Positions 1 through 64,000 of a stretch of DNA of 64,000 bases are shown here, piece by piece (within the stretch, counting starts at the first letter, position 1; each line of letters opens with the position of its first letter). The stretch comes from an uncultured Candidatus Poseidoniales archaeon (GTDB lineage Archaea > Thermoplasmatota > Poseidoniia > Poseidoniales > Poseidoniaceae). Below the pieces are notes generated by a model that made no database searches, was not told the origin of the DNA, and saw only the letters and a program-made list of their open reading frames with translations. The translations under genes were made by a program, and so were the position numbers. The DNA lies in assembly GCA_964013535.1 (NCBI GenBank), contig CAXGWS010000007.1, positions 6,318 through 70,317 of the forward strand, written 5' to 3'.

Positions 1-1
1 T

Positions 2-1006
2 TGGCCAAACTGGATGCGGAAATTATCACTTAACAAGTTAGCCACAGACAGCAGATTTGCGGGATTCCTCGCAGCAACCGGATTCTTCCTGCTATCAGGA
101 TTTTATGGCTGGGCCGTATTCAGTCTACCAGCAAGGTCCCCTGTTGGAATACCTGATGCTTCCCTACTGTTACCCAGTCTTGCTGGCCTGTTCGGAATTG
201 CCAATCTGCTTGACATTTATGCCACAACATCGCATATTCCACCGCAGAATGAAGATTGGACTTTACCCCCTGCCAAACCCCTAATTGTTCCTTGTTTTTG
301 GTCTGGGGTCGCTGGAGCGTCCATGGGTGTGTTGCCAGGTATGACCGCCTCTCAAGCAACTGTACTGGTTATGGGTGGTAGAAATGTCGCAGCAAAGGTC
401 CAGGGCAAGGAAGGCTACGGCATGGATTGGGAAACACGACGGCTGACAGAAATGACTGATGAAGAACTACTCGAAATAGCCCTTTCTGAAGCCGAAGGTG
501 GTGTAGAAGGGCCGCAGACCAAGCAAGATTTGGAGGTAATTGCGATTTTATCTGCAGTTAACACTGCGGTTACGGTTATGGTTTTGGGATTCTTGTACAT
601 CATTGGCAGGTCAAGGTCGGGAGCGACTCTTGCTCTCAAAATGATGTATCCAATAGACACTTGGTCTTCAGCAGAACCAACGGCAGATTTTGTTCGGTTG
701 ATTGCTGTGACTGTTGCGGCAGGATTGATGGCGATGCCAATTATGCGTGTGGTTGGCAAGGGCATGCTGAGATTACACGCTGCCATACCACTTCAACAAA
801 TGGTGATGGGAGTCATCATATTCGTTAGTGCTCTCGTTTGGTTCACTACAGGATTTATTGGAATTGGAGTGTTAATTATCGGAACAATTCTCGGGCTCAT
901 TCCACCAAGAGTAGGAATAAGAAGAAGTCACGGAATGGGGATAATTATCGTACCGATTATGATCTACACTTTCTCTCAAGCACAAGACGCATTCGGCTTC
1001 TTGTGA
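2..1006 (+). CDS. Polytopic membrane protein, TctA/DUF112-like (weak family call). The ORF is open to the window edge, so the 5' end may be missing.
   Basis: 330-aa ORF from ATG 14, with the frame open back to nt 2. Many hydrophobic segments. GASMGVLPGMTASQA resembles the G-x-LPG motif of TctA/DUF112 permeases. An acidic soluble insert sits mid-protein. Confidence 0.5.
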   Translation, partial: WPNWMRKLSLNKLATDSRFAGFLAATGFFLLSGFYGWAVFSLPARSPVGIPDASLLLPSLAGLFGIANLLDIYATTSHIPPQNEDWTLPPAKPLIVPCFWSGVAGASMGVLPGMTASQATVLVMGGRNVAAKVQGKEGYGMDWETRRLTEMTDEELLEIALSEAEGGVEGPQTKQDLEVIAILSAVNTAVTVMVLGFLYIIGRSRSGATLALKMMYPIDTWSSAEPTADFVRLIAVTVAAGLMAMPIMRVVGKGMLRLHAAIPLQQMVMGVIIFVSALVWFTTGFIGIGVLIIGTILGLIPPRVGIRRSHGMGIIIVPIMIYTFSQAQDAFGFL

Positions 1007-1058
1007 AATCAAAAATAAGATATGACTAACAACACCGGACAAACATGGAGATGACGCA

Positions 1059-4000
1059 ATGCTGAATAAACGATATCCAATAATTCTGATTACCATAATG
1101 CTATGTTCATACCTTGCGCCTTTACTGGATAATGATTCTTTGGAGGACACAGAAGAGGTATCACAGACTAGCGGTCGCTCTACGGCATGTAGTGGTGACA
1201 TTTGCATTTCTGAAGCACTAGTCAACGCCTTTGGCTCCGAAACCGGAGCCGTTGGTCCGAGCGATTGGACCAGTGGAGAATGGGTTGAGTTACACAATTC
1301 CGGCACTGCTACTGTCGACCTATCAACTTGGATAATTGATGACCACTACAACAGACCATTGAGTATGACCACAAATCACGTGGTTTATCCGACCAATGCA
1401 GTAAATCTCGAGCTATCTGCTGGCGACTATATTGTACTCGCAAGAAATGGTGATGGTGGTGGTTGCGGCTACTGTATGAAAAATTCGAATGGCATGGTCA
1501 ACCTAAAGAACCCTGCTGGCACGTTAGTCCACTCAATTTCATGGACGAGCTCGCCGACTGAAGGTACATCGCTGATTGAAGACTCAAACGACCCAATAGC
1601 AGACTGGGTAGAATCCGCCACCCTTTCACCCGGTGAAGCAAATCAGGGTGGAACACCTGTCGGACCAGTCTACTTTGCTGGTGACATTGTAATTAATGAG
1701 GTAATGGCAGATGCATCTCCAAGTTTCGACAATGCTACATACCCCGGTGGAGAATGGGTAGAAATTTACAATCAGGGTGGCAATGATATTGACCTTACCG
1801 GTTGGTACATAACTGATGCCGCAGGCAACATGATTGAATTTGACCAAGACCATTTAATCGGCTATACTGCTGAAACTGATTCACTAATGATAAATTCTGG
1901 AGATATGAGAATTGTTGCAGTTAATGGCTCAACAAATAGCGGTGTATTGAACAACGCTATTGAAAAATTACGGGTTCACTGGCCTAACGGATCAATCGGT
2001 GACGAGGTAAACTGGACCAGTACTGAACCGGGCTTTTCGCTATCGAGGATATCAGGAAGTGATTCTATGTTCATTTCTGCACACCCAACCATCAACATGA
2101 CAAATCTTGCTGGGATGGAATTATTGCCTACACTAACAGGTGATATATTCATTACAGAATATTTGCCATCCACCAATACTAGCGGTGCGTTTCCAAATGG
2201 AAAATGGATTGAGATTGTCAATAATGGTACAACCATAATTGATGTATCAGGTTGGAGTATCACCAATGGCAAAGGCGACATATTGTACTTTGACCCGGGG
2301 ACAATGGTGTTTAACCAATCACATTCAGGAGTTACCGAAGTCAACCCAGGAGAGAGAAGACTTATCTCAATGTCCAACAATTTTGACCTGTATGATTACT
2401 ACGAACACTTAGTTCTAAAAGATTCACAAGGCAGTATAATTGATACCGCATGGCACAGCAACTACTTTGGTGATAATGTATCCATGGTTCGAGACTATGA
2501 CAACTTGGGTCTTGCATGGGTCCCATCTAACTGGATTACCCCCGGTGAGCCAGAACCAGGTACTGAGCCATATGTCGCAGTAGATGTAAAAATCACTGAA
2601 ATCCTGCCAGATAGTGAGGGTTCAGACACCCAATCTTGGCCACTCGGAGAATGGCTTGAAGTATACAATAACGATAGTAGCGCAGTTGATTTGACGGGTT
2701 GGAAGTTAAAGGCGTCAAATAGCAGAAGTTTCACCATTGGCGGGTACAATTTCCCGCTTCAGATAGACGCCGTAATTCAGCCCGGTGACGTTGGATTAAT
2801 CGCATTAAACGGGACCAATTCATTCTATCTGAAACAAACTACAGACATCATTACCTTGGTTGATGCTAATGATGGAATTGTCGACACAGTTGGTTGGAAT
2901 CACTCTTCGGAGAACATGTCATTAATCGCTCCTGGAAGTAGTCATGCTGGATACACGACAACCAGTCCGGCAGGCATTACTGGATGGGTTGAGCCAGCTT
3001 GGCCAACGCCCGGAACAATAAATCCAACATGGCCTGCTTATACAGACTCTAACGACTTGATAATCACTGAATACATGGGCTGGTGTGATGAAGGCGGTAA
3101 CAATTATCATGATTGGGTTGAAATAATGAATAATGGAACTACACCTATCGATTTATTGCGATGGCGAGTAGATACTGACACCAAGCGAATTTTCATCAAT
3201 AATTTAGCTGAAGTTAGTTCCACAGATTCTAAGAGCATTGTAGCCAATCTTACCAAATCGACTATTGTCAATCCAGGGGAGTATGCTTTAATCAGTTTGC
3301 CACGCTCTTTCCTAATGGCCGTTGACGTCATAGATTTGTACAACCCTGATGGCGTTGTTGTGGGAATTTCTAACACTCACGGTGAGGGTTTGACTCCAAA
3401 TACATGTGAATCTTGGATTTCTGATGATGGCACAAATTGGTTTTCAGGAGCATATCCAACACCCGGACAAGCAAACATTCAAGCGACCGATTTTGCAACA
3501 GCACAAGACATTGTGATGACCAGAGTTTCACCATATGACAATGAATTCATTCAAATCAAGAATATTGGAGACAAAGATGCTTTCCTCAATGGCTGGACCA
3601 TAAACATCAATGACGGAACAGTGTATGAATGTACAATAATCAATAATATGTTCTTTGCTCCACACAGCAGCGTTGTGTTTGCTGAAGAATCGGCCATAAC
3701 CGGTAGTGGCGGAATGGCTGATGTAATCGCTACCGATACCAATCTACTGCTCGGGGAGGCAACAACATATCTGAACTTCGATGATATTGGTTGTGCCGAC
3801 TTATACATACCAGACTCCGGTGTCGCAGTCTCCCTGAAAGACGCAAATGGAGAACTTGGTGACACCTTTGTTTTTGACGCCGGACCAGCAAGTCAAGACG
3901 GTTGGAGCAGTGAAACAGTTTCAATACCTTCCTCAAGCGTTGCGGATGATGAATTTGTATTCATTCGAGGCGATGGTTGCTCGTTCCTACCAGACACCGA

Positions 4001-6050
4001 TTCTGCCACCGATTGGAAATATCAGTGGTCGATAACTGGGGGCATGAGCACATTATGCTTGCAAACCGAATTCAGTCAATCAGAAGCGATTGTAGTACCC
4101 ATCGTCGGCCCACAAAATGGTCTGCTTGAACTCAAACAATTTATTGATGAAAGCCAAACTAGTCTAAGAATCCAATTGTACCAGTTGCAAGACGCTCACT
4201 TGGTTCAAGCATTACTAGATGCTCTGCAACGAAATGTTAGTGTTGAACTAATGCTTGACCCAGGTTGCAATAACTGCAACATTTGGTCAGAAACCGATCT
4301 TCAATACAAGAATAACTTTGCCTACACGTTGATTGAAGCTGGTGCAACAGTATACGAATTCAACACAAACAGTAACGAACCTTACCTATATCTCCACAGC
4401 AAAGTTGTGGTCCGTGATACTACAAGTGTATGGATCTCATCTGGCAATTGGAAATCCTCTTCTGTTCCCGCCCCCGGAGTGAGAGGAAATGTTGAATGGA
4501 GTGTTATTATTGATAACTCGGATCTTGCAGAAATGGTAGATCAGCAGTTCAATCTCGATATCCACTGGTCAGAATTGATGACATTGAGTGACTACGATGC
4601 ATACACATTCTATCCACCCACCACCATCGGTGGCGGCGGAATCCAAGCGGCAATTCAAGCCAGCATAAGTGGCGAATTACTGACATGTCCGGAAAATTGT
4701 GTAACAAAAATAACTGATTTCATTCGCTCAGCTGAAGATGAAGTATTGTTGTCTCAGCAAACCCTAGATGTTGATTGGTCATATGGCTGGGGTGACGAAA
4801 ATCCAATCATAACCGCGTTACATGAAGTCGCAAGTCGAGGTGTTGGAGTTCACCTAATCATTAACGGGGCATACCTTGACGATGACGACCAAGAAGTTGT
4901 TGATTTGTTCAATGAAGTTTGGAACGGCAGTGAGGGATTAGATGCATCAGCCATTGTAATGAGTGAGGATGATGATGTGTCAAAATTACACAACAAAGGA
5001 ATAATTGTCGACGGTGAAAGTGTCTTGGTATCATCCATCAACATGGGCAGTTCGGCGATGAATCGAAATCGCGAAATGGGTGTAATAATTCATTCATCAA
5101 TCATTACCCAGTACTACCTTGATGGCTGGCATGATGACTGGAACCGGCTTGATAATGTGACTGATTCAGACCAAGATTCCTTAACCGACAAGTGGGAAGT
5201 TGCCAATGGATTAAACAGAACCAAGCGGATAATGCCCTCTGGAGTTACCGAAGATATGTTCGATTCCGATGGCGACGGAGTCAATAACACCGATGAAAAT
5301 AAACAAGGTAGCCACCCATTATTGGCTGATACTGATGGAGATTGTGCAATTGATTCTGTTGAAATCGCTTGGGCTCAAAGTACTGCTCTCAACTCCAGCA
5401 TTGCCAACGTGGCCATTTACGATGCTTTGAACATGGAGGATGCAGATGGCGATGGCATCAAAGATACCGACAAATATGGTTGCGATTTATCGGCAAGTAC
5501 TGATACACAACAATCTGGTGACGACCAAACAATTGACCCAGATGCAGATGATGATGGCGACGGGATAGCCAATAAGAACGACTTATGCCCTGATACTATA
5601 GCTGGCGGTTTAACCGATCTTGACGGATGTTCGAGCGACCAACTGGGTGACCAAGCAGAGGCTAGTGATGGCAAGAAAGACACCACTGGTTCAAACACTA
5701 TGTTAGTCATTATGTTGGTTGCCGCAATATTTACTGCAGGTGCATTCCTTATTCTCAAACAACTTGAATCAAAAGCAAGCCAGGCCAAAGATTTGGTTAG
5801 TTTGGAAGAACAAGAAATGATGCTGGTAGAAAATTCCGAGGCTGTTGACACCGAGGAGTGGGCAATGCCGGTTCTAGATGGCAGCAGTACAAGTAGCGGA
5901 GATGATGCCGCATCTAGCGAGATTTCAGCAGAAGATATGGCAAAATTCCCCGGTTGGGGAATAGATGTGGTTCAACGCTACATCGATAGCGGTTGGACAA
6001 TAGAGCAACTTGCTGAATACTATCAAGAACAGTTGCAGGACAATCAATAA
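1059..6050 (+). CDS. Giant membrane-anchored surface protein: N-terminal signal/anchor, six lamin-tail-domain (LTD) repeats, tandem HKD/PLD phosphodiesterase domains, thrombospondin-type-3-like Ca-binding repeats, C-terminal TM helix and acidic cytoplasmic tail.
   Basis: 1663-aa ORF with ATG start. Six LTD signatures: GEWVELHNSG..VDLSTW, GEWVEIYNQG..IDLTGW, GKWIEIVNNG..IDVSGW, GEWLEVYNND..VDLTGW, HDWVEIMNNG..IDLLRW, NEFIQIKNIG..FLNGW. Two HxK(x)4D motifs: HSKVVVRD..ISSGNW from 4395 and HNKGIIVD..VSSINMG from 4989. DSDGDG/DTDGD/DADGDG repeats. TM helix MLVIMLVAAIFTAGAFLIL at 5700-5765. Confidence 0.9.
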   Translation: MLNKRYPIILITIMLCSYLAPLLDNDSLEDTEEVSQTSGRSTACSGDICISEALVNAFGSETGAVGPSDWTSGEWVELHNSGTATVDLSTWIIDDHYNRPLSMTTNHVVYPTNAVNLELSAGDYIVLARNGDGGGCGYCMKNSNGMVNLKNPAGTLVHSISWTSSPTEGTSLIEDSNDPIADWVESATLSPGEANQGGTPVGPVYFAGDIVINEVMADASPSFDNATYPGGEWVEIYNQGGNDIDLTGWYITDAAGNMIEFDQDHLIGYTAETDSLMINSGDMRIVAVNGSTNSGVLNNAIEKLRVHWPNGSIGDEVNWTSTEPGFSLSRISGSDSMFISAHPTINMTNLAGMELLPTLTGDIFITEYLPSTNTSGAFPNGKWIEIVNNGTTIIDVSGWSITNGKGDILYFDPGTMVFNQSHSGVTEVNPGERRLISMSNNFDLYDYYEHLVLKDSQGSIIDTAWHSNYFGDNVSMVRDYDNLGLAWVPSNWITPGEPEPGTEPYVAVDVKITEILPDSEGSDTQSWPLGEWLEVYNNDSSAVDLTGWKLKASNSRSFTIGGYNFPLQIDAVIQPGDVGLIALNGTNSFYLKQTTDIITLVDANDGIVDTVGWNHSSENMSLIAPGSSHAGYTTTSPAGITGWVEPAWPTPGTINPTWPAYTDSNDLIITEYMGWCDEGGNNYHDWVEIMNNGTTPIDLLRWRVDTDTKRIFINNLAEVSSTDSKSIVANLTKSTIVNPGEYALISLPRSFLMAVDVIDLYNPDGVVVGISNTHGEGLTPNTCESWISDDGTNWFSGAYPTPGQANIQATDFATAQDIVMTRVSPYDNEFIQIKNIGDKDAFLNGWTININDGTVYECTIINNMFFAPHSSVVFAEESAITGSGGMADVIATDTNLLLGEATTYLNFDDIGCADLYIPDSGVAVSLKDANGELGDTFVFDAGPASQDGWSSETVSIPSSSVADDEFVFIRGDGCSFLPDTDSATDWKYQWSITGGMSTLCLQTEFSQSEAIVVPIVGPQNGLLELKQFIDESQTSLRIQLYQLQDAHLVQALLDALQRNVSVELMLDPGCNNCNIWSETDLQYKNNFAYTLIEAGATVYEFNTNSNEPYLYLHSKVVVRDTTSVWISSGNWKSSSVPAPGVRGNVEWSVIIDNSDLAEMVDQQFNLDIHWSELMTLSDYDAYTFYPPTTIGGGGIQAAIQASISGELLTCPENCVTKITDFIRSAEDEVLLSQQTLDVDWSYGWGDENPIITALHEVASRGVGVHLIINGAYLDDDDQEVVDLFNEVWNGSEGLDASAIVMSEDDDVSKLHNKGIIVDGESVLVSSINMGSSAMNRNREMGVIIHSSIITQYYLDGWHDDWNRLDNVTDSDQDSLTDKWEVANGLNRTKRIMPSGVTEDMFDSDGDGVNNTDENKQGSHPLLADTDGDCAIDSVEIAWAQSTALNSSIANVAIYDALNMEDADGDGIKDTDKYGCDLSASTDTQQSGDDQTIDPDADDDGDGIANKNDLCPDTIAGGLTDLDGCSSDQLGDQAEASDGKKDTTGSNTMLVIMLVAAIFTAGAFLILKQLESKASQAKDLVSLEEQEMMLVENSEAVDTEEWAMPVLDGSSTSSGDDAASSEISAEDMAKFPGWGIDVVQRYIDSGWTIEQLAEYYQEQLQDNQ

Positions 6051-6097
6051 TATCGCAAGATTGACAAAGGACTTTGTCTTAGGACTAGTCGATAAAG

Positions 6098-6847
6098 ATG
6101 CGTTATAGTACAAGCAATCCGGTAATGACCCAGAATTTTTGGGCGAATATCCAAGGGCAGAACACAATGACTTTGCAAGGCACCATCGGTAAATTGGCTT
6201 ACCTACTCGGTGTTGTTACAGTAGTTGCCTTTATCTCTGCATATGTAGCACTTGACGCAATCAAGTCAGGCAATGCAGGCGTGGTAAATGGCATGACTTG
6301 GGGAGGACTATTTGGTGGCATATTAGTAGCAGTAATCCTGATGATTATGCGGCCTGAAAATCCTGCTATACTAATGACAATATACGCTGTAATGCAGGGA
6401 TTATTCGTTGGTACTATCTCGTTAATCTTTGAAGCATTCTACTCTGGTATTGTCGTACAAGCTGCCTTTGGCACGTTGTTCATCACCGCTGGAATGCTGT
6501 TCATTTACTCATCAAGGATAATACGACCTACACCCACCTTCAACAAAGTAATCGGTAGTTTAGTTTTCTCGATAATGATGCTTTACATGGTTTCAATAGC
6601 GTTCTACTTCTTTACCCCGTTCAGCGTACCTTTCATTCACTCATCAGGCCCTATTGGCATTGGATTGACCGTGTTCATACTTTCTATTGCTGCATTAAGT
6701 CTCATCTCAGATTTTGGATTTATTGAATCTGGAGTTAAGATGAACGCACCAAAGAATGCCGAATGGTGGGGAGCCTTCGGCGTATTGGTTACAATAATTT
6801 GGATTTACATAGAGATGATTAGACTACTGTCCAAAATTAGAGACTGA
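6098..6847 (+). CDS. Bax-inhibitor-1-like (BaxI_1/YccA-type) multi-pass membrane protein
   Basis: 249-aa ORF. The N-terminus MRYSTSNPVM is followed by about 7 hydrophobic helices, the layout I associate with the 'Bax inhibitor 1 like' family. Confidence 0.6.
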   Translation: MRYSTSNPVMTQNFWANIQGQNTMTLQGTIGKLAYLLGVVTVVAFISAYVALDAIKSGNAGVVNGMTWGGLFGGILVAVILMIMRPENPAILMTIYAVMQGLFVGTISLIFEAFYSGIVVQAAFGTLFITAGMLFIYSSRIIRPTPTFNKVIGSLVFSIMMLYMVSIAFYFFTPFSVPFIHSSGPIGIGLTVFILSIAALSLISDFGFIESGVKMNAPKNAEWWGAFGVLVTIIWIYIEMIRLLSKIRD

Positions 6848-6863
6848 ACAAAACCGACTTTTC

Positions 6864-6871
6864 TCATAAAT
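6864..6871 (+). promoter_or_regulatory. Putative archaeal TATA box (TCATAAAT) for the 2OG-oxygenase/deoA pair
   Basis: AT-rich octamer centred about 27 nt upstream of ATG 6895. The same TCATAAA core occurs at the same distance before tRNA-Asn and sufC. Implies a leaderless or near-leaderless mRNA. Confidence 0.35.
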
Positions 6872-6894
6872 TCAAGCATAGACTTGATACGGTA

Positions 6895-7869
6895 ATGACG
6901 GTAGCGCACATTGATAACATGAGCCGAAGTATTCCCATAGTAGATTTTGCAGATTATGTGTCTGGTGATGATTTGCGCAAGCAAAAATTCATCCAATCAG
7001 TCGGAGACTCGCTCAAAGACATCGGGTTTTTTGCCCTCAAAAATCACGGCATTCCCGTTGAATTAATTCAGCAATCATATGACAAAGGCGACGAATTTTT
7101 TGGTTTGCCTAGTGATGAAAAGATGGCCTATGCGCAGCGTGAAATTGCCCATCAAAGGGGATATACTGCATTTGGTGTTGAACATGCGAAAGACAATCCC
7201 GCACCTGATTTGAAAGAGTTCTGGCAGACCGGAAGAACTCACCAAAAAGGTTCAACGCCATCATATCCAGCCAATGTTTGGCCAAATGAAATAATTCCTG
7301 AGTTCAAGACTGTAGTCGATGATTTATACAACAGAATGGAATCATTGTCCTGTGATTTACTATCTGCTTGTAGTGAGTACTTAGGCAAAGAGAGCGATTG
7401 GCTTGTAGAAATGACCAATGATGGCAATACTATAATGCGGATAATCCATTACCCGCCACTTGGTGAAAATGTACCTGCTGGAGCGGTTCGTTCCGCAGCG
7501 CATGAAGATATTAATTTCATTACGCTGTTGGTAACTGCAACTGCAGATGGCCTCGAAGTAATGGATCACGATGGTTCATGGATTAAGGTGGAAGGTGATG
7601 AACGATTCATCATTGTTGATTCCGGTGATATGATTCAAAATTTGACTAATGGTTTATTCAAGTCCACAACTCACAGAGTCGTGAATCCCAGTTCAAAATC
7701 TGAACGTCGCTTCTCAATGCCAATGTTTGTTCACCCACGCAACTCCATTGATTTAACACCAAGGCCGGAATTTATCGCTATGACAAGTGGTACTGCAGAC
7801 TATCAATCCATATCTGCTGGTGATTATCTTCATCAAAGGTTAGTTGAAATCGGCCTTGCAGAAGATTAG
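6895..7869 (+). CDS. 2-oxoglutarate/Fe(II)-dependent oxygenase (isopenicillin-N-synthase-like family)
   Basis: 324 aa. HxD...H facial triad (HEDINFITLL ... TTHRV) and RxS (ERRFSMP) in the expected order and spacing. Confidence 0.85.
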   Translation: MTVAHIDNMSRSIPIVDFADYVSGDDLRKQKFIQSVGDSLKDIGFFALKNHGIPVELIQQSYDKGDEFFGLPSDEKMAYAQREIAHQRGYTAFGVEHAKDNPAPDLKEFWQTGRTHQKGSTPSYPANVWPNEIIPEFKTVVDDLYNRMESLSCDLLSACSEYLGKESDWLVEMTNDGNTIMRIIHYPPLGENVPAGAVRSAAHEDINFITLLVTATADGLEVMDHDGSWIKVEGDERFIIVDSGDMIQNLTNGLFKSTTHRVVNPSSKSERRFSMPMFVHPRNSIDLTPRPEFIAMTSGTADYQSISAGDYLHQRLVEIGLAED

Positions 7870-7878
7870 GATGATATT

Positions 7879-9201
7879 ATGAATCCCAAGGATGTTGAAT
7901 TTTTAATTCAGCAAGTTGAGTCTTCAACACCAATGAATGACGATTTATTGCAACTATTCATAGATGCTGTTGCCCAGCGAAAATTGCCTCTTGATTTAGT
8001 CGAGCGTTGGCTGAGAGCAGTACATAGCAATGGCATATCGGTTAAGGAAACAACTCAACTAACCAAAGGCATGATGATGTCAGGAGCAGTCATCGAGTGG
8101 GATGATAATTCAAGGGTAGTTGATAAACACAGCACCGGTGGTGTCGGTGACAAAATGTCGCTGATGTTAGCACCAATCCTTGCTGCATGTGGATTGAAGG
8201 TTCCAATGCTTGCTGGTCGAGGGTTAGGCCACACTGGAGGTACCATAGATAAATTGGAATCAATACCAGGTTTCAACTGCGCATTAAATCCGCAACAAAT
8301 GAAAAGCCAAGTGGAGGAAATCGGTTGTTGTATCGCAGCCCAAAATGACGCTATTGCCCCTGCTGACGGGCTATTGTATGCTGTTAGAGATGTAACTAAC
8401 ACCATCGATAGCATCCCACTGATTACTGCTTCAATAATCTCTAAGAAGGCCGCTGAAGGTTTAGGATGCTTGGTTTTAGACGTTAAATGCGGCAAAGCAG
8501 CCTTTATGCAAAATTTAGATGATGCCACAGCGTTGGCCAAATCTATGGTCGGTGCCGCCAACGGTTTAGGGATAGATACAGTTGCTCAAATTACACAAAT
8601 GGATTACCCAATTGGAAGATATGTCGGAAACAGTTTAGAAGTGCTTGGCAGTATTCTTGTTTTGCAAGGCAAGGGCTCCAAAGACACCATGGAGATTGTA
8701 GTTCTACAATGTGCTGAATTGATGGTAAGGTCTGGTATTGCTAATTCACATAAACAAGCAGAGAGTTTGATTATTGAGGCAATTACAAGTGGGAAAGCGC
8801 TCGAGAAATTCAAACAAATGTGCATACTTCAAGGAGTTGAGCAAGCAACTGCCAAAACACTCATTGATTACCCCAGTGCTGTACTGCCAAGTAGTAATCT
8901 CATCACAGATATTATAGCAAGTCAATCAGGATATATCAGCGAAATAAATTCAATGGTGTTAGCCGAAATTGCCCGCAAGCACGGCGCAGGCCGGTTTACT
9001 ATCGAAGACGAGATTATCCCGGATGTGGGATTTGAGATTGTTGTCGAAAGAGGGGAATATATCAGCGCTGGATCAATCTGGCTAAAGTTTCATCACAATC
9101 AGATATTAACCGATGCTGAAATTGCCACATTAACCAGTGCGTTAACCACTTCAGCGCAAGAAATTGTGGTGCATAATCGCCTAATTTCAGTCGTTGAATA
9201 A
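7879..9201 (+). CDS. deoA: Thymidine/pyrimidine-nucleoside phosphorylase
   Basis: 440 aa. HSTGGVGDK phosphate-binding motif, then GRGLGHTGGTIDKLESIPGF. The length fits the bacterial-type enzyme rather than the longer archaeal AMP phosphorylase. Confidence 0.85.
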   Translation: MNPKDVEFLIQQVESSTPMNDDLLQLFIDAVAQRKLPLDLVERWLRAVHSNGISVKETTQLTKGMMMSGAVIEWDDNSRVVDKHSTGGVGDKMSLMLAPILAACGLKVPMLAGRGLGHTGGTIDKLESIPGFNCALNPQQMKSQVEEIGCCIAAQNDAIAPADGLLYAVRDVTNTIDSIPLITASIISKKAAEGLGCLVLDVKCGKAAFMQNLDDATALAKSMVGAANGLGIDTVAQITQMDYPIGRYVGNSLEVLGSILVLQGKGSKDTMEIVVLQCAELMVRSGIANSHKQAESLIIEAITSGKALEKFKQMCILQGVEQATAKTLIDYPSAVLPSSNLITDIIASQSGYISEINSMVLAEIARKHGAGRFTIEDEIIPDVGFEIVVERGEYISAGSIWLKFHHNQILTDAEIATLTSALTTSAQEIVVHNRLISVVE

Positions 9202-9221
9202 AGAGAGGCTCTCCGAATTGC

Positions 9222-9229
9222 TCATAAAG
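9222..9229 (+). promoter_or_regulatory. Putative TATA box (TCATAAAG) for tRNA-Asn
   Basis: Centred about 25 nt upstream of the tRNA 5' end at 9251. Same core as at 6864 and 58657. Confidence 0.35.
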
Positions 9230-9250
9230 GAGAGGTGATTCGGCAACTTT

Positions 9251-9326
9251 GCCGATTTAGCTTAGTTGGTGGAGCGTGGGACTGTTAATCCCAAGGTCAT
9301 GGGTTCGAGCCCCATAATCGGCGCCA
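9251..9326 (+). tRNA. tRNA-Asn (anticodon GTT), with genomically encoded CCA
   Basis: Hand-folded cloverleaf. Acceptor GCCGATT/AATCGGC, D stem GCTT/GAGC, anticodon stem TGGGA/TCCCA with loop CTGTTAA, T stem ATGGG/CCCAT with loop TTCGAGC, discriminator G then CCA (9324-9326). No intron. Confidence 0.95.
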
Positions 9327-9337
9327 CAAATCTTTGC

Positions 9338-9589
9338 CTAACGCTTTGCGTTATTGCCGAAAAGATATTTCCTGAGAAATCTATTTCCAACCAGTTCAGA
9401 AAAGAATGTTCCAATTACTCGATGATACATTCGAACAACTACAAAAGAAATTGCAAAAACCATTAGGAATCCCAACCAGTTGTCAACACCAGCAATTAAT
9501 GAGATCAATGCTGAGAGAATTAAAGCAATACTGCCATCTTGGACTATGATAAGAAAATTCCATGTCCGTCTGCGAGTATTGCAGTCCAT
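9338..9589 (-). CDS. Small hypothetical membrane protein (2 predicted TM helices)
   Basis: 83-aa ORF with ATG start, 30 nt downstream of the 865-aa gene on the same strand. Two clear hydrophobic helices and a basic C-terminus. No family recognised. Confidence 0.4.
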   Translation of the reverse strand: MDCNTRRRTWNFLIIVQDGSIALILSALISLIAGVDNWLGFLMVFAISFVVVRMYHRVIGTFFSELVGNRFLRKYLFGNNAKR

Positions 9590-9619
9590 TAGATTATGTT
9601 ACATCACCGATGTACATAG

Positions 9620-12217
9620 TTATTGGTTGCGCAGATAATCTTCGCCATACCATGCCCATTGTTCCGTAGTCCAACCCGGTGGAAGACCTTCATCTGGCAG
9701 TGGAGGTCCAGTAGGAGCTGTATCTGGCATTTCGAGTGGTTGAATATCGATTGGATTTGGTGTGACATTATCCTGGATGGCAAATATAGTCTCAAGGCTC
9801 ATATCAATTGCCGGAATTGCGCTGTTGCGAGATGATTTTCGTCTAGTGACAAACAAAGCAAGCACGACAATAATGGTGAAAATTATGCCAACAATAATTG
9901 CCATATCGACCATGCTTGAGGATTCCTCGCTCTCAATCTCTAGTTTGGTTTTGGAAGCATCTTGCGGATAGACATCACTGTTATCACCAACCCCGTCACC
10001 GTCACTATCTACTGTTTCCGTGCTATCGTTGGGGAAAGCGTCCAATTCATCATCTAAGCCATCGCCATCCGAGTCGAGGCAACCATAACGTTGAATTGTA
10101 GAATTACCAAAAACATCTGGGCAAGAATCGGGAAGGTTGCCATTAATTTCATCTCCATATCCATCACCATCTTGGTCGAACCATTGGGTATTGTCATTGT
10201 TGAATTGGTCGGCGACATCTGACCAGCCGTCACCGTCGCTATCTCGGCAGCCAAACAAATCCTTGTTTGAGGTGCCAAAAACACCCGGGCAGAAATCCGG
10301 TTGGTTGCCGTTTTGATTATCACCATAACCATCTCCATCACCATCAAAATGTTGCGTTTCATCATTCGGGAAAGCGTCGCCACCCAAACCGGCAGTCCAA
10401 GAATTATCAGGGTCTGAGTAACCATCACCGTCACTGTCGACGCATCCTATTCTATCTATCGTGGATGTGCCTGGTGTATCGGGACAATAATCACCGTCTG
10501 TGCCCATGACTTCGTCACCAAAACCATCTCCGTCAGTATCAAACCATTGGCTACCATCACTCGGAAATGTGTCGATAGTATCTGCGAAACCATCCCCATC
10601 TGAATCTACACAGCCAATCAGTTGCTCGGTACTGGTACCACTTGTCAAAGAACAATCATCTACAACATCAAAGAAACCGTCGTTATCATCATCATTATCT
10701 TCGCTTGCATCCTCACATCCATCACCATCGTTATCTGTTTGCAGGTTGGATTCAAAACTAAGACTTGATGCGGAGCACAGATCGTACTCAACTGTAGAAA
10801 CAACACAGTTGGCATCCGCACTCAAACCATCACAGACACCATCATCATCGTCGTCAAGGTCTTCACCGTCATCCCGACAACCGTCGCCGTCTAGATCAGT
10901 AAAGGAGCGCGACGACCATCCTGTTTCACCCATCGGACACGAATCTTCAGCATCTAAAATTGAATCATTATCATCATCTTCATCACAAACGTCACCAAGA
11001 TTGTCACCATCGAGGTTAGCTTGATCGGAATTAGGTATCAAAATACAGTTGTCATCTGCGTCATAAATGCCATCAGCATCAGTATCAAAATGTGGATCGA
11101 TACGTACAACTTGGTCTTGGCCATTGTCAACATAATACAGATGACCATCTGGACCTATCTCCAAGCCCATTATGAACACTGCACTTGTTTGTACAGTCGC
11201 CCGCTCTGATGCACTTTTTCCGTCTTCCGATAGATCATATGCGGTAATCTTTCCATTGCCATTTTCCGAGATAAATAGTGTATCACCATCAAGTGCGATA
11301 CCAGAAGGTCGATTAAGTCCAGTGTCAAGGATACCCCACTCAATACCGGTCTTGCGCTTGTATTCAGCCAAGGGTTCAAGCCTAGAGGGGTCATTCATGA
11401 TGTCAACAGTATCAATAGTGGTATCATCTGTATTAACCCACAAAATTCGGCTTGCCCCTGTATCTGCAATGTACAAAATCCCAGATTCTTTATCCAATAT
11501 CATGTGTCCAGGAATTCCTGCATCTCGGGTCAATTGAACATCTGAGTATCGATGAACGATACCGTCAGAATGGTCATCTTGTCCAGTGTCATGGTCGATT
11601 TGAAAATCATAGTATACTAACTCGCCGTAATAGCCGTCAAAGTACCAGTAAGCATTACCATTGTCGTGTGCAATCCCCATGCCGTCTGGAGATTCATGGT
11701 TCATGTCAATATGGCTACCCAACAGACCGTTACCGTTGTTTTGGTTTTCGACTGCATAGTGGTCTAAAGAAGATGGCCATAGAGTAGGCCCCATGAATTG
11801 ATTTGGAGTTCCCAAGCCGCAGTAGGTATTTTGTGTCTCTTGGGCAGAACCCCACTGCCAGTCGAATTCAGGATGGTAAGCACCAAAGGCAATCGCACTA
11901 ACCTCTTCCAAGAAGTGATTACTGTTCGAATCTTCTCGAGTTTCAGATGTTTGGTTTTCAAGCCCCGTATTGTGCACTATGGTCATACTGTCATCGCCTC
12001 GATTAGCAATCCACAATTCATTGGTTCTACCCGGATGGAATTCCAAATCTCGCGGTTCTAACAGTCCATCACTGGCATCAACAATAACCACTTCATCAAA
12101 ACCAATCCCAAATTGTGCCACTGGTTCGGATTCATCGGATGCTTGCACGTGTGAAACTAAGGAAAATAGTAGAATGCTTACCAGAAAAACGCTGGTTTGC
12201 TTGCCTGCCATAGCCAT
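9620..12217 (-). CDS. Secreted, C-terminally membrane-anchored surface protein: signal peptide, NHL/SMP-30-like beta-propeller region, long array of thrombospondin-type-3-like Ca-binding repeats, TM helix and short cytoplasmic tail.
   Basis: 865 aa. Signal peptide MAMAGKQTSVFLVSILLFSLVSHVQA. Propeller-like repeats (LYIADTGASRILWV, LFISENGNGKITAY, LYYVDNGQDQVVRI). At least 11 DxDGDG-type motifs (DSDGDGFAD, DTDGDGFGD, DSDGDGYSD, DGDGDGYGD, DSDGDGWSD and others). TM helix MAIIVGIIFTIIVVLALFV. Confidence 0.9.
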   Translation of the reverse strand: MAMAGKQTSVFLVSILLFSLVSHVQASDESEPVAQFGIGFDEVVIVDASDGLLEPRDLEFHPGRTNELWIANRGDDSMTIVHNTGLENQTSETREDSNSNHFLEEVSAIAFGAYHPEFDWQWGSAQETQNTYCGLGTPNQFMGPTLWPSSLDHYAVENQNNGNGLLGSHIDMNHESPDGMGIAHDNGNAYWYFDGYYGELVYYDFQIDHDTGQDDHSDGIVHRYSDVQLTRDAGIPGHMILDKESGILYIADTGASRILWVNTDDTTIDTVDIMNDPSRLEPLAEYKRKTGIEWGILDTGLNRPSGIALDGDTLFISENGNGKITAYDLSEDGKSASERATVQTSAVFIMGLEIGPDGHLYYVDNGQDQVVRIDPHFDTDADGIYDADDNCILIPNSDQANLDGDNLGDVCDEDDDNDSILDAEDSCPMGETGWSSRSFTDLDGDGCRDDGEDLDDDDDGVCDGLSADANCVVSTVEYDLCSASSLSFESNLQTDNDGDGCEDASEDNDDDNDGFFDVVDDCSLTSGTSTEQLIGCVDSDGDGFADTIDTFPSDGSQWFDTDGDGFGDEVMGTDGDYCPDTPGTSTIDRIGCVDSDGDGYSDPDNSWTAGLGGDAFPNDETQHFDGDGDGYGDNQNGNQPDFCPGVFGTSNKDLFGCRDSDGDGWSDVADQFNNDNTQWFDQDGDGYGDEINGNLPDSCPDVFGNSTIQRYGCLDSDGDGLDDELDAFPNDSTETVDSDGDGVGDNSDVYPQDASKTKLEIESEESSSMVDMAIIVGIIFTIIVVLALFVTRRKSSRNSAIPAIDMSLETIFAIQDNVTPNPIDIQPLEMPDTAPTGPPLPDEGLPPGWTTEQWAWYGEDYLRNQ

Positions 12218-12253
12218 TGGAAATTCTTTGAGGTTTTGATACCTTGCTTACAT

Positions 12254-13204
12254 TCATTCCCACTCTATGGTTCCGGGAGGTTTGTGTGTGATATCATATA
12301 CCACCCGATTCACCGCACCTTTTACGGTATTTGTGATCCTTGTACTGATTTTTTGTAGGACTGCATGGGGTATTTCAGAATATCTCGCAGACATGCCATC
12401 CATAGACCTGACTGCACGAACTACTACTGTTTCGCCGTAAGCACGCACGTCACCGTGAACACCAACACTGCGAACTGGTAAGAGTGCTGCGAAGTATTGC
12501 CATGGCAATTCCATCAAACCTTCAGCAGCAGCTGCTTCGAGTTCTTCCTCGACAATTGCACATGACTCACGTACCACTGCCACGCGCTCAGGGGTTAGTT
12601 CGCCCAGTGTTCTCACCGCCAATCCGGGGCCTGGGAAAGGTTGGCGCTCTGCAACATTGATTTCTAAATGCCTGGCTAATTGGCGAACCTCGTCTTTGTA
12701 CAATTCTCGCAATGGTTCAACCACTTCCAAGGTCATGTCTTCCGGCAACCCTCCAACATTATGATGGGATTTTATCGTGTCGCGAACACCGCCGCCTGAT
12801 TCAATCCAGTCCGGAGCAATGGTTCCTTGAACAAGGTACTTAGCACCACATTTCTTTTGTTCATCTTCGAATATTCGGATAAATAGTTCACCGATTACTT
12901 TGCGCTTTTCCTCAGGCTCAGTGACGCCTTTTAGGGCCTCAAAGTAACGGTCTGCCGCCTTTACTGTGACCAAATTCTTGATGCCCTGCTCAGCGAGCAA
13001 TGCTTCGATCTGTTCGGTCTCACCTTTCCGCATGAAGCCAGTGTCAACATAGACACAGTGTAGTAAATCTCCAACTGCTCTGTTCGCAATAACAGCGGCG
13101 ACAGTAGAGTCAACACCACCAGAACAGGCTATTATCGCCACGTCATCGATTGTGTTTTGGAGTGAATCGATGGATTCCTGAACGAATTCATCGACATCAA
13201 ACAT
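12254..13204 (-). CDS. guaA: GMP synthase, ATP-pyrophosphatase subunit B (split archaeal form, no GATase domain)
   Basis: PP-loop SGGVDS and family-typical C-terminal end ..KPPGTIEWE. The ORF-track start 13252 is TTG. ATG 13204 (MFDVDEFVQESI..) fits the family N-terminus and lies directly after the purE stop. Confidence 0.9.
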   Translation of the reverse strand: MFDVDEFVQESIDSLQNTIDDVAIIACSGGVDSTVAAVIANRAVGDLLHCVYVDTGFMRKGETEQIEALLAEQGIKNLVTVKAADRYFEALKGVTEPEEKRKVIGELFIRIFEDEQKKCGAKYLVQGTIAPDWIESGGGVRDTIKSHHNVGGLPEDMTLEVVEPLRELYKDEVRQLARHLEINVAERQPFPGPGLAVRTLGELTPERVAVVRESCAIVEEELEAAAAEGLMELPWQYFAALLPVRSVGVHGDVRAYGETVVVRAVRSMDGMSARYSEIPHAVLQKISTRITNTVKGAVNRVVYDITHKPPGTIEWE

Positions 13205-13205
13205 C

Positions 13206-13685
13206 TCAAGCGCCCCCGTTAACCTCACGGTCTTGGGACTTGACTCTCTCAATTTGGTCTAATTTGTTCTGCTTTAGAGCCGCAGCATGCTTTTCGTTTT
13301 GTAGCGCAAGCATTTGCACTGCAAGATAGCCAGCATTGTCACCACGATCCACACCAACAGTAGCCGCTGGAACGCCGGGAGGCAACTGTACAATTGACAA
13401 TAGAGAATCAAATGGAACTCTTCCGCCACAAGGGACACCAATGACTGGCTTAGTTGTAAGAGCTGCCACTGCACCGGGTAAAGCCGCAGCAAGGCCTGCC
13501 ATAGCAATGAATACCTTACAGCCGTCTGCTTCTGCATCATGGATAATCTGCTCAACGAATTTTGGTGAGCGATGAGCACTTGCAACACGTAATTGATATG
13601 TTACATCGAATTGATTCAAAATCTTGGTGCACTTTTCGGCGACGGGCATATCTGAGGACGAACCTAGCAGTATTGTAACTTCCAT
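13206..13685 (-). CDS. purE: Phosphoribosylaminoimidazole carboxylase catalytic subunit / N5-CAIR mutase
   Basis: LLGSSSDMPV, SAHRSP and GVPCGG motifs typical of PurE. The longest ORF starts at TTG 13715. ATG 13685 (MEVTILLGSSSD) matches the usual PurE N-terminus. Confidence 0.9.
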   Translation of the reverse strand: MEVTILLGSSSDMPVAEKCTKILNQFDVTYQLRVASAHRSPKFVEQIIHDAEADGCKVFIAMAGLAAALPGAVAALTTKPVIGVPCGGRVPFDSLLSIVQLPPGVPAATVGVDRGDNAGYLAVQMLALQNEKHAAALKQNKLDQIERVKSQDREVNGGA

Positions 13686-13720
13686 GAGAGTCTGCCATAG
13701 CAGTCGGTTATTCAAGATGA

Positions 13721-14392
13721 CTATTCCTCTTCGTTAACAAAAAGTGACAAATCAAGACCAAGACTACGATAATCAAAGCGTTCACCCATAGGAATACCGA
13801 AAATGTCGAGCCTGATTGCCAACCCTTGTTTGGTTCTTGTACCGTAAATGTGTGCGAAACTATCTTTGTCAAAGCGCTTCAATGCCATCGTATTTTGAGC
13901 AAAGCGACGACTCCGTACATCCCACCCAATCATAGAGTCTGTTGGTAATCTTGACTTGCTATCCCATGAGATTTGATAGATTAAGTTAGAATCTTTGAAA
14001 ATAAAGTCCAACGAACGATAGATCATTGCAAAGGCCAAAAACGAGGAGATTATTCCAAGTTCAACATCGAAGTTGTTATTTGCCACCATCAGCCAAGAAA
14101 ATAACGATAAACAACTGAAAAAGAAACCAAGTCCGACTCTCTGAGAATTAAATATTCCTTGCCGTGCACTGACTGCACCAATGCCACCTATAAGCATCAA
14201 AATAACTGAACCTGCGCCCAAGAAATTTATGAATTGCATTCCAGTTTCCGTACTGTAAACTATGACAGTTAAAACGAGAGGTAAAACTCCCCATGAAAGT
14301 GGTAACAACACTGAACCCGGGTTAGGCTTTAATTCGATTCTTTCCCAACCAAATTTTACCGGGCTCTTGTCACGCGCCCTAGTCATGTGCAT
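13721..14392 (-). CDS. Hypothetical membrane protein (about 4 TM helices plus a C-terminal soluble domain), translationally coupled to gcvPB
   Basis: 223/224-aa ORF. ATG 14392 overlaps the gcvPB TGA by 1 nt. Ends in ..FVNEEE. No family recognised. Confidence 0.6.
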   Translation of the reverse strand: MHMTRARDKSPVKFGWERIELKPNPGSVLLPLSWGVLPLVLTVIVYSTETGMQFINFLGAGSVILMLIGGIGAVSARQGIFNSQRVGLGFFFSCLSLFSWLMVANNNFDVELGIISSFLAFAMIYRSLDFIFKDSNLIYQISWDSKSRLPTDSMIGWDVRSRRFAQNTMALKRFDKDSFAHIYGTRTKQGLAIRLDIFGIPMGERFDYRSLGLDLSLFVNEEE

Positions 14393-15894
14393 CACTGCTC
14401 ATCTTCAAACGGGTGCTTTAGACACAAATTTCTCGCCGCATAGACTTCATCTACCCTGCGCACGGGAGTTGTAACAGGTGCTTCATGCAAGGTTTCCGCA
14501 TCAATCTGTAAAACTTTGACGAAATCCTTAGCAAATTGGTCAAGCGTATCACGGCTTTCTGTTTCTGTCGGCTCGAACATCATACATTCGGGCACAACGA
14601 GTGGGAAGTATACGGTTGGAGCCATGTATCCCATATCAAGCAAGCCTTTCGCCACATCCATTGCAGACACACCAACTGCTTCTTTAGCAGGCTGTAATGA
14701 AAGGGTAAATTCGTGTTTTGCAACCTCCGCTTCTGCACCATCAACAAACATGTGTGAGACGCCGGCAGCGGCTGCTTCACGATGTAATGCGTGTCTTAGG
14801 TAATTGGCGTTAAGCACAGCGTGTTCTGACATATCCTTCAGTCCGTAGCCATATCTTCGATAATATGCCCAGCATCTAATTACTGCACCTGCATTTCCGT
14901 GCCATTGTTGTACCTTGCCGATAGTATGTTTTGGCTCATACCAAGAGTACCACATGTCATCCACGGCAAATTGTTCTTCGCCGGATAAAATTGGTCGTTT
15001 CTTAACTATCGGACTGGGTAGGAATTCGGCCAGGTGAGACTTAACTCCGATTGGACCAGAACCCGGACCGCCGCCACCGTGCGGTTGACTGAAAGTCTTG
15101 TGTAGGTTAAAGTGGACTGCATCAAAGCCCATCAATCCCGGAGAAGTACGACCTAATATGGCATTGAAATTTGCGCCATCGTAATACATCTGACCACCTG
15201 CTGCATGAACGATTTCAGCAGCTTCTGGAACATCGGTTTCGAACAAACCCAATGTGTTTGGATTAGTAATCATCATCAGCGCTACTGTATCATCTACTAC
15301 TGCTTTTAGAGCATCTAAATCAATTCGGCCGTTCTCTAAACTTGGAATTTCGACGATATCGTAACCCGCCATCGCTGCACTTGCAGGATTAGTGCCGTGT
15401 GCAGAATCTGGAACTATTACCTTGGTTCGTTGGGTCTCTCCTCTGTTGCGGAAATATTCTTGCACGCATCTTACTGCGGTAAATTCTCCTTGAGCACCAG
15501 CCACTGGTTGTAGAGTAACTGCGTCCATCCCCGAACAGATTGCTAACATGTGCTGCATTTCATGGAAAATAGAGAGCAAACCTTGCAAGTGGTGCTCTGG
15601 CTGGTGGGGGTGAATATCTGCAATACCAGGTAGTTGAGCAATAACTTCGTTGACTCTTGGGTTGTGTTTCATAGTACATGAACCGAGAGGATAGAAACCA
15701 GTGTCGATACCGAAGTTTCGACGTGAAAGCCATGTATAATGCCTAACCATTTCCGGTTCTGATAACCTCGGCCATCGTGGTAGTGACTTGCGTGCCAATG
15801 ACGGCGGTAAAGCAATGTTGGTTTTGGCGAGTAATGGTCCGGGTTGTGAATAACCCATCCCAGCCCCGCCGGCAAAATCGAATAGTCTGCTCAA
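14392..15894 (-). CDS. gcvPB: Glycine dehydrogenase (decarboxylating) subunit 2
   Basis: 500 aa. FNLHKTF PLP-lysine region and full-length GcvPB-like sequence. TTG start overlaps the gcvPA stop (TTGA). Confidence 0.9.
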   Translation of the reverse strand: MSRLFDFAGGAGMGYSQPGPLLAKTNIALPPSLARKSLPRWPRLSEPEMVRHYTWLSRRNFGIDTGFYPLGSCTMKHNPRVNEVIAQLPGIADIHPHQPEHHLQGLLSIFHEMQHMLAICSGMDAVTLQPVAGAQGEFTAVRCVQEYFRNRGETQRTKVIVPDSAHGTNPASAAMAGYDIVEIPSLENGRIDLDALKAVVDDTVALMMITNPNTLGLFETDVPEAAEIVHAAGGQMYYDGANFNAILGRTSPGLMGFDAVHFNLHKTFSQPHGGGGPGSGPIGVKSHLAEFLPSPIVKKRPILSGEEQFAVDDMWYSWYEPKHTIGKVQQWHGNAGAVIRCWAYYRRYGYGLKDMSEHAVLNANYLRHALHREAAAAGVSHMFVDGAEAEVAKHEFTLSLQPAKEAVGVSAMDVAKGLLDMGYMAPTVYFPLVVPECMMFEPTETESRDTLDQFAKDFVKVLQIDAETLHEAPVTTPVRRVDEVYAARNLCLKHPFEDEQ

Positions 15895-17273
15895 GCAACC
15901 ACCTCCTTAATTGTGCTCCATACCGCTAAATGCGCTGCAAGTAGTTCAATTTCTTCTGCTTTGGTTTGATCGGTTACTGAAACTAGGAGCCAATTACCTT
16001 GCTCGGGGTACCATCGTGACAGATCAAAACCGCCGATTATGCCAACACTATCGAGATAGTTCAAGCAATTGGCGGCGCTCTTTGGCAACTCTACAACAAA
16101 TTCGTTGAAATGTGAGCCCGCAAAGTGTGGCAAAGTAACGCCATCAATTTCAGATAGCTTTTGTTTGGCTAAGACACATGCCGCCATATTTCTGACCGCC
16201 AAGTGTTCTAATCCTTCTGGCCCGAGTAATGACATATGCATTGCTCCCATCAGAGCGATGAGCGTTTCATTGGTACAGATGTTAGACGTCGCTCTGTGTC
16301 TCCTGATGTGTTGCTCGCGAGTGGAGAGGGTTAAACAGTAGGCTTCCTTGCCATCAACATCTATACTTCGTCCGACTATTCTCCCCGGCATCAATCTAAG
16401 ATATGGTTTGCTGCAGGCAAAAATTCCGTAAATTGGACCGCCACCTGTTGGAGGACTGCCAAATGGTTGACCTTCGCCCACAACAATATCTGCACCATAG
16501 TTCCCTGGTGCTTCGACCAAGCCAAGTGATACTGGTTGCACCCCGACTATCAGTGCCGTATGCTCGCCAATAATTTCCTTGATTTTAGTTAGTCCACCAT
16601 CAAGTATGCCAAGTGGGTTGGGTTGTTCAACATAGACACCACATGAACCTGCAGCATCTTGAACTGAAGCTAAATCAATGGTGCCATCAGAATTGTGTTT
16701 CAGAGTCTTGAGCGAGATTCCTGCACCTTGACAGTAGTTGTTCATGACCGACATTCTGTCTGGTGGAACTAATTCTGAAATGTACACTGTATCCTTTTGT
16801 GTCGCTTTTCTATTGTGGACTCTAACAACACAAGTTAGTGCTTCAGCAGCCGCGGTTGAGCCGTCATAAAGCGATAAATTGGCAATTGGTAATCCGACAA
16901 GTTCTGAAATCAGGGTTTGAAATTCCCACATGGCCTGCAACATTCCCTGACTGACTTCTGGTTGGTATGGAGTGTAAGAAGTTAGGAATTCACCTCTAGT
17001 AACCAACTGAAATACAGAAGATGGTACGTAATTGCGGTATATTCCCGCCCCAAGGAACGAAACAACATCACCCATAGCCCGATTTGCACCAAGCAGTCGC
17101 TTGGCGTCGGCGATAATTTCCTCTTCAGATTGAGGTGGCGGAAGTGGCAATGGTGCAGCCATTCTAACGCGTTCTGGAAGGTCACTGAATAGGTCATCAA
17201 TCGATTCGAAACCCATCTCTTGCAACATCTCTAATTCAAGGCCTCTGTTTGGTAGTTGGTCGACCATACTCAT
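15891..17273 (-). CDS. gcvPA: Glycine dehydrogenase (decarboxylating) subunit 1
   Basis: 460 aa. N-terminal half of the P-protein (YTPYQPEVSQG motif), immediately upstream of gcvPB. AAGGAG SD sits just upstream of the start. Confidence 0.9.
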   Translation of the reverse strand: MSMVDQLPNRGLELEMLQEMGFESIDDLFSDLPERVRMAAPLPLPPPQSEEEIIADAKRLLGANRAMGDVVSFLGAGIYRNYVPSSVFQLVTRGEFLTSYTPYQPEVSQGMLQAMWEFQTLISELVGLPIANLSLYDGSTAAAEALTCVVRVHNRKATQKDTVYISELVPPDRMSVMNNYCQGAGISLKTLKHNSDGTIDLASVQDAAGSCGVYVEQPNPLGILDGGLTKIKEIIGEHTALIVGVQPVSLGLVEAPGNYGADIVVGEGQPFGSPPTGGGPIYGIFACSKPYLRLMPGRIVGRSIDVDGKEAYCLTLSTREQHIRRHRATSNICTNETLIALMGAMHMSLLGPEGLEHLAVRNMAACVLAKQKLSEIDGVTLPHFAGSHFNEFVVELPKSAANCLNYLDSVGIIGGFDLSRWYPEQGNWLLVSVTDQTKAEEIELLAAHLAVWSTIKEVVA

Positions 17274-17356
17274 ACTCTCCTTACGGCTAATTTAAACCCG
17301 TGCGCGTAACGCCCATAATATTCATGTTTTCATCAGTAAATTAAACTAAGCCGAAT

Positions 17357-18469
17357 TCAAACAAAAGGTGGCCTAACAATAGTAGCTCTGACAGACTTTC
17401 TCGGACTTGCTACAACCAATATTTCGTCTCCTTCTGACACACCGGAAATGTAGCCGATACCAATCCCAACATTACCGAGACTCGGCGATGGGGCACCAGA
17501 TGAAAGTTTACCGATTATGTTACCTTGTAAATCTGCGACATCCTTTCCGGGTCGCGGCAGTGGACCCTTTTCAGTGTATTTGACTCCCCACCACCTTGAA
17601 TCACTTGGGTCATGAGATTCTACTCGTGACTTGCCGATGAATTCGTGACCCATGTCTAAACCAAACGGAACGTTGGTTTCCCAAGAATCCCGAGCGAGAA
17701 AATCAGTAGATTCTGGCAACTCTGGCCAACAAAAATCAACCCCACTCAACAGATATCCTTTTTCGAGCCGAAGCGTGTCTCTTGCACCTAGTCCAATAGG
17801 GGTGGCGTCAGCAGCGATCAGAAGTCGCCACAGCTTTGCTGCTTCACTGTTGGGAATGAATATCTCATACCCAGATTCACCTGTGTATCCAGTACCCTGT
17901 ATCCAACCAGAAATTTCGTGTTCATTTGCACTCAGCAACTGCCACTTAAAGCGACCAATGTGGTTGGTTTCTCCAAGCACACTGGTTAGAATCTCCTTCG
18001 AGTTAGGGCCCTGAAGGGCGAGTATCGAATATTCCGATGAAATGTTTTCAATGACAACCGAACCATCATCGGGTAGATTTTGACTAAACCACTGCCACAT
18101 CACATCAATCATAGAAGCGTTCGGGACACCAATTATTTCTGAGTCAGAAACAACTGCAAATATCATGTCGTCTATGATATATCCATTAGAGTCTAGGAAG
18201 TGAGTATATGCACAACGACCGGTTGTAATTGCACTAACTTTCTGGGTCGCCATACCTTCCAACCATTGTTTTACTCCTTTGCCACTGAATCGAAATGTAC
18301 CCATGTGACTAACATCAAAAAGTCCTGCACCTGACCTTGTGGCAAGATGCTCATCTTTGATGTTTGAATACCATATTGGCAACTCAAAACCGTGGAAATC
18401 TACAATGTTCGCATTTAGTGCTAAATGCTCTTCGTATAGCGCAGTCCGAACCAATTCGCCACTTGACAT
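17357..18469 (-). CDS. gcvT: Aminomethyltransferase (glycine cleavage T protein)
   Basis: 370 aa. LFDVSHMG motif and overall GcvT layout. First gene of the gcv cluster. Confidence 0.9.
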   Translation of the reverse strand: MSSGELVRTALYEEHLALNANIVDFHGFELPIWYSNIKDEHLATRSGAGLFDVSHMGTFRFSGKGVKQWLEGMATQKVSAITTGRCAYTHFLDSNGYIIDDMIFAVVSDSEIIGVPNASMIDVMWQWFSQNLPDDGSVVIENISSEYSILALQGPNSKEILTSVLGETNHIGRFKWQLLSANEHEISGWIQGTGYTGESGYEIFIPNSEAAKLWRLLIAADATPIGLGARDTLRLEKGYLLSGVDFCWPELPESTDFLARDSWETNVPFGLDMGHEFIGKSRVESHDPSDSRWWGVKYTEKGPLPRPGKDVADLQGNIIGKLSSGAPSPSLGNVGIGIGYISGVSEGDEILVVASPRKSVRATIVRPPFV

Positions 18470-18508
18470 AACAATGCCAACTCGAGGCGCTCCTTAAACA
18501 AGGGGGAA

Positions 18509-19942
18509 CTAAAATTCAGATGGAATATTATTGACGATTTCATGACCGTGTCGGTTTATTGATTCAACAAGTGAGCGCAGAACTTTCTCATCGATTAGTG
18601 GATTTGCTATAACCGCTCGAATTACTACATCCTCGCCGATATTCGACCTACTCACCAGATGAATTCCTTCTCGCATCATTCGATTCCGAATTTCCGTGTT
18701 TAACTCATTCAAGTTTTGCCCTTCAATTTCAAATCTAAAGCAAATATTAGACCATTCACGCTCAGACATCATACAGAGATGTTCCGATGATGTCACCAAG
18801 TCTTCGAGATAATTCGACAACATGCAGTATCTTTCTACCATTTTTGCCCATCCAGAATCACCAATTTCTCGCCAGGCAAGCCATAATTTCAACGAATCAT
18901 TCCGACGACCACACTGTAAGGAATAACGCCCAAGATCTACTTCTCTTGTATCATTATGAAACAAATAGTGTGCAGAGTCACCGTGTGCGCAGACTGCTCG
19001 GAGTATCGACTGGTGTTTAGTGAGAAATACACTACAAATTAACGGTAATCCCATCATTTTGTGAGCATCCCAGCAAATACTGTCCGCCAATTCAACCCCA
19101 TCCATGAGGCTGCGGTGTTGTTTAGAGAACAAGCAACTACCACCCCAAGCGGCATCGACGTGCAACCAAATATTATTGTCATGAGTGATATTTGCTATCT
19201 CTCTTAACGGATCAAATGCACCCCGTACAGTAGTTCCAGAGGTAGCAATAACACAGAAAGGAATTTGTCCGTTGGCTTTTGCTCGATTAATTTCTTCAAG
19301 TAATGCGTCTGGTTTCATCTTGCCGCGCTGATCACATGCCACTTTGATTAAATTTTGATGACCGATACCAATAACGTTAGCCGACATTAACACTGAGTAG
19401 TGAGCTTCTGCAGAAACAAAAGCGACGTATTTAGTGCCGTCGAATCCGTTAAGTGATGATAGTGGGTCAATGCTTTGACGAGCACACAACATTCCAAGCA
19501 TGTTCCCGTTGGAACCACCAGTAGTCATTGTACCAAATCCATCAGCAAAGCCAACTATCTCCATCATTCGATGAATAATTTCCTTTTCTATTAACGTAGC
19601 AATAGGTGAAAGTTCGTATGTATACATAGACTGATTTGTTAATGCTGCAATTACGTCGCCGGAAAATCCGGCCAGGTTCAAGCCCCCCCACAACGGATTC
19701 ATGAACTCGGGGCGGTTAGTTTTGACACATTGTCGTAGAAACTCGTCAATATCATCAAGGACTGCTTGAACACCATTACCTTCCAAGGGCAATGCCAAAT
19801 CTGTGACTCTTTTCCTAGATTCATATTGCAAGAAATCTACCGTTTTAGTTTGTTTATCGGCATTTGTGTCAATGTATGAACTAATCCTGACCATCAATTC
19901 GTCGAGAAACTCTGACAACTGGGTCCCCCGCATTGATATCAT
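18509..19942 (-). CDS. Group II PLP-dependent amino-acid decarboxylase (glutamate / cysteine-sulfinate / diaminobutyrate decarboxylase-like)
   Basis: 477 aa. HVDAAWGG and the PLP-lysine motif DAHKMMG. Substrate cannot be assigned from sequence alone. Confidence 0.85.
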   Translation of the reverse strand: MISMRGTQLSEFLDELMVRISSYIDTNADKQTKTVDFLQYESRKRVTDLALPLEGNGVQAVLDDIDEFLRQCVKTNRPEFMNPLWGGLNLAGFSGDVIAALTNQSMYTYELSPIATLIEKEIIHRMMEIVGFADGFGTMTTGGSNGNMLGMLCARQSIDPLSSLNGFDGTKYVAFVSAEAHYSVLMSANVIGIGHQNLIKVACDQRGKMKPDALLEEINRAKANGQIPFCVIATSGTTVRGAFDPLREIANITHDNNIWLHVDAAWGGSCLFSKQHRSLMDGVELADSICWDAHKMMGLPLICSVFLTKHQSILRAVCAHGDSAHYLFHNDTREVDLGRYSLQCGRRNDSLKLWLAWREIGDSGWAKMVERYCMLSNYLEDLVTSSEHLCMMSEREWSNICFRFEIEGQNLNELNTEIRNRMMREGIHLVSRSNIGEDVVIRAVIANPLIDEKVLRSLVESINRHGHEIVNNIPSEF

Positions 19943-20259
19943 CCCAGCGCGCGTATTCCTTGAAATATGCGGTTAGATTGAATCTAAAAACTCTAAAATA
20001 TCCAATATATTCATCTCGGGTAAATAATTATTGATTATGCATTCGAGGCATGTAATGCAATTACACAAAATATCCCTTGTAAAATCGTCATATCAGCTGC
20101 AGTAAAACCTGATCTCGCCAGTTTATCTGAAAATTAGCATATCAACATACAAATGATGAATAAAAATCGTTCTAATTACGGTTTTTTTGCGCTAAAACAA
20201 CATGCATAATGCATAAATCATTAGTAATATTGAATAATAATAAGTCTTTAGCCACCAAT

Positions 20260-21132
20260 ATGTTAGGCGATGTAGGCAGTAAGTGGCTCGACAGATTACA
20301 CCAACATGTGGCGAAGGATTTGCGTAGTAAGGGCTGGTCTCAAACCGAAATAGCCTCAATGCTTGGCTCAACTCAAAGCACAATATCTAGGCACTTACAA
20401 AAGCCTACTATTAGGCTAAATGCGTCTGCTGATGAAGCAATGATTGATTCATGGTCTAGTGAATTATCCCAAGCACTTTCCGCAATCGGAGCACAAGCAG
20501 ATGTGGTTAGACAAAGATTGATCATTGAACTCCAATTTACCGGAAACCAAACTTTAAGATTTGACAAAACACTTACTGGCCTGGATTTGGATAGCGGCCA
20601 AATGGAAAGCGCACTGCTCAGGAGACTAGAATGGGCTATCGGAAGGCTCGATGTTAAGAGAATAGAACACATAATACCAGCAGTAGGCATGAATATTGCA
20701 TCATGCACTAAGGGGGCTAGAAACAACGAACGAGTAGCATCTTTTCCAGGTAGGATTGCTGTTGTAAATGGTAAACTCAGACACCACGAGACACCAGCAT
20801 TTGGAGTCTCTAAACATCTCGCATCAATATTGATACAGGCTCACACCATGAATGAGGCAAAAACCTCGATTATCAACCTAAAACCAGAAATAACTGACGA
20901 AAAGGTCAATGTTGGCAAAGTCAAAGACATATGCGACCAACTTGGCTATTCTTTTGCCACCTGCAAGAAAGGTAAGCTCGTCGGTTCACATTCCAAAATT
21001 GACATCATTCTTGATGAGGGAGGTTATGGTTGGGAGCCGAGTTTGTACATTCTCGCACACAACCCGCTGGAATTAATCGACCGTACTCACTTGATTGCTG
21101 GCCAATTTGGAGGTGTAACTAATGAAAACTAA
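20260..21132 (+). CDS. thiR: HTH transcription regulator fused to a ThiN-like (thiamine-phosphate-synthase-like) ligand domain; ThiR-type thiamine regulator
   Basis: N-terminal HTH (WSQTEIASMLGSTQSTISRHL). The C-terminal domain carries ThiN-like landmarks (IPAVGMNIA.., VASFPGRIAVV, FGVSKHLA, GGYGWEPSLYILAHNP). Overlaps the thiB start by 11 nt. The ORF-track start 20209 adds a low-complexity AT-rich 17 aa, so ATG 20260 is preferred. Confidence 0.6.
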   Translation: MLGDVGSKWLDRLHQHVAKDLRSKGWSQTEIASMLGSTQSTISRHLQKPTIRLNASADEAMIDSWSSELSQALSAIGAQADVVRQRLIIELQFTGNQTLRFDKTLTGLDLDSGQMESALLRRLEWAIGRLDVKRIEHIIPAVGMNIASCTKGARNNERVASFPGRIAVVNGKLRHHETPAFGVSKHLASILIQAHTMNEAKTSIINLKPEITDEKVNVGKVKDICDQLGYSFATCKKGKLVGSHSKIDIILDEGGYGWEPSLYILAHNPLELIDRTHLIAGQFGGVTNEN

Positions 21133-22255
21133 ACTAATTTTGTGTATATTATTGCTTGTAACTGCATCAACTGCCGGCTGCCTTGGAACGCTCGAAGAGG
21201 AGGGAGAATTGTATTGTGAAGTATTGCCTGCTGGGCATGAGGATGATGGAAAATTGAGAATAATTAGTTATGATGTGCTTGCTTTAAGCGACAGCATGAT
21301 AGAAGAATTCACTAACGAAACCGGTTATGAAGTCGAATTTATCAAAGAAGATGATGCTGGAGGCATATTAGACCAAATGATGCTTACCAAAAATGCCCAA
21401 CAAGCAGACTTGATGATTGGATTAGACAACACATATCTGCAAACTGCTATCGAAAATTGCTTGTTGAGAGATACTATATACACTAGCAACGATAATTATC
21501 AAAACATTAGCTCAAGTGCTTTAGAGCCATATTCTGGACCTTTAGCAGTTCCATTTGACCAAGGTCCCGTTTGCTTGAATTATGATGAAGACTTTGTTGA
21601 TGGAGAAAACGTTACTGAGCCTACATCCCTATGGGACTTAACAGATGAGGTATGGAAGGGTAAAACTGCATTCCCCTCGCCAATAACCTCGTCCCCCGGT
21701 AGATCATTTATGGTCGCAACAATCGATTACTTCGAAAATGATGATGATGAAAATACCAACGCATTCGATTGGTGGAAGGCTATGGCCGAGAATGACGCAA
21801 TATTTACTTCGGGCTGGACTGAAGCATATGAGACTCATTACACCGGAGGGTATGGTGAATACACTACTGGATACATTGGCGATGCGCACATAACTGTATC
21901 CTACTGCCAATCACCAGGAGTGGAGGCTTATTACGGTGGAAACTATACCCATTCGACATCGCTTGTTTTGCCAAAAGCAACAATTCAGCAAGTAGAATAT
22001 ACTGGAATCGTTAACGGTGCAGCAAATATCATTGCGGCTGAACTCTTTATCGAATATTTACTGAGCCCAGAAATCAATGCACAGATGCCAGAAAATAATC
22101 TGATGTATCCAGTCTTAGAAGGATATGAACTGCCTGAAACCGACGGCTACAGATATCATTCCGACACCCCTGCTGAAAATGCTGACATAGATATTGAAAG
22201 AATCAATGAAGAAATGCAAGACTGGCTCGAGGAATGGAAAACTGCGACAGATTGA
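21122..22255 (+). CDS. thiB: ABC transporter substrate-binding lipoprotein, ThiB/FbpA family (thiamine inferred from context)
   Basis: 377 aa. Signal peptide with lipobox-like LLLVTASTAGC. Family-1 SBP size. Followed by a fused two-domain permease and an ATPase, as in thiBPQ. Confidence 0.65.
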   Translation: MKTKLILCILLLVTASTAGCLGTLEEEGELYCEVLPAGHEDDGKLRIISYDVLALSDSMIEEFTNETGYEVEFIKEDDAGGILDQMMLTKNAQQADLMIGLDNTYLQTAIENCLLRDTIYTSNDNYQNISSSALEPYSGPLAVPFDQGPVCLNYDEDFVDGENVTEPTSLWDLTDEVWKGKTAFPSPITSSPGRSFMVATIDYFENDDDENTNAFDWWKAMAENDAIFTSGWTEAYETHYTGGYGEYTTGYIGDAHITVSYCQSPGVEAYYGGNYTHSTSLVLPKATIQQVEYTGIVNGAANIIAAELFIEYLLSPEINAQMPENNLMYPVLEGYELPETDGYRYHSDTPAENADIDIERINEEMQDWLEEWKTATD

Positions 22256-22260
22256 GGTGA
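22254..22260 (+). promoter_or_regulatory. Shine-Dalgarno sequence GAGGTGA overlapping the thiB stop codon, serving thiP
   Basis: 7-nt match to the canonical anti-SD complement. The nearest downstream in-frame codons are CTG (22265), CTG (22268) and ATA (22271). See the thiP start finding. Confidence 0.5.
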
Positions 22261-22333
22261 GAAGCTGCTGATACAAAATCAGCATAGTAGAGCTATTTCT
22301 GTTGGACAATGGATAGTCGCTACAGCATTTTGT

Positions 22334-24019
22334 GTGCTTACGATTGCTCCTCTTGGCTATGCCATTTTGCGTTTGACTGCAGTAACTGATTTGACAATCG
22401 TTGAAGCATTGGGCAATTTTCTTGCTGACGACGACACGGTAAGAGCACTGAGGTTCACACTACTTGAGGCTACCTTTTCCACCATATTTACCATAATTAT
22501 TGGGCTTCCAATAGCATGGTATTTGGGCAGATACAAGTGGAAACACATACGAATACTCAGAGCATTATTATCAGTGCCATTTGTGACGCCTTCTATCGTT
22601 GTAGCAATGGGATTTTTGATGCTAATAGACCCTGATGGGTTGCTGAATTATGCCGGCATTGACCTGAGGTTAGAATCCGGTATAATTGGCGATATTGCTA
22701 GTTATACTGGCTGGGCAAATCCAGGACATTTTATTGCCCTAATTGCTGCCCATGTTTGGTTCAACCTGTCCTTAGTAATGCGGTTTATTGAGCCAACTCT
22801 GTCAACTATGGACAAGTCTTGGGAAGAACAAATTAGATTCTTACCAGCAGGTTCAACCCGCTTTGGACGAGTTAGAAATCTTTGGTTGCCAATTTTAGGT
22901 CCGGCGGCGTTGTGTGCCGCCTCGTTATGCTTTATTTTCTCATTCACCTCATTTGCTTTAATCAAATGGCTAACTCCCAATCAAGACAATCTCGAAACAT
23001 TGATGGCCAAATCCGGAGGCTCTGCTGGCATCTACAATTACCGAGTTGACACCAGTGAGATTGTGCTTGCCACTTCAATTGTACAATTGATGATTCTATG
23101 CTTAGCAATATTGATTACCGCACAAATCCAAAGAAAACACTCGGTCATTCATGCCGTTGTAACAGAAAATTCCGAATCTGTGGGCAAGATAAAGCCCAAT
23201 CCTGCCGCTAAATTGATAATCTCAGGTGCGGTGATATATTCGCTATTACCATTGATACTGGTGGCGATATCATCGTTTAGAATTAGGGACATCTCAAATG
23301 GTGACTACTCATACTCTACCGAAGCTTGGCAGGAAGCGTGGTCTGGAAATTATTCCGCTACCGCCATACCTGAGGCGTTATACAATTCACTGATTTACTG
23401 TATAATCACACTAGTGATCGCATTACCAATAGGTTACGTGATATCCTCGCTTATCGCCCGTTTAGAACATGAGGGAAGGATCTGGACGGCAAGAGTTGTT
23501 GAAGTTCTATCGATGATTCCACTTGCGTTATCGGCGGTAATGATTGGTTTGGGAATTCTTATTGGCCTATTGAAATGGTCTCCGTCCCTGTTCTCTTGGA
23601 TACTTATTCCGGCCATACCACATATCGTAATCACAACCCCATTTGTTATCCGAATCATGTTGCCAGCCATGCGTTCATTGCAGCCAGAGTACATGGAACA
23701 AGCCAAACTACTGGGCTTATCAACAATCAAATCTTGGTGGCACGGTAAAATTTTGATGTTGCGTGCTCCTTTGGTTGTCTCAGCCGCACTCACGATGGCG
23801 TTTTCCTTAGGTGAATTCGGTGCATCATGGATACTTGTTAGATCCGGTTCTTGGGACAGTCTTTCGGTATTAGTAGACCAGTTAATGGGACAACCAAAGT
23901 TTGACCCATTGATACAACCGATGGCAATGGCGGCAGCAACAACTTTGATGCTCTTGACATTCGTATTATTTCTAATAGCAGAGAAATTTAGAGCCAACGA
24001 AGAAGGAAGTGGTTTTTGA
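22334..24019 (+). CDS. thiP: ABC transporter permease, fused double-domain ThiP/FbpB type. The true start is probably upstream of GTG 22334.
   Basis: 561 aa from GTG 22334, with about 12 TM segments in two homologous halves. The frame is open back to the thiB stop. The upstream 26 codons complete the first TM helix (..HSRAISVGQWIVATAFCVLTIAPLGYAIL). Confidence 0.75.
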   Translation: MLTIAPLGYAILRLTAVTDLTIVEALGNFLADDDTVRALRFTLLEATFSTIFTIIIGLPIAWYLGRYKWKHIRILRALLSVPFVTPSIVVAMGFLMLIDPDGLLNYAGIDLRLESGIIGDIASYTGWANPGHFIALIAAHVWFNLSLVMRFIEPTLSTMDKSWEEQIRFLPAGSTRFGRVRNLWLPILGPAALCAASLCFIFSFTSFALIKWLTPNQDNLETLMAKSGGSAGIYNYRVDTSEIVLATSIVQLMILCLAILITAQIQRKHSVIHAVVTENSESVGKIKPNPAAKLIISGAVIYSLLPLILVAISSFRIRDISNGDYSYSTEAWQEAWSGNYSATAIPEALYNSLIYCIITLVIALPIGYVISSLIARLEHEGRIWTARVVEVLSMIPLALSAVMIGLGILIGLLKWSPSLFSWILIPAIPHIVITTPFVIRIMLPAMRSLQPEYMEQAKLLGLSTIKSWWHGKILMLRAPLVVSAALTMAFSLGEFGASWILVRSGSWDSLSVLVDQLMGQPKFDPLIQPMAMAAATTLMLLTFVLFLIAEKFRANEEGSGF

Positions 24020-24678
24020 TGTCCGATGAAAAAATCATTGCCAAGATTGCCGTACAAGACAAGAGTTTTGCTTCAGAGCCAATTTTTTCCAACCTGAAAT
24101 TGTCTGTCAAACAAGGTGAAATTGTGTCAATTTATGGCCCGAGTGGTTGTGGTAAAACAACACTATTAAGGATGATTGCTGGGCTTGAAACCGCTCGTTT
24201 AAACGAAGTTTGGTTCGACGATAATGTGGACCAAAATATTGGATTCATATTTCAAAAGCCAGTTCTTTATCCCCACCTTAACGTTGCCAAAAATATCTTG
24301 TTAGGCATAAAATCGAAACTTTCGAAAAGTGAAAAATTATCAACAGTCAATCAATCATTAGAACTAGTCAATTTATCAGGATTTGAAAACCGTAATGTGT
24401 CGACCCTATCCGGTGGTGAAGCGCAACGTGTAGTGCTTGCGCGAGCACTATTAGCAGAACCAAGACTTTTACTACTGGATGAGCCTTTCTCTTCCCTCGA
24501 CCTAAATTCTCGTCGACAGTTAGCCAATGATGTGAAGCAAATTTTGAACCTGAAAAATGTAGCTGCAATACATGTGTCCCATGATTTAGAAGAAGCAAAA
24601 ATCATCTCTGACCGCATTGTAAACTGGGAAGAAATTTGTGAGCCAAACAACGCAAGCAATAATAACGAGGATGACTAA
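24019..24678 (+). CDS. thiQ: ABC transporter ATP-binding protein (ThiQ-like)
   Basis: Walker A GPSGCGKTT, signature LSGGEAQR, Walker B LLLLDEP. ATG 24019 overlaps the thiP TGA by 1 nt. The ORF-track start 24016 is TTG. Confidence 0.8.
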   Translation: MSDEKIIAKIAVQDKSFASEPIFSNLKLSVKQGEIVSIYGPSGCGKTTLLRMIAGLETARLNEVWFDDNVDQNIGFIFQKPVLYPHLNVAKNILLGIKSKLSKSEKLSTVNQSLELVNLSGFENRNVSTLSGGEAQRVVLARALLAEPRLLLLDEPFSSLDLNSRRQLANDVKQILNLKNVAAIHVSHDLEEAKIISDRIVNWEEICEPNNASNNNEDD

Positions 24679-24685
24679 ACATAAC

Positions 24686-25231
24686 ATGAGCAAGATGCCT
24701 GCCGTGCCGATTGAAGTATTACCATACATTAGAGGTATACAATTAGTGTTGTCTGGATATGAGGGATATACCAAAGGTAAACGACGAGAAGCCGACAAGC
24801 TGATTCGTCAAGAAATCAAGCGTGCAGCAACACGAGCGAGGAACCACATCTCAAATGTGCAAGACCTTGCTTTCAAAACCGATAAAATGGTGATTGCAAA
24901 AGTCGCTAAATTAGCCACCAGTGAAATTGATAATTTGATAGAAGATGTTGACAAGTCCGTTACTGGAATGAACCACGCATTCTTTTCTGGGTCACGCTCA
25001 GTGAAAGTAAGTGACCTAAAGAAATTAATCAAGCATGACCATGATGTAATTGAGATGGTAACAAAAGCAATCAATATTGCCAACAGTGCAGAACATGCAT
25101 TCAATACAAGTAAGACTGATGAGGATGTAACGAATTTGATTCAACAATGCCAGCAAATGGTAACAAGTTGTCAAGGATTTTTTAACTCAAGAAATAAAAT
25201 CCTTGGTGGACTAAGGCAGAAATCAAAGTAG
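24686..25231 (+). CDS. Hypothetical all-helical protein, upstream partner of the SPFH protein
   Basis: 181 aa from ATG 24686. The longer GTG 24638 start would overlap thiQ. Heptad-like charged helices. No family recognised. Stop lies 6 nt before the next gene. Confidence 0.5.
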   Translation: MSKMPAVPIEVLPYIRGIQLVLSGYEGYTKGKRREADKLIRQEIKRAATRARNHISNVQDLAFKTDKMVIAKVAKLATSEIDNLIEDVDKSVTGMNHAFFSGSRSVKVSDLKKLIKHDHDVIEMVTKAINIANSAEHAFNTSKTDEDVTNLIQQCQQMVTSCQGFFNSRNKILGGLRQKSK

Positions 25232-25236
25232 GTGAG

Positions 25237-26457
25237 ATGATGAGTAAAAGATACAGATGGCGAGACAGCCCGAATATTTTGGCCAAGTTGGTCGACGCTA
25301 ATAACTTGAATACGTGGAAAACACAAGAAGTCGTTTTGAAGCCAAATGAAGCCTGTATGTTCCTTGTTGACGGAAGAATTGGAGATATCCTGACCGAGAA
25401 AGTGGTCAACAACATCGCTGGTGGTTTTAGCCGTTTCATCGGCGACATGATGGGGGTTACCGCAAAAGACAGACGGCTACTATTTGCGATGACGGGTCCA
25501 GCTGATATTTCAATTCCCTTCTCTGGAAATCTACCCAACGGGGCGACTGCAACCGGCTTTGCCAACATTAGGGTCCAATTGCGTACTGAGGACATTCCAA
25601 AACTGCTGAATATGTTTGCCAACAGTGCTCCCATGCTTGACCGAAAGAGGCTCGCAGAAGTGCTGCATAATGAATTGATGATGCGAGTCATAAACCCATC
25701 ATTGGCTGAATGCAGTGACGATTCAGTATTGCGAACCTCAGCATTCCAAGAAAAATTTGAGATGCGAGCCGAAGTAGAGTTACGATCAACTCTCTCAACA
25801 TTAGGATTTACCATGTTAAAAGCATTCATAACTACCAATCAAACTGATAACGAAAAGATTGCTCAGTTACAATCTCAACTTTCCACTGCTACCAATACCG
25901 AAGGCGCTCATGCTGAAGCACTGATGGAAAGAATTGCAATTCGAGAAGCGGCAACATTGAGACGAATTGAGTGTGAAGTAAATGTTGCCAAGGCTGAGGC
26001 TGCTGGTAAAGTGGCAGTAGAATTACAATCTGAGCTGAAAGATTTGCTTAAACAGGAAGCATACTGGGAAGCTGAACTTAAGCGAGATGAGGGTCAATTG
26101 AATCTACGAATGAAAGAATCAACGCACAAAACTGAACAAGCGATGGCCATGTTTGAACAAGTACAATCGAATAAGCGAGAAAGAATTAAACAACAAATGG
26201 ACCATCAAAATCAAAGAATGGACAAGCAGAATGATCTTCAAGTAAAAATGATGGAGATGGCGGCACAGAACGATGCTTTGACTCCCGAAGTTATGCAGGA
26301 ATTCCTGCGGCAACAAACGGCTCAAAAGGTTGTAGATGGACCTGGTGGAGAATTAGAAAGTGCATCCAATAAACCAGAAGAATACATGTGCAGTAGTTGC
26401 TCAAAGCCCGTCATGGTTGGCTGGAATGCCTGCCCGCATTGTGGAATTTCTCTCTAA
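25237..26457 (+). CDS. SPFH/Band-7-like protein (YdjI / Band_7_1 type) with a long coiled coil and a C-terminal zinc ribbon
   Basis: 406 aa. The N-terminal about 200 aa resemble the YdjI-type SPFH fold (VVLKPNEACMFLVDGRI..). The central E/K/Q-rich coiled coil is followed by CSSCSKPV..CPHCG. GGTGAG SD immediately upstream. Confidence 0.7.
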   Translation: MMSKRYRWRDSPNILAKLVDANNLNTWKTQEVVLKPNEACMFLVDGRIGDILTEKVVNNIAGGFSRFIGDMMGVTAKDRRLLFAMTGPADISIPFSGNLPNGATATGFANIRVQLRTEDIPKLLNMFANSAPMLDRKRLAEVLHNELMMRVINPSLAECSDDSVLRTSAFQEKFEMRAEVELRSTLSTLGFTMLKAFITTNQTDNEKIAQLQSQLSTATNTEGAHAEALMERIAIREAATLRRIECEVNVAKAEAAGKVAVELQSELKDLLKQEAYWEAELKRDEGQLNLRMKESTHKTEQAMAMFEQVQSNKRERIKQQMDHQNQRMDKQNDLQVKMMEMAAQNDALTPEVMQEFLRQQTAQKVVDGPGGELESASNKPEEYMCSSCSKPVMVGWNACPHCGISL

Positions 26458-26498
26458 TTCGGGAGATTCTTAATTAATCAGTCCAATATCGAATTATC

Positions 26499-27239
26499 AT
26501 GTCTCTGAGGTGGGGTTCTCGACCTTGGAAAATATGGCGTAGCCACTGGCGCAATCAGAAATCTATGTCTGGGCTTCGCCTACCAATCGCTTTGATAATG
26601 TCAATACTCATTTTCGGTGGATTGGGATACTTAGCAACTAATCGGTTTGCTGACTGGCGGGATTGGCAGGCGTTCGACCCAACCACTGGACTAGACACTT
26701 GGATTCCCGTAATCCCATGGATGATTGTTCCGTATTCAACCCTCTACTTCTATTATCCAATGGCAGCACTACTCGGCATGAAGAATACCAAAACCCAAAG
26801 GGAGAATGTTATTTTTCATCAGATTGTAATTCTGTTAGCATTATTGGTTTATGTTGTGTTCATATTGCTACCGGTGGAAGTTGATTTGCGCGCTAGAGTT
26901 TTTGAGGCTGAACTTGGAATATGGCAATCATGGTACGATTCTTTGTACGGCGTTGATACCCCATGGAATGCGTGGCCGTCTCTGCATATTGTTCAAAGTC
27001 TCCTTGCGGTCTTGGTAGTAAATAGATGGTATGAAGACAGCGAAAATCAGTGGTTGATTAGGTGCTTATGGTTCGCTTGGCTGATGTTAACAATCTCTGT
27101 TATGACTACAAAACAACACTTTGTCTGGGATGTTGTAACTGGAGTTATAGTGGCGGTCTTGACTTGGAAGTACTGGATGAAACCATCACTTGATGGCTGT
27201 CATGACCATGACTCAATCACCAGATTTGATGAATTGTAA
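26499..27239 (+). CDS. PAP2-superfamily membrane phosphatase/phosphotransferase (sphingomyelin-synthase / AUR1-like subgroup)
   Basis: 246 aa, 5-6 TM helices. WPSLHIV and KQHFVWDVVTG match the PAP2 C2 (SxH) and C3 (HxxxD) motifs. AT-rich TTAATTAATC sits about 25 nt upstream. Confidence 0.6.
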   Translation: MSLRWGSRPWKIWRSHWRNQKSMSGLRLPIALIMSILIFGGLGYLATNRFADWRDWQAFDPTTGLDTWIPVIPWMIVPYSTLYFYYPMAALLGMKNTKTQRENVIFHQIVILLALLVYVVFILLPVEVDLRARVFEAELGIWQSWYDSLYGVDTPWNAWPSLHIVQSLLAVLVVNRWYEDSENQWLIRCLWFAWLMLTISVMTTKQHFVWDVVTGVIVAVLTWKYWMKPSLDGCHDHDSITRFDEL

Positions 27240-28706
27240 TCAGCCGAAAACTGCGCTTACTGCCTCTCGGTTGGTAATGTAGAGAGTGAGGGTTACTCCT
27301 GCCATAATCATCATCCAAGAACCAACCATTTTGATCATGCCAGTGGCTCTACGCAAGAAATTTATCATCACTTGGCGACCAAGTCCAACGAGAACCGTCA
27401 CCACAATCATCAAAATTAACAACCCAAGCATCAAACCACTTATTCCAAGAGTTACCGCACTACTTCCAAGCGTTCCCAAATAAATCACGAAGGGAAGCAC
27501 TGCAGCAGCCGTGCAGTCTATTGATGCTGCAGCATAACCAATCCCGTAAAGATACATATTTCGTCGAGGAGTAAACACTTCATCTTCTTCTGTAGTGCTG
27601 TATTTGTCAACAATATTTTGAACGAAGCCCATTAGATGAGATGTGACATTTACCAGCATCAATGAACCTAAAATTACCAATAATATGGCGATACTAATAG
27701 CAATTAGATGAACTAGACCAGACTTTTGAAAAGCCTCACCCATTACTAAGGCTACGACGCCAATCAATAGGAAAAATGTCCACATTCCGAATCCTGAAAG
27801 GGCTCCAATTACTACCGGACTTGGCATTTTTGACTTTAGTTTTCCATCTGCAATCAATTCGTCTTCTCGAGCACCGAGTGACAAGTAGTAAGAAATGAAA
27901 CCGGGTAAAACAGGGAAAGCACATGGTGAGAAGTAAACCAATATTGAAAGAATCATTCCTAAAGCAAAAACTGCGACATAAGATGTTGAGGGCTCCTCCC
28001 ATGCAATGCGTAAGTCTTCTGTTGCAGTCACTGGTGATGTAATTGCCAGCTCTACTACTGAATCAAATGATGACCACTTATCTGTTGGCGAGCCACTAGT
28101 TTGTCTCTCAATGATGTAACCTTCTTCATCAATCACCATCACAACTGGGATTTGTCCGGTTCCGGCAGTAGTGAACAAGCGAACTGGGTCGACTGTATCT
28201 CCGGACTCAAGTATTGCAGAATTGGGGCTGCCTAAGCCTGTTGGGTATCGCGGAACTTGATAGTTATCATCGGATTCGTTTAGATATTCTAAACCTTCAG
28301 GATACCAACTTCCGTAGGCGATTATGTGTAATGATTTATTTGATTCATTAGCCAATTCCTGCCATCCTGCCATCTTATCCTCTAAGTGATATTGCACTGC
28401 ATGACAGTTACTACAATCATGTGCCATCATGTCAAAAATTATGATTGACCCACGCAGGTCGTCCATTGTAATCCATCCAGTTTCGTTGACAATTTCTGAT
28501 TCTACCCCACTTCGGTTCAGCGATTCAAAAACTATGTTTGGAACTGGTTCGGGTTCAGCATCTGATTGGAAGACTTCATCCATGCTATCAAACATTGACA
28601 AAGCAGCAAATGAAATCATGACAAATAAAACCGCAGCAATTGCGAATGCTTTCCAGGTCTCTGAGCGTTTGAAAACCCCGAAATCGGCGGTATCCATTAT
28701 GCCCAT
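27240..28706 (-). CDS. Fusion of an extracytoplasmic thioredoxin-like domain with a CcdA/DsbD-type thiol-disulfide transporter
   Basis: 488 aa. N-terminal anchor helix, then a soluble domain with a CxxC (AHDCSNCH). The polytopic region carries the two DsbD-family Cys motifs (FSPCAFPVLPG and SIDCTAAAVLPF). Confidence 0.75.
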   Translation of the reverse strand: MGIMDTADFGVFKRSETWKAFAIAAVLFVMISFAALSMFDSMDEVFQSDAEPEPVPNIVFESLNRSGVESEIVNETGWITMDDLRGSIIIFDMMAHDCSNCHAVQYHLEDKMAGWQELANESNKSLHIIAYGSWYPEGLEYLNESDDNYQVPRYPTGLGSPNSAILESGDTVDPVRLFTTAGTGQIPVVMVIDEEGYIIERQTSGSPTDKWSSFDSVVELAITSPVTATEDLRIAWEEPSTSYVAVFALGMILSILVYFSPCAFPVLPGFISYYLSLGAREDELIADGKLKSKMPSPVVIGALSGFGMWTFFLLIGVVALVMGEAFQKSGLVHLIAISIAILLVILGSLMLVNVTSHLMGFVQNIVDKYSTTEEDEVFTPRRNMYLYGIGYAAASIDCTAAAVLPFVIYLGTLGSSAVTLGISGLMLGLLILMIVVTVLVGLGRQVMINFLRRATGMIKMVGSWMMIMAGVTLTLYITNREAVSAVFG

Positions 28707-28752
28707 GGAAAACCCTGCGGATAATGGTTATTCAAATAATGCGTTTTTGGCT

Positions 28753-30252
28753 TCAAATCAAAGGTTGATTTCTCAACCACTCCAAATCAGAAATGTACAG
28801 TTGTCTGATATCATCAAGACCCAAAACCAGCATAGCAAGACGCTCCAAACCCATCCCCCACGCAAGAACTGGATGATTTATGCCCAATGGCTCAGTCACC
28901 TCAGGCCGGAAAATACCTGCTCCACCCAATTCCAACCATTTGCCACGCCATTTTACTTCAATCTCTAAACTTGGTTCCGTGTAAGGGAAATAAGCAGGCC
29001 TCACTCTAACCTCAGGGTAGCCCATCTTTTCATAGAACTTCTTCAGCGTTGTTACCAGCATTTGCAGGTTAGCTCCCTCTTCCATAATAATTCCCTCAAT
29101 TTGGTGGAATTCTGGCAGATGTGTTCGATCTATTGCCTCTTTACGAAATACTCTATCGACAGTAAACATTCGACACGGGGTGTCTGGATTATCGGCTAAA
29201 TATTGTATTGTATTCACAGTTGTATGGGTTCTCAAAAGCCCCTTTTGCGAGGTTTCTTTGGAGAAATCACCACCCCAACCTGTCGAACCTGTAGCGCCTC
29301 CAGATCGGTGGATTTCTGACCATGTTTCCATTACTTCATCGGGCAATGACATGGATTCAGGATTATCGAGGTAGAACGTATCTTGCATCTCCCGCGCTGG
29401 GTGGTCTTGTGGAATAAACAATGCATCCATATTCCAACCCGCGGTTTGAACGTAATCTTCCACCAACTCTGAGAATCCCATTTCGAGAAATATATGTCGT
29501 ATTCGCTCAATTAGAGATTGCATGGGATGACTACGCCCAGTCCTTGGTGTGGATGATTCAAGTGTGACATCGAATGGCCTAAACTCAGCATCTCGCCAAT
29601 TATCACCCTGTAGTAACTCAGGAGTTATTTCATTAATCATTGTAGATTCAACCAAGCTATCAGATTTTATCTTTAAACCTTCATCGGTTAGACTCCAGGT
29701 CCGTTCTGTGCTATCCACTAGTTCGATGAAATTTCTTCTGCTCCTAAAATGGGCTAGTAAGTCTCCGTCCAAATCAGATGATTTTGCTGGTAATTTAGTG
29801 AGAAACTCTTCACGTTCAGCTATTGTCGCCGTCACTTGGTTATGATCTCCGCATGTGAAGACGCCAGCCTCAATAGTGATACCCAATTTCTTCAGCAATC
29901 CGATTCCAGGACCGGCTTCATGCTTCTCGAATGACTTCTGAAGTTCTGCCATCGTAGCATCGCTGGAGGATTTGAACCACTGCCATAACCTCGACTCAAG
30001 TAAACCATTTTGTAATGCTTGTTGACCTTGTGTAGCGATTCTTACTTCCGTAGTTACCGACTCTGTCACATCAACTAATCCTTTGTCGGCCAACCCTTGA
30101 CCAGCTCCTACGGCAAAGGCTTGGTCAGTCCAATCACAACTGACCAAGATGTCGGTTAGAGACCACTGTTGGCTAGCATTTGTCAACATGGCCTTGAGCA
30201 TCCGACGTTCCGTATTGACGAGATTCTCGGCCACCATGAACCTACGAAGCAT
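28753..30252 (-). CDS. pheS: Phenylalanine--tRNA ligase alpha subunit, archaeal/eukaryal type
   Basis: 499 aa. N-terminal winged-helix repeats and a class II core (HPAREMQDTFY, RTHTT, FRPE.. GAGIFRPEV). Confidence 0.92.
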   Translation of the reverse strand: MLRRFMVAENLVNTERRMLKAMLTNASQQWSLTDILVSCDWTDQAFAVGAGQGLADKGLVDVTESVTTEVRIATQGQQALQNGLLESRLWQWFKSSSDATMAELQKSFEKHEAGPGIGLLKKLGITIEAGVFTCGDHNQVTATIAEREEFLTKLPAKSSDLDGDLLAHFRSRRNFIELVDSTERTWSLTDEGLKIKSDSLVESTMINEITPELLQGDNWRDAEFRPFDVTLESSTPRTGRSHPMQSLIERIRHIFLEMGFSELVEDYVQTAGWNMDALFIPQDHPAREMQDTFYLDNPESMSLPDEVMETWSEIHRSGGATGSTGWGGDFSKETSQKGLLRTHTTVNTIQYLADNPDTPCRMFTVDRVFRKEAIDRTHLPEFHQIEGIIMEEGANLQMLVTTLKKFYEKMGYPEVRVRPAYFPYTEPSLEIEVKWRGKWLELGGAGIFRPEVTEPLGINHPVLAWGMGLERLAMLVLGLDDIRQLYISDLEWLRNQPLI

Positions 30253-30299
30253 AATTGTCCTATGAAATCTATGTTCGTTTACCTGCTAACTAGGCGATT

Positions 30300-30680
30300 C
30301 TATTCTTCTTCTGAGTCCCACAGTAGTATATTGCACTCGGGACAGGTAAAATTAGCAGGTTTAGCCCCTTTTTGTATTGTGACTTTACCACACGGACCAC
30401 AAACAATCGTGGACTCGATTGGGTCATCCAATGTTACATCAACTCGATACATGACTCTCCCCGCATCGGGTAGTTTACCTTCTGCTGGACGCCAATTTCG
30501 CACCTCTTCTTCCGACAATCCAAGATTAGATTTCAAACTCATGCCGACAACAAACAGGACTATCCCAAGGACGCCAACTGTCGAGGCAAGTGTGTAGATT
30601 CCTGCAACGGTAAAAAAAGCGCCAAAAGCAATGCTCAAAAAGCCTCCAAGAATTAGATTTTCTCTTGGATTTCGTGACAT
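30300..30680 (-). CDS. Small membrane protein (2 TM helices) with a C-terminal zinc ribbon
   Basis: 126 aa from ATG 30680. Two hydrophobic helices, then CGPCGK..x16..CPECN. Ends ..LLWDSEEE. Lies 6 nt downstream of the aminotransferase stop. Confidence 0.55.
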   Translation of the reverse strand: MSRNPRENLILGGFLSIAFGAFFTVAGIYTLASTVGVLGIVLFVVGMSLKSNLGLSEEEVRNWRPAEGKLPDAGRVMYRVDVTLDDPIESTIVCGPCGKVTIQKGAKPANFTCPECNILLWDSEEE

Positions 30681-30686
30681 CAAAAA

Positions 30687-31967
30687 TCACACATTTAATG
30701 CATTACTTAGGGACTCTGCCACTCTTTCAATTTTGTCGGTTGGAATCGCACATAAGCCAATTCTAACACCGCCTTTCAGTGGCACGAGGTATACTTGGTC
30801 TTCAGCACATGAATCAACGATGGTTTGAGGATTGTCATGTTCCAGCCAAGCAAAGAAACCGTCGTGAGTTGGATTAATCGACACATTTAGTCTATTACAG
30901 GCGGAAATGAACAATTTTCTCCGTTGTTTGAGAATTTCAGTCATTCTTACTTTTTCATCCGACCAAGCAGCTCCAGATTCTTGATTTGAATGTATTTTGG
31001 CAATCGAGTATTGCGCCAATCGGGAACTAGCAGACCATGTTTGTCGACCGGTTACACCCATTACAGTAGTAATTCGATCAACTACCGACTGATCGGGATG
31101 TATGGTGACCAGTGCACCACCTCTCAAACCGTAGACTGTATGTGATTTTGATAGAGATATAGCGAAAGTTAGCAAGAGATTGGCTGGCCATTCAAGTCCA
31201 TCATGCAGAGCATCTGTGATAGTTTCTGCCCAGCCATGAGGCTCCTCAGCATATAGGTGATAAGCAGCATCAATAAGTAAAGTATAACCAATATTTTCGT
31301 TACCCATCGCCGCATCTGCAAACGCTTTGAGTACGGACATACGTTCATCGGCGGTGAGTGACAATCCAGTAGGGTTGTGTGCGGGGTCATTCAACCATGA
31401 CATAATTTTAGTTTGGGAGGTGGAAAGTTCTCTCAAAGATGACTCTAATCCTGCCAAATCAAGACCTGAATCTCCACTAAGCAATGGATAAGTCGCAATA
31501 TCTAATCCACATCCAGCAAGGAATCCATCATATGGCCCCCAATGTCTGTCGCGCAGTAGCACCTTACTGCCTCTATCAGCATAATTTGCTGCAGCAAGGT
31601 ATAACGCACCCGAACCACCAGGCGATGCAGTAGCCGTATGGCAGAGACCGATTTCTTCTAACTCGTCACGAGCGTCTCCCAAGGCAAGAGTAACTGCGAG
31701 GTCAAGAAACTCTGGCAAACCCTTCAACGGAGCGTATGCTGCAATCTCTATCGGTGGCGAATTACGAACAAACTCATCGACTGTTTGGTTAATTGCAAGG
31801 CTACCATCATCCTCGAGTAATGCACCAATAGTGCCGTTTACAGCATCATGCCCTTGTGCAATGGCTTCTTGATAGCGTGCCCAGCAAGAAAATATCGTGT
31901 CATTACCTTGTTTTGTCTTAGCGAAATCATTCAAGAAACTGTTCGCTATGTTCTCGGCCATAGCCAT
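30687..31967 (-). CDS. Class I aminotransferase (aspartate/aromatic aminotransferase, AspC/TyrB-like)
   Basis: About 426 aa from ATG 31967 (the longer ORF start is TTG). NPTG motif (AHNPTGLS) and PLP lysine in SLSKSHTVYGLRGG, as in subfamily Ia. Confidence 0.85.
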   Translation of the reverse strand: MAMAENIANSFLNDFAKTKQGNDTIFSCWARYQEAIAQGHDAVNGTIGALLEDDGSLAINQTVDEFVRNSPPIEIAAYAPLKGLPEFLDLAVTLALGDARDELEEIGLCHTATASPGGSGALYLAAANYADRGSKVLLRDRHWGPYDGFLAGCGLDIATYPLLSGDSGLDLAGLESSLRELSTSQTKIMSWLNDPAHNPTGLSLTADERMSVLKAFADAAMGNENIGYTLLIDAAYHLYAEEPHGWAETITDALHDGLEWPANLLLTFAISLSKSHTVYGLRGGALVTIHPDQSVVDRITTVMGVTGRQTWSASSRLAQYSIAKIHSNQESGAAWSDEKVRMTEILKQRRKLFISACNRLNVSINPTHDGFFAWLEHDNPQTIVDSCAEDQVYLVPLKGGVRIGLCAIPTDKIERVAESLSNALNV

Positions 31968-32071
31968 ACCAAACAAATCATGTTCTTTGATTTGCCCATT
32001 ATAATTTCACTATTGAATATAATAAATCATCCGTTTCATTGATGAATGATTGTTGTTTGGCCTAATCGTCG

Positions 32072-32147
32072 CCAACGTAGCACAGCTGGTAGTGCGTCGG
32101 ATTTGTAATCCGACGGTCGGGGGTTCGAGTCCCTCCGTTGGCTCCAA
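32072..32147 (+). tRNA. tRNA-Thr (anticodon TGT), with genomically encoded CCA
   Basis: Hand-folded cloverleaf. Acceptor GCCAACG/CGTTGGC, D stem GCAC/GTGC, anticodon stem TCGGA/TCCGA with loop TTTGTAA, T stem GGGGG/CCCTC with loop TTCGAGT, discriminator T then CCA (32145-32147). Confidence 0.95.
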
Positions 32148-32175
32148 AAAAACAGTTAACTGTATAACCTAATCA

Positions 32176-32652
32176 ATGCTTATGCGACCGTTTCATCTGG
32201 CGTTTCCAGTCACCGACCTCGAGGCAACAGAACAATTCTATGTTCATCTTCTTGGTTGTGAAATTGGTAGACGCACTCCAAGTTCAATAAATTTCAACTT
32301 TTATGGTCACCAAATTGTTGCACATCTCGTGTCCAATATGCCAGACAACACCGATGGAGGTAAAATAGACGGCAAAAAGGTACCACCATTCCACTTTGGC
32401 CTCGTTATGGATTGGAATCAATGGCATGATTTTAAATCACGATTAGAACAATCGAAGACCAAGTTTAGAATTAAACCACATACTAGATATCCAGGCAAGA
32501 TTGGTGAACAGGCGACCATGTTTTTAGATGACCCATCTGGCAATTCTCTTGAATTCAAATCATTCAGCGATGATAATCGATTATTCGCCACTGTTGTCGG
32601 TAGTGAGAATGAAGTAGGCGGTGGGCGAAACACCCTACCAAATGCTCAATAA
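32176..32652 (+). CDS. VOC/glyoxalase-family protein
   Basis: 158 aa. The N-terminal FHLAFPVTDLEATEQFYVHLLGCE is the typical first beta-alpha-beta unit of the vicinal-oxygen-chelate fold. Confidence 0.7.
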   Translation: MLMRPFHLAFPVTDLEATEQFYVHLLGCEIGRRTPSSINFNFYGHQIVAHLVSNMPDNTDGGKIDGKKVPPFHFGLVMDWNQWHDFKSRLEQSKTKFRIKPHTRYPGKIGEQATMFLDDPSGNSLEFKSFSDDNRLFATVVGSENEVGGGRNTLPNAQ

Positions 32653-32673
32653 ACAAATTATAGTGGAGTAACC

Positions 32674-33546
32674 ATGGTGGCTGAGATACTTGATGGAAAA
32701 GCATGTGCAGCAGCCGTCGAAGAAAGCCTAAACCACCGTATCAAAACCTGCAATGATAGCGGAGTCACCCCTCATCTTGCAGTGGTCATAGTTGGCAATG
32801 ACCCTGCTAGCCATGTTTATGTTGGGGCTAAAATAAGAGCCTGTAATAGACTTGGAATAAAGAGCACTCATATCGAACTAGATGAATCGTCCACAGAGAG
32901 CGAATTACGTTCGGTAATCAAACAACTCAATGCAGACCATACTGTCCACGGCATATTGATCCAATCGCCACTACCAGACCACATGAATGAAGAGGCTCTT
33001 ACTGATTTAATCAATCCAGCAAAAGATGTTGATGGCTTCCATCCGGAAAACCTCGGGCGGTTAGTGCAAGGAAGACAAGATTGTTTGATACCCTGTACAC
33101 CAAATGGAGTCATGCGCATGCTGGAATGGGCGGGAATTGAAACACGTGGCAAGAAGGCACTAGTTATTGGCAGGTCACGCAATGTGGGGATGCCTCAGGC
33201 GATTCTACTAGCTTCCCGTGGAGCAGATGCTACGGTAACCATAGCACATTCAAGAACCGTGGACATGGCTCAACAATGTCTCGATGCAGATATTATTGTT
33301 GCAGCAGTTGGCAGACCGAATATGGTCAAACAGTCTTGGATAAAGCACGGTGCTGTCGTTATTGATGTTGGGATTAATCGCGTTGATGATGATAGCGCTG
33401 CAAAAGGCTATGTGCTAGTAGGTGATGTGGAAAAAACGGCTAATGAGATAGCATCCTGGATTACACCTGTACCCGGTGGCGTTGGCCCTATGACCGTTGC
33501 AATGTTAATGGAAAATACCGTTAAGGCCGCAGAGAATATCTTGTGA
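32674..33546 (+). CDS. folD: Bifunctional methylenetetrahydrofolate dehydrogenase / methenyl-THF cyclohydrolase
   Basis: 290 aa. Family landmarks: PASHVYV..K, GILIQSPLP, VIGRSRNVGMP, TPVPGGVGPMT. Confidence 0.92.
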   Translation: MVAEILDGKACAAAVEESLNHRIKTCNDSGVTPHLAVVIVGNDPASHVYVGAKIRACNRLGIKSTHIELDESSTESELRSVIKQLNADHTVHGILIQSPLPDHMNEEALTDLINPAKDVDGFHPENLGRLVQGRQDCLIPCTPNGVMRMLEWAGIETRGKKALVIGRSRNVGMPQAILLASRGADATVTIAHSRTVDMAQQCLDADIIVAAVGRPNMVKQSWIKHGAVVIDVGINRVDDDSAAKGYVLVGDVEKTANEIASWITPVPGGVGPMTVAMLMENTVKAAENIL

Positions 33547-34274
33547 TGGGAAGTATCTTATCTTACACAGTTCTGTGGGATTCTATGGAACAACTGGCTC
33601 CAAGATTGGCAAGTGCCACCAAAGTTATTGGTTCAATCACTCTTGTTGCATTACTTATCAATTTGCAACTTGATATTTTTGAGCAGGGAATCTCGATTAT
33701 CGATTATACTGGAGCAGGTGTTGTGTTAACCTGTTTCACAATAAGTTATTTTGCATCAAGAGAACGAAAAATCACCAAATTGACAGGCAATTTATCACTC
33801 GAAGAACAACTTGCCGCGCTTGAAACTACGCCAACTAAATCCGGTGAAAATAATTCGATTGCATTGTCTCAGAGCATTCACACTCAAGCAATAATCGAAT
33901 CAATAGTCGGTGGCAATAATGACATAAATCAGCAACAAGTTGACAGCGCTATTAGCACACTCAGTACTGGCGAAATCGGTGCGTCCTCACAATCAATTGC
34001 AGAGCAGTTGCCAGCGCCTCACCAATATTCGAGTGACATTATTGATTCAACTACAACACCGGTTCCTGAAACAACAGAAACAACGAAACCAAATGTGCCA
34101 CTACCAAAAATCGAACCAGATTTAGTCTTGGACACAAATGTCAAAGAAAATCAGGCGGCGATGAATTTACCAGATTTAGATGATTTATTCGATGAACCAA
34201 CCGCTGTTGAGTCTAACCGAGCGGAAGCTTACATTGACACTCCGGCACTTCCTGACCTCGATGATTTGATATAA
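33546..34274 (+). CDS. Hypothetical membrane-anchored acidic protein with a duplicated C-terminal LPDLDDL motif
   Basis: About 242 aa from ATG 33546 (1-nt overlap with the folD TGA). Two N-terminal TM helices, then a low-complexity acidic tail ending NLPDLDDLF..x20..ALPDLDDLI. Confidence 0.55.
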   Translation: MGSILSYTVLWDSMEQLAPRLASATKVIGSITLVALLINLQLDIFEQGISIIDYTGAGVVLTCFTISYFASRERKITKLTGNLSLEEQLAALETTPTKSGENNSIALSQSIHTQAIIESIVGGNNDINQQQVDSAISTLSTGEIGASSQSIAEQLPAPHQYSSDIIDSTTTPVPETTETTKPNVPLPKIEPDLVLDTNVKENQAAMNLPDLDDLFDEPTAVESNRAEAYIDTPALPDLDDLI

Positions 34275-34299
34275 TCATAACTTCATTAGGGTTGACTGT

Positions 34300-35178
34300 G
34301 TGGATTATCTTGTGTGGACACAGCATTATGACCTTCATAGCCACTCAACTAATAGTGATGGCGAGCATAGCGTCGAGTTTGTTGCACAATTAATGAAAAA
34401 TAGCGAGGTAAAATACTGGTCACTTACCGACCACGACACCATTGCAGGCTGGAAAAACGCTTACCAAAGCGCCAACGATTTGGGCATAAATTTCATCCCC
34501 GGTGTAGAGATTACCTGTGAAAGAGGTCTTGAGCCCGACGAATTAGAACTCAAACAACGTGGACGAGAAAGAGCCTCAAAATCATGGCACCTTTTAGCCT
34601 ATTTTCCAGAACTTAAACCCGATGATGAGCAGGCGATAAGGTTCGCTCAGTGGTTAAAACCACTGCAAGACAATCGCATACCAAGAATGAAGCAAATGGT
34701 AGAAAAACTCGCCGAACTGGGCATGCCAATAGATTTTAGTGAAGTTGCTGACAAAGCCGGCGGCTCAATTGGGCGACCCCACCTCGCTCAAGCAATGGTT
34801 GACAAAGGCTATGTCGAAACAAAGTTCGAAGCCTTTGAGAAGTGGATTGGTGACGGATTGCCGGCTCATGTTGCACAGCCAAAGCCAAGCATCGCAGAGG
34901 CAGTTTCAGTTGTTCGAGAGTGCGGCGGAGTGACTTCATTGGCCCATCCCCTGTATTACGGTATACCACCGAAACAGCTCGGGCAATATTGTAAATCAGT
35001 TGGCATAGATTCCATAGAAGCGTTCCATCGTAGTCATGAAGATATGTATCGGTTTGAATTGTGGCAGATTTGTACTCAACAAGGATTGAAAGTCAGTTGC
35101 GGCTCTGATTTCCACGGCCAAACTTACGGCCAAAGTCCGGGCAAAATGGCAACTCCTGTCGGTCAACTATGCGTTTGA
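34300..35178 (+). CDS. PHP-family metal-dependent phosphoesterase
   Basis: 292 aa, GTG start. N-terminal YDLHSHSTNSDG and downstream His/Asp motifs (SLTDHDT, AHP, GSDFHG) of the PHP domain. Confidence 0.8.
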   Translation: MDYLVWTQHYDLHSHSTNSDGEHSVEFVAQLMKNSEVKYWSLTDHDTIAGWKNAYQSANDLGINFIPGVEITCERGLEPDELELKQRGRERASKSWHLLAYFPELKPDDEQAIRFAQWLKPLQDNRIPRMKQMVEKLAELGMPIDFSEVADKAGGSIGRPHLAQAMVDKGYVETKFEAFEKWIGDGLPAHVAQPKPSIAEAVSVVRECGGVTSLAHPLYYGIPPKQLGQYCKSVGIDSIEAFHRSHEDMYRFELWQICTQQGLKVSCGSDFHGQTYGQSPGKMATPVGQLCV

Positions 35179-35967
35179 GATTTTGGTTATTCTATCGATG
35201 ATAATCGACACCTCAAATAATACTACAACAGGCATTGCGACTAGGAATAATGACAACGGATCAGGTGGGGATAGGAACGCTCCAAGGACAAATGCGGTAA
35301 ACCATATGTGCTTGCGGTATTGAAGTATTTGTTGTCTAGTTGCAATACCAAATCTCAGTGTCAAAATAGTAGCGACAGGTGCTTGAAAACCAATCACACA
35401 TGCTAAGGCCAAATTGACAATAAACCCAACATAGCCTGACAAACGCCATTCTGTGGTTAATCCCGCACTTTGTGCATCATCAGTCAAATATTGCAAAATC
35501 ATTGGAGTCAAAAATTCCCACGAATAGATTAAACCAGACAATCCCAAGGTAATTATCGCTACCAATGTTAGAATAAATGTCGAACTAAACTTCGGTGGTT
35601 GCAACTTAAGTTCTGCTAACCTTGCTCTTACTGCATCATTTTTCGAACCTTTCCGAACTAGCGATAGAATAAGGTACGTAATGATGACCACCAAGCCAAA
35701 ACTAACTGCAATTTGAAATTGCAACAAAATAAACTCAATTGGCGAAGTGACTATGATATTGACATCATCAGGCAGTCGCTCCTCGGCAATCAACCAACTA
35801 ACTGCTGATTTTGTCAGCGAAAAGGCAGTAACAACGCTGATTAGAAATAATCCAATCAATAATTTTGCTTGACCGCGCAAGAACTTGCTACCGTCAGAGA
35901 TAATTTGGCCACCGGGAGAAAGCATTAGATTTCGAACTGAATTCTCGATTTGCTCACCTCCTGCCAT
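35167..35967 (-). CDS. tatC: Twin-arginine translocase subunit TatC
   Basis: 266 aa, six TM helices. FLSPPDP motif after TM5 and overall TatC topology. Converges on the PHP gene with a 12-nt overlap. Confidence 0.8.
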   Translation of the reverse strand: MAGGEQIENSVRNLMLSPGGQIISDGSKFLRGQAKLLIGLFLISVVTAFSLTKSAVSWLIAEERLPDDVNIIVTSPIEFILLQFQIAVSFGLVVIITYLILSLVRKGSKNDAVRARLAELKLQPPKFSSTFILTLVAIITLGLSGLIYSWEFLTPMILQYLTDDAQSAGLTTEWRLSGYVGFIVNLALACVIGFQAPVATILTLRFGIATRQQILQYRKHIWFTAFVLGAFLSPPDPLSLFLVAMPVVVLFEVSIIIDRITKISNA

Positions 35968-36001
35968 GGTAAGGCCAAGTGTAGGTTAGTGATAATTCGC
36001 A

Positions 36002-37435
36002 CTATTCTTCTTCGACCCAAAGATGTGAAGGAGATGAATCAAGTATTGAGCGCTTATTTGCTTTCAGCCTCTGTAATCTAAACAAAACAAATGCAGTCAT
36101 CCACAATGATGGTACGGATAATAAAATCGCCCGCCACATCTTGTTATCATTGTAATCATTTACTACACTAACCTCAATTATGTCTTCCGAATTTGTGCTT
36201 GGATTGTGCATAACAATCAAGTTGTAAATTAGATAACTATCCGTAACAATTTCAACCTCTTCCCCTGGACCGATTATGTAGTGCTCGCCAATGCTTACCA
36301 AATACTGCCAATCAATTGACCCATTATCCATCGTTTTAGCACTCTCTTCGACTGAAATATAAACCACTTCGAGAGTTAAGGAAGGATCGAGATTTTTAAC
36401 CGTCGAATCAACGTGTTCACCGTACTTTAATTCTTGAATAATCTCGTATGTTGAGTCCTCAGGCCCGAGCCTAAAAGAAACTCTGTCGTCCGAATTTTCC
36501 ATTTGAACATTCACTGCCATCAAGATTAAAGTGAACATTACCAAAGCGATAGCACCTTCGATAATTGCATGTCGCCTTACTTTGATTTTGTCAAGACCTT
36601 TGAAGAATGAACCGTAATCATTTCTTATACGTGGTTGTAGGTGATGGATAAACAGAGCACCAACGCCACCAATCAGTATGCCAAGAGGGATGTCAGTAAA
36701 CCAATGAATTCCGAGGTATAGAATCGAAAATATGAACAGAATTGTATTAAGCAATACAAACAAGAAATATTTGTAGTGACGCCACTCTTTCATCTTACCA
36801 CCTTTTTCCTTAACGTGTAAGTAATTGAGCATGAGAATTCCAAATGGTATAGCGACGTGTAATGATGGTACGGCGTTATCAAGAGGGTCGTGTGTGGCAT
36901 AAAATACGGTATATGCTCCATCGTGATACAATAACGCCTCCATGCCTGGAATCCAAGAAGAGGTCACTTCGACATTGAAAAATAAGTAATATGGTACAGC
37001 TAATGCGTATATTAGCAAATAATTCAACGTAACTTTGTCGGTCATGTCTCTGTCACCAGTATAAGCAAAATAGACCGTCGTTACATAAATCAAAAATAGG
37101 TAAATAAAAAGATAATGAAAATTTAAAATTGCTGTTAATGTGTCATTGAGGAAAAAATCCTGTATGTGTTTGGTGAATTCACCTTCGATAGCATAAATCA
37201 AATCTGTCCAGTGACCGACATCCGATTTTATCGGTTCGTTGAGCATGTCAGTGATTGACTTCCATTTTATGATTACTAAATAGCCCATTGCGTGCAGATA
37301 GTAGCGTTTTTCGTGAAATTCTTTGGCCCACATAGAGAGCGGAACTCGGTGTTCTTTCTGTGAGATTGAGAATAGCCAACACACTACAGGAGTGAATAAT
37401 ACCACGAGCATCATCATGATAGTGTATGGACTCAT
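36002..37435 (-). CDS. PAP2-superfamily membrane phosphatase with an extra C-terminal domain and terminal TM helix
   Basis: 477 aa. PSLHVAIPF and IHWFTDIPLG fit PAP2 C2/C3 motifs. A soluble domain of about 130 aa and a final TM helix follow. Ends ..HLWVEEE. Confidence 0.65.
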   Translation of the reverse strand: MSPYTIMMMLVVLFTPVVCWLFSISQKEHRVPLSMWAKEFHEKRYYLHAMGYLVIIKWKSITDMLNEPIKSDVGHWTDLIYAIEGEFTKHIQDFFLNDTLTAILNFHYLFIYLFLIYVTTVYFAYTGDRDMTDKVTLNYLLIYALAVPYYLFFNVEVTSSWIPGMEALLYHDGAYTVFYATHDPLDNAVPSLHVAIPFGILMLNYLHVKEKGGKMKEWRHYKYFLFVLLNTILFIFSILYLGIHWFTDIPLGILIGGVGALFIHHLQPRIRNDYGSFFKGLDKIKVRRHAIIEGAIALVMFTLILMAVNVQMENSDDRVSFRLGPEDSTYEIIQELKYGEHVDSTVKNLDPSLTLEVVYISVEESAKTMDNGSIDWQYLVSIGEHYIIGPGEEVEIVTDSYLIYNLIVMHNPSTNSEDIIEVSVVNDYNDNKMWRAILLSVPSLWMTAFVLFRLQRLKANKRSILDSSPSHLWVEEE

Positions 37436-37558
37436 GACCCTCTCGCCACCTTTGTCAATATATCATTTTTCACCACATAATCACATAACTATCGATTATT
37501 AGCAAATTGCAAATCAGACGACACATCATGTTTTGAATGATTTCGTTTACCACGTAGT

Positions 37559-38710
37559 GTGTCTGACTGGCAGCAACCGCCTGAGAACTCATTGGCTAGT
37601 TTAGTCCATGGCATTACACATTGTGATGGAATTGAATTGGATTTGAGATTGACATCTGATAACGAATTAGTGATACATCACGATGCTAAGGTTTCGATTG
37701 CTAAGCATTTGTTAGATAGTGATAATCAATATGTTGAAGGATGGGAACTGGATGATTTGCAGAACCATGGATTTTGCTCATTTAGACAATTGATAGAAAA
37801 TCAAATCATACAAAAAAATTGGCGTGATGAAGGAAAAATGGTCTGCTTGGAGCTTAAACGACCCCATCCAAAATCCCCAATTGGTGGCGGGTATTTCAAC
37901 CAAAAGCGAGTAACTGAAAGTCTGTCTAAAATGATAGATAATGCATCCCTGTTACTTGATGAATTCGAAATTCCTAAATCGAACATCGTATTCTATGCAT
38001 TCCATAACAAAATGCATCAATCAATTAAAACATCTAATTGTAAATACAACTGGGCTGAATTATTACCGGTAGTTCCACGATTTGGCTATGGCCGGTTCAA
38101 ACGACTGATGGCCTATCCACAATATCTAGTAACGCCATTTAGCAAATTAATCAATAAACATAAACAACGAGGAGCATCAATGGTTCCATGCGCAATTGAA
38201 TATTTTCAACCGTTTTACAACCGTTTACTGATTGGCAGGAGTGTCGGTTTATCTGGGAAACGATTGGATTACTTTCAAAACTGTCGAAAAGCAATGCCGG
38301 TATATGTGTGGCCTGCGAAAAAAAATTATGAAGCTCGCTTACTGGACTCTGGAATCACCGGATTAACCGATAATTTAGACCCAGAATTCACATGGTACAA
38401 AGACGGCAAACCAAGGTGGCGCTTTCCTGCCACTCAGCCGTTGGACATAGAGCAACAAAAGCGATTGAACAATGCCAATTTTGCAAACCACCGAGACATA
38501 CTCAAAGAATTGTATTCCGAAGTCCCCAAGTGGTCGGAGTGTGACTTACAAAGGAAACAAACCATCATTCAATCGTGGCGGGACCGGTGGAACTGGGACT
38601 TTAACACTGAAGATATGAAGGCCAATTTGGACTACGCACCACCGTGGCAAGCAGTTAGACTAATTGGCCACCGTGGTGCTGGTAAATCTCCAAGACCGGT
38701 TATGCGTTGA
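37559..38710 (+). CDS. Glycerophosphodiester-phosphodiesterase-like (GDPD) protein with a displaced HRG motif
   Basis: 383 aa. GTG 37559 is the only possible start, because an in-frame TGA lies at 37538. Begins at the PENS..GIELDLRLTSDNELVIHHD part of the GDPD barrel and contains GITGLTDN near aa 285. The HRG motif (LIGHRGAGK) occurs only at the extreme C-terminus. Confidence 0.7.
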   Translation: MSDWQQPPENSLASLVHGITHCDGIELDLRLTSDNELVIHHDAKVSIAKHLLDSDNQYVEGWELDDLQNHGFCSFRQLIENQIIQKNWRDEGKMVCLELKRPHPKSPIGGGYFNQKRVTESLSKMIDNASLLLDEFEIPKSNIVFYAFHNKMHQSIKTSNCKYNWAELLPVVPRFGYGRFKRLMAYPQYLVTPFSKLINKHKQRGASMVPCAIEYFQPFYNRLLIGRSVGLSGKRLDYFQNCRKAMPVYVWPAKKNYEARLLDSGITGLTDNLDPEFTWYKDGKPRWRFPATQPLDIEQQKRLNNANFANHRDILKELYSEVPKWSECDLQRKQTIIQSWRDRWNWDFNTEDMKANLDYAPPWQAVRLIGHRGAGKSPRPVMR

Positions 38711-39886
38711 CTACTCGACATGCCGTAATTCTTGGGCTTCAGGGAAGTACTTGGGTCGATAGATTGGGACGCCTCTGCCATTGCGCATGTTGACTCGTTC
38801 ATCGACTATTTGAGCACCGATTCCGGCAACTCTTGCCCAACCGAACAGAGTTGTGTAGTATGTTGGGTCTTCCAAACCAACATGATGCAGTAAAGCACCA
38901 CTGGCGATATCAACATTAGCGTTTGGATTCCTAATTTTCTTGTTTTCCGCTAAGACTCGTGGTGCTACCTTACGAAGCATTTTGATGATTTTGAAATTCT
39001 CATCATCAGGACAGATTTGTTCACCCAATTCAAATTGAGCACTCGCTCTTGGATCTTCTACACTTAGTACAGCATGACCAAAACCGTAAACAGGGCGTCC
39101 TTGTGTTAATTCATTTCGAACAAATTCTTCTACTTCTGATTCATCATCAGTGCCAACCTTGAGGACAAATTCCAAGCATGATTGATTGGCTCTCCCGTGT
39201 AATGGACCTGATAGAGCATTCATTGCACCAGCGATAGCAGAGTAGACTGTTGCTTTTCCCGAGGCAATTGACTTGCCGGTAAATGTAGATAAATTGCCAC
39301 CTCCATGGTCCATGTGCAAAACCAGATACGTCGACACAACTCTTGCCATTTTCTGCTGATCTACGTCAGATAAGTCAAGAGTCTCGACAAATCGATCAAC
39401 AAGTGATTTAGAGACATCATCTACTGGTATATTCTCGGTTCTACCCTCTCGATAGCGGAACATTAAACCCATTAGACGTGGCATCCTTGCAACCAAATTT
39501 AGTGCGTCATCAAGCCAATTTTCGGTCGTTTCATACATACCCAATGTGTGTATGCCAACCGACAACCAGTCCATGGGATGGCCTTGCTTAGGAAGGCTGG
39601 CTAAAACGGTCTCAACGCCTTCAGGCATGGTGGCTCGGGCTGAAAGGTTGGCTCTAAATTCAGCAGATTGCTCAGCAGTTGGTAATTCTTTATTGAATAA
39701 CAGATAAATGATATCTTCAGGCGAAAAGTCAACCAATTCTTTGATGGGGTAACCGCAGTAATGAACACCCTCATCCGGTGTTACAAATGAGGTTCTACAA
39801 GTGCCAACAGGAATACCTCTCAAACCAGTATTAAGATGATTTTCCGTGACTTCACAGAGTACATCTTCCTTTGTCATGAATCCCAC
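38711..39886 (-). CDS. gltA: Citrate synthase
   Basis: 391 aa. GFGHAVL..DPR catalytic motif and LHMDHGGGN. The stop abuts the GDPD stop with no gap. Confidence 0.9.
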   Translation of the reverse strand: MGFMTKEDVLCEVTENHLNTGLRGIPVGTCRTSFVTPDEGVHYCGYPIKELVDFSPEDIIYLLFNKELPTAEQSAEFRANLSARATMPEGVETVLASLPKQGHPMDWLSVGIHTLGMYETTENWLDDALNLVARMPRLMGLMFRYREGRTENIPVDDVSKSLVDRFVETLDLSDVDQQKMARVVSTYLVLHMDHGGGNLSTFTGKSIASGKATVYSAIAGAMNALSGPLHGRANQSCLEFVLKVGTDDESEVEEFVRNELTQGRPVYGFGHAVLSVEDPRASAQFELGEQICPDDENFKIIKMLRKVAPRVLAENKKIRNPNANVDIASGALLHHVGLEDPTYYTTLFGWARVAGIGAQIVDERVNMRNGRGVPIYRPKYFPEAQELRHVE

Positions 39887-39911
39887 TCAACCATCCGAGT
39901 TATCACTATGG

Positions 39912-39918
39912 TATAAAG
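39912..39918 (-). promoter_or_regulatory. Putative TATA box (CTTTATA on the minus strand) for citrate synthase
   Basis: Centred about 29 nt upstream of ATG 39886. No SD lies between, suggesting a leaderless mRNA. Confidence 0.35.
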
Positions 39919-39966
39919 ACGGCCTATTTAGTCATCAAGCAAAGTAATACAACCGCTGTGAGTTAT

Positions 39967-40416
39967 CTACCACTCTCTAAATCCTTGAGAGGATTGGCGG
40001 TCGGCTATCACGTGAATTTTAATGGTATTTCCATCAATAATTATTGCATCCTCAGCAGTCAAACCGGGACATTCCTGTTTAGTTTGTTGCCAATTTCGAT
40101 CAGTAGCGAGGTTTTCGGCCCACCAGGGATATGCTGCACATTGTTGAGGGCGATTTTGATAGATTTGACAGGTTTTCTCCTCGCTAAGATAGATACAGAT
40201 TCCATCCGATTCTCGGCTTTTCAAAATATACCTACCGTCCAAAGTACGTTGACAATCCCTTTCTAACCAATCGGGAACTGAAAGATTCATGCTCGAAGCA
40301 ATTCTCTTAGCGTCATGCTTCGAAAGGTAAACGATGCCTCCTGGCTCATCACAGCACTTACCGCAACCTGTTTGACACGCGAATTTTACTCCGCTACTCC
40401 ACCAAGGATGCCTCAT
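39967..40416 (-). CDS. YkgJ-family (CxxCxxCC / UPF0153) Zn/Fe-chelating cysteine-cluster protein
   Basis: 149 aa. N-terminal CQTGCGKCC cluster plus downstream Cys residues (CIYL, CQIY, CAAYP) typical of the family. The start overlaps the upstream stop (ATGA). Confidence 0.75.
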   Translation of the reverse strand: MRHPWWSSGVKFACQTGCGKCCDEPGGIVYLSKHDAKRIASSMNLSVPDWLERDCQRTLDGRYILKSRESDGICIYLSEEKTCQIYQNRPQQCAAYPWWAENLATDRNWQQTKQECPGLTAEDAIIIDGNTIKIHVIADRQSSQGFREW

Positions 40417-42428
40417 TCTTCCTCACCACTGAGGACCACTGCAACCGGTGTCAATGTAGATGTCTGTTTAACACCCTCTGGATGTGGTTCAAGAACACCT
40501 TCAATAGGAATCTTAACCGATTCATCAATCAATAAATCATCCACTGAAACTTGAGACTCATTAACATCCCATTCTCCATCAGGGACAAAACTTTCCAGTG
40601 TATCGGTTATATCGTCGTCCAAAAATTCAGGAAGTTCAGCACGATTAGGGTCTATGGTGACCAACTCATGCTCAAGTGCTCTTAGTTCATCGGCAATTCC
40701 GATCAATCCTTCCATAGATGCATCTGAAGTCCTGTTTGCAAGGTCAAGCAATCGCGCTTCAAGATCGACTAACTGCCCAGTTTCTGCTGATATAGTTTGG
40801 TTGGATTGGTCGATTTTATTATCAATTCCAACATCTAATTCGGTCAAAATATCTGCCGCAAGAGTATGATCCTTCTGAATAATTCTTGTCATTTTAGCAA
40901 CCAAATGTTTGTCTCGGTCGTTAATGTCTATCACAGATGGAGCCTCAGGGGTTAAATCATCAAGTGTGGTTCGAATATGTGATTCAACAAAATCAGTTTC
41001 TACCTCACTTAACGCAGCAATATCGAGTTCAGGGGGCTCATAATCATCTGATAGTTCTGGCAATTCCGAGTTAATCTCGATGCCTCCAAGATGATTATCG
41101 CTGTAAACAACATCGACTACTGAGTTAATCAATCTAGTCGCAATATCCTCGACACTCTCGCTTGCCAGTTCCGCCGCTACTTCTTCTTCATCAGACTGAA
41201 TGTCATTGATTAATTTGTAAACATCAATTGAATCTATTAGTTGTGCGCCGTGGTTTATTGCTGACTCCACTTTATCCATAGCATTCTTTGTATTCCGCCA
41301 GCCTACTTCTCCTGATGTAACCAGTAGTGCCAGTTGTTCATCACTCAGCACGATACTTTTCTGCATCGCCAGGCGTCGAGCATACAATAACAAACTACCT
41401 GCGCCAACTGGATTGAGCATTGTCTTAACTCCACTTCTCAATAAGTCCCATATCTTTGAAGCAGGCCAATTATCTACTGAGTTAGTACAAGTAACTACAA
41501 CGTGAATATTCAAATTCAAAGCCGTATCTACCATCCTACCAATGTGATTCATCACATCATCATCAGCTAAATGTTCATCAATATCGTCAATCAAAAGAAC
41601 CGAGGCGTGGGCAAAAACGTCTGTCCAACTGAGATTGTTACTCAACACTTTAGGTAATTCTTCTCCCCGAACAAAGAATACAGTCTGGTCTGCCCGAAGC
41701 AATATTGACTGGCCAATTGCATTCAATAGATGTGATTTGCCGGTTCCAGAATCACCTATAATTATCAAAGGATTTAGTGATTGTTGGGTAAAATCAACAA
41801 CTTGTTCGGCCAGTTGAGTCGCACGCTTATTTTCAGAAACAGTACACCAAGTCTTGAATGTATTATGAGTACTGAAAGGGAGTTCCTTTGGCCAATCCAC
41901 AACTACAGGTATGTGAGTCGAATGGTGGTGTGTTATCGATGCGGGTGGTTCGCTAAGATGATGCTGTTTATCATCGATTTCCCTAGTACCGGAAACAACA
42001 CTACTCCAAATTGGAGTACCATCTGATTCAAAACCAAAGAAGGTATTTTCAGACATATTTGCATCACTTGAAATCTTATTCAAGGTTCGTTCTCGAAGAT
42101 TTTTTAGTCGCTGTGCCACGAGGGTAGATACGTCGTTATTCGAATCCCCAACCGAAATTTTTGGTTGGTAATTTTCAGATTCTTGACCTAGTACCCCATC
42201 AGCGAGCAGGTCGTATGTTGGCCGATTTTTGACTCCAACCCTCGCAAGAAGCGGTTTTCGATTTAGAGCTAACTCGGTTTTACCCGTCATACGGGCGAGT
42301 TTTGACCTCGGCTGAACCTGACTACGACTATCCTGATGCTTGGGGAGAGAACCTGACTTGTCTTTGGAATTAACATGTCTTTCAGCGTTTTTTATTGCGC
42401 TTAACAATTTATTCCTTCGGGCGTTCAT
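40413..42428 (-). CDS. DnaA/Hda-like AAA+ ATPase flanked by a basic low-complexity N-terminus and a long acidic C-terminal tail
   Basis: 671 aa. HNTFKTW..SENKRATQLAEQV, Walker A NPLIIIGDSGTGKSHLLNAIG (41733-41756), Walker B VLLIDDID, sensor-1-like VVVTCTNS, LLRSGVKTML and GWRNTKNAMDKVESAI. No DNA-binding domain IV. Ends ..SGEEE. Confidence 0.8.
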   Translation of the reverse strand: MNARRNKLLSAIKNAERHVNSKDKSGSLPKHQDSRSQVQPRSKLARMTGKTELALNRKPLLARVGVKNRPTYDLLADGVLGQESENYQPKISVGDSNNDVSTLVAQRLKNLRERTLNKISSDANMSENTFFGFESDGTPIWSSVVSGTREIDDKQHHLSEPPASITHHHSTHIPVVVDWPKELPFSTHNTFKTWCTVSENKRATQLAEQVVDFTQQSLNPLIIIGDSGTGKSHLLNAIGQSILLRADQTVFFVRGEELPKVLSNNLSWTDVFAHASVLLIDDIDEHLADDDVMNHIGRMVDTALNLNIHVVVTCTNSVDNWPASKIWDLLRSGVKTMLNPVGAGSLLLYARRLAMQKSIVLSDEQLALLVTSGEVGWRNTKNAMDKVESAINHGAQLIDSIDVYKLINDIQSDEEEVAAELASESVEDIATRLINSVVDVVYSDNHLGGIEINSELPELSDDYEPPELDIAALSEVETDFVESHIRTTLDDLTPEAPSVIDINDRDKHLVAKMTRIIQKDHTLAADILTELDVGIDNKIDQSNQTISAETGQLVDLEARLLDLANRTSDASMEGLIGIADELRALEHELVTIDPNRAELPEFLDDDITDTLESFVPDGEWDVNESQVSVDDLLIDESVKIPIEGVLEPHPEGVKQTSTLTPVAVVLSGEEE

Positions 42429-44383
42429 TGGTCATCCCCCTCGTAAGAAATAAGCTCTTCATCACTGATTGAGGATTTCGTTTGATATTCTGTCGACCAT
42501 TTTTGATAATTCTTATCGACATCAATGACACTTTGCCCTCTTGATGCAGATTCTCTTTGACGGCGTTTTGAAATGTCTCCTTTGGCGATATCACTCGATG
42601 AATGCACTATTGTATCGACATTGATTTTCCGATTAACCGGTAAATTCCTCTTAGTTTTTACAACAGGTAATTCACTAGCAGATGATTGAGATTTCTGATT
42701 TAATGCTTGCTTGAGTGAACGGCTATTGTTGGAATTTGTACTTTTGAGCATGCTCTGCAAAGCTGCATCCATCTTCTCTGCGCGAGTTGTTAAATTAGTG
42801 TCAATGGCCTGTCTTAGAGAGCGTATTTTGGTTACATTTCCAATCTCAGGAAGTATCACATCTCGATTAATTGCTGTTGCCGAACCTTTAGCCATTCCGT
42901 AATTATCTACACCGGTTCTACGTGATTTTTTGGCTCGCTTTATGCGTATTGCCGCACGTGGTGATTTTGTTTTATGCAATGGCTCAATTTGTTTTGATTC
43001 CTTAATCGCTAATTTTGGTTTAGATTTTGCAGGCGTTTCAATAATTTCTGGATTATTAGCAACTGAATTGATTGAAGCAGAAAATGCAGTCTCCATCAAA
43101 TTTGAAACCAAGTTAGTATCCTCTACGAGTTGGCCATCCTGTGTGATAATTTCGGGCATTATGTCAGTCGGTGCTTGCCATTCATCAACGACTTGGTTAA
43201 GAATTTCCTTGGCTTCTGTCAAATCTTCCTCAGCGACGCTTGCCGCCCCGCCAAACATAGCTTCGTCGCCCGTATGAGCGATGTTTTCGGCAGTCTTAGC
43301 GAAACTAATTTGCTGCTGAATCCACGATAACTCCTCATCTGATAATTCCATACAAATAGGATGGTCGAGGACTGACTCACTATCCATAACCAAATTCTCA
43401 AGATACTGAGGGGAAATTAATTCGAACTCCCTACTGAATGACCGCCTTTCTCGTGTATTCATAAGTTCAAGATTACAATGGACGAGCAGCAAATGATCTG
43501 CTAGTCTCACTTCATCGATAAGGCTCCTAAACATGTTAATTATTGATTTGAATTCATTGGTCGCCAACAGGTAATCCAGGCCGGAAAACACCACAACAGC
43601 TTGCTTATTAGCCCACAAAAAATCCTTTAATTTCTTTTGAATCAAGGAAGGATCTGGTAGAACATTAATGTCGCTGACTTGCGATGAAATCTTGATGCAA
43701 GATGAGTTCGGAATATCATAATCGTTAGTCAGCATTCTTGGTTCACTGCGTGAGAAGACTATCAATGGTCTGCCATGAGTTGCTAAAATGCCTGCCAAAT
43801 TGAACAAAGTTTCAGAACTGCTAGAATCAACTAACAATGTGTCGCCATAGTTTAGATACTTCTCACCTAAGTCAAATTTTTGCAATTTTGCCTTGGTAAG
43901 TTGCCTAATATATTCAGGTGCTTCAACAATAACTTCTTGTTCAGGGAGTCTTGCTTCCCTACGCCAACTACGAGTATTAAGTTGAACATAATTCCACCAG
44001 TCTGCCTTTGCTTGGTCACTTTGTTGATCTTCTGTACTGAGGGAAAAGTCAGGATATAAGTTGGTAATACGAATGATATCTTCATCCGGCAGTTCTACGA
44101 GGGAAATCAAGGCATCAAGGGCTGTCGAATCTCGCTCAATCTCTAACAAAGCCTCAAGGCCACCGCGAATTATATCTGTTTCATGTATTGCCAATTTGGG
44201 TATACCATCATGAATTAAAACTTGGCTAACACGCGGGATTAGTTCTTTTGGCCGCCGCTCGATTCTTATGTATCCCGAGATGCCTAAACGCACCATATCT
44301 CCCGATAATTGTGCTAATGCGTCATGCCCGCCGCGTCGTACTTCAATAACTACGCCTTGTGGCAATTCGACCAAAATTCTCAC
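42425..44383 (-). CDS. Protein with an N-terminal globular module, a DUF835 / inactivated KaiC-like domain and a long basic low-complexity C-terminal half
   Basis: 652 aa, GTG start. Residues about 175-325 fit the DUF835 pattern (GRPLIVFSRSEP.., VVVFSGLDYLLATNEF.., LLLVHCNLELMNTRERRSFSREFELI). The P-loop position is degenerate (GDTLLVDSSSSETL). K/S/N/R-rich tail. Confidence 0.75.
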   Translation of the reverse strand: MRILVELPQGVVIEVRRGGHDALAQLSGDMVRLGISGYIRIERRPKELIPRVSQVLIHDGIPKLAIHETDIIRGGLEALLEIERDSTALDALISLVELPDEDIIRITNLYPDFSLSTEDQQSDQAKADWWNYVQLNTRSWRREARLPEQEVIVEAPEYIRQLTKAKLQKFDLGEKYLNYGDTLLVDSSSSETLFNLAGILATHGRPLIVFSRSEPRMLTNDYDIPNSSCIKISSQVSDINVLPDPSLIQKKLKDFLWANKQAVVVFSGLDYLLATNEFKSIINMFRSLIDEVRLADHLLLVHCNLELMNTRERRSFSREFELISPQYLENLVMDSESVLDHPICMELSDEELSWIQQQISFAKTAENIAHTGDEAMFGGAASVAEEDLTEAKEILNQVVDEWQAPTDIMPEIITQDGQLVEDTNLVSNLMETAFSASINSVANNPEIIETPAKSKPKLAIKESKQIEPLHKTKSPRAAIRIKRAKKSRRTGVDNYGMAKGSATAINRDVILPEIGNVTKIRSLRQAIDTNLTTRAEKMDAALQSMLKSTNSNNSRSLKQALNQKSQSSASELPVVKTKRNLPVNRKINVDTIVHSSSDIAKGDISKRRQRESASRGQSVIDVDKNYQKWSTEYQTKSSISDEELISYEGDDQ

Positions 44384-44522
44384 CCCTTAGTTGTTAGACT
44401 TACAGTTGTGTTATTCAAAGATGCGGAAGAATTCACTCTCAGAAAGCCATTTTCCCGAGGATATTTCTACCGCCAACTCACATTACAAAGGCTTAATTCT
44501 TTACCACTTTTGACAAAGATAC

Positions 44523-45152
44523 ATGGCGGCTCCTAAAGGTCTGATTGCTTTCAATGAGTTAGACCTATGTGGACCATACAAACGACAGTGGCTAATTATC
44601 ATCGCTTCAGTGGGGTTATTGGGCATAATTGGGCCTGCTATATCATTGCTTTTTGGACTCAGTGTGTTACTAATTCCAACCATGATAGTTTTGGCCGGAT
44701 TGATATTCATATTCTTTGGATTTGATAGCTGGTCACTAATCAATACACCACTGGCAGTAAATATGAATCATCCATTTGTCGATGATGAACCAATCGGTAA
44801 AGCAGTTGTTCAGATTAGAGATTCTAGCGGTAATTGGCAAGAACTTGGCCAGTACAGAGTACGCATTGTCAAAGATGAATTGGTCGGAGGTTACAATTTG
44901 GTCGAGGATAATGATGATTATCGATTGATTGCACATTTGTCTAAATCATCGAACAAAGCCAGAATTATGAAACAAATTATCATTGTCAATCAAGCATTGA
45001 GTTTGCGCGATGTCGTTAACGGCGACATAGACCCAATCGAAGACGCACGAGCAAGAGAAAGGATGGATTATGGCCTGCTAGAAAGAGATTGGTTACAAGA
45101 TGAAGAATTAGAAATTGAAGGTCCGCTGGCTAAATTCCTCAACAAAGAATGA
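44523..45152 (+). CDS. Hypothetical membrane-anchored protein (2 TM helices plus a soluble domain)
   Basis: 209-aa ORF with ATG start. AT-rich CTTAATTCTTTA sits about 27 nt upstream. No family recognised. Confidence 0.5.
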   Translation: MAAPKGLIAFNELDLCGPYKRQWLIIIASVGLLGIIGPAISLLFGLSVLLIPTMIVLAGLIFIFFGFDSWSLINTPLAVNMNHPFVDDEPIGKAVVQIRDSSGNWQELGQYRVRIVKDELVGGYNLVEDNDDYRLIAHLSKSSNKARIMKQIIIVNQALSLRDVVNGDIDPIEDARARERMDYGLLERDWLQDEELEIEGPLAKFLNKE

Positions 45153-45208
45153 CTATTAAGCGGAATTTACCCTGCTAATTCAATAACCATGCCTCGGCAC
45201 ATTACATT

Positions 45209-45826
45209 GTGTCTACCTCTGGAAATTGGAGTTCAGTGATTGGTTCCATGTCGGAGAACCATCAAGAAACCCTCCTTGGCGCATCACTTTCACGAAAGTT
45301 TGCAAAACTCCCGCTATGGTTATCTCATCCATCTAATATTGGCGGATTTTACGGTTTTTTAATTGCCATAGCCTTGATTTTACCATACAGATTTGCTGGC
45401 GAGGATAACTCCGGTTGGTTGAACGATTGGGCACTCCATTGTGCTTTACTAATCGCTGCCTGTTTTTTCCTCGGCCTTTGCTCAACGTTGATTACGGCTA
45501 TTTCAGGAAGATTTCCAGTTACTCCCCCACGAACAATACTTTACCCTATGCCGTTTATCGGTCTAGCCTTATTATCAATAAACAGGACTGACATTATAGC
45601 AATTTATCCGTTTTTATCTTGGACTCTGATTCTCCTTCCTGGCCCCCTTTATGTGCATTTATCCTGGGCCCCAAGATGGCGCTTGCTGTGCATGATTGAC
45701 GATGGAAAGAATCCTTTTGATGGACTTGAGAATGTCGAAGAGGAAATCAAAGACTACGCTAAACCAACGAGTATTGATTCTGAAATTGAATCAGTAGTTG
45801 ATGATTTTGAGACCGCTGAAGAGTAA
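45209..45826 (+). CDS. Hypothetical polytopic membrane protein
   Basis: 205-aa ORF from GTG 45209 (alternative ATG 45248). 4-5 hydrophobic helices and an acidic tail ending ..ETAEE. Confidence 0.5.
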   Translation: MSTSGNWSSVIGSMSENHQETLLGASLSRKFAKLPLWLSHPSNIGGFYGFLIAIALILPYRFAGEDNSGWLNDWALHCALLIAACFFLGLCSTLITAISGRFPVTPPRTILYPMPFIGLALLSINRTDIIAIYPFLSWTLILLPGPLYVHLSWAPRWRLLCMIDDGKNPFDGLENVEEEIKDYAKPTSIDSEIESVVDDFETAEE

Positions 45827-47008
45827 TCAAATCAGTCCGAGTTTAGGACCAACTCGCTCGAAAATCCTCAACACTTCATCTAAATCCTCACGACTCAATC
45901 CGGCAGACATTTGAGTCCTAATTCGTGCCTTATCTCTTGCTACCATTGGAAATACAATTGCTCCAGCCATGATACCGTCTTTCGCAAGTTCAACAGTGAA
46001 GTCTTTGGCAACACTTGATTCACCACACATTACGGGAATTATTGGAGTTGTTGAGACACCGGTATCGAAGCCGATAGATTGTAACTCATTACGAAAGTAA
46101 TTGGTATTCTCCCACAGTTTCTGGTGATGTTGTGGCTCGGTCATAAGAACTTCCACAGCGGCTTTTTGAGCAGCTGCAACTCCAGGCGGTTGCGAACCTG
46201 AGAGCAACCAAGAACGAGAATGATTGAGGGCGTGCGTTCTAGTCATTTCGGTCCCAGCAAGAATACCACCCTGAACACCGAGCGCTTTTGAGAATGAACC
46301 TGTCTCGAAGTCGATGCTACCTTGCAGTCCAAAATGATCGACAATACCGGCCCCTGTTTCGCCTAACACCCCTTCACCATGGCAATCATCAACATAGACC
46401 ATCGCGCCATGCTCCTTAGCAAGTTTATCGATCTCATCCAATGGTGCGATGTCCCCATCCATTGAAAAAACGCCGTCAGTTATTATCAGCTTGCGTTTTG
46501 CTCCTTCATTAGCGTTTAATACTGCCTCTAATTCTGCCATATCATTGTGCGCATATACCGCCCTGTTGGCTTTGGTTAAACGTACACCATCGATTATGGA
46601 ACCATGATTCAATTCATCACTGATAATTACGTCATCTTTCCCAGTTACCAGTGTCGGAATAAGACCTACGTTTACCGTGTATCCTGCTGAGTAGATTAAG
46701 GCGGCCTCGACTTTCTTGAATTCTGCAACCTTTTGCTCTGCTGCCAAATGAATGTCCATAGTGCCGGCGATTGCTCGCACACTACCGCTACCTGCACCGT
46801 ATTTTTTTGTTGCATCAATCATGGCATTGATTACTTTTGGATGGGTTGTGAGATTTAGATAGTTATTGGCTGAGAGCATGATAGTTGGTTTGCCGTCCAT
46901 GTTACAGCGTGGTTGATTGGGACTCTCTAAGGTTGGAGGCTCCCAAAGCAATGATTGACTAGACAATTCTTGATACCGTTCTTGCATCCAACTCATATCG
47001 CCTGGCAT
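45827..47008 (-). CDS. kbl: 2-amino-3-ketobutyrate CoA ligase (glycine C-acetyltransferase), alpha-oxoamine synthase family
   Basis: C-terminal ..ARIRTQMSAGLSREDL.. and PLP lysine in SFSKALGVQGG closely track the Kbl/BioF family, and the Kbl-like tail favours kbl. ATG 47008 is preferred over GTG 47017 because of the TATA spacing. Confidence 0.85.
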   Translation of the reverse strand: MPGDMSWMQERYQELSSQSLLWEPPTLESPNQPRCNMDGKPTIMLSANNYLNLTTHPKVINAMIDATKKYGAGSGSVRAIAGTMDIHLAAEQKVAEFKKVEAALIYSAGYTVNVGLIPTLVTGKDDVIISDELNHGSIIDGVRLTKANRAVYAHNDMAELEAVLNANEGAKRKLIITDGVFSMDGDIAPLDEIDKLAKEHGAMVYVDDCHGEGVLGETGAGIVDHFGLQGSIDFETGSFSKALGVQGGILAGTEMTRTHALNHSRSWLLSGSQPPGVAAAQKAAVEVLMTEPQHHQKLWENTNYFRNELQSIGFDTGVSTTPIIPVMCGESSVAKDFTVELAKDGIMAGAIVFPMVARDKARIRTQMSAGLSREDLDEVLRIFERVGPKLGLI

Positions 47009-47030
47009 AGTTTCCACCTAACACACCGAA

Positions 47031-47037
47031 TTATAGG
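47031..47037 (-). promoter_or_regulatory. Putative TATA box (CCTATAA on the minus strand) for kbl
   Basis: Centred 26 nt upstream of ATG 47008. Confidence 0.3.
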
Positions 47038-47106
47038 TACTTCAAGGGCTTTTGTATTGTTTTTGACAATCATGAAGGTCAAAAAGGAGTAGCATCTCGC
47101 CCCACC

Positions 47107-47574
47107 ATGCGCATCACTGGCAAGGTCAGTAGTGGACTTGGTAGAGCCCATGTTTTCATGGCGCAGAAACACTATCAAGACCAATTTCAAACCCTCATGG
47201 GCACCTCTGTTTGGCCGGGAACCTTGAATCTAAATGTGTCGAATAAAAATCTACGAGACTACATTGCGCTTCGGCTAATCTCTGGCATCGACACACTCGA
47301 TGCGTCTCCTGAACTAATCGAATCAGCAAAGTCAGTCGACGCATCTCATGTCAGTGCTCATCGTGTTCGAGGCTTCTTGCGTGATGGCGTCTCATTTGGT
47401 GGAGCAACTGCGTTTAAAGCTAGATTTCATTTTGCCGAAGACAATGTTGACTGTGCGGTACTGATACCGGATTTAACAAGACATTATGACGTCGTGGAAA
47501 TTATTTCCTCCAAATTCCTTAGAGAGCATTTTTCCCTAAGCGATGGCGACGAAGTGTCGATTGAGTTAATCTGA
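47107..47574 (+). CDS. ribK: CTP-dependent riboflavin kinase (archaeal RibK, DUF120 family)
   Basis: 155 aa. GKVSSGLGRAHVFM...WPGTLNL matches the MJ0056-type riboflavin kinase N-terminal signature. Confidence 0.8.
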   Translation: MRITGKVSSGLGRAHVFMAQKHYQDQFQTLMGTSVWPGTLNLNVSNKNLRDYIALRLISGIDTLDASPELIESAKSVDASHVSAHRVRGFLRDGVSFGGATAFKARFHFAEDNVDCAVLIPDLTRHYDVVEIISSKFLREHFSLSDGDEVSIELI

Positions 47575-48483
47575 ATTGTGCGCAACATGTGGTAATTTAC
47601 CAATGCGTGACCATTCGTGAAATAGCAGACTTTCCATTTCTAATTTAGCTCCAGACTCCCAACGACTCATCATGGTTCGTTCGAGGTATTTTTCGTTTGG
47701 TTGCGGCGTAAATACGGTTGTTATTTCCGGAATTACCTCATGGTCAAAACTAGGCCAAATCACATCCCATAATATGAGCCACTCGGGAGGAGCAACACCA
47801 AAATCTACCGGTTTTTCAGGATTTTTTATTGCGTCGATAATTTGTTGTTCGGTTAATTCCCCTATTGATAAGCGATAGAGAGCCATTGCAGTGCGCCTCA
47901 CCTGATTCCACAAAAACGCCTCACCTACGATTTCAAAACCAATAATTCGCTGATTAACAACCCATGGCGAGCAAGAAAAAATCTTGCGAATAGGATTTTT
48001 ACCTTCTTCTAAGCGAGCGAAGTTTCTGGCATCATAAGTACCAACAAACAAGTCTAACCATCGTTGAAATTGGTCATCTGAAGAATCCCAGCCTTGTATG
48101 CCTTCCAGCCTGTAGCGATAAACTCGCTGTAAAGCCATCCTTGGATTCCATTTTTCATCAACCTCTTGGACACTCAAAAATGCAATACTATCGGGTAATC
48201 GGTCATCAACTGCCCTAATCATTTTTCGGGGAGTTAAAGATTCCCACAATGATTTGTTGATTGTAACAACGCCGCCATTTCTTCTAACATTAACGCCAGC
48301 ATCAGTACGACTTGACAAAACCAGATTATGGCTTGTGTCGTTTGGATCTATCCACTTAAGTTTGTGAAATACGCGAATCAACTCGCCCTGTACAGTTGTT
48401 ACATCCGGTTGGATTTGACTACCATGAAAGTGTCGACCAATATATCCAATGGTAAAGGCGAGGCGAACTCGCTCTGACATCAT
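47566..48483 (-). CDS. truA: tRNA pseudouridine(38-40) synthase
   Basis: 305 aa. N-terminal YIGRHFHGSQ and the catalytic SSRTDAGV motif. The 3' end overlaps the ribK 3' end by 9 nt (convergent). Confidence 0.85.
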   Translation of the reverse strand: MMSERVRLAFTIGYIGRHFHGSQIQPDVTTVQGELIRVFHKLKWIDPNDTSHNLVLSSRTDAGVNVRRNGGVVTINKSLWESLTPRKMIRAVDDRLPDSIAFLSVQEVDEKWNPRMALQRVYRYRLEGIQGWDSSDDQFQRWLDLFVGTYDARNFARLEEGKNPIRKIFSCSPWVVNQRIIGFEIVGEAFLWNQVRRTAMALYRLSIGELTEQQIIDAIKNPEKPVDFGVAPPEWLILWDVIWPSFDHEVIPEITTVFTPQPNEKYLERTMMSRWESGAKLEMESLLFHEWSRIGKLPHVAHNSD

Positions 48484-48488
48484 ACCAC

Positions 48489-49004
48489 TTATTCCTCAAG
48501 CAAAAGTGTCGACGCCTCTTCGGGTGAATAACCAAGGCCGCCAACCGACCACTTAATGGCAGATTTTAGCCAAGGCATTACCTGAGGATTCGATTTTGTT
48601 GGGTCTACTACCTCGATAGCATCTACCAAGTTTCTTGCAGCCATGTATAGTCGGTCGTCGATTGGGATATCTGCCAATTCTAGACGGCGCGCATATCTCT
48701 CATACTCTTTGATTGCTTGTGGTATTCTGCGACATTCTAAGGCAAAATCAGCGAAATCAACAATATATTCGTCGTTTTCTTCATCGAGGTTCATTGCTTT
48801 CTTGTAAGCCATCATAATTTTACCACCAGGTATTACATCATCTTGTGCCTCAACATTCAGCATGTTGGCAAATTCCGCATATGTGTGATGTACTGCAGCG
48901 ATGTCTTTGTTTGATTTACAAAGGTCATCGAGCATTTGTACTGCTCCCTCTAGGTCGCCTTCAGCAAATTTTTCTATCGCAGGTTGCAGAACTTCGTCAC
49001 TCAT
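48489..49004 (-). CDS. Hypothetical helical-repeat (TPR-like?) protein
   Basis: 171 aa from ATG 49004, which has GGAG 8 nt upstream. The longer GTG 49067 start is also possible. Amphipathic helix pairs. Ends ..LLLEE. Confidence 0.5.
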   Translation of the reverse strand: MSDEVLQPAIEKFAEGDLEGAVQMLDDLCKSNKDIAAVHHTYAEFANMLNVEAQDDVIPGGKIMMAYKKAMNLDEENDEYIVDFADFALECRRIPQAIKEYERYARRLELADIPIDDRLYMAARNLVDAIEVVDPTKSNPQVMPWLKSAIKWSVGGLGYSPEEASTLLLEE

Positions 49005-49063
49005 TTTGATAACTCCAGTATTTAACGCGTAAAGGTTGCAGTTATTGAATGACTCGCTTGAAA

Positions 49064-50077
49064 TCACTCATCAGTATTGCTTGAAATTGACTCTTTCAAA
49101 TCACTTAACAAGTTAGACTGACTGTGCTTTTTGTGCATCTCATTGAGTAACATCTTGCACTTGTCCCAATTCCTGATAGAATAGAAACAATGTTTTGGAT
49201 CGGGTCTTACAGTTCTTATGGTTCGTTGATAGGTTAAGATTCCAACAAATGAACGAAGCAGGGATTTTTTGGCTTTTTCAGAAATAGTATCATCAGAGCT
49301 GTCGGCGGATCCTGGCATATTGACTGCCCCTGCAGCCCCCATTGATTCGTCAACTATACCTACTCCTGAATCGGTAAGAATAGAGACGGTAGCGTATCCA
49401 AATATTGTTCCAACCGGTGTTCTTTCAACAATAACTTCCGAGATTCTATCGAACAAAATTCTGCGATGCGAACGTGAGAGCAGGAAACTATGCTCAAAAA
49501 TTACAGCATCTGAAGTAATGGCATAGTGGAAACTATTCTGATAGTAAAATGTTAGCGCGAAGAACAAACCAGTGTAAACAATACCAAATAGATAGAAGTT
49601 GTATTCGATTCCAATAAAGTCGCCCATTCCATCGCCAAACAAGTCTGTTATGAAGAATATGAAATCATCGATTTGAATGATAAGTGGAGTGAAGGAAACC
49701 AACAATAACCAAACAGTGACCCATTTACCCGATGTCGATGTATTCAATAGACGGTTCATCCAAGTCACGAAGAGCATGACAAAGATGAAACTGAATGACA
49801 TGCTATCACTGGTTGTCAAATCAATAAACCAATAGACAAATGCCATGAATCCAGTAGAATCCTCACCAAGCGAATCGGCTTGACCAAACATGAAATGAAG
49901 GGCCAAGACGAGTATTCCTAGAGCATACATGCCGACAAAGGCGAAGGTGCTTGGTTTCTTGGTAAGGTGAATTTCCTCCCCTGGTATAAGCCTAAATTTT
50001 TTGGCTAAGCTTTCTGCATTTTTAGACTCAAGTTCCTCACTTGCTTTCGTGTCTAAAGTCGATTCTTCATCGCTCAT
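49064..50077 (-). CDS. Membrane protein with a bacterial PH-like (bPH_2 / YdbT-type) domain
   Basis: 337 aa. Five hydrophobic helices, then ITSDAVIFEHSFLLSRSHRRILFDRISEVIVERTPVGTIFGYATVSI, the bPH_2 (DUF304) pattern. Confidence 0.65.
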   Translation of the reverse strand: MSDEESTLDTKASEELESKNAESLAKKFRLIPGEEIHLTKKPSTFAFVGMYALGILVLALHFMFGQADSLGEDSTGFMAFVYWFIDLTTSDSMSFSFIFVMLFVTWMNRLLNTSTSGKWVTVWLLLVSFTPLIIQIDDFIFFITDLFGDGMGDFIGIEYNFYLFGIVYTGLFFALTFYYQNSFHYAITSDAVIFEHSFLLSRSHRRILFDRISEVIVERTPVGTIFGYATVSILTDSGVGIVDESMGAAGAVNMPGSADSSDDTISEKAKKSLLRSFVGILTYQRTIRTVRPDPKHCFYSIRNWDKCKMLLNEMHKKHSQSNLLSDLKESISSNTDE

Positions 50078-50142
50078 GTCCAGTCCTCTTGTATGTCTTT
50101 AGTGTCTTATCCCAAATGAATGTTGCCCCGAAGGATGGCTAA

Positions 50143-51348
50143 TCAGTGTAATATCCCCCAAGAATGTTCAGCATTCCCACGTATCCACTGATAGTCTTTG
50201 AGCGAACGGAATCCTAAGTCATCGCTTATGCTCAAGGCGACGACATTCAATGGATATTCGTTGTAAGTGAAGTTAGATACTAAGCCACCGATTGTTGGCT
50301 GTTCGAACGCCCAGTGAGCCCTATCGATGGCTTGTGCATCAATTTTTATTGTCACATCCTCATTCCACATTTCTACTCTAAAACCTGGCAATTTGCTACC
50401 CGGTGTCGCACCATGACTACCTTCTACCGCATCGCAAGCATATTTTTCAACTCGAACATTAGAAAATGGTATGCTTTGGCCGGAGACTGCATCGTGAAAT
50501 AAGCCACCTTGTGACAAACTCATATGCCCTAAATCGCGCTTTTTCCACGGTTCGTTATCTCTCGAGGTGACTGTCAAACTCAGATGGGGTAAGAACCAAT
50601 CAATATACGAACCGTCGCTGAGGTGTAGCATTCCCCAATACCATGGAACAGAGGGGGCTTGTACGCACACTTTTTGGAAATAAGCCGTGCCTGAGATCTC
50701 TTGGTCATCGAGATGTCCATCCACCTTGCACCCATGCAGGCGAAGAATGTCATAGCCCATGTCCATAGCATAAGTCGCAGTTGCATGCCTAGCAGTCGAC
50801 ATTGCTTCATTCCAAGGTGTTAACCTGAAATCCATTTGCCGTGGGACACTAGCTTCATTGGGAAATTCATCGGTATGTAACTTAAGCCAAAATTCGCTCA
50901 GGTCACTCTTTAGGCCCATCGACATGTCCTCGTCGGTTAATGGAACAACTGCACCTCCACCCGCACCGGACTTCGAATTTTGTTTAGGCCATGCTGGGTG
51001 TTCATCGTCAATTACGATCATTCGGCATTTTTTCTTGATGTACGGCTCATACATTCGTTTACCATCGAACCACCAAGCACAAACCATGCCATCGAGTGAA
51101 ATCCCACCATCAGCATCAAAACCCGGGCGCCCTTTTGGTGTCCATTCCGTACCGCTGACCATTACCTTTGGATTATCTTTGGTCGACCAAAGTACCATCA
51201 ATTGTTTGCCACTTGGGTTTCCGTCTTCATCATCGAGCATCAGTAGCCACCACCACCAATCCCATGTCAAGTGGTGAAGCGGTGGACGTTCCTGCAATTT
51301 CCACATTCGCGATAAATCACCGGCGAATTTTTCCATCGAATTCGTCAT
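50143..51348 (-). CDS. Hypothetical soluble protein, last gene of the ABC-2 cluster (possibly an AttH/CrtC-like beta-barrel; weak)
   Basis: 401-aa ORF. ATGA overlap with the upstream permease. Trp-rich N-terminus (LTWDWWWWLLM). The C-terminal GNAEHSWG is reminiscent of the G..(D/E)H.WG ending of the AttH/CrtC/tocopherol-cyclase-like family. This is from memory only. Confidence 0.55.
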   Translation of the reverse strand: MTNSMEKFAGDLSRMWKLQERPPLHHLTWDWWWWLLMLDDEDGNPSGKQLMVLWSTKDNPKVMVSGTEWTPKGRPGFDADGGISLDGMVCAWWFDGKRMYEPYIKKKCRMIVIDDEHPAWPKQNSKSGAGGGAVVPLTDEDMSMGLKSDLSEFWLKLHTDEFPNEASVPRQMDFRLTPWNEAMSTARHATATYAMDMGYDILRLHGCKVDGHLDDQEISGTAYFQKVCVQAPSVPWYWGMLHLSDGSYIDWFLPHLSLTVTSRDNEPWKKRDLGHMSLSQGGLFHDAVSGQSIPFSNVRVEKYACDAVEGSHGATPGSKLPGFRVEMWNEDVTIKIDAQAIDRAHWAFEQPTIGGLVSNFTYNEYPLNVVALSISDDLGFRSLKDYQWIRGNAEHSWGILH

Positions 51349-52670
51349 TCAATTTCCTTCCCTTTGAAAAGTGCTCCTCCGATGAATAACAGTGCCGCGG
51401 CTTGGATAAGTAGCACGACAGTAGCAATTATCATTGAGAGAAATGGACTTATGTCACCCAAACCGGGTGTAGCATAGAAGTACAGTAGTGGCTCAGAGCC
51501 AATTAATTCCTCACTTTCAAAACCTAACGAATTGTTTCCTTCAACCGAAAAGCCCGAACTGATTAACAACGCCATATCAGGCCACACAATCATACTAGCA
51601 GAATCAACAATTATCAAAGCCCAGCCGATAACCGAAAATCGCAATATTGGAGAGTCGGGGACGCCCATAGATAGTAAAGCCATTCCCAGTTCCCAAGCAG
51701 CAAATGGAATCGCCAAAATAATGCCATATCGCCACATGACTCCGAGGAAACAGAACAACATTCCGTAGACAAGGGTTGCCATCATGGCGGCAAATAAGAT
51801 TGCTAACCAAACTCCGAACTCAGAAAATCTAAACAATGATTCGCCCGGACCAGCAAAACCCGTCACTATGGCGGCTAGTAATGTCAATATGGTAAGATAA
51901 GGCCATACAATACCAAGATAACCAATTATCCGGTAAAAGAATACCTCAGTGCGAGCTATTGGCTTGGTTAGCATGTAGTGCATTGTTCCAGAACTCATTT
52001 CATCTCTGATTAAGCCTGTTGCCATAAATAGCGGAATGAAGATGCTTATTATGAACACAAATCCAAGTTTACCAATACCAAGCACTGATGCTCGATGCAA
52101 TGCTTCCTTGGCGTATGCTTCATCATCAGGGTCCTCATCAACAAAATTATCCGCATCAAATTCTAAATTACCCGATAGACTAAGCGATAATTCGATATCA
52201 CATTCGATTCCGTTATCATTGGTGTCTTTTTGGGAGCTGGTTCGAGAATTGGTTCGACAATCCCCGTCATCATCGTATCCCACACTAACGGTTCTAGTTC
52301 CGCTGGGAGATTCATCCCAATCGAAATCATCCTCATTCACCCACTTATCTGGATCGTCAGGGGGCACTGGAGGGTCGAACAACCCGGGGTGCGATTGGTC
52401 GGAAAATGGATTCGTACCATACAGCCGTTCTTGACCATCTGGATAGAGGTCCCCATCTGAGTCAACTGAATCGCCGTCATTATCTATTGCTTCAAAGTCT
52501 CTCTGCATCGCGTCGACATAAAACAACATCAGCAAACTGATTACTACCAAACCAGTAATCAGCACCACCCATGTCGAAATCTTGGTTCGATATTGCCGCA
52601 TGGTAAATTCCGTGATTGCAGAGGCTTTCCGATCTAAAGCGCGGAAGATAGTATTGGTTTTGTCCGCCAT
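51345..52670 (-). CDS. ABC-2-type transporter permease with an acidic Ca-binding-like extracytoplasmic insert
   Basis: About 441 aa. N-terminal TM helix, then DNDGDSVDSDGDLYPDGQERLYGTNPFSD and YDDDGDC repeats, then six TM helices. ATG 52670 overlaps the upstream TGA by 1 nt. Confidence 0.7.
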   Translation of the reverse strand: MADKTNTIFRALDRKASAITEFTMRQYRTKISTWVVLITGLVVISLLMLFYVDAMQRDFEAIDNDGDSVDSDGDLYPDGQERLYGTNPFSDQSHPGLFDPPVPPDDPDKWVNEDDFDWDESPSGTRTVSVGYDDDGDCRTNSRTSSQKDTNDNGIECDIELSLSLSGNLEFDADNFVDEDPDDEAYAKEALHRASVLGIGKLGFVFIISIFIPLFMATGLIRDEMSSGTMHYMLTKPIARTEVFFYRIIGYLGIVWPYLTILTLLAAIVTGFAGPGESLFRFSEFGVWLAILFAAMMATLVYGMLFCFLGVMWRYGIILAIPFAAWELGMALLSMGVPDSPILRFSVIGWALIIVDSASMIVWPDMALLISSGFSVEGNNSLGFESEELIGSEPLLYFYATPGLGDISPFLSMIIATVVLLIQAAALLFIGGALFKGKEIE

Positions 52671-53662
52671 CAATAACCACCTCCACCTGTCAAATAACCC
52701 AATATTGAGGCTAAGTCATCATCCGGATTATCTATTGATTTGATTTTATGATTGCCATCCACAATTGCTTTTGGCAAGTCACTATGAAAATCACCTAAAC
52801 TGCGAGTTTGTACCGTTAATTTTTCCGGATTCTGGAATAAAATTCCGTGCACTGAGTCAATATCAATAACACTCTTGGCTAATTCCTTAGGTGATTCACA
52901 ACCGATATCAATTCTATGTGGGATTCGATCTAGTTTTTCCCGAATCGCGTGTAAGTTACCCAATGCTAACAATCTACCGTGGTGCAGAATTACAATCTGT
53001 TCGGTAATTCGTTCAATTTCAGTCAAAATATGGCTGCTTACGATTACCGTTCTTCCCATTCTTCCCAATTCTCTTATGACATTCATGATAGTAGTTCTCG
53101 CTAATGGATCACAACCCTGTAATGGCTCATCAAGGATAATCAATTCCGGGTCGTTTACTAAAGCATGAGCAATTTTTGTTCGTTGACGCATGCCTTTTGA
53201 GAACCTACCAATTTGCTTGTGTGCAACATCTAACAATCCAACAAAGTCGAGCACTCTATCTGCCTCTTGTTTAGCCTTGTCTCTGGTCAAACCGTTCAGC
53301 CTTGCAAAAGTAGAGATGAAATCGTGCGCAGTCATCCAATCATACATCTTCTCAGCCTCTGGTACAAAACCAACTCTTGCGTAAGGGGCTGGATTTTTCC
53401 AAGGGTTAGTACCAAACAGACGAACTTGTCCCGAACTGGGTTTTAATTTGCCCATTAGAATCTTGAATAACGTAGATTTACCCGCACCATTCAAACCTAA
53501 TATTCCTGTTACCCCTCCCGACAACGCAAGCGTTATTCCGCTTAATGCGTGTATTTTGCCATAGGTTTTGCTAACATTTTCCAACAAAATGACCGGAGCA
53601 GTTTGGTCTGCTTGCCATTGTTCTGTTTCGGCTTGTCCTTCTTGATGGAAATCCGGCATCAT
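52670..53662 (-). CDS. ABC transporter ATP-binding protein (ABC-2/CcmA-like)
   Basis: 330 aa. Walker A GLNGAGKST, signature FSKGMRQR, Walker B LIILDEP. ATGA overlap with the upstream permease. Confidence 0.9.
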   Translation of the reverse strand: MMPDFHQEGQAETEQWQADQTAPVILLENVSKTYGKIHALSGITLALSGGVTGILGLNGAGKSTLFKILMGKLKPSSGQVRLFGTNPWKNPAPYARVGFVPEAEKMYDWMTAHDFISTFARLNGLTRDKAKQEADRVLDFVGLLDVAHKQIGRFSKGMRQRTKIAHALVNDPELIILDEPLQGCDPLARTTIMNVIRELGRMGRTVIVSSHILTEIERITEQIVILHHGRLLALGNLHAIREKLDRIPHRIDIGCESPKELAKSVIDIDSVHGILFQNPEKLTVQTRSLGDFHSDLPKAIVDGNHKIKSIDNPDDDLASILGYLTGGGGY

Positions 53663-54708
53663 TCTCTAGTCACCTCCATCGATGCAACTCTTGATGACAA
53701 AATGTAAAGGAAAAACGCGTTTATCAGTACTAATGATGCCAAAGACCAGGTCCATGAGTATTGGTCGTATGTAGTCTGTGTTCCAACTAGAGCCTGCCCC
53801 ACATGCGCCAAACAATCATACGGAGAAAGCAAGTACATTATGTCCCTTTCAAACAGGTTTGAGACTAATACAGCCAAAGTTTTGCTACCAAGTACTATCG
53901 CAACCAAACCAATACCGGGGAAAAATTTTCCACGTGACACACTGGATAGACCCAATCCTATGCTTGTGTAGGTAATGATAAGCAAAATTCCGCCCATGAA
54001 AGCCGCCAAGAATAGCGGAAAAGTATCAATTATCCAGGCCCAACCACGACCCATAGCGATTATCTCGACAAAGTAGTAAATCATCAGCGTCAAAATTACC
54101 ACAAAGGCTTGAATCATAGCTACCGAGATATACTTCATCATAACATAATCAAAGCGGCTTATTGGCCGTGAAAAATACAAGGCTGAAGTACCGTGATATC
54201 GGTCTTCTGAGACTATTCCGCCAACCAGTAAAGCCGCAAGAATCGGATAATACAACATGTTGCGAGGGAAGAATCCAAGCACATGGCCGTATAGATTATC
54301 ACGATTGACGCCCCACATATTATGTAATTCTGGACTGCCTATAACCGCAGAAAGCAGAGTCAATCCGACGTCTGCTAAAGAGGCAATAAACACCAACACG
54401 ATGAATAATTTCGTTGGCAAACCCCACGGACGGTGCCCTTTGCGGAAAATTCCCAGCACGTGGTGCCGAAGTATCGCCCAGTTGCGCATCCATCGGGGAT
54501 TGAGAGTTCCATTCCACGGTTTGTAAATTTGCTCAAATACATAACCAACGGAAGCCGTATTGCTACTCACCTGAGCCGTTGCTGCCTCATCTCCGTCACG
54601 TGAACCCCATGCCGCATCCATTCTACCTTGACCGGTTACAGGGGCACTTTCTGAGAAACCAACCTCTTCTTTTGCTTCAGTATTGGTCTGGTCAGTCACT
54701 TCCATCAT
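53659..54708 (-). CDS. ABC-2-type transporter permease
   Basis: 349 aa. Cytoplasmic N-terminus with YKPWNGTLNPRWMRNW, then six TM helices. ATGA overlap with the upstream ATPase. Confidence 0.7.
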   Translation of the reverse strand: MMEVTDQTNTEAKEEVGFSESAPVTGQGRMDAAWGSRDGDEAATAQVSSNTASVGYVFEQIYKPWNGTLNPRWMRNWAILRHHVLGIFRKGHRPWGLPTKLFIVLVFIASLADVGLTLLSAVIGSPELHNMWGVNRDNLYGHVLGFFPRNMLYYPILAALLVGGIVSEDRYHGTSALYFSRPISRFDYVMMKYISVAMIQAFVVILTLMIYYFVEIIAMGRGWAWIIDTFPLFLAAFMGGILLIITYTSIGLGLSSVSRGKFFPGIGLVAIVLGSKTLAVLVSNLFERDIMYLLSPYDCLAHVGQALVGTQTTYDQYSWTWSLASLVLINAFFLYILSSRVASMEVTRE

Positions 54709-55715
54709 GAACCACCTCCCATATGCTGTGGAGCGTCGACTTGCCTAGCAGAAACCGGACTACGGAGCAAATCTTCACTGGTTTTCACTTCATAGCCCAA
54801 GTTCTCCATTATCACAATAAATAGGTCCTCAAGTGAGGCTTCGTATTCATGCATTCGCCTAATTTGAGAGCCAGATTTAGCAGCACAGGACAAAATTATC
54901 GAGGTTGTATCCTCCGATTCATGGAGAACTCGCATTATCCGACCTTCTCGTCGAACCGTCAAGCCCATAGATGACATTTCTTGTTCCAATTTTGAGGCAT
55001 TGCCCCATACATGAATTTCGATTTCTCGGTCGATATCTTTCAAGTCCTCAATCTTACCCTGTGCCGCCAATTTACCTTTGTGCAGGAGAACCATGTTATC
55101 ACAAACCCGCTCAACGTCATCCATCAAATGAGACGCCATCATGACTGAGCGGTTACCATGTTCAACCATGTTTTGTAGTGTTGTAATCATAAATTCCCTT
55201 GCCGTAGCATCCAAACCGTTCGAAGGCTCGTCTGCGATAATTAATTCTGGATCGTGAATAATACTACATGCTAATTTTGTTGCTTGTTTCATACCAGTTG
55301 AAAAACTGCCAATATTTCGGTATCTTTGTTCTCCAAGACCGACATATTGCAGGACTTCATGCGCCCTAGACATTGCTACAACTGGATTCATACCAAGTAA
55401 TTCACCAGAATATTTGACTTGGTATATGGCCTCCATATCGGGGTTGAGAGCGTCGTACTCTGGCATGTACCCTATTCGCGAGCGTATGGCTGCACCCTCT
55501 GTACGTATATCGTGACCAAGCACAGTACCTTCGCCAGATGTTGCTTGAATCAAGCCAAGTATTGTCTTTAGAAAAGTAGACTTTCCTGCCCCATTGGGTC
55601 CGAGCAAACCCGTAGCGCCTTTCTTGATTTTGAGATTCAAATTCTCTAGCGCAAGATGGGGTCCATATGACTTTGACAAGTCGGTTGTGTGGATGATGTA
55701 GTCATCGTCAAACAT
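54705..55715 (-). CDS. ABC transporter ATP-binding protein (ABC-2/CcmA-like)
   Basis: 336 aa. Walker A GPNGAGKST, signature FSTGMKQ, Walker B LIIADEP. First gene of the four-gene ABC unit. Confidence 0.9.
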   Translation of the reverse strand: MFDDDYIIHTTDLSKSYGPHLALENLNLKIKKGATGLLGPNGAGKSTFLKTILGLIQATSGEGTVLGHDIRTEGAAIRSRIGYMPEYDALNPDMEAIYQVKYSGELLGMNPVVAMSRAHEVLQYVGLGEQRYRNIGSFSTGMKQATKLACSIIHDPELIIADEPSNGLDATAREFMITTLQNMVEHGNRSVMMASHLMDDVERVCDNMVLLHKGKLAAQGKIEDLKDIDREIEIHVWGNASKLEQEMSSMGLTVRREGRIMRVLHESEDTTSIILSCAAKSGSQIRRMHEYEASLEDLFIVIMENLGYEVKTSEDLLRSPVSARQVDAPQHMGGGS

Positions 55716-55783
55716 AGGTTACCCATCCTAAGGAGATAACAGGCAACCTTTGAATGCTGCGCTAAATTGTGGGATATAGGATT

Positions 55784-58066
55784 CTATTCCTTAATCCCAT
55801 CACGTGTCTTGATGGCAACCCCTTTTCTCATCGCAGCTAAATCTTCTGAGGTTGAAACTGAAACACCATGGCCGATTAAATTGCCAGATTGATTACAAAT
55901 CAAACAAGCCTCACCCGGGCGAAGCCAGGGGTCACAAGCAGTAACAAATCCGTGAAAGACATTGCGACCTTTTCTAACGAAAGGTTCAGCATCATCATCT
56001 ACTACAACAACAGCAAGACCTTCGCCAGCATAAGGTGAAATGGCAGTTTCAGGAAATGTTTCTGGTAGTGGTGTTCTTCTGCGCGTGAATAATTCTACTG
56101 CACCGGGGTTATTCAGCGATAAGCCGCCGTCTCCTAAACGAAAACTTGCTAAGTGTTGATTAGTTGATGATAAAACATTCTTGATTCGACCATATTTGTT
56201 GACCACAAACTGTGCACTTTGAACGATTTCTTGCGCTTGTTCTTGATGCACATTAAACAAAACTGAAAATTTATCTGCAGCCTTCAAACGATTTAGTTTC
56301 AGCCTTGCCTGCGCAAAGTAATTATCTTCGTGAATAGTCAATCTCCCTTCAACTAAATTGACCTTTATCGATGGCTTGAGACCACTAACAACATCGAATA
56401 GTTTTGATTCAAACGTTTCAGAACGCAAATCGACAGCAATGATGGCTTTGCCCGATAAACCAAACAATTCAAGTTCTTGGGCTACCCTTGCCATGTCCAA
56501 ATTATTCTTCCATAACCAATCTGGCCCTTCAATATGGCAAAACGGATTCAAGTCTTCAAGACTGTAAGGGACCAATCCAATTGGAGTATTAATCATAATT
56601 TCCAAACCCGGCAAACATTGCAAAAGTTTAGCAACTAAATTGTCACATTTGTCTCGCCAAGGACCTGATTGACCGTAGAATATAATCACGGAATCGCTAC
56701 CAGCGCCACTATCATTCCTCGGATGCCATCTATCAAGAAGCAAATTCTTTGCAGCGGTAATGTGAGGTCTTGCCATCGTATCAGAACCAGCCCATTGCTC
56801 TCCGCCCTTCCGAGGAGTGGTTTGTGAATTCAAAATCCAGTTCCAACCAAATTCCCAACCTCCACTATTGCTAAATTCTTGTGAAGATGTCCGCTCATCA
56901 AGCGGGATTTTACCGTGATTAAGGGCGATCATTTCAGCAGTTGCGGGATTGGTAGTCAGCCACAAAAATGCATCTCTCAAGGCAGGGTGTTGATGACTTC
57001 TTTGCTCCACAAGTCGCCAAATATCTCCATCACGGACTGCTTGTCGACATCTAGACAATTCAGCTAAGGTGATTTCAAGATTGTACTTAGACAGCAATTT
57101 CATTCGGTCGGATTTATCCATTTTCCTCACATCTTCTGGAGAGTACTGGCTAATACAAGGCATGATTATTGGCCATTCAACCATATGCTCAAGTTTCTCT
57201 GTCCCCCATGGTGTCAAGATTCTACCATCTCGAGCAAATAATGCATAGGCTGCTGAATCAAATAAATCTGCACCAAGGGCAATCGACATTGGAAATAGCA
57301 TGGGATGGCCACAGCCAAACATATGCACTGGACGATTACTAGGCAGAAATGGTAATGTTGACAGCATTATTTTGGCGTATTCCCGATACCTGTGTTGCTC
57401 CATTACGGGAACGATACCGCCGATTGGGTGAACTGAAAAGTCAAATTTACCCATTTCCGTTGCTGATTTGGTTCTTAAATCTGAGAAGAGGCCGCCCTGG
57501 ATTGGTCCGTTAAGCATGGTATCTCCGGATACCTCAACAGAGACTTTCGACCGTCTAAGGGTTTCATCTACCGCTTCAGCAACCTCTGAGTATTTCATGT
57601 CCGGTCTCGAAAAAACATCAAGCATAGTTGCGATATCAACGTCGATTGCCTTTTGGAAATCTACTATCTCTTCTACACCGACCTCGACATCACCGTAGAC
57701 ATAGGATTGGAAAGTTCCAGAATCAGTCATTATAACTCCCGGATAGTCTAGAAGGGCATGAACACCGTCAGCAATCGCTTTTTCCTTCAGCCCATCATGC
57801 TTCCAGATGATATATGAATTGGTAATTAACGCACCAATGCCATATCTGTCCCACATCTCCCTTGGTTCAATTGTGCGGATGTTGGGATTTATCACTGGCA
57901 GCAATGCTGGAGTTTCAAGAATACCGTGCTTAGTGTGAAGTTTTCCTAAACGTGCCCGCCCGTCTCTCGTCGTTATTTCGAACAATCCTTCATCGGCTTC
58001 TCGACAAGGTTCAGGATTTGGTCTAGGGTGGTCTGACCACACAGGCATGCACATGGCTGTTGCCAT
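55784..58066 (-). CDS. tgtA: Archaeosine tRNA-guanine transglycosylase-like protein (TGT catalytic domain, long middle region, C-terminal PUA) with a degenerate zinc site
   Basis: 760 aa. TGT landmarks TDSGTFQ and MFGCGHPMLFPMSIALGADLFDSAAY. PUA-like end (FVRKGRNVFHGFV..GEACLICN..GHGVSVS..MRKGVAIKTR). The zinc motif reads PCISQYS...SKYNL instead of PCxCxxC...HNL. Confidence 0.8.
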   Translation of the reverse strand: MATAMCMPVWSDHPRPNPEPCREADEGLFEITTRDGRARLGKLHTKHGILETPALLPVINPNIRTIEPREMWDRYGIGALITNSYIIWKHDGLKEKAIADGVHALLDYPGVIMTDSGTFQSYVYGDVEVGVEEIVDFQKAIDVDIATMLDVFSRPDMKYSEVAEAVDETLRRSKVSVEVSGDTMLNGPIQGGLFSDLRTKSATEMGKFDFSVHPIGGIVPVMEQHRYREYAKIMLSTLPFLPSNRPVHMFGCGHPMLFPMSIALGADLFDSAAYALFARDGRILTPWGTEKLEHMVEWPIIMPCISQYSPEDVRKMDKSDRMKLLSKYNLEITLAELSRCRQAVRDGDIWRLVEQRSHQHPALRDAFLWLTTNPATAEMIALNHGKIPLDERTSSQEFSNSGGWEFGWNWILNSQTTPRKGGEQWAGSDTMARPHITAAKNLLLDRWHPRNDSGAGSDSVIIFYGQSGPWRDKCDNLVAKLLQCLPGLEIMINTPIGLVPYSLEDLNPFCHIEGPDWLWKNNLDMARVAQELELFGLSGKAIIAVDLRSETFESKLFDVVSGLKPSIKVNLVEGRLTIHEDNYFAQARLKLNRLKAADKFSVLFNVHQEQAQEIVQSAQFVVNKYGRIKNVLSSTNQHLASFRLGDGGLSLNNPGAVELFTRRRTPLPETFPETAISPYAGEGLAVVVVDDDAEPFVRKGRNVFHGFVTACDPWLRPGEACLICNQSGNLIGHGVSVSTSEDLAAMRKGVAIKTRDGIKE

Positions 58067-58104
58067 TGTGATTTGAATTAATCCGTCAAAAAATTAAGAA
58101 ATCA

Positions 58105-58566
58105 TCACACAAATTCGACATTTCCATGTGCCAGTATAAATTCGCGCCCCAGCTCGTCAAATGTGTCGAGTAATGCGCTGGAGAATCTAATATTACTTAT
58201 TTCGTCATCAGCCTCGAGATCGGCTTTAATTCCATCAAGCGTCCCCGGAGCAGCACCACAGGAAAGACAAGCACCTGTTAGGTCGAGTACAAAGTCGAGG
58301 GTTGATTCGTTCTGGACAGTTAAAACAACATGTGACTCGACCTTAATACCACCACCATGACCATCCAATGCAGCTCTTACACTACCCAGTCTTGCTAGCA
58401 ATGCCGGTACTAAATCATCGGATTCAATCATATCAAATATTGAGCGTGCTCGGAGTTTTGCTTCGTATATCGGGTCGACAGACTCTTCTATTCTCTTCTG
58501 AGCCTCTTGGTCGAGTGATTGCTTAGCCTCTGCTGCATATTTGGCAACAAGGTCGTCATCAGTCAT
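58105..58566 (-). CDS. NifU-C-terminal-domain (Nfu-type) Fe-S cluster carrier protein
   Basis: 153 aa. Nfu-like core (LDGHGGGIKVE..VLDLTGACLSCGAAPGTLDGIKADL) with the CxxC pair. Divergent from the suf operon. Confidence 0.75.
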   Translation of the reverse strand: MTDDDLVAKYAAEAKQSLDQEAQKRIEESVDPIYEAKLRARSIFDMIESDDLVPALLARLGSVRAALDGHGGGIKVESHVVLTVQNESTLDFVLDLTGACLSCGAAPGTLDGIKADLEADDEISNIRFSSALLDTFDELGREFILAHGNVEFV

Positions 58567-58656
58567 GGTTTGTGTAACGAGGTGTAGTTTTTGATTCTTT
58601 GTAAAATTTAGGCCAACCTAAAAACGCAATACTGCGCCCCAATTTTTTACACTCAT

Positions 58657-58664
58657 TCATAAAG
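58657..58664 (+). promoter_or_regulatory. Putative TATA box (TCATAAAG) for the suf operon
   Basis: Same octamer as before tRNA-Asn. The predicted TSS of about 58687 lies downstream of GTG 58674, which argues that sufC starts at TTG 58695. Confidence 0.35.
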
Positions 58665-58673
58665 GGGAAACAT

Positions 58674-59432
58674 GTGGTTGGACTGGGTGAGACATTGTCT
58701 AATGTAGTTCTTGACATACAAAATCTTCACGTTTCTGTGGAGGGCAATGAAATAATTAAGGGTTTATCGCTAACAATAAACGCTGGCGAAATACATGCCA
58801 TAATGGGCAGAAATGGAGCAGGAAAATCGACCCTTGCCCATGTCCTAATGGGTCACCCAGCATATGAAATCACCAGCGGGGAGATATCCTTCCGTGGCAA
58901 ATCGCTCGACGAGTATGATGTATTCGAAAGAGCAAGAGCAGGTATGTTCCTTTCATTCCAATACCCGCCATCGATTCCCGGGGTGCAAGTTGGTAATTTC
59001 CTCAAAAAATCTGTTAATAATGTGCGAGGAGAGAAAGTCAAAGCGAGAGAGTTCCGCAAAGAATTAAACGCCGCAATGGACAAATTGGACATGGATCGAA
59101 GTTTTCTATCAAGATATGTTAACGATGGCTTTAGCGGTGGCGAGAAAAAACGCCTTGAAATGCTGCAAATGATGTTGTTAAAGCCCAACCTTGCGTTGCT
59201 AGACGAAACTGATTCAGGATTAGACATCGACGCTCTTAGGCTCGTTGCTAAAGGAATTAACGAAACAGCAGACAGCACCGGATTCCTCGTCATCACTCAC
59301 TATCAAAGGCTGTTAGATTTGGTCAAGCCGGACTTTGTCCATGCAATGATTGATGGCAAATTTGTCAAGTCCGGTGGTCCTGAACTAGCACTTAAGTTAG
59401 AAGACCAAGGATACGACTGGTTGGAGGCATGA
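58674..59432 (+). CDS. sufC: Fe-S cluster assembly ATPase SufC
   Basis: Walker [10 protein letters not shown], signature FSGGEKKR, Walker [10 protein letters not shown]. The longest ORF starts at GTG 58674. TTG 58695 ([15 protein letters not shown]) matches the usual SufC N-terminus. Confidence 0.92.
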
Positions 59433-60841
59433 GCATGAGTGACGAAGCAATCAATGCAGTAGGCGACTACAAATACGGTTTCCACGATCCAGAAAAGGCA
59501 ACAATCAGGTTCGACAAAGGGCTTTCAGAACAAGTAGTGAGAGATATCTCAGCACTCAAAGATGAACCTCAGTGGATGACTGAACTCCGAGTAAAAGCAT
59601 ATCACCACTTCATGGAAAGGCCAATGCCTGATTGGGGCAACTGCAACATGCTCGAATCGATAAAATTCGACGATGTAACCTACTTTTTGCGCTCCTCCGA
59701 CCAAACCCAAAACAACTGGGATGATGTACCAGACGACATCAAAAATACCTTCGACAGACTTGGAATTCCTGAAGCTGAACAGAAGTGGCTTGGTGGGGTA
59801 ACCGCACAGTATGAATCCGAAGCCGTATATCATTCGATTAGAGAGGACCTTGAGGAACAAGGAGTAATCTTCCTAGATATGGATTCTGGATTAAAGGAAT
59901 ATCCAGAACTTGTTAAACAATATTTTGGAACCGTCATTCCATATGGAGATAACAAATTTTCAGCCTTGAACACTGCTGTATGGAGCGGCGGTTCGTTCAT
60001 CTACGTCCCGAAAGGTGTTCATGTTGAAATGCCTGTACAAGCCTACTTTAGGATTAACGCTAAAAACATGGGCCAGTTTGAAAGAACCTTGATAATTGCC
60101 GATGAAGGAAGCAGCATTCATTACGTTGAGGGATGCACTGCACCGACATACTCTACTGATTCACTTCACTCTGCAGTTGTTGAATTAATTGCCATGGAGG
60201 GTGCTAAGATTCGCTATTCAACCGTACAGAACTGGTCTGCCAATGTGTATAACTTGGTCACCAAACGAGGAATCGCTCACAAAAATGCAGTTGTTGAATG
60301 GGTTGATGGAAACATCGGCAGTAAACTGACAATGAAGTATCCCGCAGTGATTCTCAAAGGTGAAGGAGCGCACGCTGAAATAATCTCAGTAGCCTATGCT
60401 GGTGAGGGACAACATCAAGATGCTGGGGCAAAAGTTCACCACTTGGCTCCAAATACAACATCCAATATTCTTTCAAAATCAATATCCAAAAACGGAGGCA
60501 GGTCCTCATATCGTGGGCTCTTAAAGGTTAATCCAAAAGCGCATGGTTGTCGATCAAAGGTTGTATGTGATGCACTAATGCTCGATTCCACCTCACGCTC
60601 TGACACATATCCAACCATGGAAGTGGGCAACTCAACCGCTGATCTAGAGCATGAAGCAAGCGTCTCAAAAATTTCCGGTGACCAACTATTCTACCTCATG
60701 AGTCGAGGATTTAGTGAAGAAGAAGCAATGGGCCTAATTGTTAATGGATTCTTTGAACCATTTACCAGAGAATTACCCATGGAATATGCAGTTGAACTAA
60801 ACAAACTACTCGAACTTGAGATGGAAGGTGCCATCGGATGA
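59429..60841 (+). CDS. sufB: Fe-S cluster assembly scaffold SufB
   Basis: 470 aa. Full-length SufB pattern (..[12 protein letters not shown].., ..[20 protein letters not shown]..). ATGA overlap with sufC. Confidence 0.93.
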
Positions 60842-61863
60842 GTTACCTCGATTTGCCAATCCCAAAAAGGTCAGAACACCTTTGGAGATACACCTCCTGG
60901 AAGAGAGTCCACCCAACCAAAGTTGACACATTGCCAAGCATTACATCAGCAACGGTGTCTGTCAATGGTTTAGTTATCTCACCAAATTCCACCGCAGTAG
61001 TAACTCCAGACGATGACATTTCGAGAGTTTTTTTAGCAGAATCGAATAACCAAATGCACAAGGTTGTCATCAATGATGATAATAATGATTTATCTATTCA
61101 GATTAACAGCGAAGATGATGCCAATTCCTGTCACATCCACTTTGACGCCAAAGTATCGGCCAGTGTTAGAATCTCACTGACAGGAAATTCGAAATGGTTT
61201 GGTTTGAAGATAACAGGAGAATTAGGGCAAAATGTCAATCTATCATATGGAATTGTTAACGATATGGGAGATGACACTACCATACTGCGATGCGAAGACT
61301 GGCAAGTCTCTCGAGATTCAACACTCGAGTATGGAGAATTATCGGCCGGTGGCGAGAGGATAAAAAGCGACATTCGCACCTATCTATCTGGAGTCAATTC
61401 ATCGCTGATGCAGAATATTGCAGTCAATTGTCAAGCCACCAGTGTTGATGATCACCACATTGAGATCCACCATTTGAGCGGCCATAGCAATTCCTCACTA
61501 ACTGTAAAATCTGCGTGTGCCGATAGGAGTCATGCTATTGGTACTGGTTTGCTGGTGATCGAGGAAGATTGTGATAAATCAGACGCTGGTCAAGTTTTCA
61601 AAAATTTGTTACTATCAGAACGGGCTAAAGCAGAATCTATACCAGAATTAGAGGTGTTATCAGATGATGTTAGTGCAGCTCATGGGGCTGCCAGTTCCTC
61701 TGTTGACCCTGAACAAATCCATTACCTGATGGCAAGAGGATTTAGCCGAGAAGATGCCACAAGTGAAATTGTTGAAGGATTTTTAATTAGCAGTTTTGCA
61801 AAGATAGCGAACCAACAAACCAGAGAGTTTCTTATCAATTCTCTTTCCAATCTACTAGATTAG
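60838..61863 (+). CDS. sufD: Fe-S cluster assembly protein SufD (short form)
   Basis: 341 aa. C-terminal SufB/D beta-helix region (..[26 protein letters not shown]..). ATGA overlap with sufB. Confidence 0.85.
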
Positions 61864-61867
61864 CGAG

Positions 61868-63064
61868 ATGAGCACCATGCGCGAAGAGTTCCCGATTTTA
61901 CAACGTGAAATTAATGGCTATCCATTAGTTTATTTTGATAATGCGGCCACAACTCAAAAGCCAAATTCTGTAATTAATGCCATGAATGATTACTATTCAA
62001 ATTCCAACGCCAACGTACACAGGGCAGTTCACACCCTCGCAGGAGAAGCAACTGAAGGGTATGAATCATGTAGAAGCGCATTGAAAGCTCGCTTTAACGC
62101 CAATAAAGCAATAATCACCAGTGGCACAACTGAAGCAATCAATCTAGTTGCTCACGCATGGGGCAGGGCAAATTTGTCAGATGGTGATGCAATAATCTTG
62201 ACTGAAATGGAGCACCACTCGGATATTGTACCTTGGCAAATGTTAGCCCAGGAAATGAACATCGAATTGAGATTTATTCCAGTCCAAAAAGACTTGACTC
62301 TTGATATGGATTTATTTGAAGCAGCCATTGAAGGTGCAAAATTAGTTTGTGTTGTACACATATCTAATGTATTAGGAGTCTGTAATCCGGTTGAAAAGAT
62401 AATTGATATCGCACATCGAAACGGTGCACGAGTATTGCTTGATGCCGCACAAAGCGCCCCTCACCAAGACATCAACTTCGAAGAACTGGGTGCAGATTTT
62501 ATGGCATTTTCTGCCCACAAAATGTGTGGTCCAACCGGAATTGGTGCTTTACTTGTTACTGATGATGCATTCGATGAAATGCAACCGTTCATGGGTGGTG
62601 GAGACATGATTGAAACAGTAAGCATTCGTGGCTCAACCTACCAAAAAAACGAACAGAAATTTGAAGCCGGCACTCCACGAATCGCGGAGGCTATTGGGTG
62701 GACTGAGGCGATAAAATGGTTGAATTCAGTTGATATCAAAACTGAGCACAAAAGGATTCTTAATTCCGCACGATGGCTTGCAAACCAACTTAGAAACCTT
62801 GGCATGAAAGTTTATGCTCGCCATGGTGACAATGATGCAGCAGTCGTTTCTTTCCTCCATCCTACCATGAATAGTGAAGATCTAGCTCACCTCTTAGATG
62901 CGAGAGGCTTCGCGGTAAGAACTGGACATCACTGTGCTCAACCGTTGTTAGAACGACTCGAGATTAATGGCACTGTGCGCGTATCTTTATATTTCTACAA
63001 TACACATGAAGAAGTTGTTTCCTTTGTTGAATACTTTACAGAAATAATGGAGAGATTCGCATGA
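61868..63064 (+). CDS. sufS: Cysteine desulfurase, SufS (group II)
   Basis: 398 aa. PLP lysine in FSAHKMCGPTGIG and the active-site loop RTGHHCAQP. Confidence 0.92.
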   Translation: MSTMREEFPILQREINGYPLVYFDNAATTQKPNSVINAMNDYYSNSNANVHRAVHTLAGEATEGYESCRSALKARFNANKAIITSGTTEAINLVAHAWGRANLSDGDAIILTEMEHHSDIVPWQMLAQEMNIELRFIPVQKDLTLDMDLFEAAIEGAKLVCVVHISNVLGVCNPVEKIIDIAHRNGARVLLDAAQSAPHQDINFEELGADFMAFSAHKMCGPTGIGALLVTDDAFDEMQPFMGGGDMIETVSIRGSTYQKNEQKFEAGTPRIAEAIGWTEAIKWLNSVDIKTEHKRILNSARWLANQLRNLGMKVYARHGDNDAAVVSFLHPTMNSEDLAHLLDARGFAVRTGHHCAQPLLERLEINGTVRVSLYFYNTHEEVVSFVEYFTEIMERFA

Positions 63065-63483
63065 ATTACTCAGCAGAATTAGTCGAACTTATCGAAGAAT
63101 TCAAGGAAATCGATGACAAAATGGAACGTCTAGAGATGGTTTTTGAGTTAGCCGATGAGGTTAATCTTCTGCCATCAGACCAGTGGACAGATTCCACAAG
63201 AGTCCATGGTTGTCAGTCTGAAGCCCATGTTAAAATTGGGTTAGTAAACTCGAATGTTAACTTTCAAGCAGGAGCCGATTCAAAATTAGTTCAAGGATTA
63301 ATGGGGATTCTAACGATGGCTATTCACGGTTGCGATGCAAATATTGTACTGGAATTAACACCGAATTTTGCGTCAGAAATGGGAATATTAAATTCATTAT
63401 CCCCAAGTCGTTCAAATGGATTTAGGAATATGTTTGATAAAGTGATGAATGAAATAAGAACCCAATTGGAGGCGCAATTATGA
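63061..63483 (+). CDS. sufE: Sulfur acceptor SufE
   Basis: 140 aa. Conserved VHGCQSEAHV active-site Cys motif. ATGA overlap with sufS. Confidence 0.88.
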   Translation: MNYSAELVELIEEFKEIDDKMERLEMVFELADEVNLLPSDQWTDSTRVHGCQSEAHVKIGLVNSNVNFQAGADSKLVQGLMGILTMAIHGCDANIVLELTPNFASEMGILNSLSPSRSNGFRNMFDKVMNEIRTQLEAQL

Positions 63484-63797
63484 CAGATAAAGCTGCGGTT
63501 ATGGAGCAACTAGACGAGGTGGAAGACCCGGAACTAGACCTTTCAATCGTCGAGTTAGGCTTAGTATATGATGTTAGAATCGAAGACAAAGATGGACAAG
63601 TACACGCTGAAATTGACATGACTCTAACAAGTCCTGGATGTCCAGCCGCGGCAGAAATTATGGCTGCTACGCATCGTGCTGCTCTAACTACTGAGGGTAT
63701 AGAATCAGTACATGTTAATCTTGTTTGGTCACCAAGGTGGGACCCAAAAATCCATGCATCCGAGGATGCTAAGATGGACATGGGAATTTGGGATTAG
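63480..63797 (+). CDS. sufT: DUF59/MIP18-family Fe-S assembly protein (SufT-like)
   Basis: 105 aa. DPELDLSIVELGLVYDV and LTSPGCPAA motifs. ATGA overlap with sufE. Confidence 0.85.
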   Translation: MTDKAAVMEQLDEVEDPELDLSIVELGLVYDVRIEDKDGQVHAEIDMTLTSPGCPAAAEIMAATHRAALTTEGIESVHVNLVWSPRWDPKIHASEDAKMDMGIWD

Positions 63798-64000
63798 CGT
63801 TTTACTACTATGGTAAGTAAATCACCGTCTACCAATTGATGGTCTAAGCCAACGCGTTGCCAATCAAACTTGGCGCTTGGGCCTTTTACTCGAGCAAATC
63901 TAAACTTTCTCACAAAGTCACGGTGCAATTTGTTGCAGATATTTTCAACTGTGGAATCATCCTTTACGATTAGCGGCTCCTCTAGGTCAGCCTCTTGCCC
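63794..64000 (-). CDS. DRG/Rbg-type OBG-family GTPase, C-terminal TGS domain only (the 5' part lies beyond the window end)
   Basis: My own translation of the minus strand, not in the ORF track: ..PLIVKDDSTVENICNKLHRDFVRKFRFARVKGPSAKFDWQRVGLDHQLVDGDLLTIVVKR*. This is the TGS-domain ending of DRG GTPases. Its TAA (63794-63796) overlaps the sufT TAG. Confidence 0.7.
   Translation of the reverse strand, partial: GQEADLEEPLIVKDDSTVENICNKLHRDFVRKFRFARVKGPSAKFDWQRVGLDHQLVDGDLLTIVVKR

Follow-up and report, generated by a model that had tools for sequence, protein, structure and literature searches.

An inactivated KaiC-like protein and a DnaA-type AAA+ protein encoded as a conserved gene pair in Poseidoniales

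What might a DnaA-type AAA+ protein be doing in an archaeon, encoded directly downstream of an apparently inactivated KaiC-like protein and upstream of a small cysteine-cluster protein? The question is posed by three minus-strand genes within a 64,000-nucleotide stretch of Poseidoniales DNA, here termed the window. It has two parts: which of these genes belong together, and whether the resulting module is, as originally predicted, ATP-driven, with an active AAA+ protein paired to an inactive partner.

Three overlapping genes and a conserved pair

The features that are relevant here, all on the minus strand, are as follows.

42425-44383, minus: gene 1 (652 aa), with N-module, conserved linker, inactivated KaiC-like (DUF835) domain, and acidic then basic tail with conserved motifs
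44045-44371, minus: gene 1 N-module (aa 5-113; alignments, AF2)
43901-43999, minus: gene 1 linker motif WWNxVxL..SWRRExRLPExEV.VEAPEYIRQ (aa 129-161; alignments)
43364-43846, minus: gene 1 RecA/KaiC-like domain (DUF835; aa 180-340; Pfam, AF2, Foldseek)
43310-43366, minus: gene 1 helix motif DHPICxELSDEELSWIEQQ (aa 340-358; alignments)
42917-42964, minus: gene 1 basic motif PRxAxRIKRxKK (aa 474-489; alignments)
42533-42556, minus: gene 1 RESASRxQ motif (aa 610-617; alignments)
40413-42428, minus: gene 2 (671 aa), with basic N-region, DnaA-domain-III-type AAA+ core plus lid, acidic tail, and coiled-coil hairpin
41898-42428, minus: gene 2 N-region (aa 1-177, pI 9.8; alignment, charge), with blocks RVGVxxRPTFDLIADGVLG (42186-42242), LRERT (42084-42098), FFGFExDGTPIWSSVV (41994-42041), and HHHS (41919-41930)
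41169-41897, minus: gene 2 AAA+ core plus lid (aa 178-420; Foldseek, PDB profile search, motif census)
41733-41756 and 41577-41600, minus: gene 2 Walker A (GDSGTGKS) and Walker B (VLLIDDID)
41607-41666, minus: gene 2 ISM-like helix pair, between strand 2 and Walker B, with W268 invariant
41421-41444 and 41286-41303, minus: gene 2 box VII region LLRSGVKT, containing R331, and sensor-2-like GWRNTK
40416-41168, minus: gene 2 acidic tail (aa 421-671, net charge -47; alignment, AF2, charge), with blocks VEDIAxRLISSVVDVVYSD, GGIEIxSELPELSDDYxPPELD, LEDLTPEAPSVID, PxGEWNID, LEPHPEG, and C-terminal SGEEE
40653-40907, minus: gene 2 predicted coiled-coil hairpin (aa 508-592; AF2 model)
39967-40416, minus: gene 3 (149 aa), a CxxCxxCC (YkgJ/UPF0153-type) Cys-cluster protein (Pfam)

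All three open reading frames were verified at the coordinates and lengths claimed for them, and the two ATGA stop/start overlaps joining them, which couple them translationally, can be read directly in the window, that is, at 42425-42428 between genes 1 and 2 (...GACCAATGAACGCC...) and at 40413-40416 between genes 2 and 3 (...GAAGAATGAGGCAT...). The start of gene 1 is perhaps TTG 44374 instead of GTG 44383, as many orthologues open with MVELPQG. Pfam matches, every one above its gathering score, agree with the predicted domains, i.e., DUF835 in gene 1 (aa 194-320, E 2.7e-18), Bac_DnaA in gene 2 (aa 187-316, E 4e-13), and CxxCxxCC in gene 3 (E 1.8e-10). The individual motifs quoted previously (GDTLLVDSSSSETL, GDSGTGKS, VLLIDDID, VVVTCTNS, LLRSGVKT, GWRNTK) also lie where they had been placed, with the first cysteine spacing of gene 3 corrected to CxxxCxxCC.

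The family is restricted to Poseidoniales-type genomes, with relatives encoded in 231 GTDB species genomes; gene 1 homologues number 172, all Poseidoniales-type, and no viral relatives were found. As genes 1 and 2 have conserved orthologues at identities as low as about 25%, and given that breadth of distribution, this is not a chance feature. A synteny check found the genes together in related genomes. In all 76 of the 76 species loci that could be evaluated, gene 2 directly follows gene 1, and the pairing extends to the most divergent members (21-28% identity). The conserved unit, carried throughout Poseidoniales (Marine Group II, MGII), is the gene 1-gene 2 pair. The literature does not describe this pair, and databases carry automatic labels only.

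Domains, motifs, and charge

The best-conserved part of gene 1 is its N-module, VELPQGxxxEVRRGG...GxSGYIRIERRPK...GLEALLEIE, with a majority-residue fraction of 0.71-0.82 versus 0.50-0.64 for the DUF835 domain. Its predicted topology is b-a-b-b-b-a-b-a (AF2 pLDDT about 80), and Pfam and PDB searches gave no match to it; PATAN homology was considered and rejected as not detectable. Within the linker that follows, W129, W130, R142, R145, E150, and E157 are invariant or nearly so in alignments, and this motif is kept in the most divergent partners (L007, L009).

The predicted kinship of gene 1 with KaiC is borne out by Foldseek as well as by Pfam. The domain (AF2 pLDDT 85-90) matches KaiC, FlaH, PH0250, RecA, DnaB, and the BcsE N-domain, at probability 0.99-1, and its fold also matches T7 gp4. 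Its Walker A position (GDTLLVDSSSSETL, nt 43805-43846) has degenerated, with GK[ST] found there in 0 of 63 species, and VVVFSGLDYL stands at the Walker B position (nt 43568-43600). The DUF835 family has been assigned to the inactivated KaiC domains, with a role in signalling output (PMC5847659).

The gene 2 core, as predicted, groups with DnaA and Hda rather than with Orc1/Cdc6, being nearest to DnaA domain III and Hda, with DnaC next. A PDB profile search returned DnaA at 7e-16 and DnaC at 1e-4, with no Orc1/Cdc6 below E=1, while Foldseek placed DnaA domain III on top (8bv3_A, E 3e-12, target TM 0.81; 2z4r, 0.84) and Orc1/Cdc6 first at rank 36. Pfam found no Bac_DnaA_C in gene 2, i.e., no DnaA domain IV, just as had been claimed; nor does gene 2 have a winged helix or conserved PIP box, and no DNA-binding domain was detected.

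The tails had been described as oppositely charged and of low complexity, of which the former description holds and the latter does not. Charge segregates along both proteins, with gene 1 acidic over aa 341-470 (net -17) and then basic over aa 471-652 (net +15). The tails of both genes nevertheless hold conserved linear motifs, along with the predicted coiled-coil hairpin of gene 2. In the gene 1 helix motif (conservation 0.77), H341 and C344 are invariant, and E350, E351, and W354 are invariant or nearly so. In the basic motif, which takes the form PRRAxRVRxRRP in the divergent partners from L007 and L009, P475 and R483 do not vary; nor do R610, E611, and Q617 in RESASRxQ, where A613 and R615 are invariant or almost so. 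Motif blocks in both gene 2 tails match the AAA+ core in conservation (0.71-0.76 for the tail blocks). Non-catalytic regions of genes 1 and 2, that is, are conserved to an extent equal to or above that of the cores.

Catalytic residues across species

Of 63 species surveyed at the gene 2 Walker A lysine position, 21 have Lys, 30 Arg, 9 Cys, and 3 some other residue, such that the lysine is missing from 42. Parsimony places Lys at the root, followed by 6-7 independent changes. Every Lys-class species keeps both R331 (arginine-finger position) and R378 (sensor-2 position), with decay seen only in the non-Lys classes. The window's clade retains the Walker A Lys, the Walker B DD, R331, and R378. 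The idea of an ATP-driven module with an active AAA+ protein thus survives only for the window's own clade, with its full motif set. Since 42 species lack the lysine, a mechanism common to the whole family cannot be one of ATP hydrolysis. An arginine at the lysine position does not by itself prove that nucleotide binding is lost. With the lysine lost in most species, the pair probably is a scaffold rather than an ATP motor.

Weighing the explanations

That genes 1 and 2 are functionally unlinked, neighbours only through high Poseidoniales synteny, is very improbable. Flanking gene order is conserved too (aminotransferase, two small membrane proteins, citrate synthase, GDPD, TatC), and with synteny extending over the entire neighbourhood throughout Poseidoniales, finding two genes side by side means less than it would if gene order were shuffled. 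The two genes nevertheless overlap or nearly overlap, start to stop, in nearly all lineages, and their families share a narrow taxonomic range and were not found apart. Their pairwise distances covary strongly (r = 0.92). With the neighbouring citrate synthase controlled for, the partial correlation is 0.72, versus 0.35 and 0.54 for the pairs that include gene 3, although the value may be inflated as both proteins evolve fast and distances saturate. A true three-component system, with the CxxCxxCC protein supplying a metal- or redox-sensing or a modifying activity controlling the gene 1-gene 2 complex, is also improbable, if less so. The ATGA overlap that couples gene 3 to gene 2 in the window fits it, as does the co-directional placement of gene 3 downstream of the pair in 75 of 76 loci, along with the partial distance correlation of 0.54 between genes 2 and 3. 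Against this, gene 3 lies on the opposite strand in L003/L004, is absent from L086, where citrate synthase directly follows gene 2, and evolves 2.5-3.5 times slower than the pair, with adjacency in so syntenic a region again saying little by itself. The predicted unit of three therefore reduces to a robust unit of two, with gene 3 apparently co-transcribed as a rule, yet dispensable at this position.

A role for gene 2 in controlling chromosome replication, as an ATP-driven regulator of the DnaA/Hda or DnaC kind, is rather unlikely. It would form ATP-dependent head-to-tail oligomers on DNA and would work together with the Orc1/Cdc6-MCM machinery or upon it. Its partner would be the RecA-like domain of gene 1, much as DnaC, an AAA+ loader, binds DnaB, a helicase with a RecA fold. 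The nearest relatives of the core, the ISM-like helix pair, the residues retained in the window's clade, and DnaB and T7 gp4 among the gene 1 fold matches all suit such a regulator, as does MGII's gain of bacterial DNA-topology genes (gyrase) by horizontal transfer (PMC3914693). Opposing it are the widespread loss of the Walker A lysine, with parallel arginine-finger and sensor-2 decay, the missing domain IV, winged helix, and PIP box, the presence already of Orc1/Cdc6 in MGII, and a neighbourhood with no replication genes. At what we take to be the position of the DnaA ssDNA-binding B-motif, moreover, a basic residue is not conserved, the window reading ADDD, which also speaks against an association of the pair with DNA. 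Doubtful as well, though less so than a replication regulator, is a role away from DNA, as a hub in the cytoplasm for signalling or for organisation of the cell. The inactivated KaiC domain would then work as its counterparts do in the KaiC-type signalling networks of archaea, with the DnaA-type module switching according to nucleotide state or oligomerisation. Archaeal response regulators employ DUF835 as an output domain (PMC5847659), and a multi-motif, disordered architecture suits a hub. The proposed analogue is bacterial tandem Bac_DnaA ATPases found in operons with MglA-like/Arf-like GTPase, Robl_LC7 (Roadblock), DUF4388/PatA_N (PATAN), and CheR/D/B/W genes (a DnaA-type ORF in 25 of 25 long loci of this type), DnaA-type AAA+ modules therefore being used outside of replication. 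The gene 2 core, though, scores higher against canonical DnaA (about 85-92 bits) than against the tandem-family domains (at most 79 bits), the N-module is not detectably PATAN, and no sensor, REC, GTPase, or Che genes lie near the Poseidoniales pair.

Our preferred reading, to which we assign a probability of roughly 0.4, is that genes 1 and 2 encode a Poseidoniales-specific, vertically inherited, hydrolysis-independent hetero-oligomeric scaffold, one possibly associated with the chromosome. The setting of the pair among housekeeping genes, with no match to defence or phage families, is in keeping with this. The P-loop NTPase fold of each subunit, i.e., the inactivated KaiC/RecA-like domain (DUF835) of gene 1 and, in gene 2, a bacterial-type DnaA-domain-III AAA+ module that would have lost its DNA-box-binding domain IV, would serve mainly as an assembly platform rather than as an enzyme. 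Basic segments (the gene 2 N-region and the PRxAxRIKRxKK tail of gene 1) would tether this scaffold to nucleic acid, most likely the chromosome, since to our knowledge every characterised initiator-clade AAA+ protein has a DNA-centred role. Acidic tails would bind other proteins or instead fold back onto the basic segments, and gene 3 would be an accessory neighbour rather than a core subunit. With the Walker A lysine replaced in most other lineages, and arginine-finger or sensor-2 residues in some, the order-wide function would not require ATP hydrolysis, its work probably done by non-enzymatic parts, that is, by the gene 1 N-module and linker and by the short motifs and coiled-coil hairpin of the long disordered regions, which would recruit partners. 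In the window's clade, as all canonical nucleotide-binding and hydrolysis residues are kept, the AAA+ module of gene 2 may remain an ATP-dependent switch.

Domain composition of the locus

The locus consists of three minus-strand open reading frames (ORFs), as follows:

42425-44383, minus strand: gene 1, ORF of 652 aa
40413-42428, minus strand: gene 2, ORF of 671 aa
39967-40416, minus strand: gene 3, ORF of 149 aa

Direct reading of the sequence finds an ATGA stop/start overlap at both junctions, the first as ...GAC CAA TGA with ATG AAC... and the second as ...GAA GAA TGA with ATG AGG.... The original prediction of three coupled minus-strand ORFs thus is confirmed by the ORFs, by these junctions, and, as to domains, by Pfam, and every motif quoted in it can be found in the window sequence. 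The start of gene 1 is ambiguous (window 44372-44383), i.e., either GTG at 44383, giving MRILVELPQG, or instead TTG at 44374, giving MVELPQG. The latter may be the actual start, as many orthologues begin with MVELPQG and a GGGGTGA Shine-Dalgarno-like stretch is found upstream.

Gene 1 matches Pfam DUF835 (PF05763) over aa 194-320 at 66.5 bits, versus a gathering cut-off of 33.1 (E 2.7e-18). Its AF2 model has two confident regions, an N-terminal module (N-module; aa 11-110, b-a-b-b-b-a-b-a) and an a/b domain (aa 180-340), with the latter matching KaiC, FlaH, PH0250, RecA, DnaB, and the degenerate BcsE N-domain in Foldseek, at probabilities of 0.99-1 and with modest E-values. The Walker A position reads GDTLLVDSSSSE, the Walker B position reads VVVFSGLDYL, and none of 63 species has GK[ST] at the former. 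An active KaiC-like ATPase, that is, one with Walker A GxxxxGK[ST] and a Walker B Asp plus catalytic Glu, therefore is not what gene 1 encodes. Its earlier identification as a DUF835, inactivated-KaiC protein is borne out by the Pfam match, the RecA/KaiC fold as seen with Foldseek, and the absence of Walker A across those species. DUF835 was described by Galperin et al. (2018; PMC5847659) as an inactivated KaiC domain serving as an output of archaeal response regulators.

The N-module (window 44045-44371), with its invariant EVRRGG motif, is the most conserved part of gene 1. It has no Pfam match nor any in a PDB profile search, and a profile search for its presence in other architectures returned only fragments of the gene 1 family. 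Two of 13 modules weakly match (best E 0.0028) PF09987 (DUF2226), an archaeal family whose function is unknown and on which no literature was found. Assignment to PATAN/DUF4388 (PatA_N, PF14332), as suggested by eye as well as by a bacterial operon, was rejected, with hmmscan matching 0 of 13 N-modules and hhalign giving a probability of 0.3% with a 3-sequence profile and again 0.3% with a 97-sequence PatA_N profile.

Gene 2 matches Pfam Bac_DnaA (PF00308) over aa 187-316 at 50.3 bits, versus a gathering cut-off of 23 (E 4e-13), and divergent orthologues match as well. In NCBIfam it is DnaA that ranks first (2.7e-19), followed by Hda, IstB, and DnaC, all far under equivalog cut-offs, i.e., 69.5 versus 343.9 bits for DnaA (TIGR00362) and 33.9 versus 194.8 bits for Hda (TIGR03420). 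A search of PDB with a profile built from 43 family sequences found B. subtilis DnaA (6.9e-16), Thermotoga and Aquifex DnaA (~2e-9), DnaC (1e-4), and IstB (0.06), with no Orc1/Cdc6 at E < 1; Orc1/Cdc6 is without a Pfam match to gene 2 as well. The AF2 model, of pLDDT 80-90 over aa 178-420, has Foldseek target TM values of 0.81-0.84 for DnaA domain III and of 0.66-0.78 for Hda, with S. solfataricus Orc1/Cdc6 found at rank 36 (0.45). No C-terminal winged helix, which is an Orc1/Cdc6 feature, is seen in gene 2, nor does domain IV (Bac_DnaA_C) match in Pfam, whether with the whole protein or with the tail alone, the tail being modeled as helices and coiled coil. Four independent lines (NCBIfam, PDB profile, AF2/Foldseek, and no domain IV) thus all point to a DnaA-domain-III-like core in gene 2, and the claims that this core groups with DnaA/Hda rather than with Orc1/Cdc6, and that domain IV is missing, stand. 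The model also places two short helices (aa 255-262 and 268-274, with W268 invariant) between strand 2 and Walker B, which may be described as ISM-like only. The box VII region is shorter than that of DnaA by 4 residues.

Gene 3 matches CxxCxxCC/YkgJ (PF03692) at 41.8 bits, versus a gathering cut-off of 23 (E 1.8e-10), and possesses 9 Cys, CxxxCxxCC included; it is, as predicted, a YkgJ-type Cys-cluster protein.

The genes which adjoin the locus are housekeeping genes. Divergent from gene 1 are two small predicted membrane proteins (44523-45152, plus strand, 209 aa; 45209-45826, plus strand, 205 aa), neither with a Pfam match, which are kept at the same position in every Poseidoniales locus examined, with a DUF309 gene added in some lineages. 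These could be part of the gene 1-gene 2 system, though membership cannot be concluded, as synteny here is general. Near the window start there is as well a very large ORF of 1663 aa (1059-6050, plus strand).

An invariant pair within a syntenic block

By both word-based and exhaustive searches, the gene 2 family is confined to Poseidoniales/Thermoplasmatota metagenome assemblies (MAGs). A scan of GTDB species genomes with an alignment of the family (A1) found relatives encoded in 231 species, the best 80 of which belong to Poseidoniales, Poseidoniaceae or Poseidonia; among them is the original MG-II chromosome, CM001443. Exhaustive profile searching found no members outside of a shared syntenic block, that is, aminotransferase, two small membrane proteins, gene 1, gene 2, (gene 3), citrate synthase, and GDPD, and this same block is seen in every fetched context, inclusive of members at 21-28% identity. 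The full three-gene block also occurs in MAGs labeled ‘Rhodobiaceae bacterium’ (L083, CALDQY010000035.1) and ‘Phycisphaerae bacterium’ (L085, NZFX01000059.1), which probably are mis-binned archaeal contigs. The metagenomic protein P0075 (563 aa) has 61% identity to 38% of gene 2 and also contains the transporter domains TrkA_C and CitMHS; this is probably a chimera of assembly or gene calling, not a true fusion.

Among the 80 species loci, gene 1 is found directly upstream of gene 2 and on the same strand in 76 of the 76 that are evaluable, so co-occurrence in related genomes holds for genes 1 and 2. With synteny extending over the entire region, adjacency by itself is weak as evidence. Evolutionary distances of these two genes correlate at r = 0.92, with a partial correlation of 0.72 when controlling for citrate synthase (versus 0.35 and 0.54 where gene 3 is one of the two), a result which is supportive if possibly inflated by saturation, as both genes evolve 4-5 times faster than citrate synthase. 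Gene 3 is downstream of gene 2, same strand, in 75 of 76 loci (from the best 80 of 231 species). It is, though, on the opposite strand in loci L003/L004 and absent from locus L086, where citrate synthase directly follows gene 2. The invariant unit therefore is the gene 1-gene 2 pair; of the claimed ‘trio’ it is this pair that survives, with gene 3 instead a frequent neighbor. Literature searches found no description of a DUF835-DnaA-type pairing, and NCBI’s automatic names for members are ‘DnaA/Hda family protein’, ‘AAA family ATPase’, and ‘DUF835 domain-containing protein’.

Catalytic residues and conserved tails

The gene 2 of the window has a complete motif set, i.e., GDSGTGKS, LLIDDID, R331 (box VII region, the arginine-finger position), and GWR378 (sensor-2-like). 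At the Walker A lysine position, 21 of 63 species have Lys, 30 have Arg, 9 have Cys, and the other 3 have Thr, Ile, or Gly; over 99 cluster representatives it is K in 67, R in 29, C in 2, and T in 1, the column being reliably aligned (context ...TG[K/R/C]SHLL...). CM001443 is of the Arg type and Poseidonia of the Cys type. The first P-loop glycine also is lost in the Cys, Thr, and Ile classes. R331 is Arg in 21/21 Lys-class species versus Lys, Leu, or Ser in 10 of the 42 non-Lys species, and decay of R378 is restricted to the non-Lys classes. By parsimony, the NJ tree from citrate synthase plus gene 3 requires 6 changes from a Lys root, and that from gene 2 requires 7. Nor is a basic B-motif residue following Walker B conserved in gene 2 alignments, the window having ADDD and others ESxD or ENK, which are acidic/neutral; the B-motif residue for ssDNA binding in DnaA is E. 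coli R245.

As the Walker A lysine is replaced in most of the 63 species, an order-wide function cannot rest on canonical ATP hydrolysis. The main new result, as read from these residues, is thus that the gene 2 ATPase is not conserved as an enzyme across the order. In the window’s clade, with its full motif set, ATP may still be used, and it is at most to that clade that the expectation of an ‘ATP-driven, active AAA+’ continues to apply; elsewhere, with Walker A Lys lost in two thirds of species, it does not.

The tails, which had been viewed as low-complexity, turn out to be otherwise: motif blocks within the tails of both genes are conserved to a degree equal to or above that of the P-loop cores. 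In the gene 2 N-region (pI 9.8) these blocks are RVGVxxRPTFDLIADGVLG, LRERT, FFGFExDGTPIWSSVV, and HHHS. The acidic gene 2 tail (net -47) has several blocks, an invariant C-terminal ...EEE, and an AF2-predicted coiled-coil hairpin (aa 508-592, pLDDT 74-86). Gene 1 has a WW..RLP..APEYIRQ linker, DHPICxELSDEELSWIEQQ, a basic PRxAxRIKRxKK, RESASRxQ, and an acidic GGDD-type C-terminus, with the linker, basic motif, and acidic C-terminus kept by even the most divergent gene 1 partners. No conserved PIP box or PIP-like motif was found in gene 2. Five gene 2 orthologues (P0046, P0056, P0066, P0073, and P0074) have a basic insert, KLIRKPAKRRKKK, within the acidic tail (A1 columns ~660-690); these lineages mostly have Arg in Walker A, and the insert resembles the PRxAxRIKRxKK motif of gene 1.

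Known systems and possible function

In sequence as in structure, the gene 2 core is matched best by DnaA domain III and Hda, and, within the window’s clade, that core shares with them Walker A and B, the box VII-region Arg, and the sensor-2-like Arg, and has a helix pair that may be ISM-like. Hda (~230 aa, one domain, with a motif for clamp binding at its N-terminus) resembles gene 2 also in being without domain IV. Gene 2 differs, however, in lacking both domain I and domain IV of DnaA, in its 671-aa length with a 177-aa basic N-region and 250-aa acidic coiled-coil tail, in the frequent loss of the Walker A Lys across its species, and in its presence in an archaeon which already has Orc1/Cdc6. 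Orc1/Cdc6, of the same broad AAA+ initiator clade as gene 2, is the expected replication initiator in archaea; no candidate for it was found inside the window. Raymann et al. (2014; PMC3914693) placed an Orc1/Cdc6-2 of Marine Group II (MGII, i.e., Poseidoniales), and noted as well that this group acquired bacterial gyrase independently. Gene 2 as a replacement for Orc1/Cdc6 is therefore rejected, the DnaA-like protein being instead an addition to the archaeal initiator.

The DnaC/DnaI-DnaB loader pair, along with IstB, offers an analogy only, in that a AAA+ protein of the initiator clade is joined by a partner with a RecA fold. DnaC and IstB have weak sequence similarity to gene 2, and the gene 1 fold also matches DnaB. 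Here, however, the RecA-fold partner is a DUF835 pseudo-ATPase rather than a helicase, with no DnaB N-domain, and there is no transposase context. Inactivated KaiC domains (DUF835) are said to have been reported in archaeal signal transduction by Makarova and colleagues in 2017, and gene 1 is like such proteins in exceeding the PF05763 threshold and in missing Walker A, as in the family description. Described architectures are REC-DUF835 and REC-PAS-PAS-DUF835, whereas in gene 1 DUF835 lies between a unique N-module and a tail of 310 aa that bears motifs, and the gene is coupled to one for a protein of DnaA type. Gene 3 is like the YkgJ/UPF0153 proteins in its Pfam match and Cys cluster, and its linkage to the pair is not invariant. 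In PADLOC (anti-phage defense), the matches to gene 2 are generic ones to the P-loop and the ~30-110 residues about it (E 2e-5 or weaker), and genes 1 and 3 have no match. PHROGs returned only weak DnaC-like similarity, and no viral contigs with relatives were found; a defense system or phage origin was rejected on these results.

The exhaustive search returned as well bacterial ~650-aa proteins which, like gene 2, are DnaA-domain-III-derived, without domain IV, and in a context evidently not of replication, but which differ in having two Bac_DnaA (AAA+) domains per protein, in being bacterial, and in their partners. Their operon runs DUF4388/PatA_N-TPR, TPR/Roadblock, Roadblock x2 (Roadblock/LC7), Arf-like small GTPase, the tandem Bac_DnaA protein, and then 2xPatA_N-TPR, continuing with CheR-CheD-CheB-AAA_16-CheW (L012:1562-11959; L013:1640-6962; L104-L172, e.g., L104:5920-12517; mostly soil-metagenome). 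Among loci of at least 9 kb for which the PatA_N gene was the seed, 25 of 25 have a DnaA-type ORF, which in most cases has two AAA+ domains. The protein looks like an uncharacterized DnaA-derived ATPase of an MglA/MglB-like polarity or chemosensory system. Gene 2 as sister to this family was rejected, its tandem domains scoring at most 79 bits versus ~85-92 bits for canonical DnaA. The operon is a useful precedent for DnaA-type modules outside of replication, not evidence of homology to the Poseidoniales pair.

The best-supported reading, held tentatively at a probability of roughly 0.4, is of a Poseidoniales-specific hetero-oligomeric scaffold of gene 1 and gene 2. It would have as its platforms two domains of P-loop fold, one an inactivated KaiC and the other derived from DnaA III, with partners recruited by the conserved N-module, linear motifs, and coiled coil, and with ATP switching optional and lineage-specific. 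Association with the chromosome may occur via the basic segments, as, to our knowledge, the biology of all characterized initiator-clade AAA+ proteins is DNA-centered. A signaling or organization hub independent of DNA, which has in its favor the use of DUF835 as an output of response regulators, is a serious if less probable contender. An ATP-driven replication regulator, to which the DnaA-like core and the motif set of the window’s clade would point, is unlikely, with the Walker A lysine so often replaced.

Most novel is the idea that a bacterial DnaA-type module was acquired and functionally fused to an archaeal inactivated-KaiC protein, giving a new, chromosome-associated replication/segregation regulator beside Orc1/Cdc6, its ATP switch ancestral and working in some clades (the window’s included), with constitutive assembly in others. 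This we regard as decidedly speculative; if true, then it would supply a natural enzyme-to-pseudo-enzyme series in one of the ocean’s most abundant archaeal groups. An obligate three-component system, inclusive of the Cys-cluster protein, has the second ATGA junction to recommend it and is very doubtful given the inversions and absence of gene 3. Mere synteny would account for the constant adjacency and is set against the distance correlation of genes 1 and 2; we consider it highly improbable. The components of the pair are of known kinds, DnaA-type AAA+ and inactivated KaiC domain, and it is the architecture and the pairing that are new. The original prediction was right in its domain and clade calls, and went too far with ‘trio’ and with ‘ATP-driven’.

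Practical value is limited for now, as Poseidoniales are uncultured. AAA+ modules of DnaA type are characteristic of replication in bacteria, so that to find one fixed throughout an archaeal order abundant worldwide, beside a normal Orc1/Cdc6 and always paired with an inactivated KaiC protein, is unexpected. The pair would be a clean case from nature of P-loop folds, two of them, that became scaffolds, with the catalytic lysine lost repeatedly and independently. In this archaeal order, which is ecologically dominant, the pair is surprising and universal, and its function is as yet putative. If acting on the chromosome, the pair would be a bacterial-derived layer added to archaeal chromosome biology; if instead a signaling hub, it would widen the known uses of DnaA-like and KaiC-like folds.
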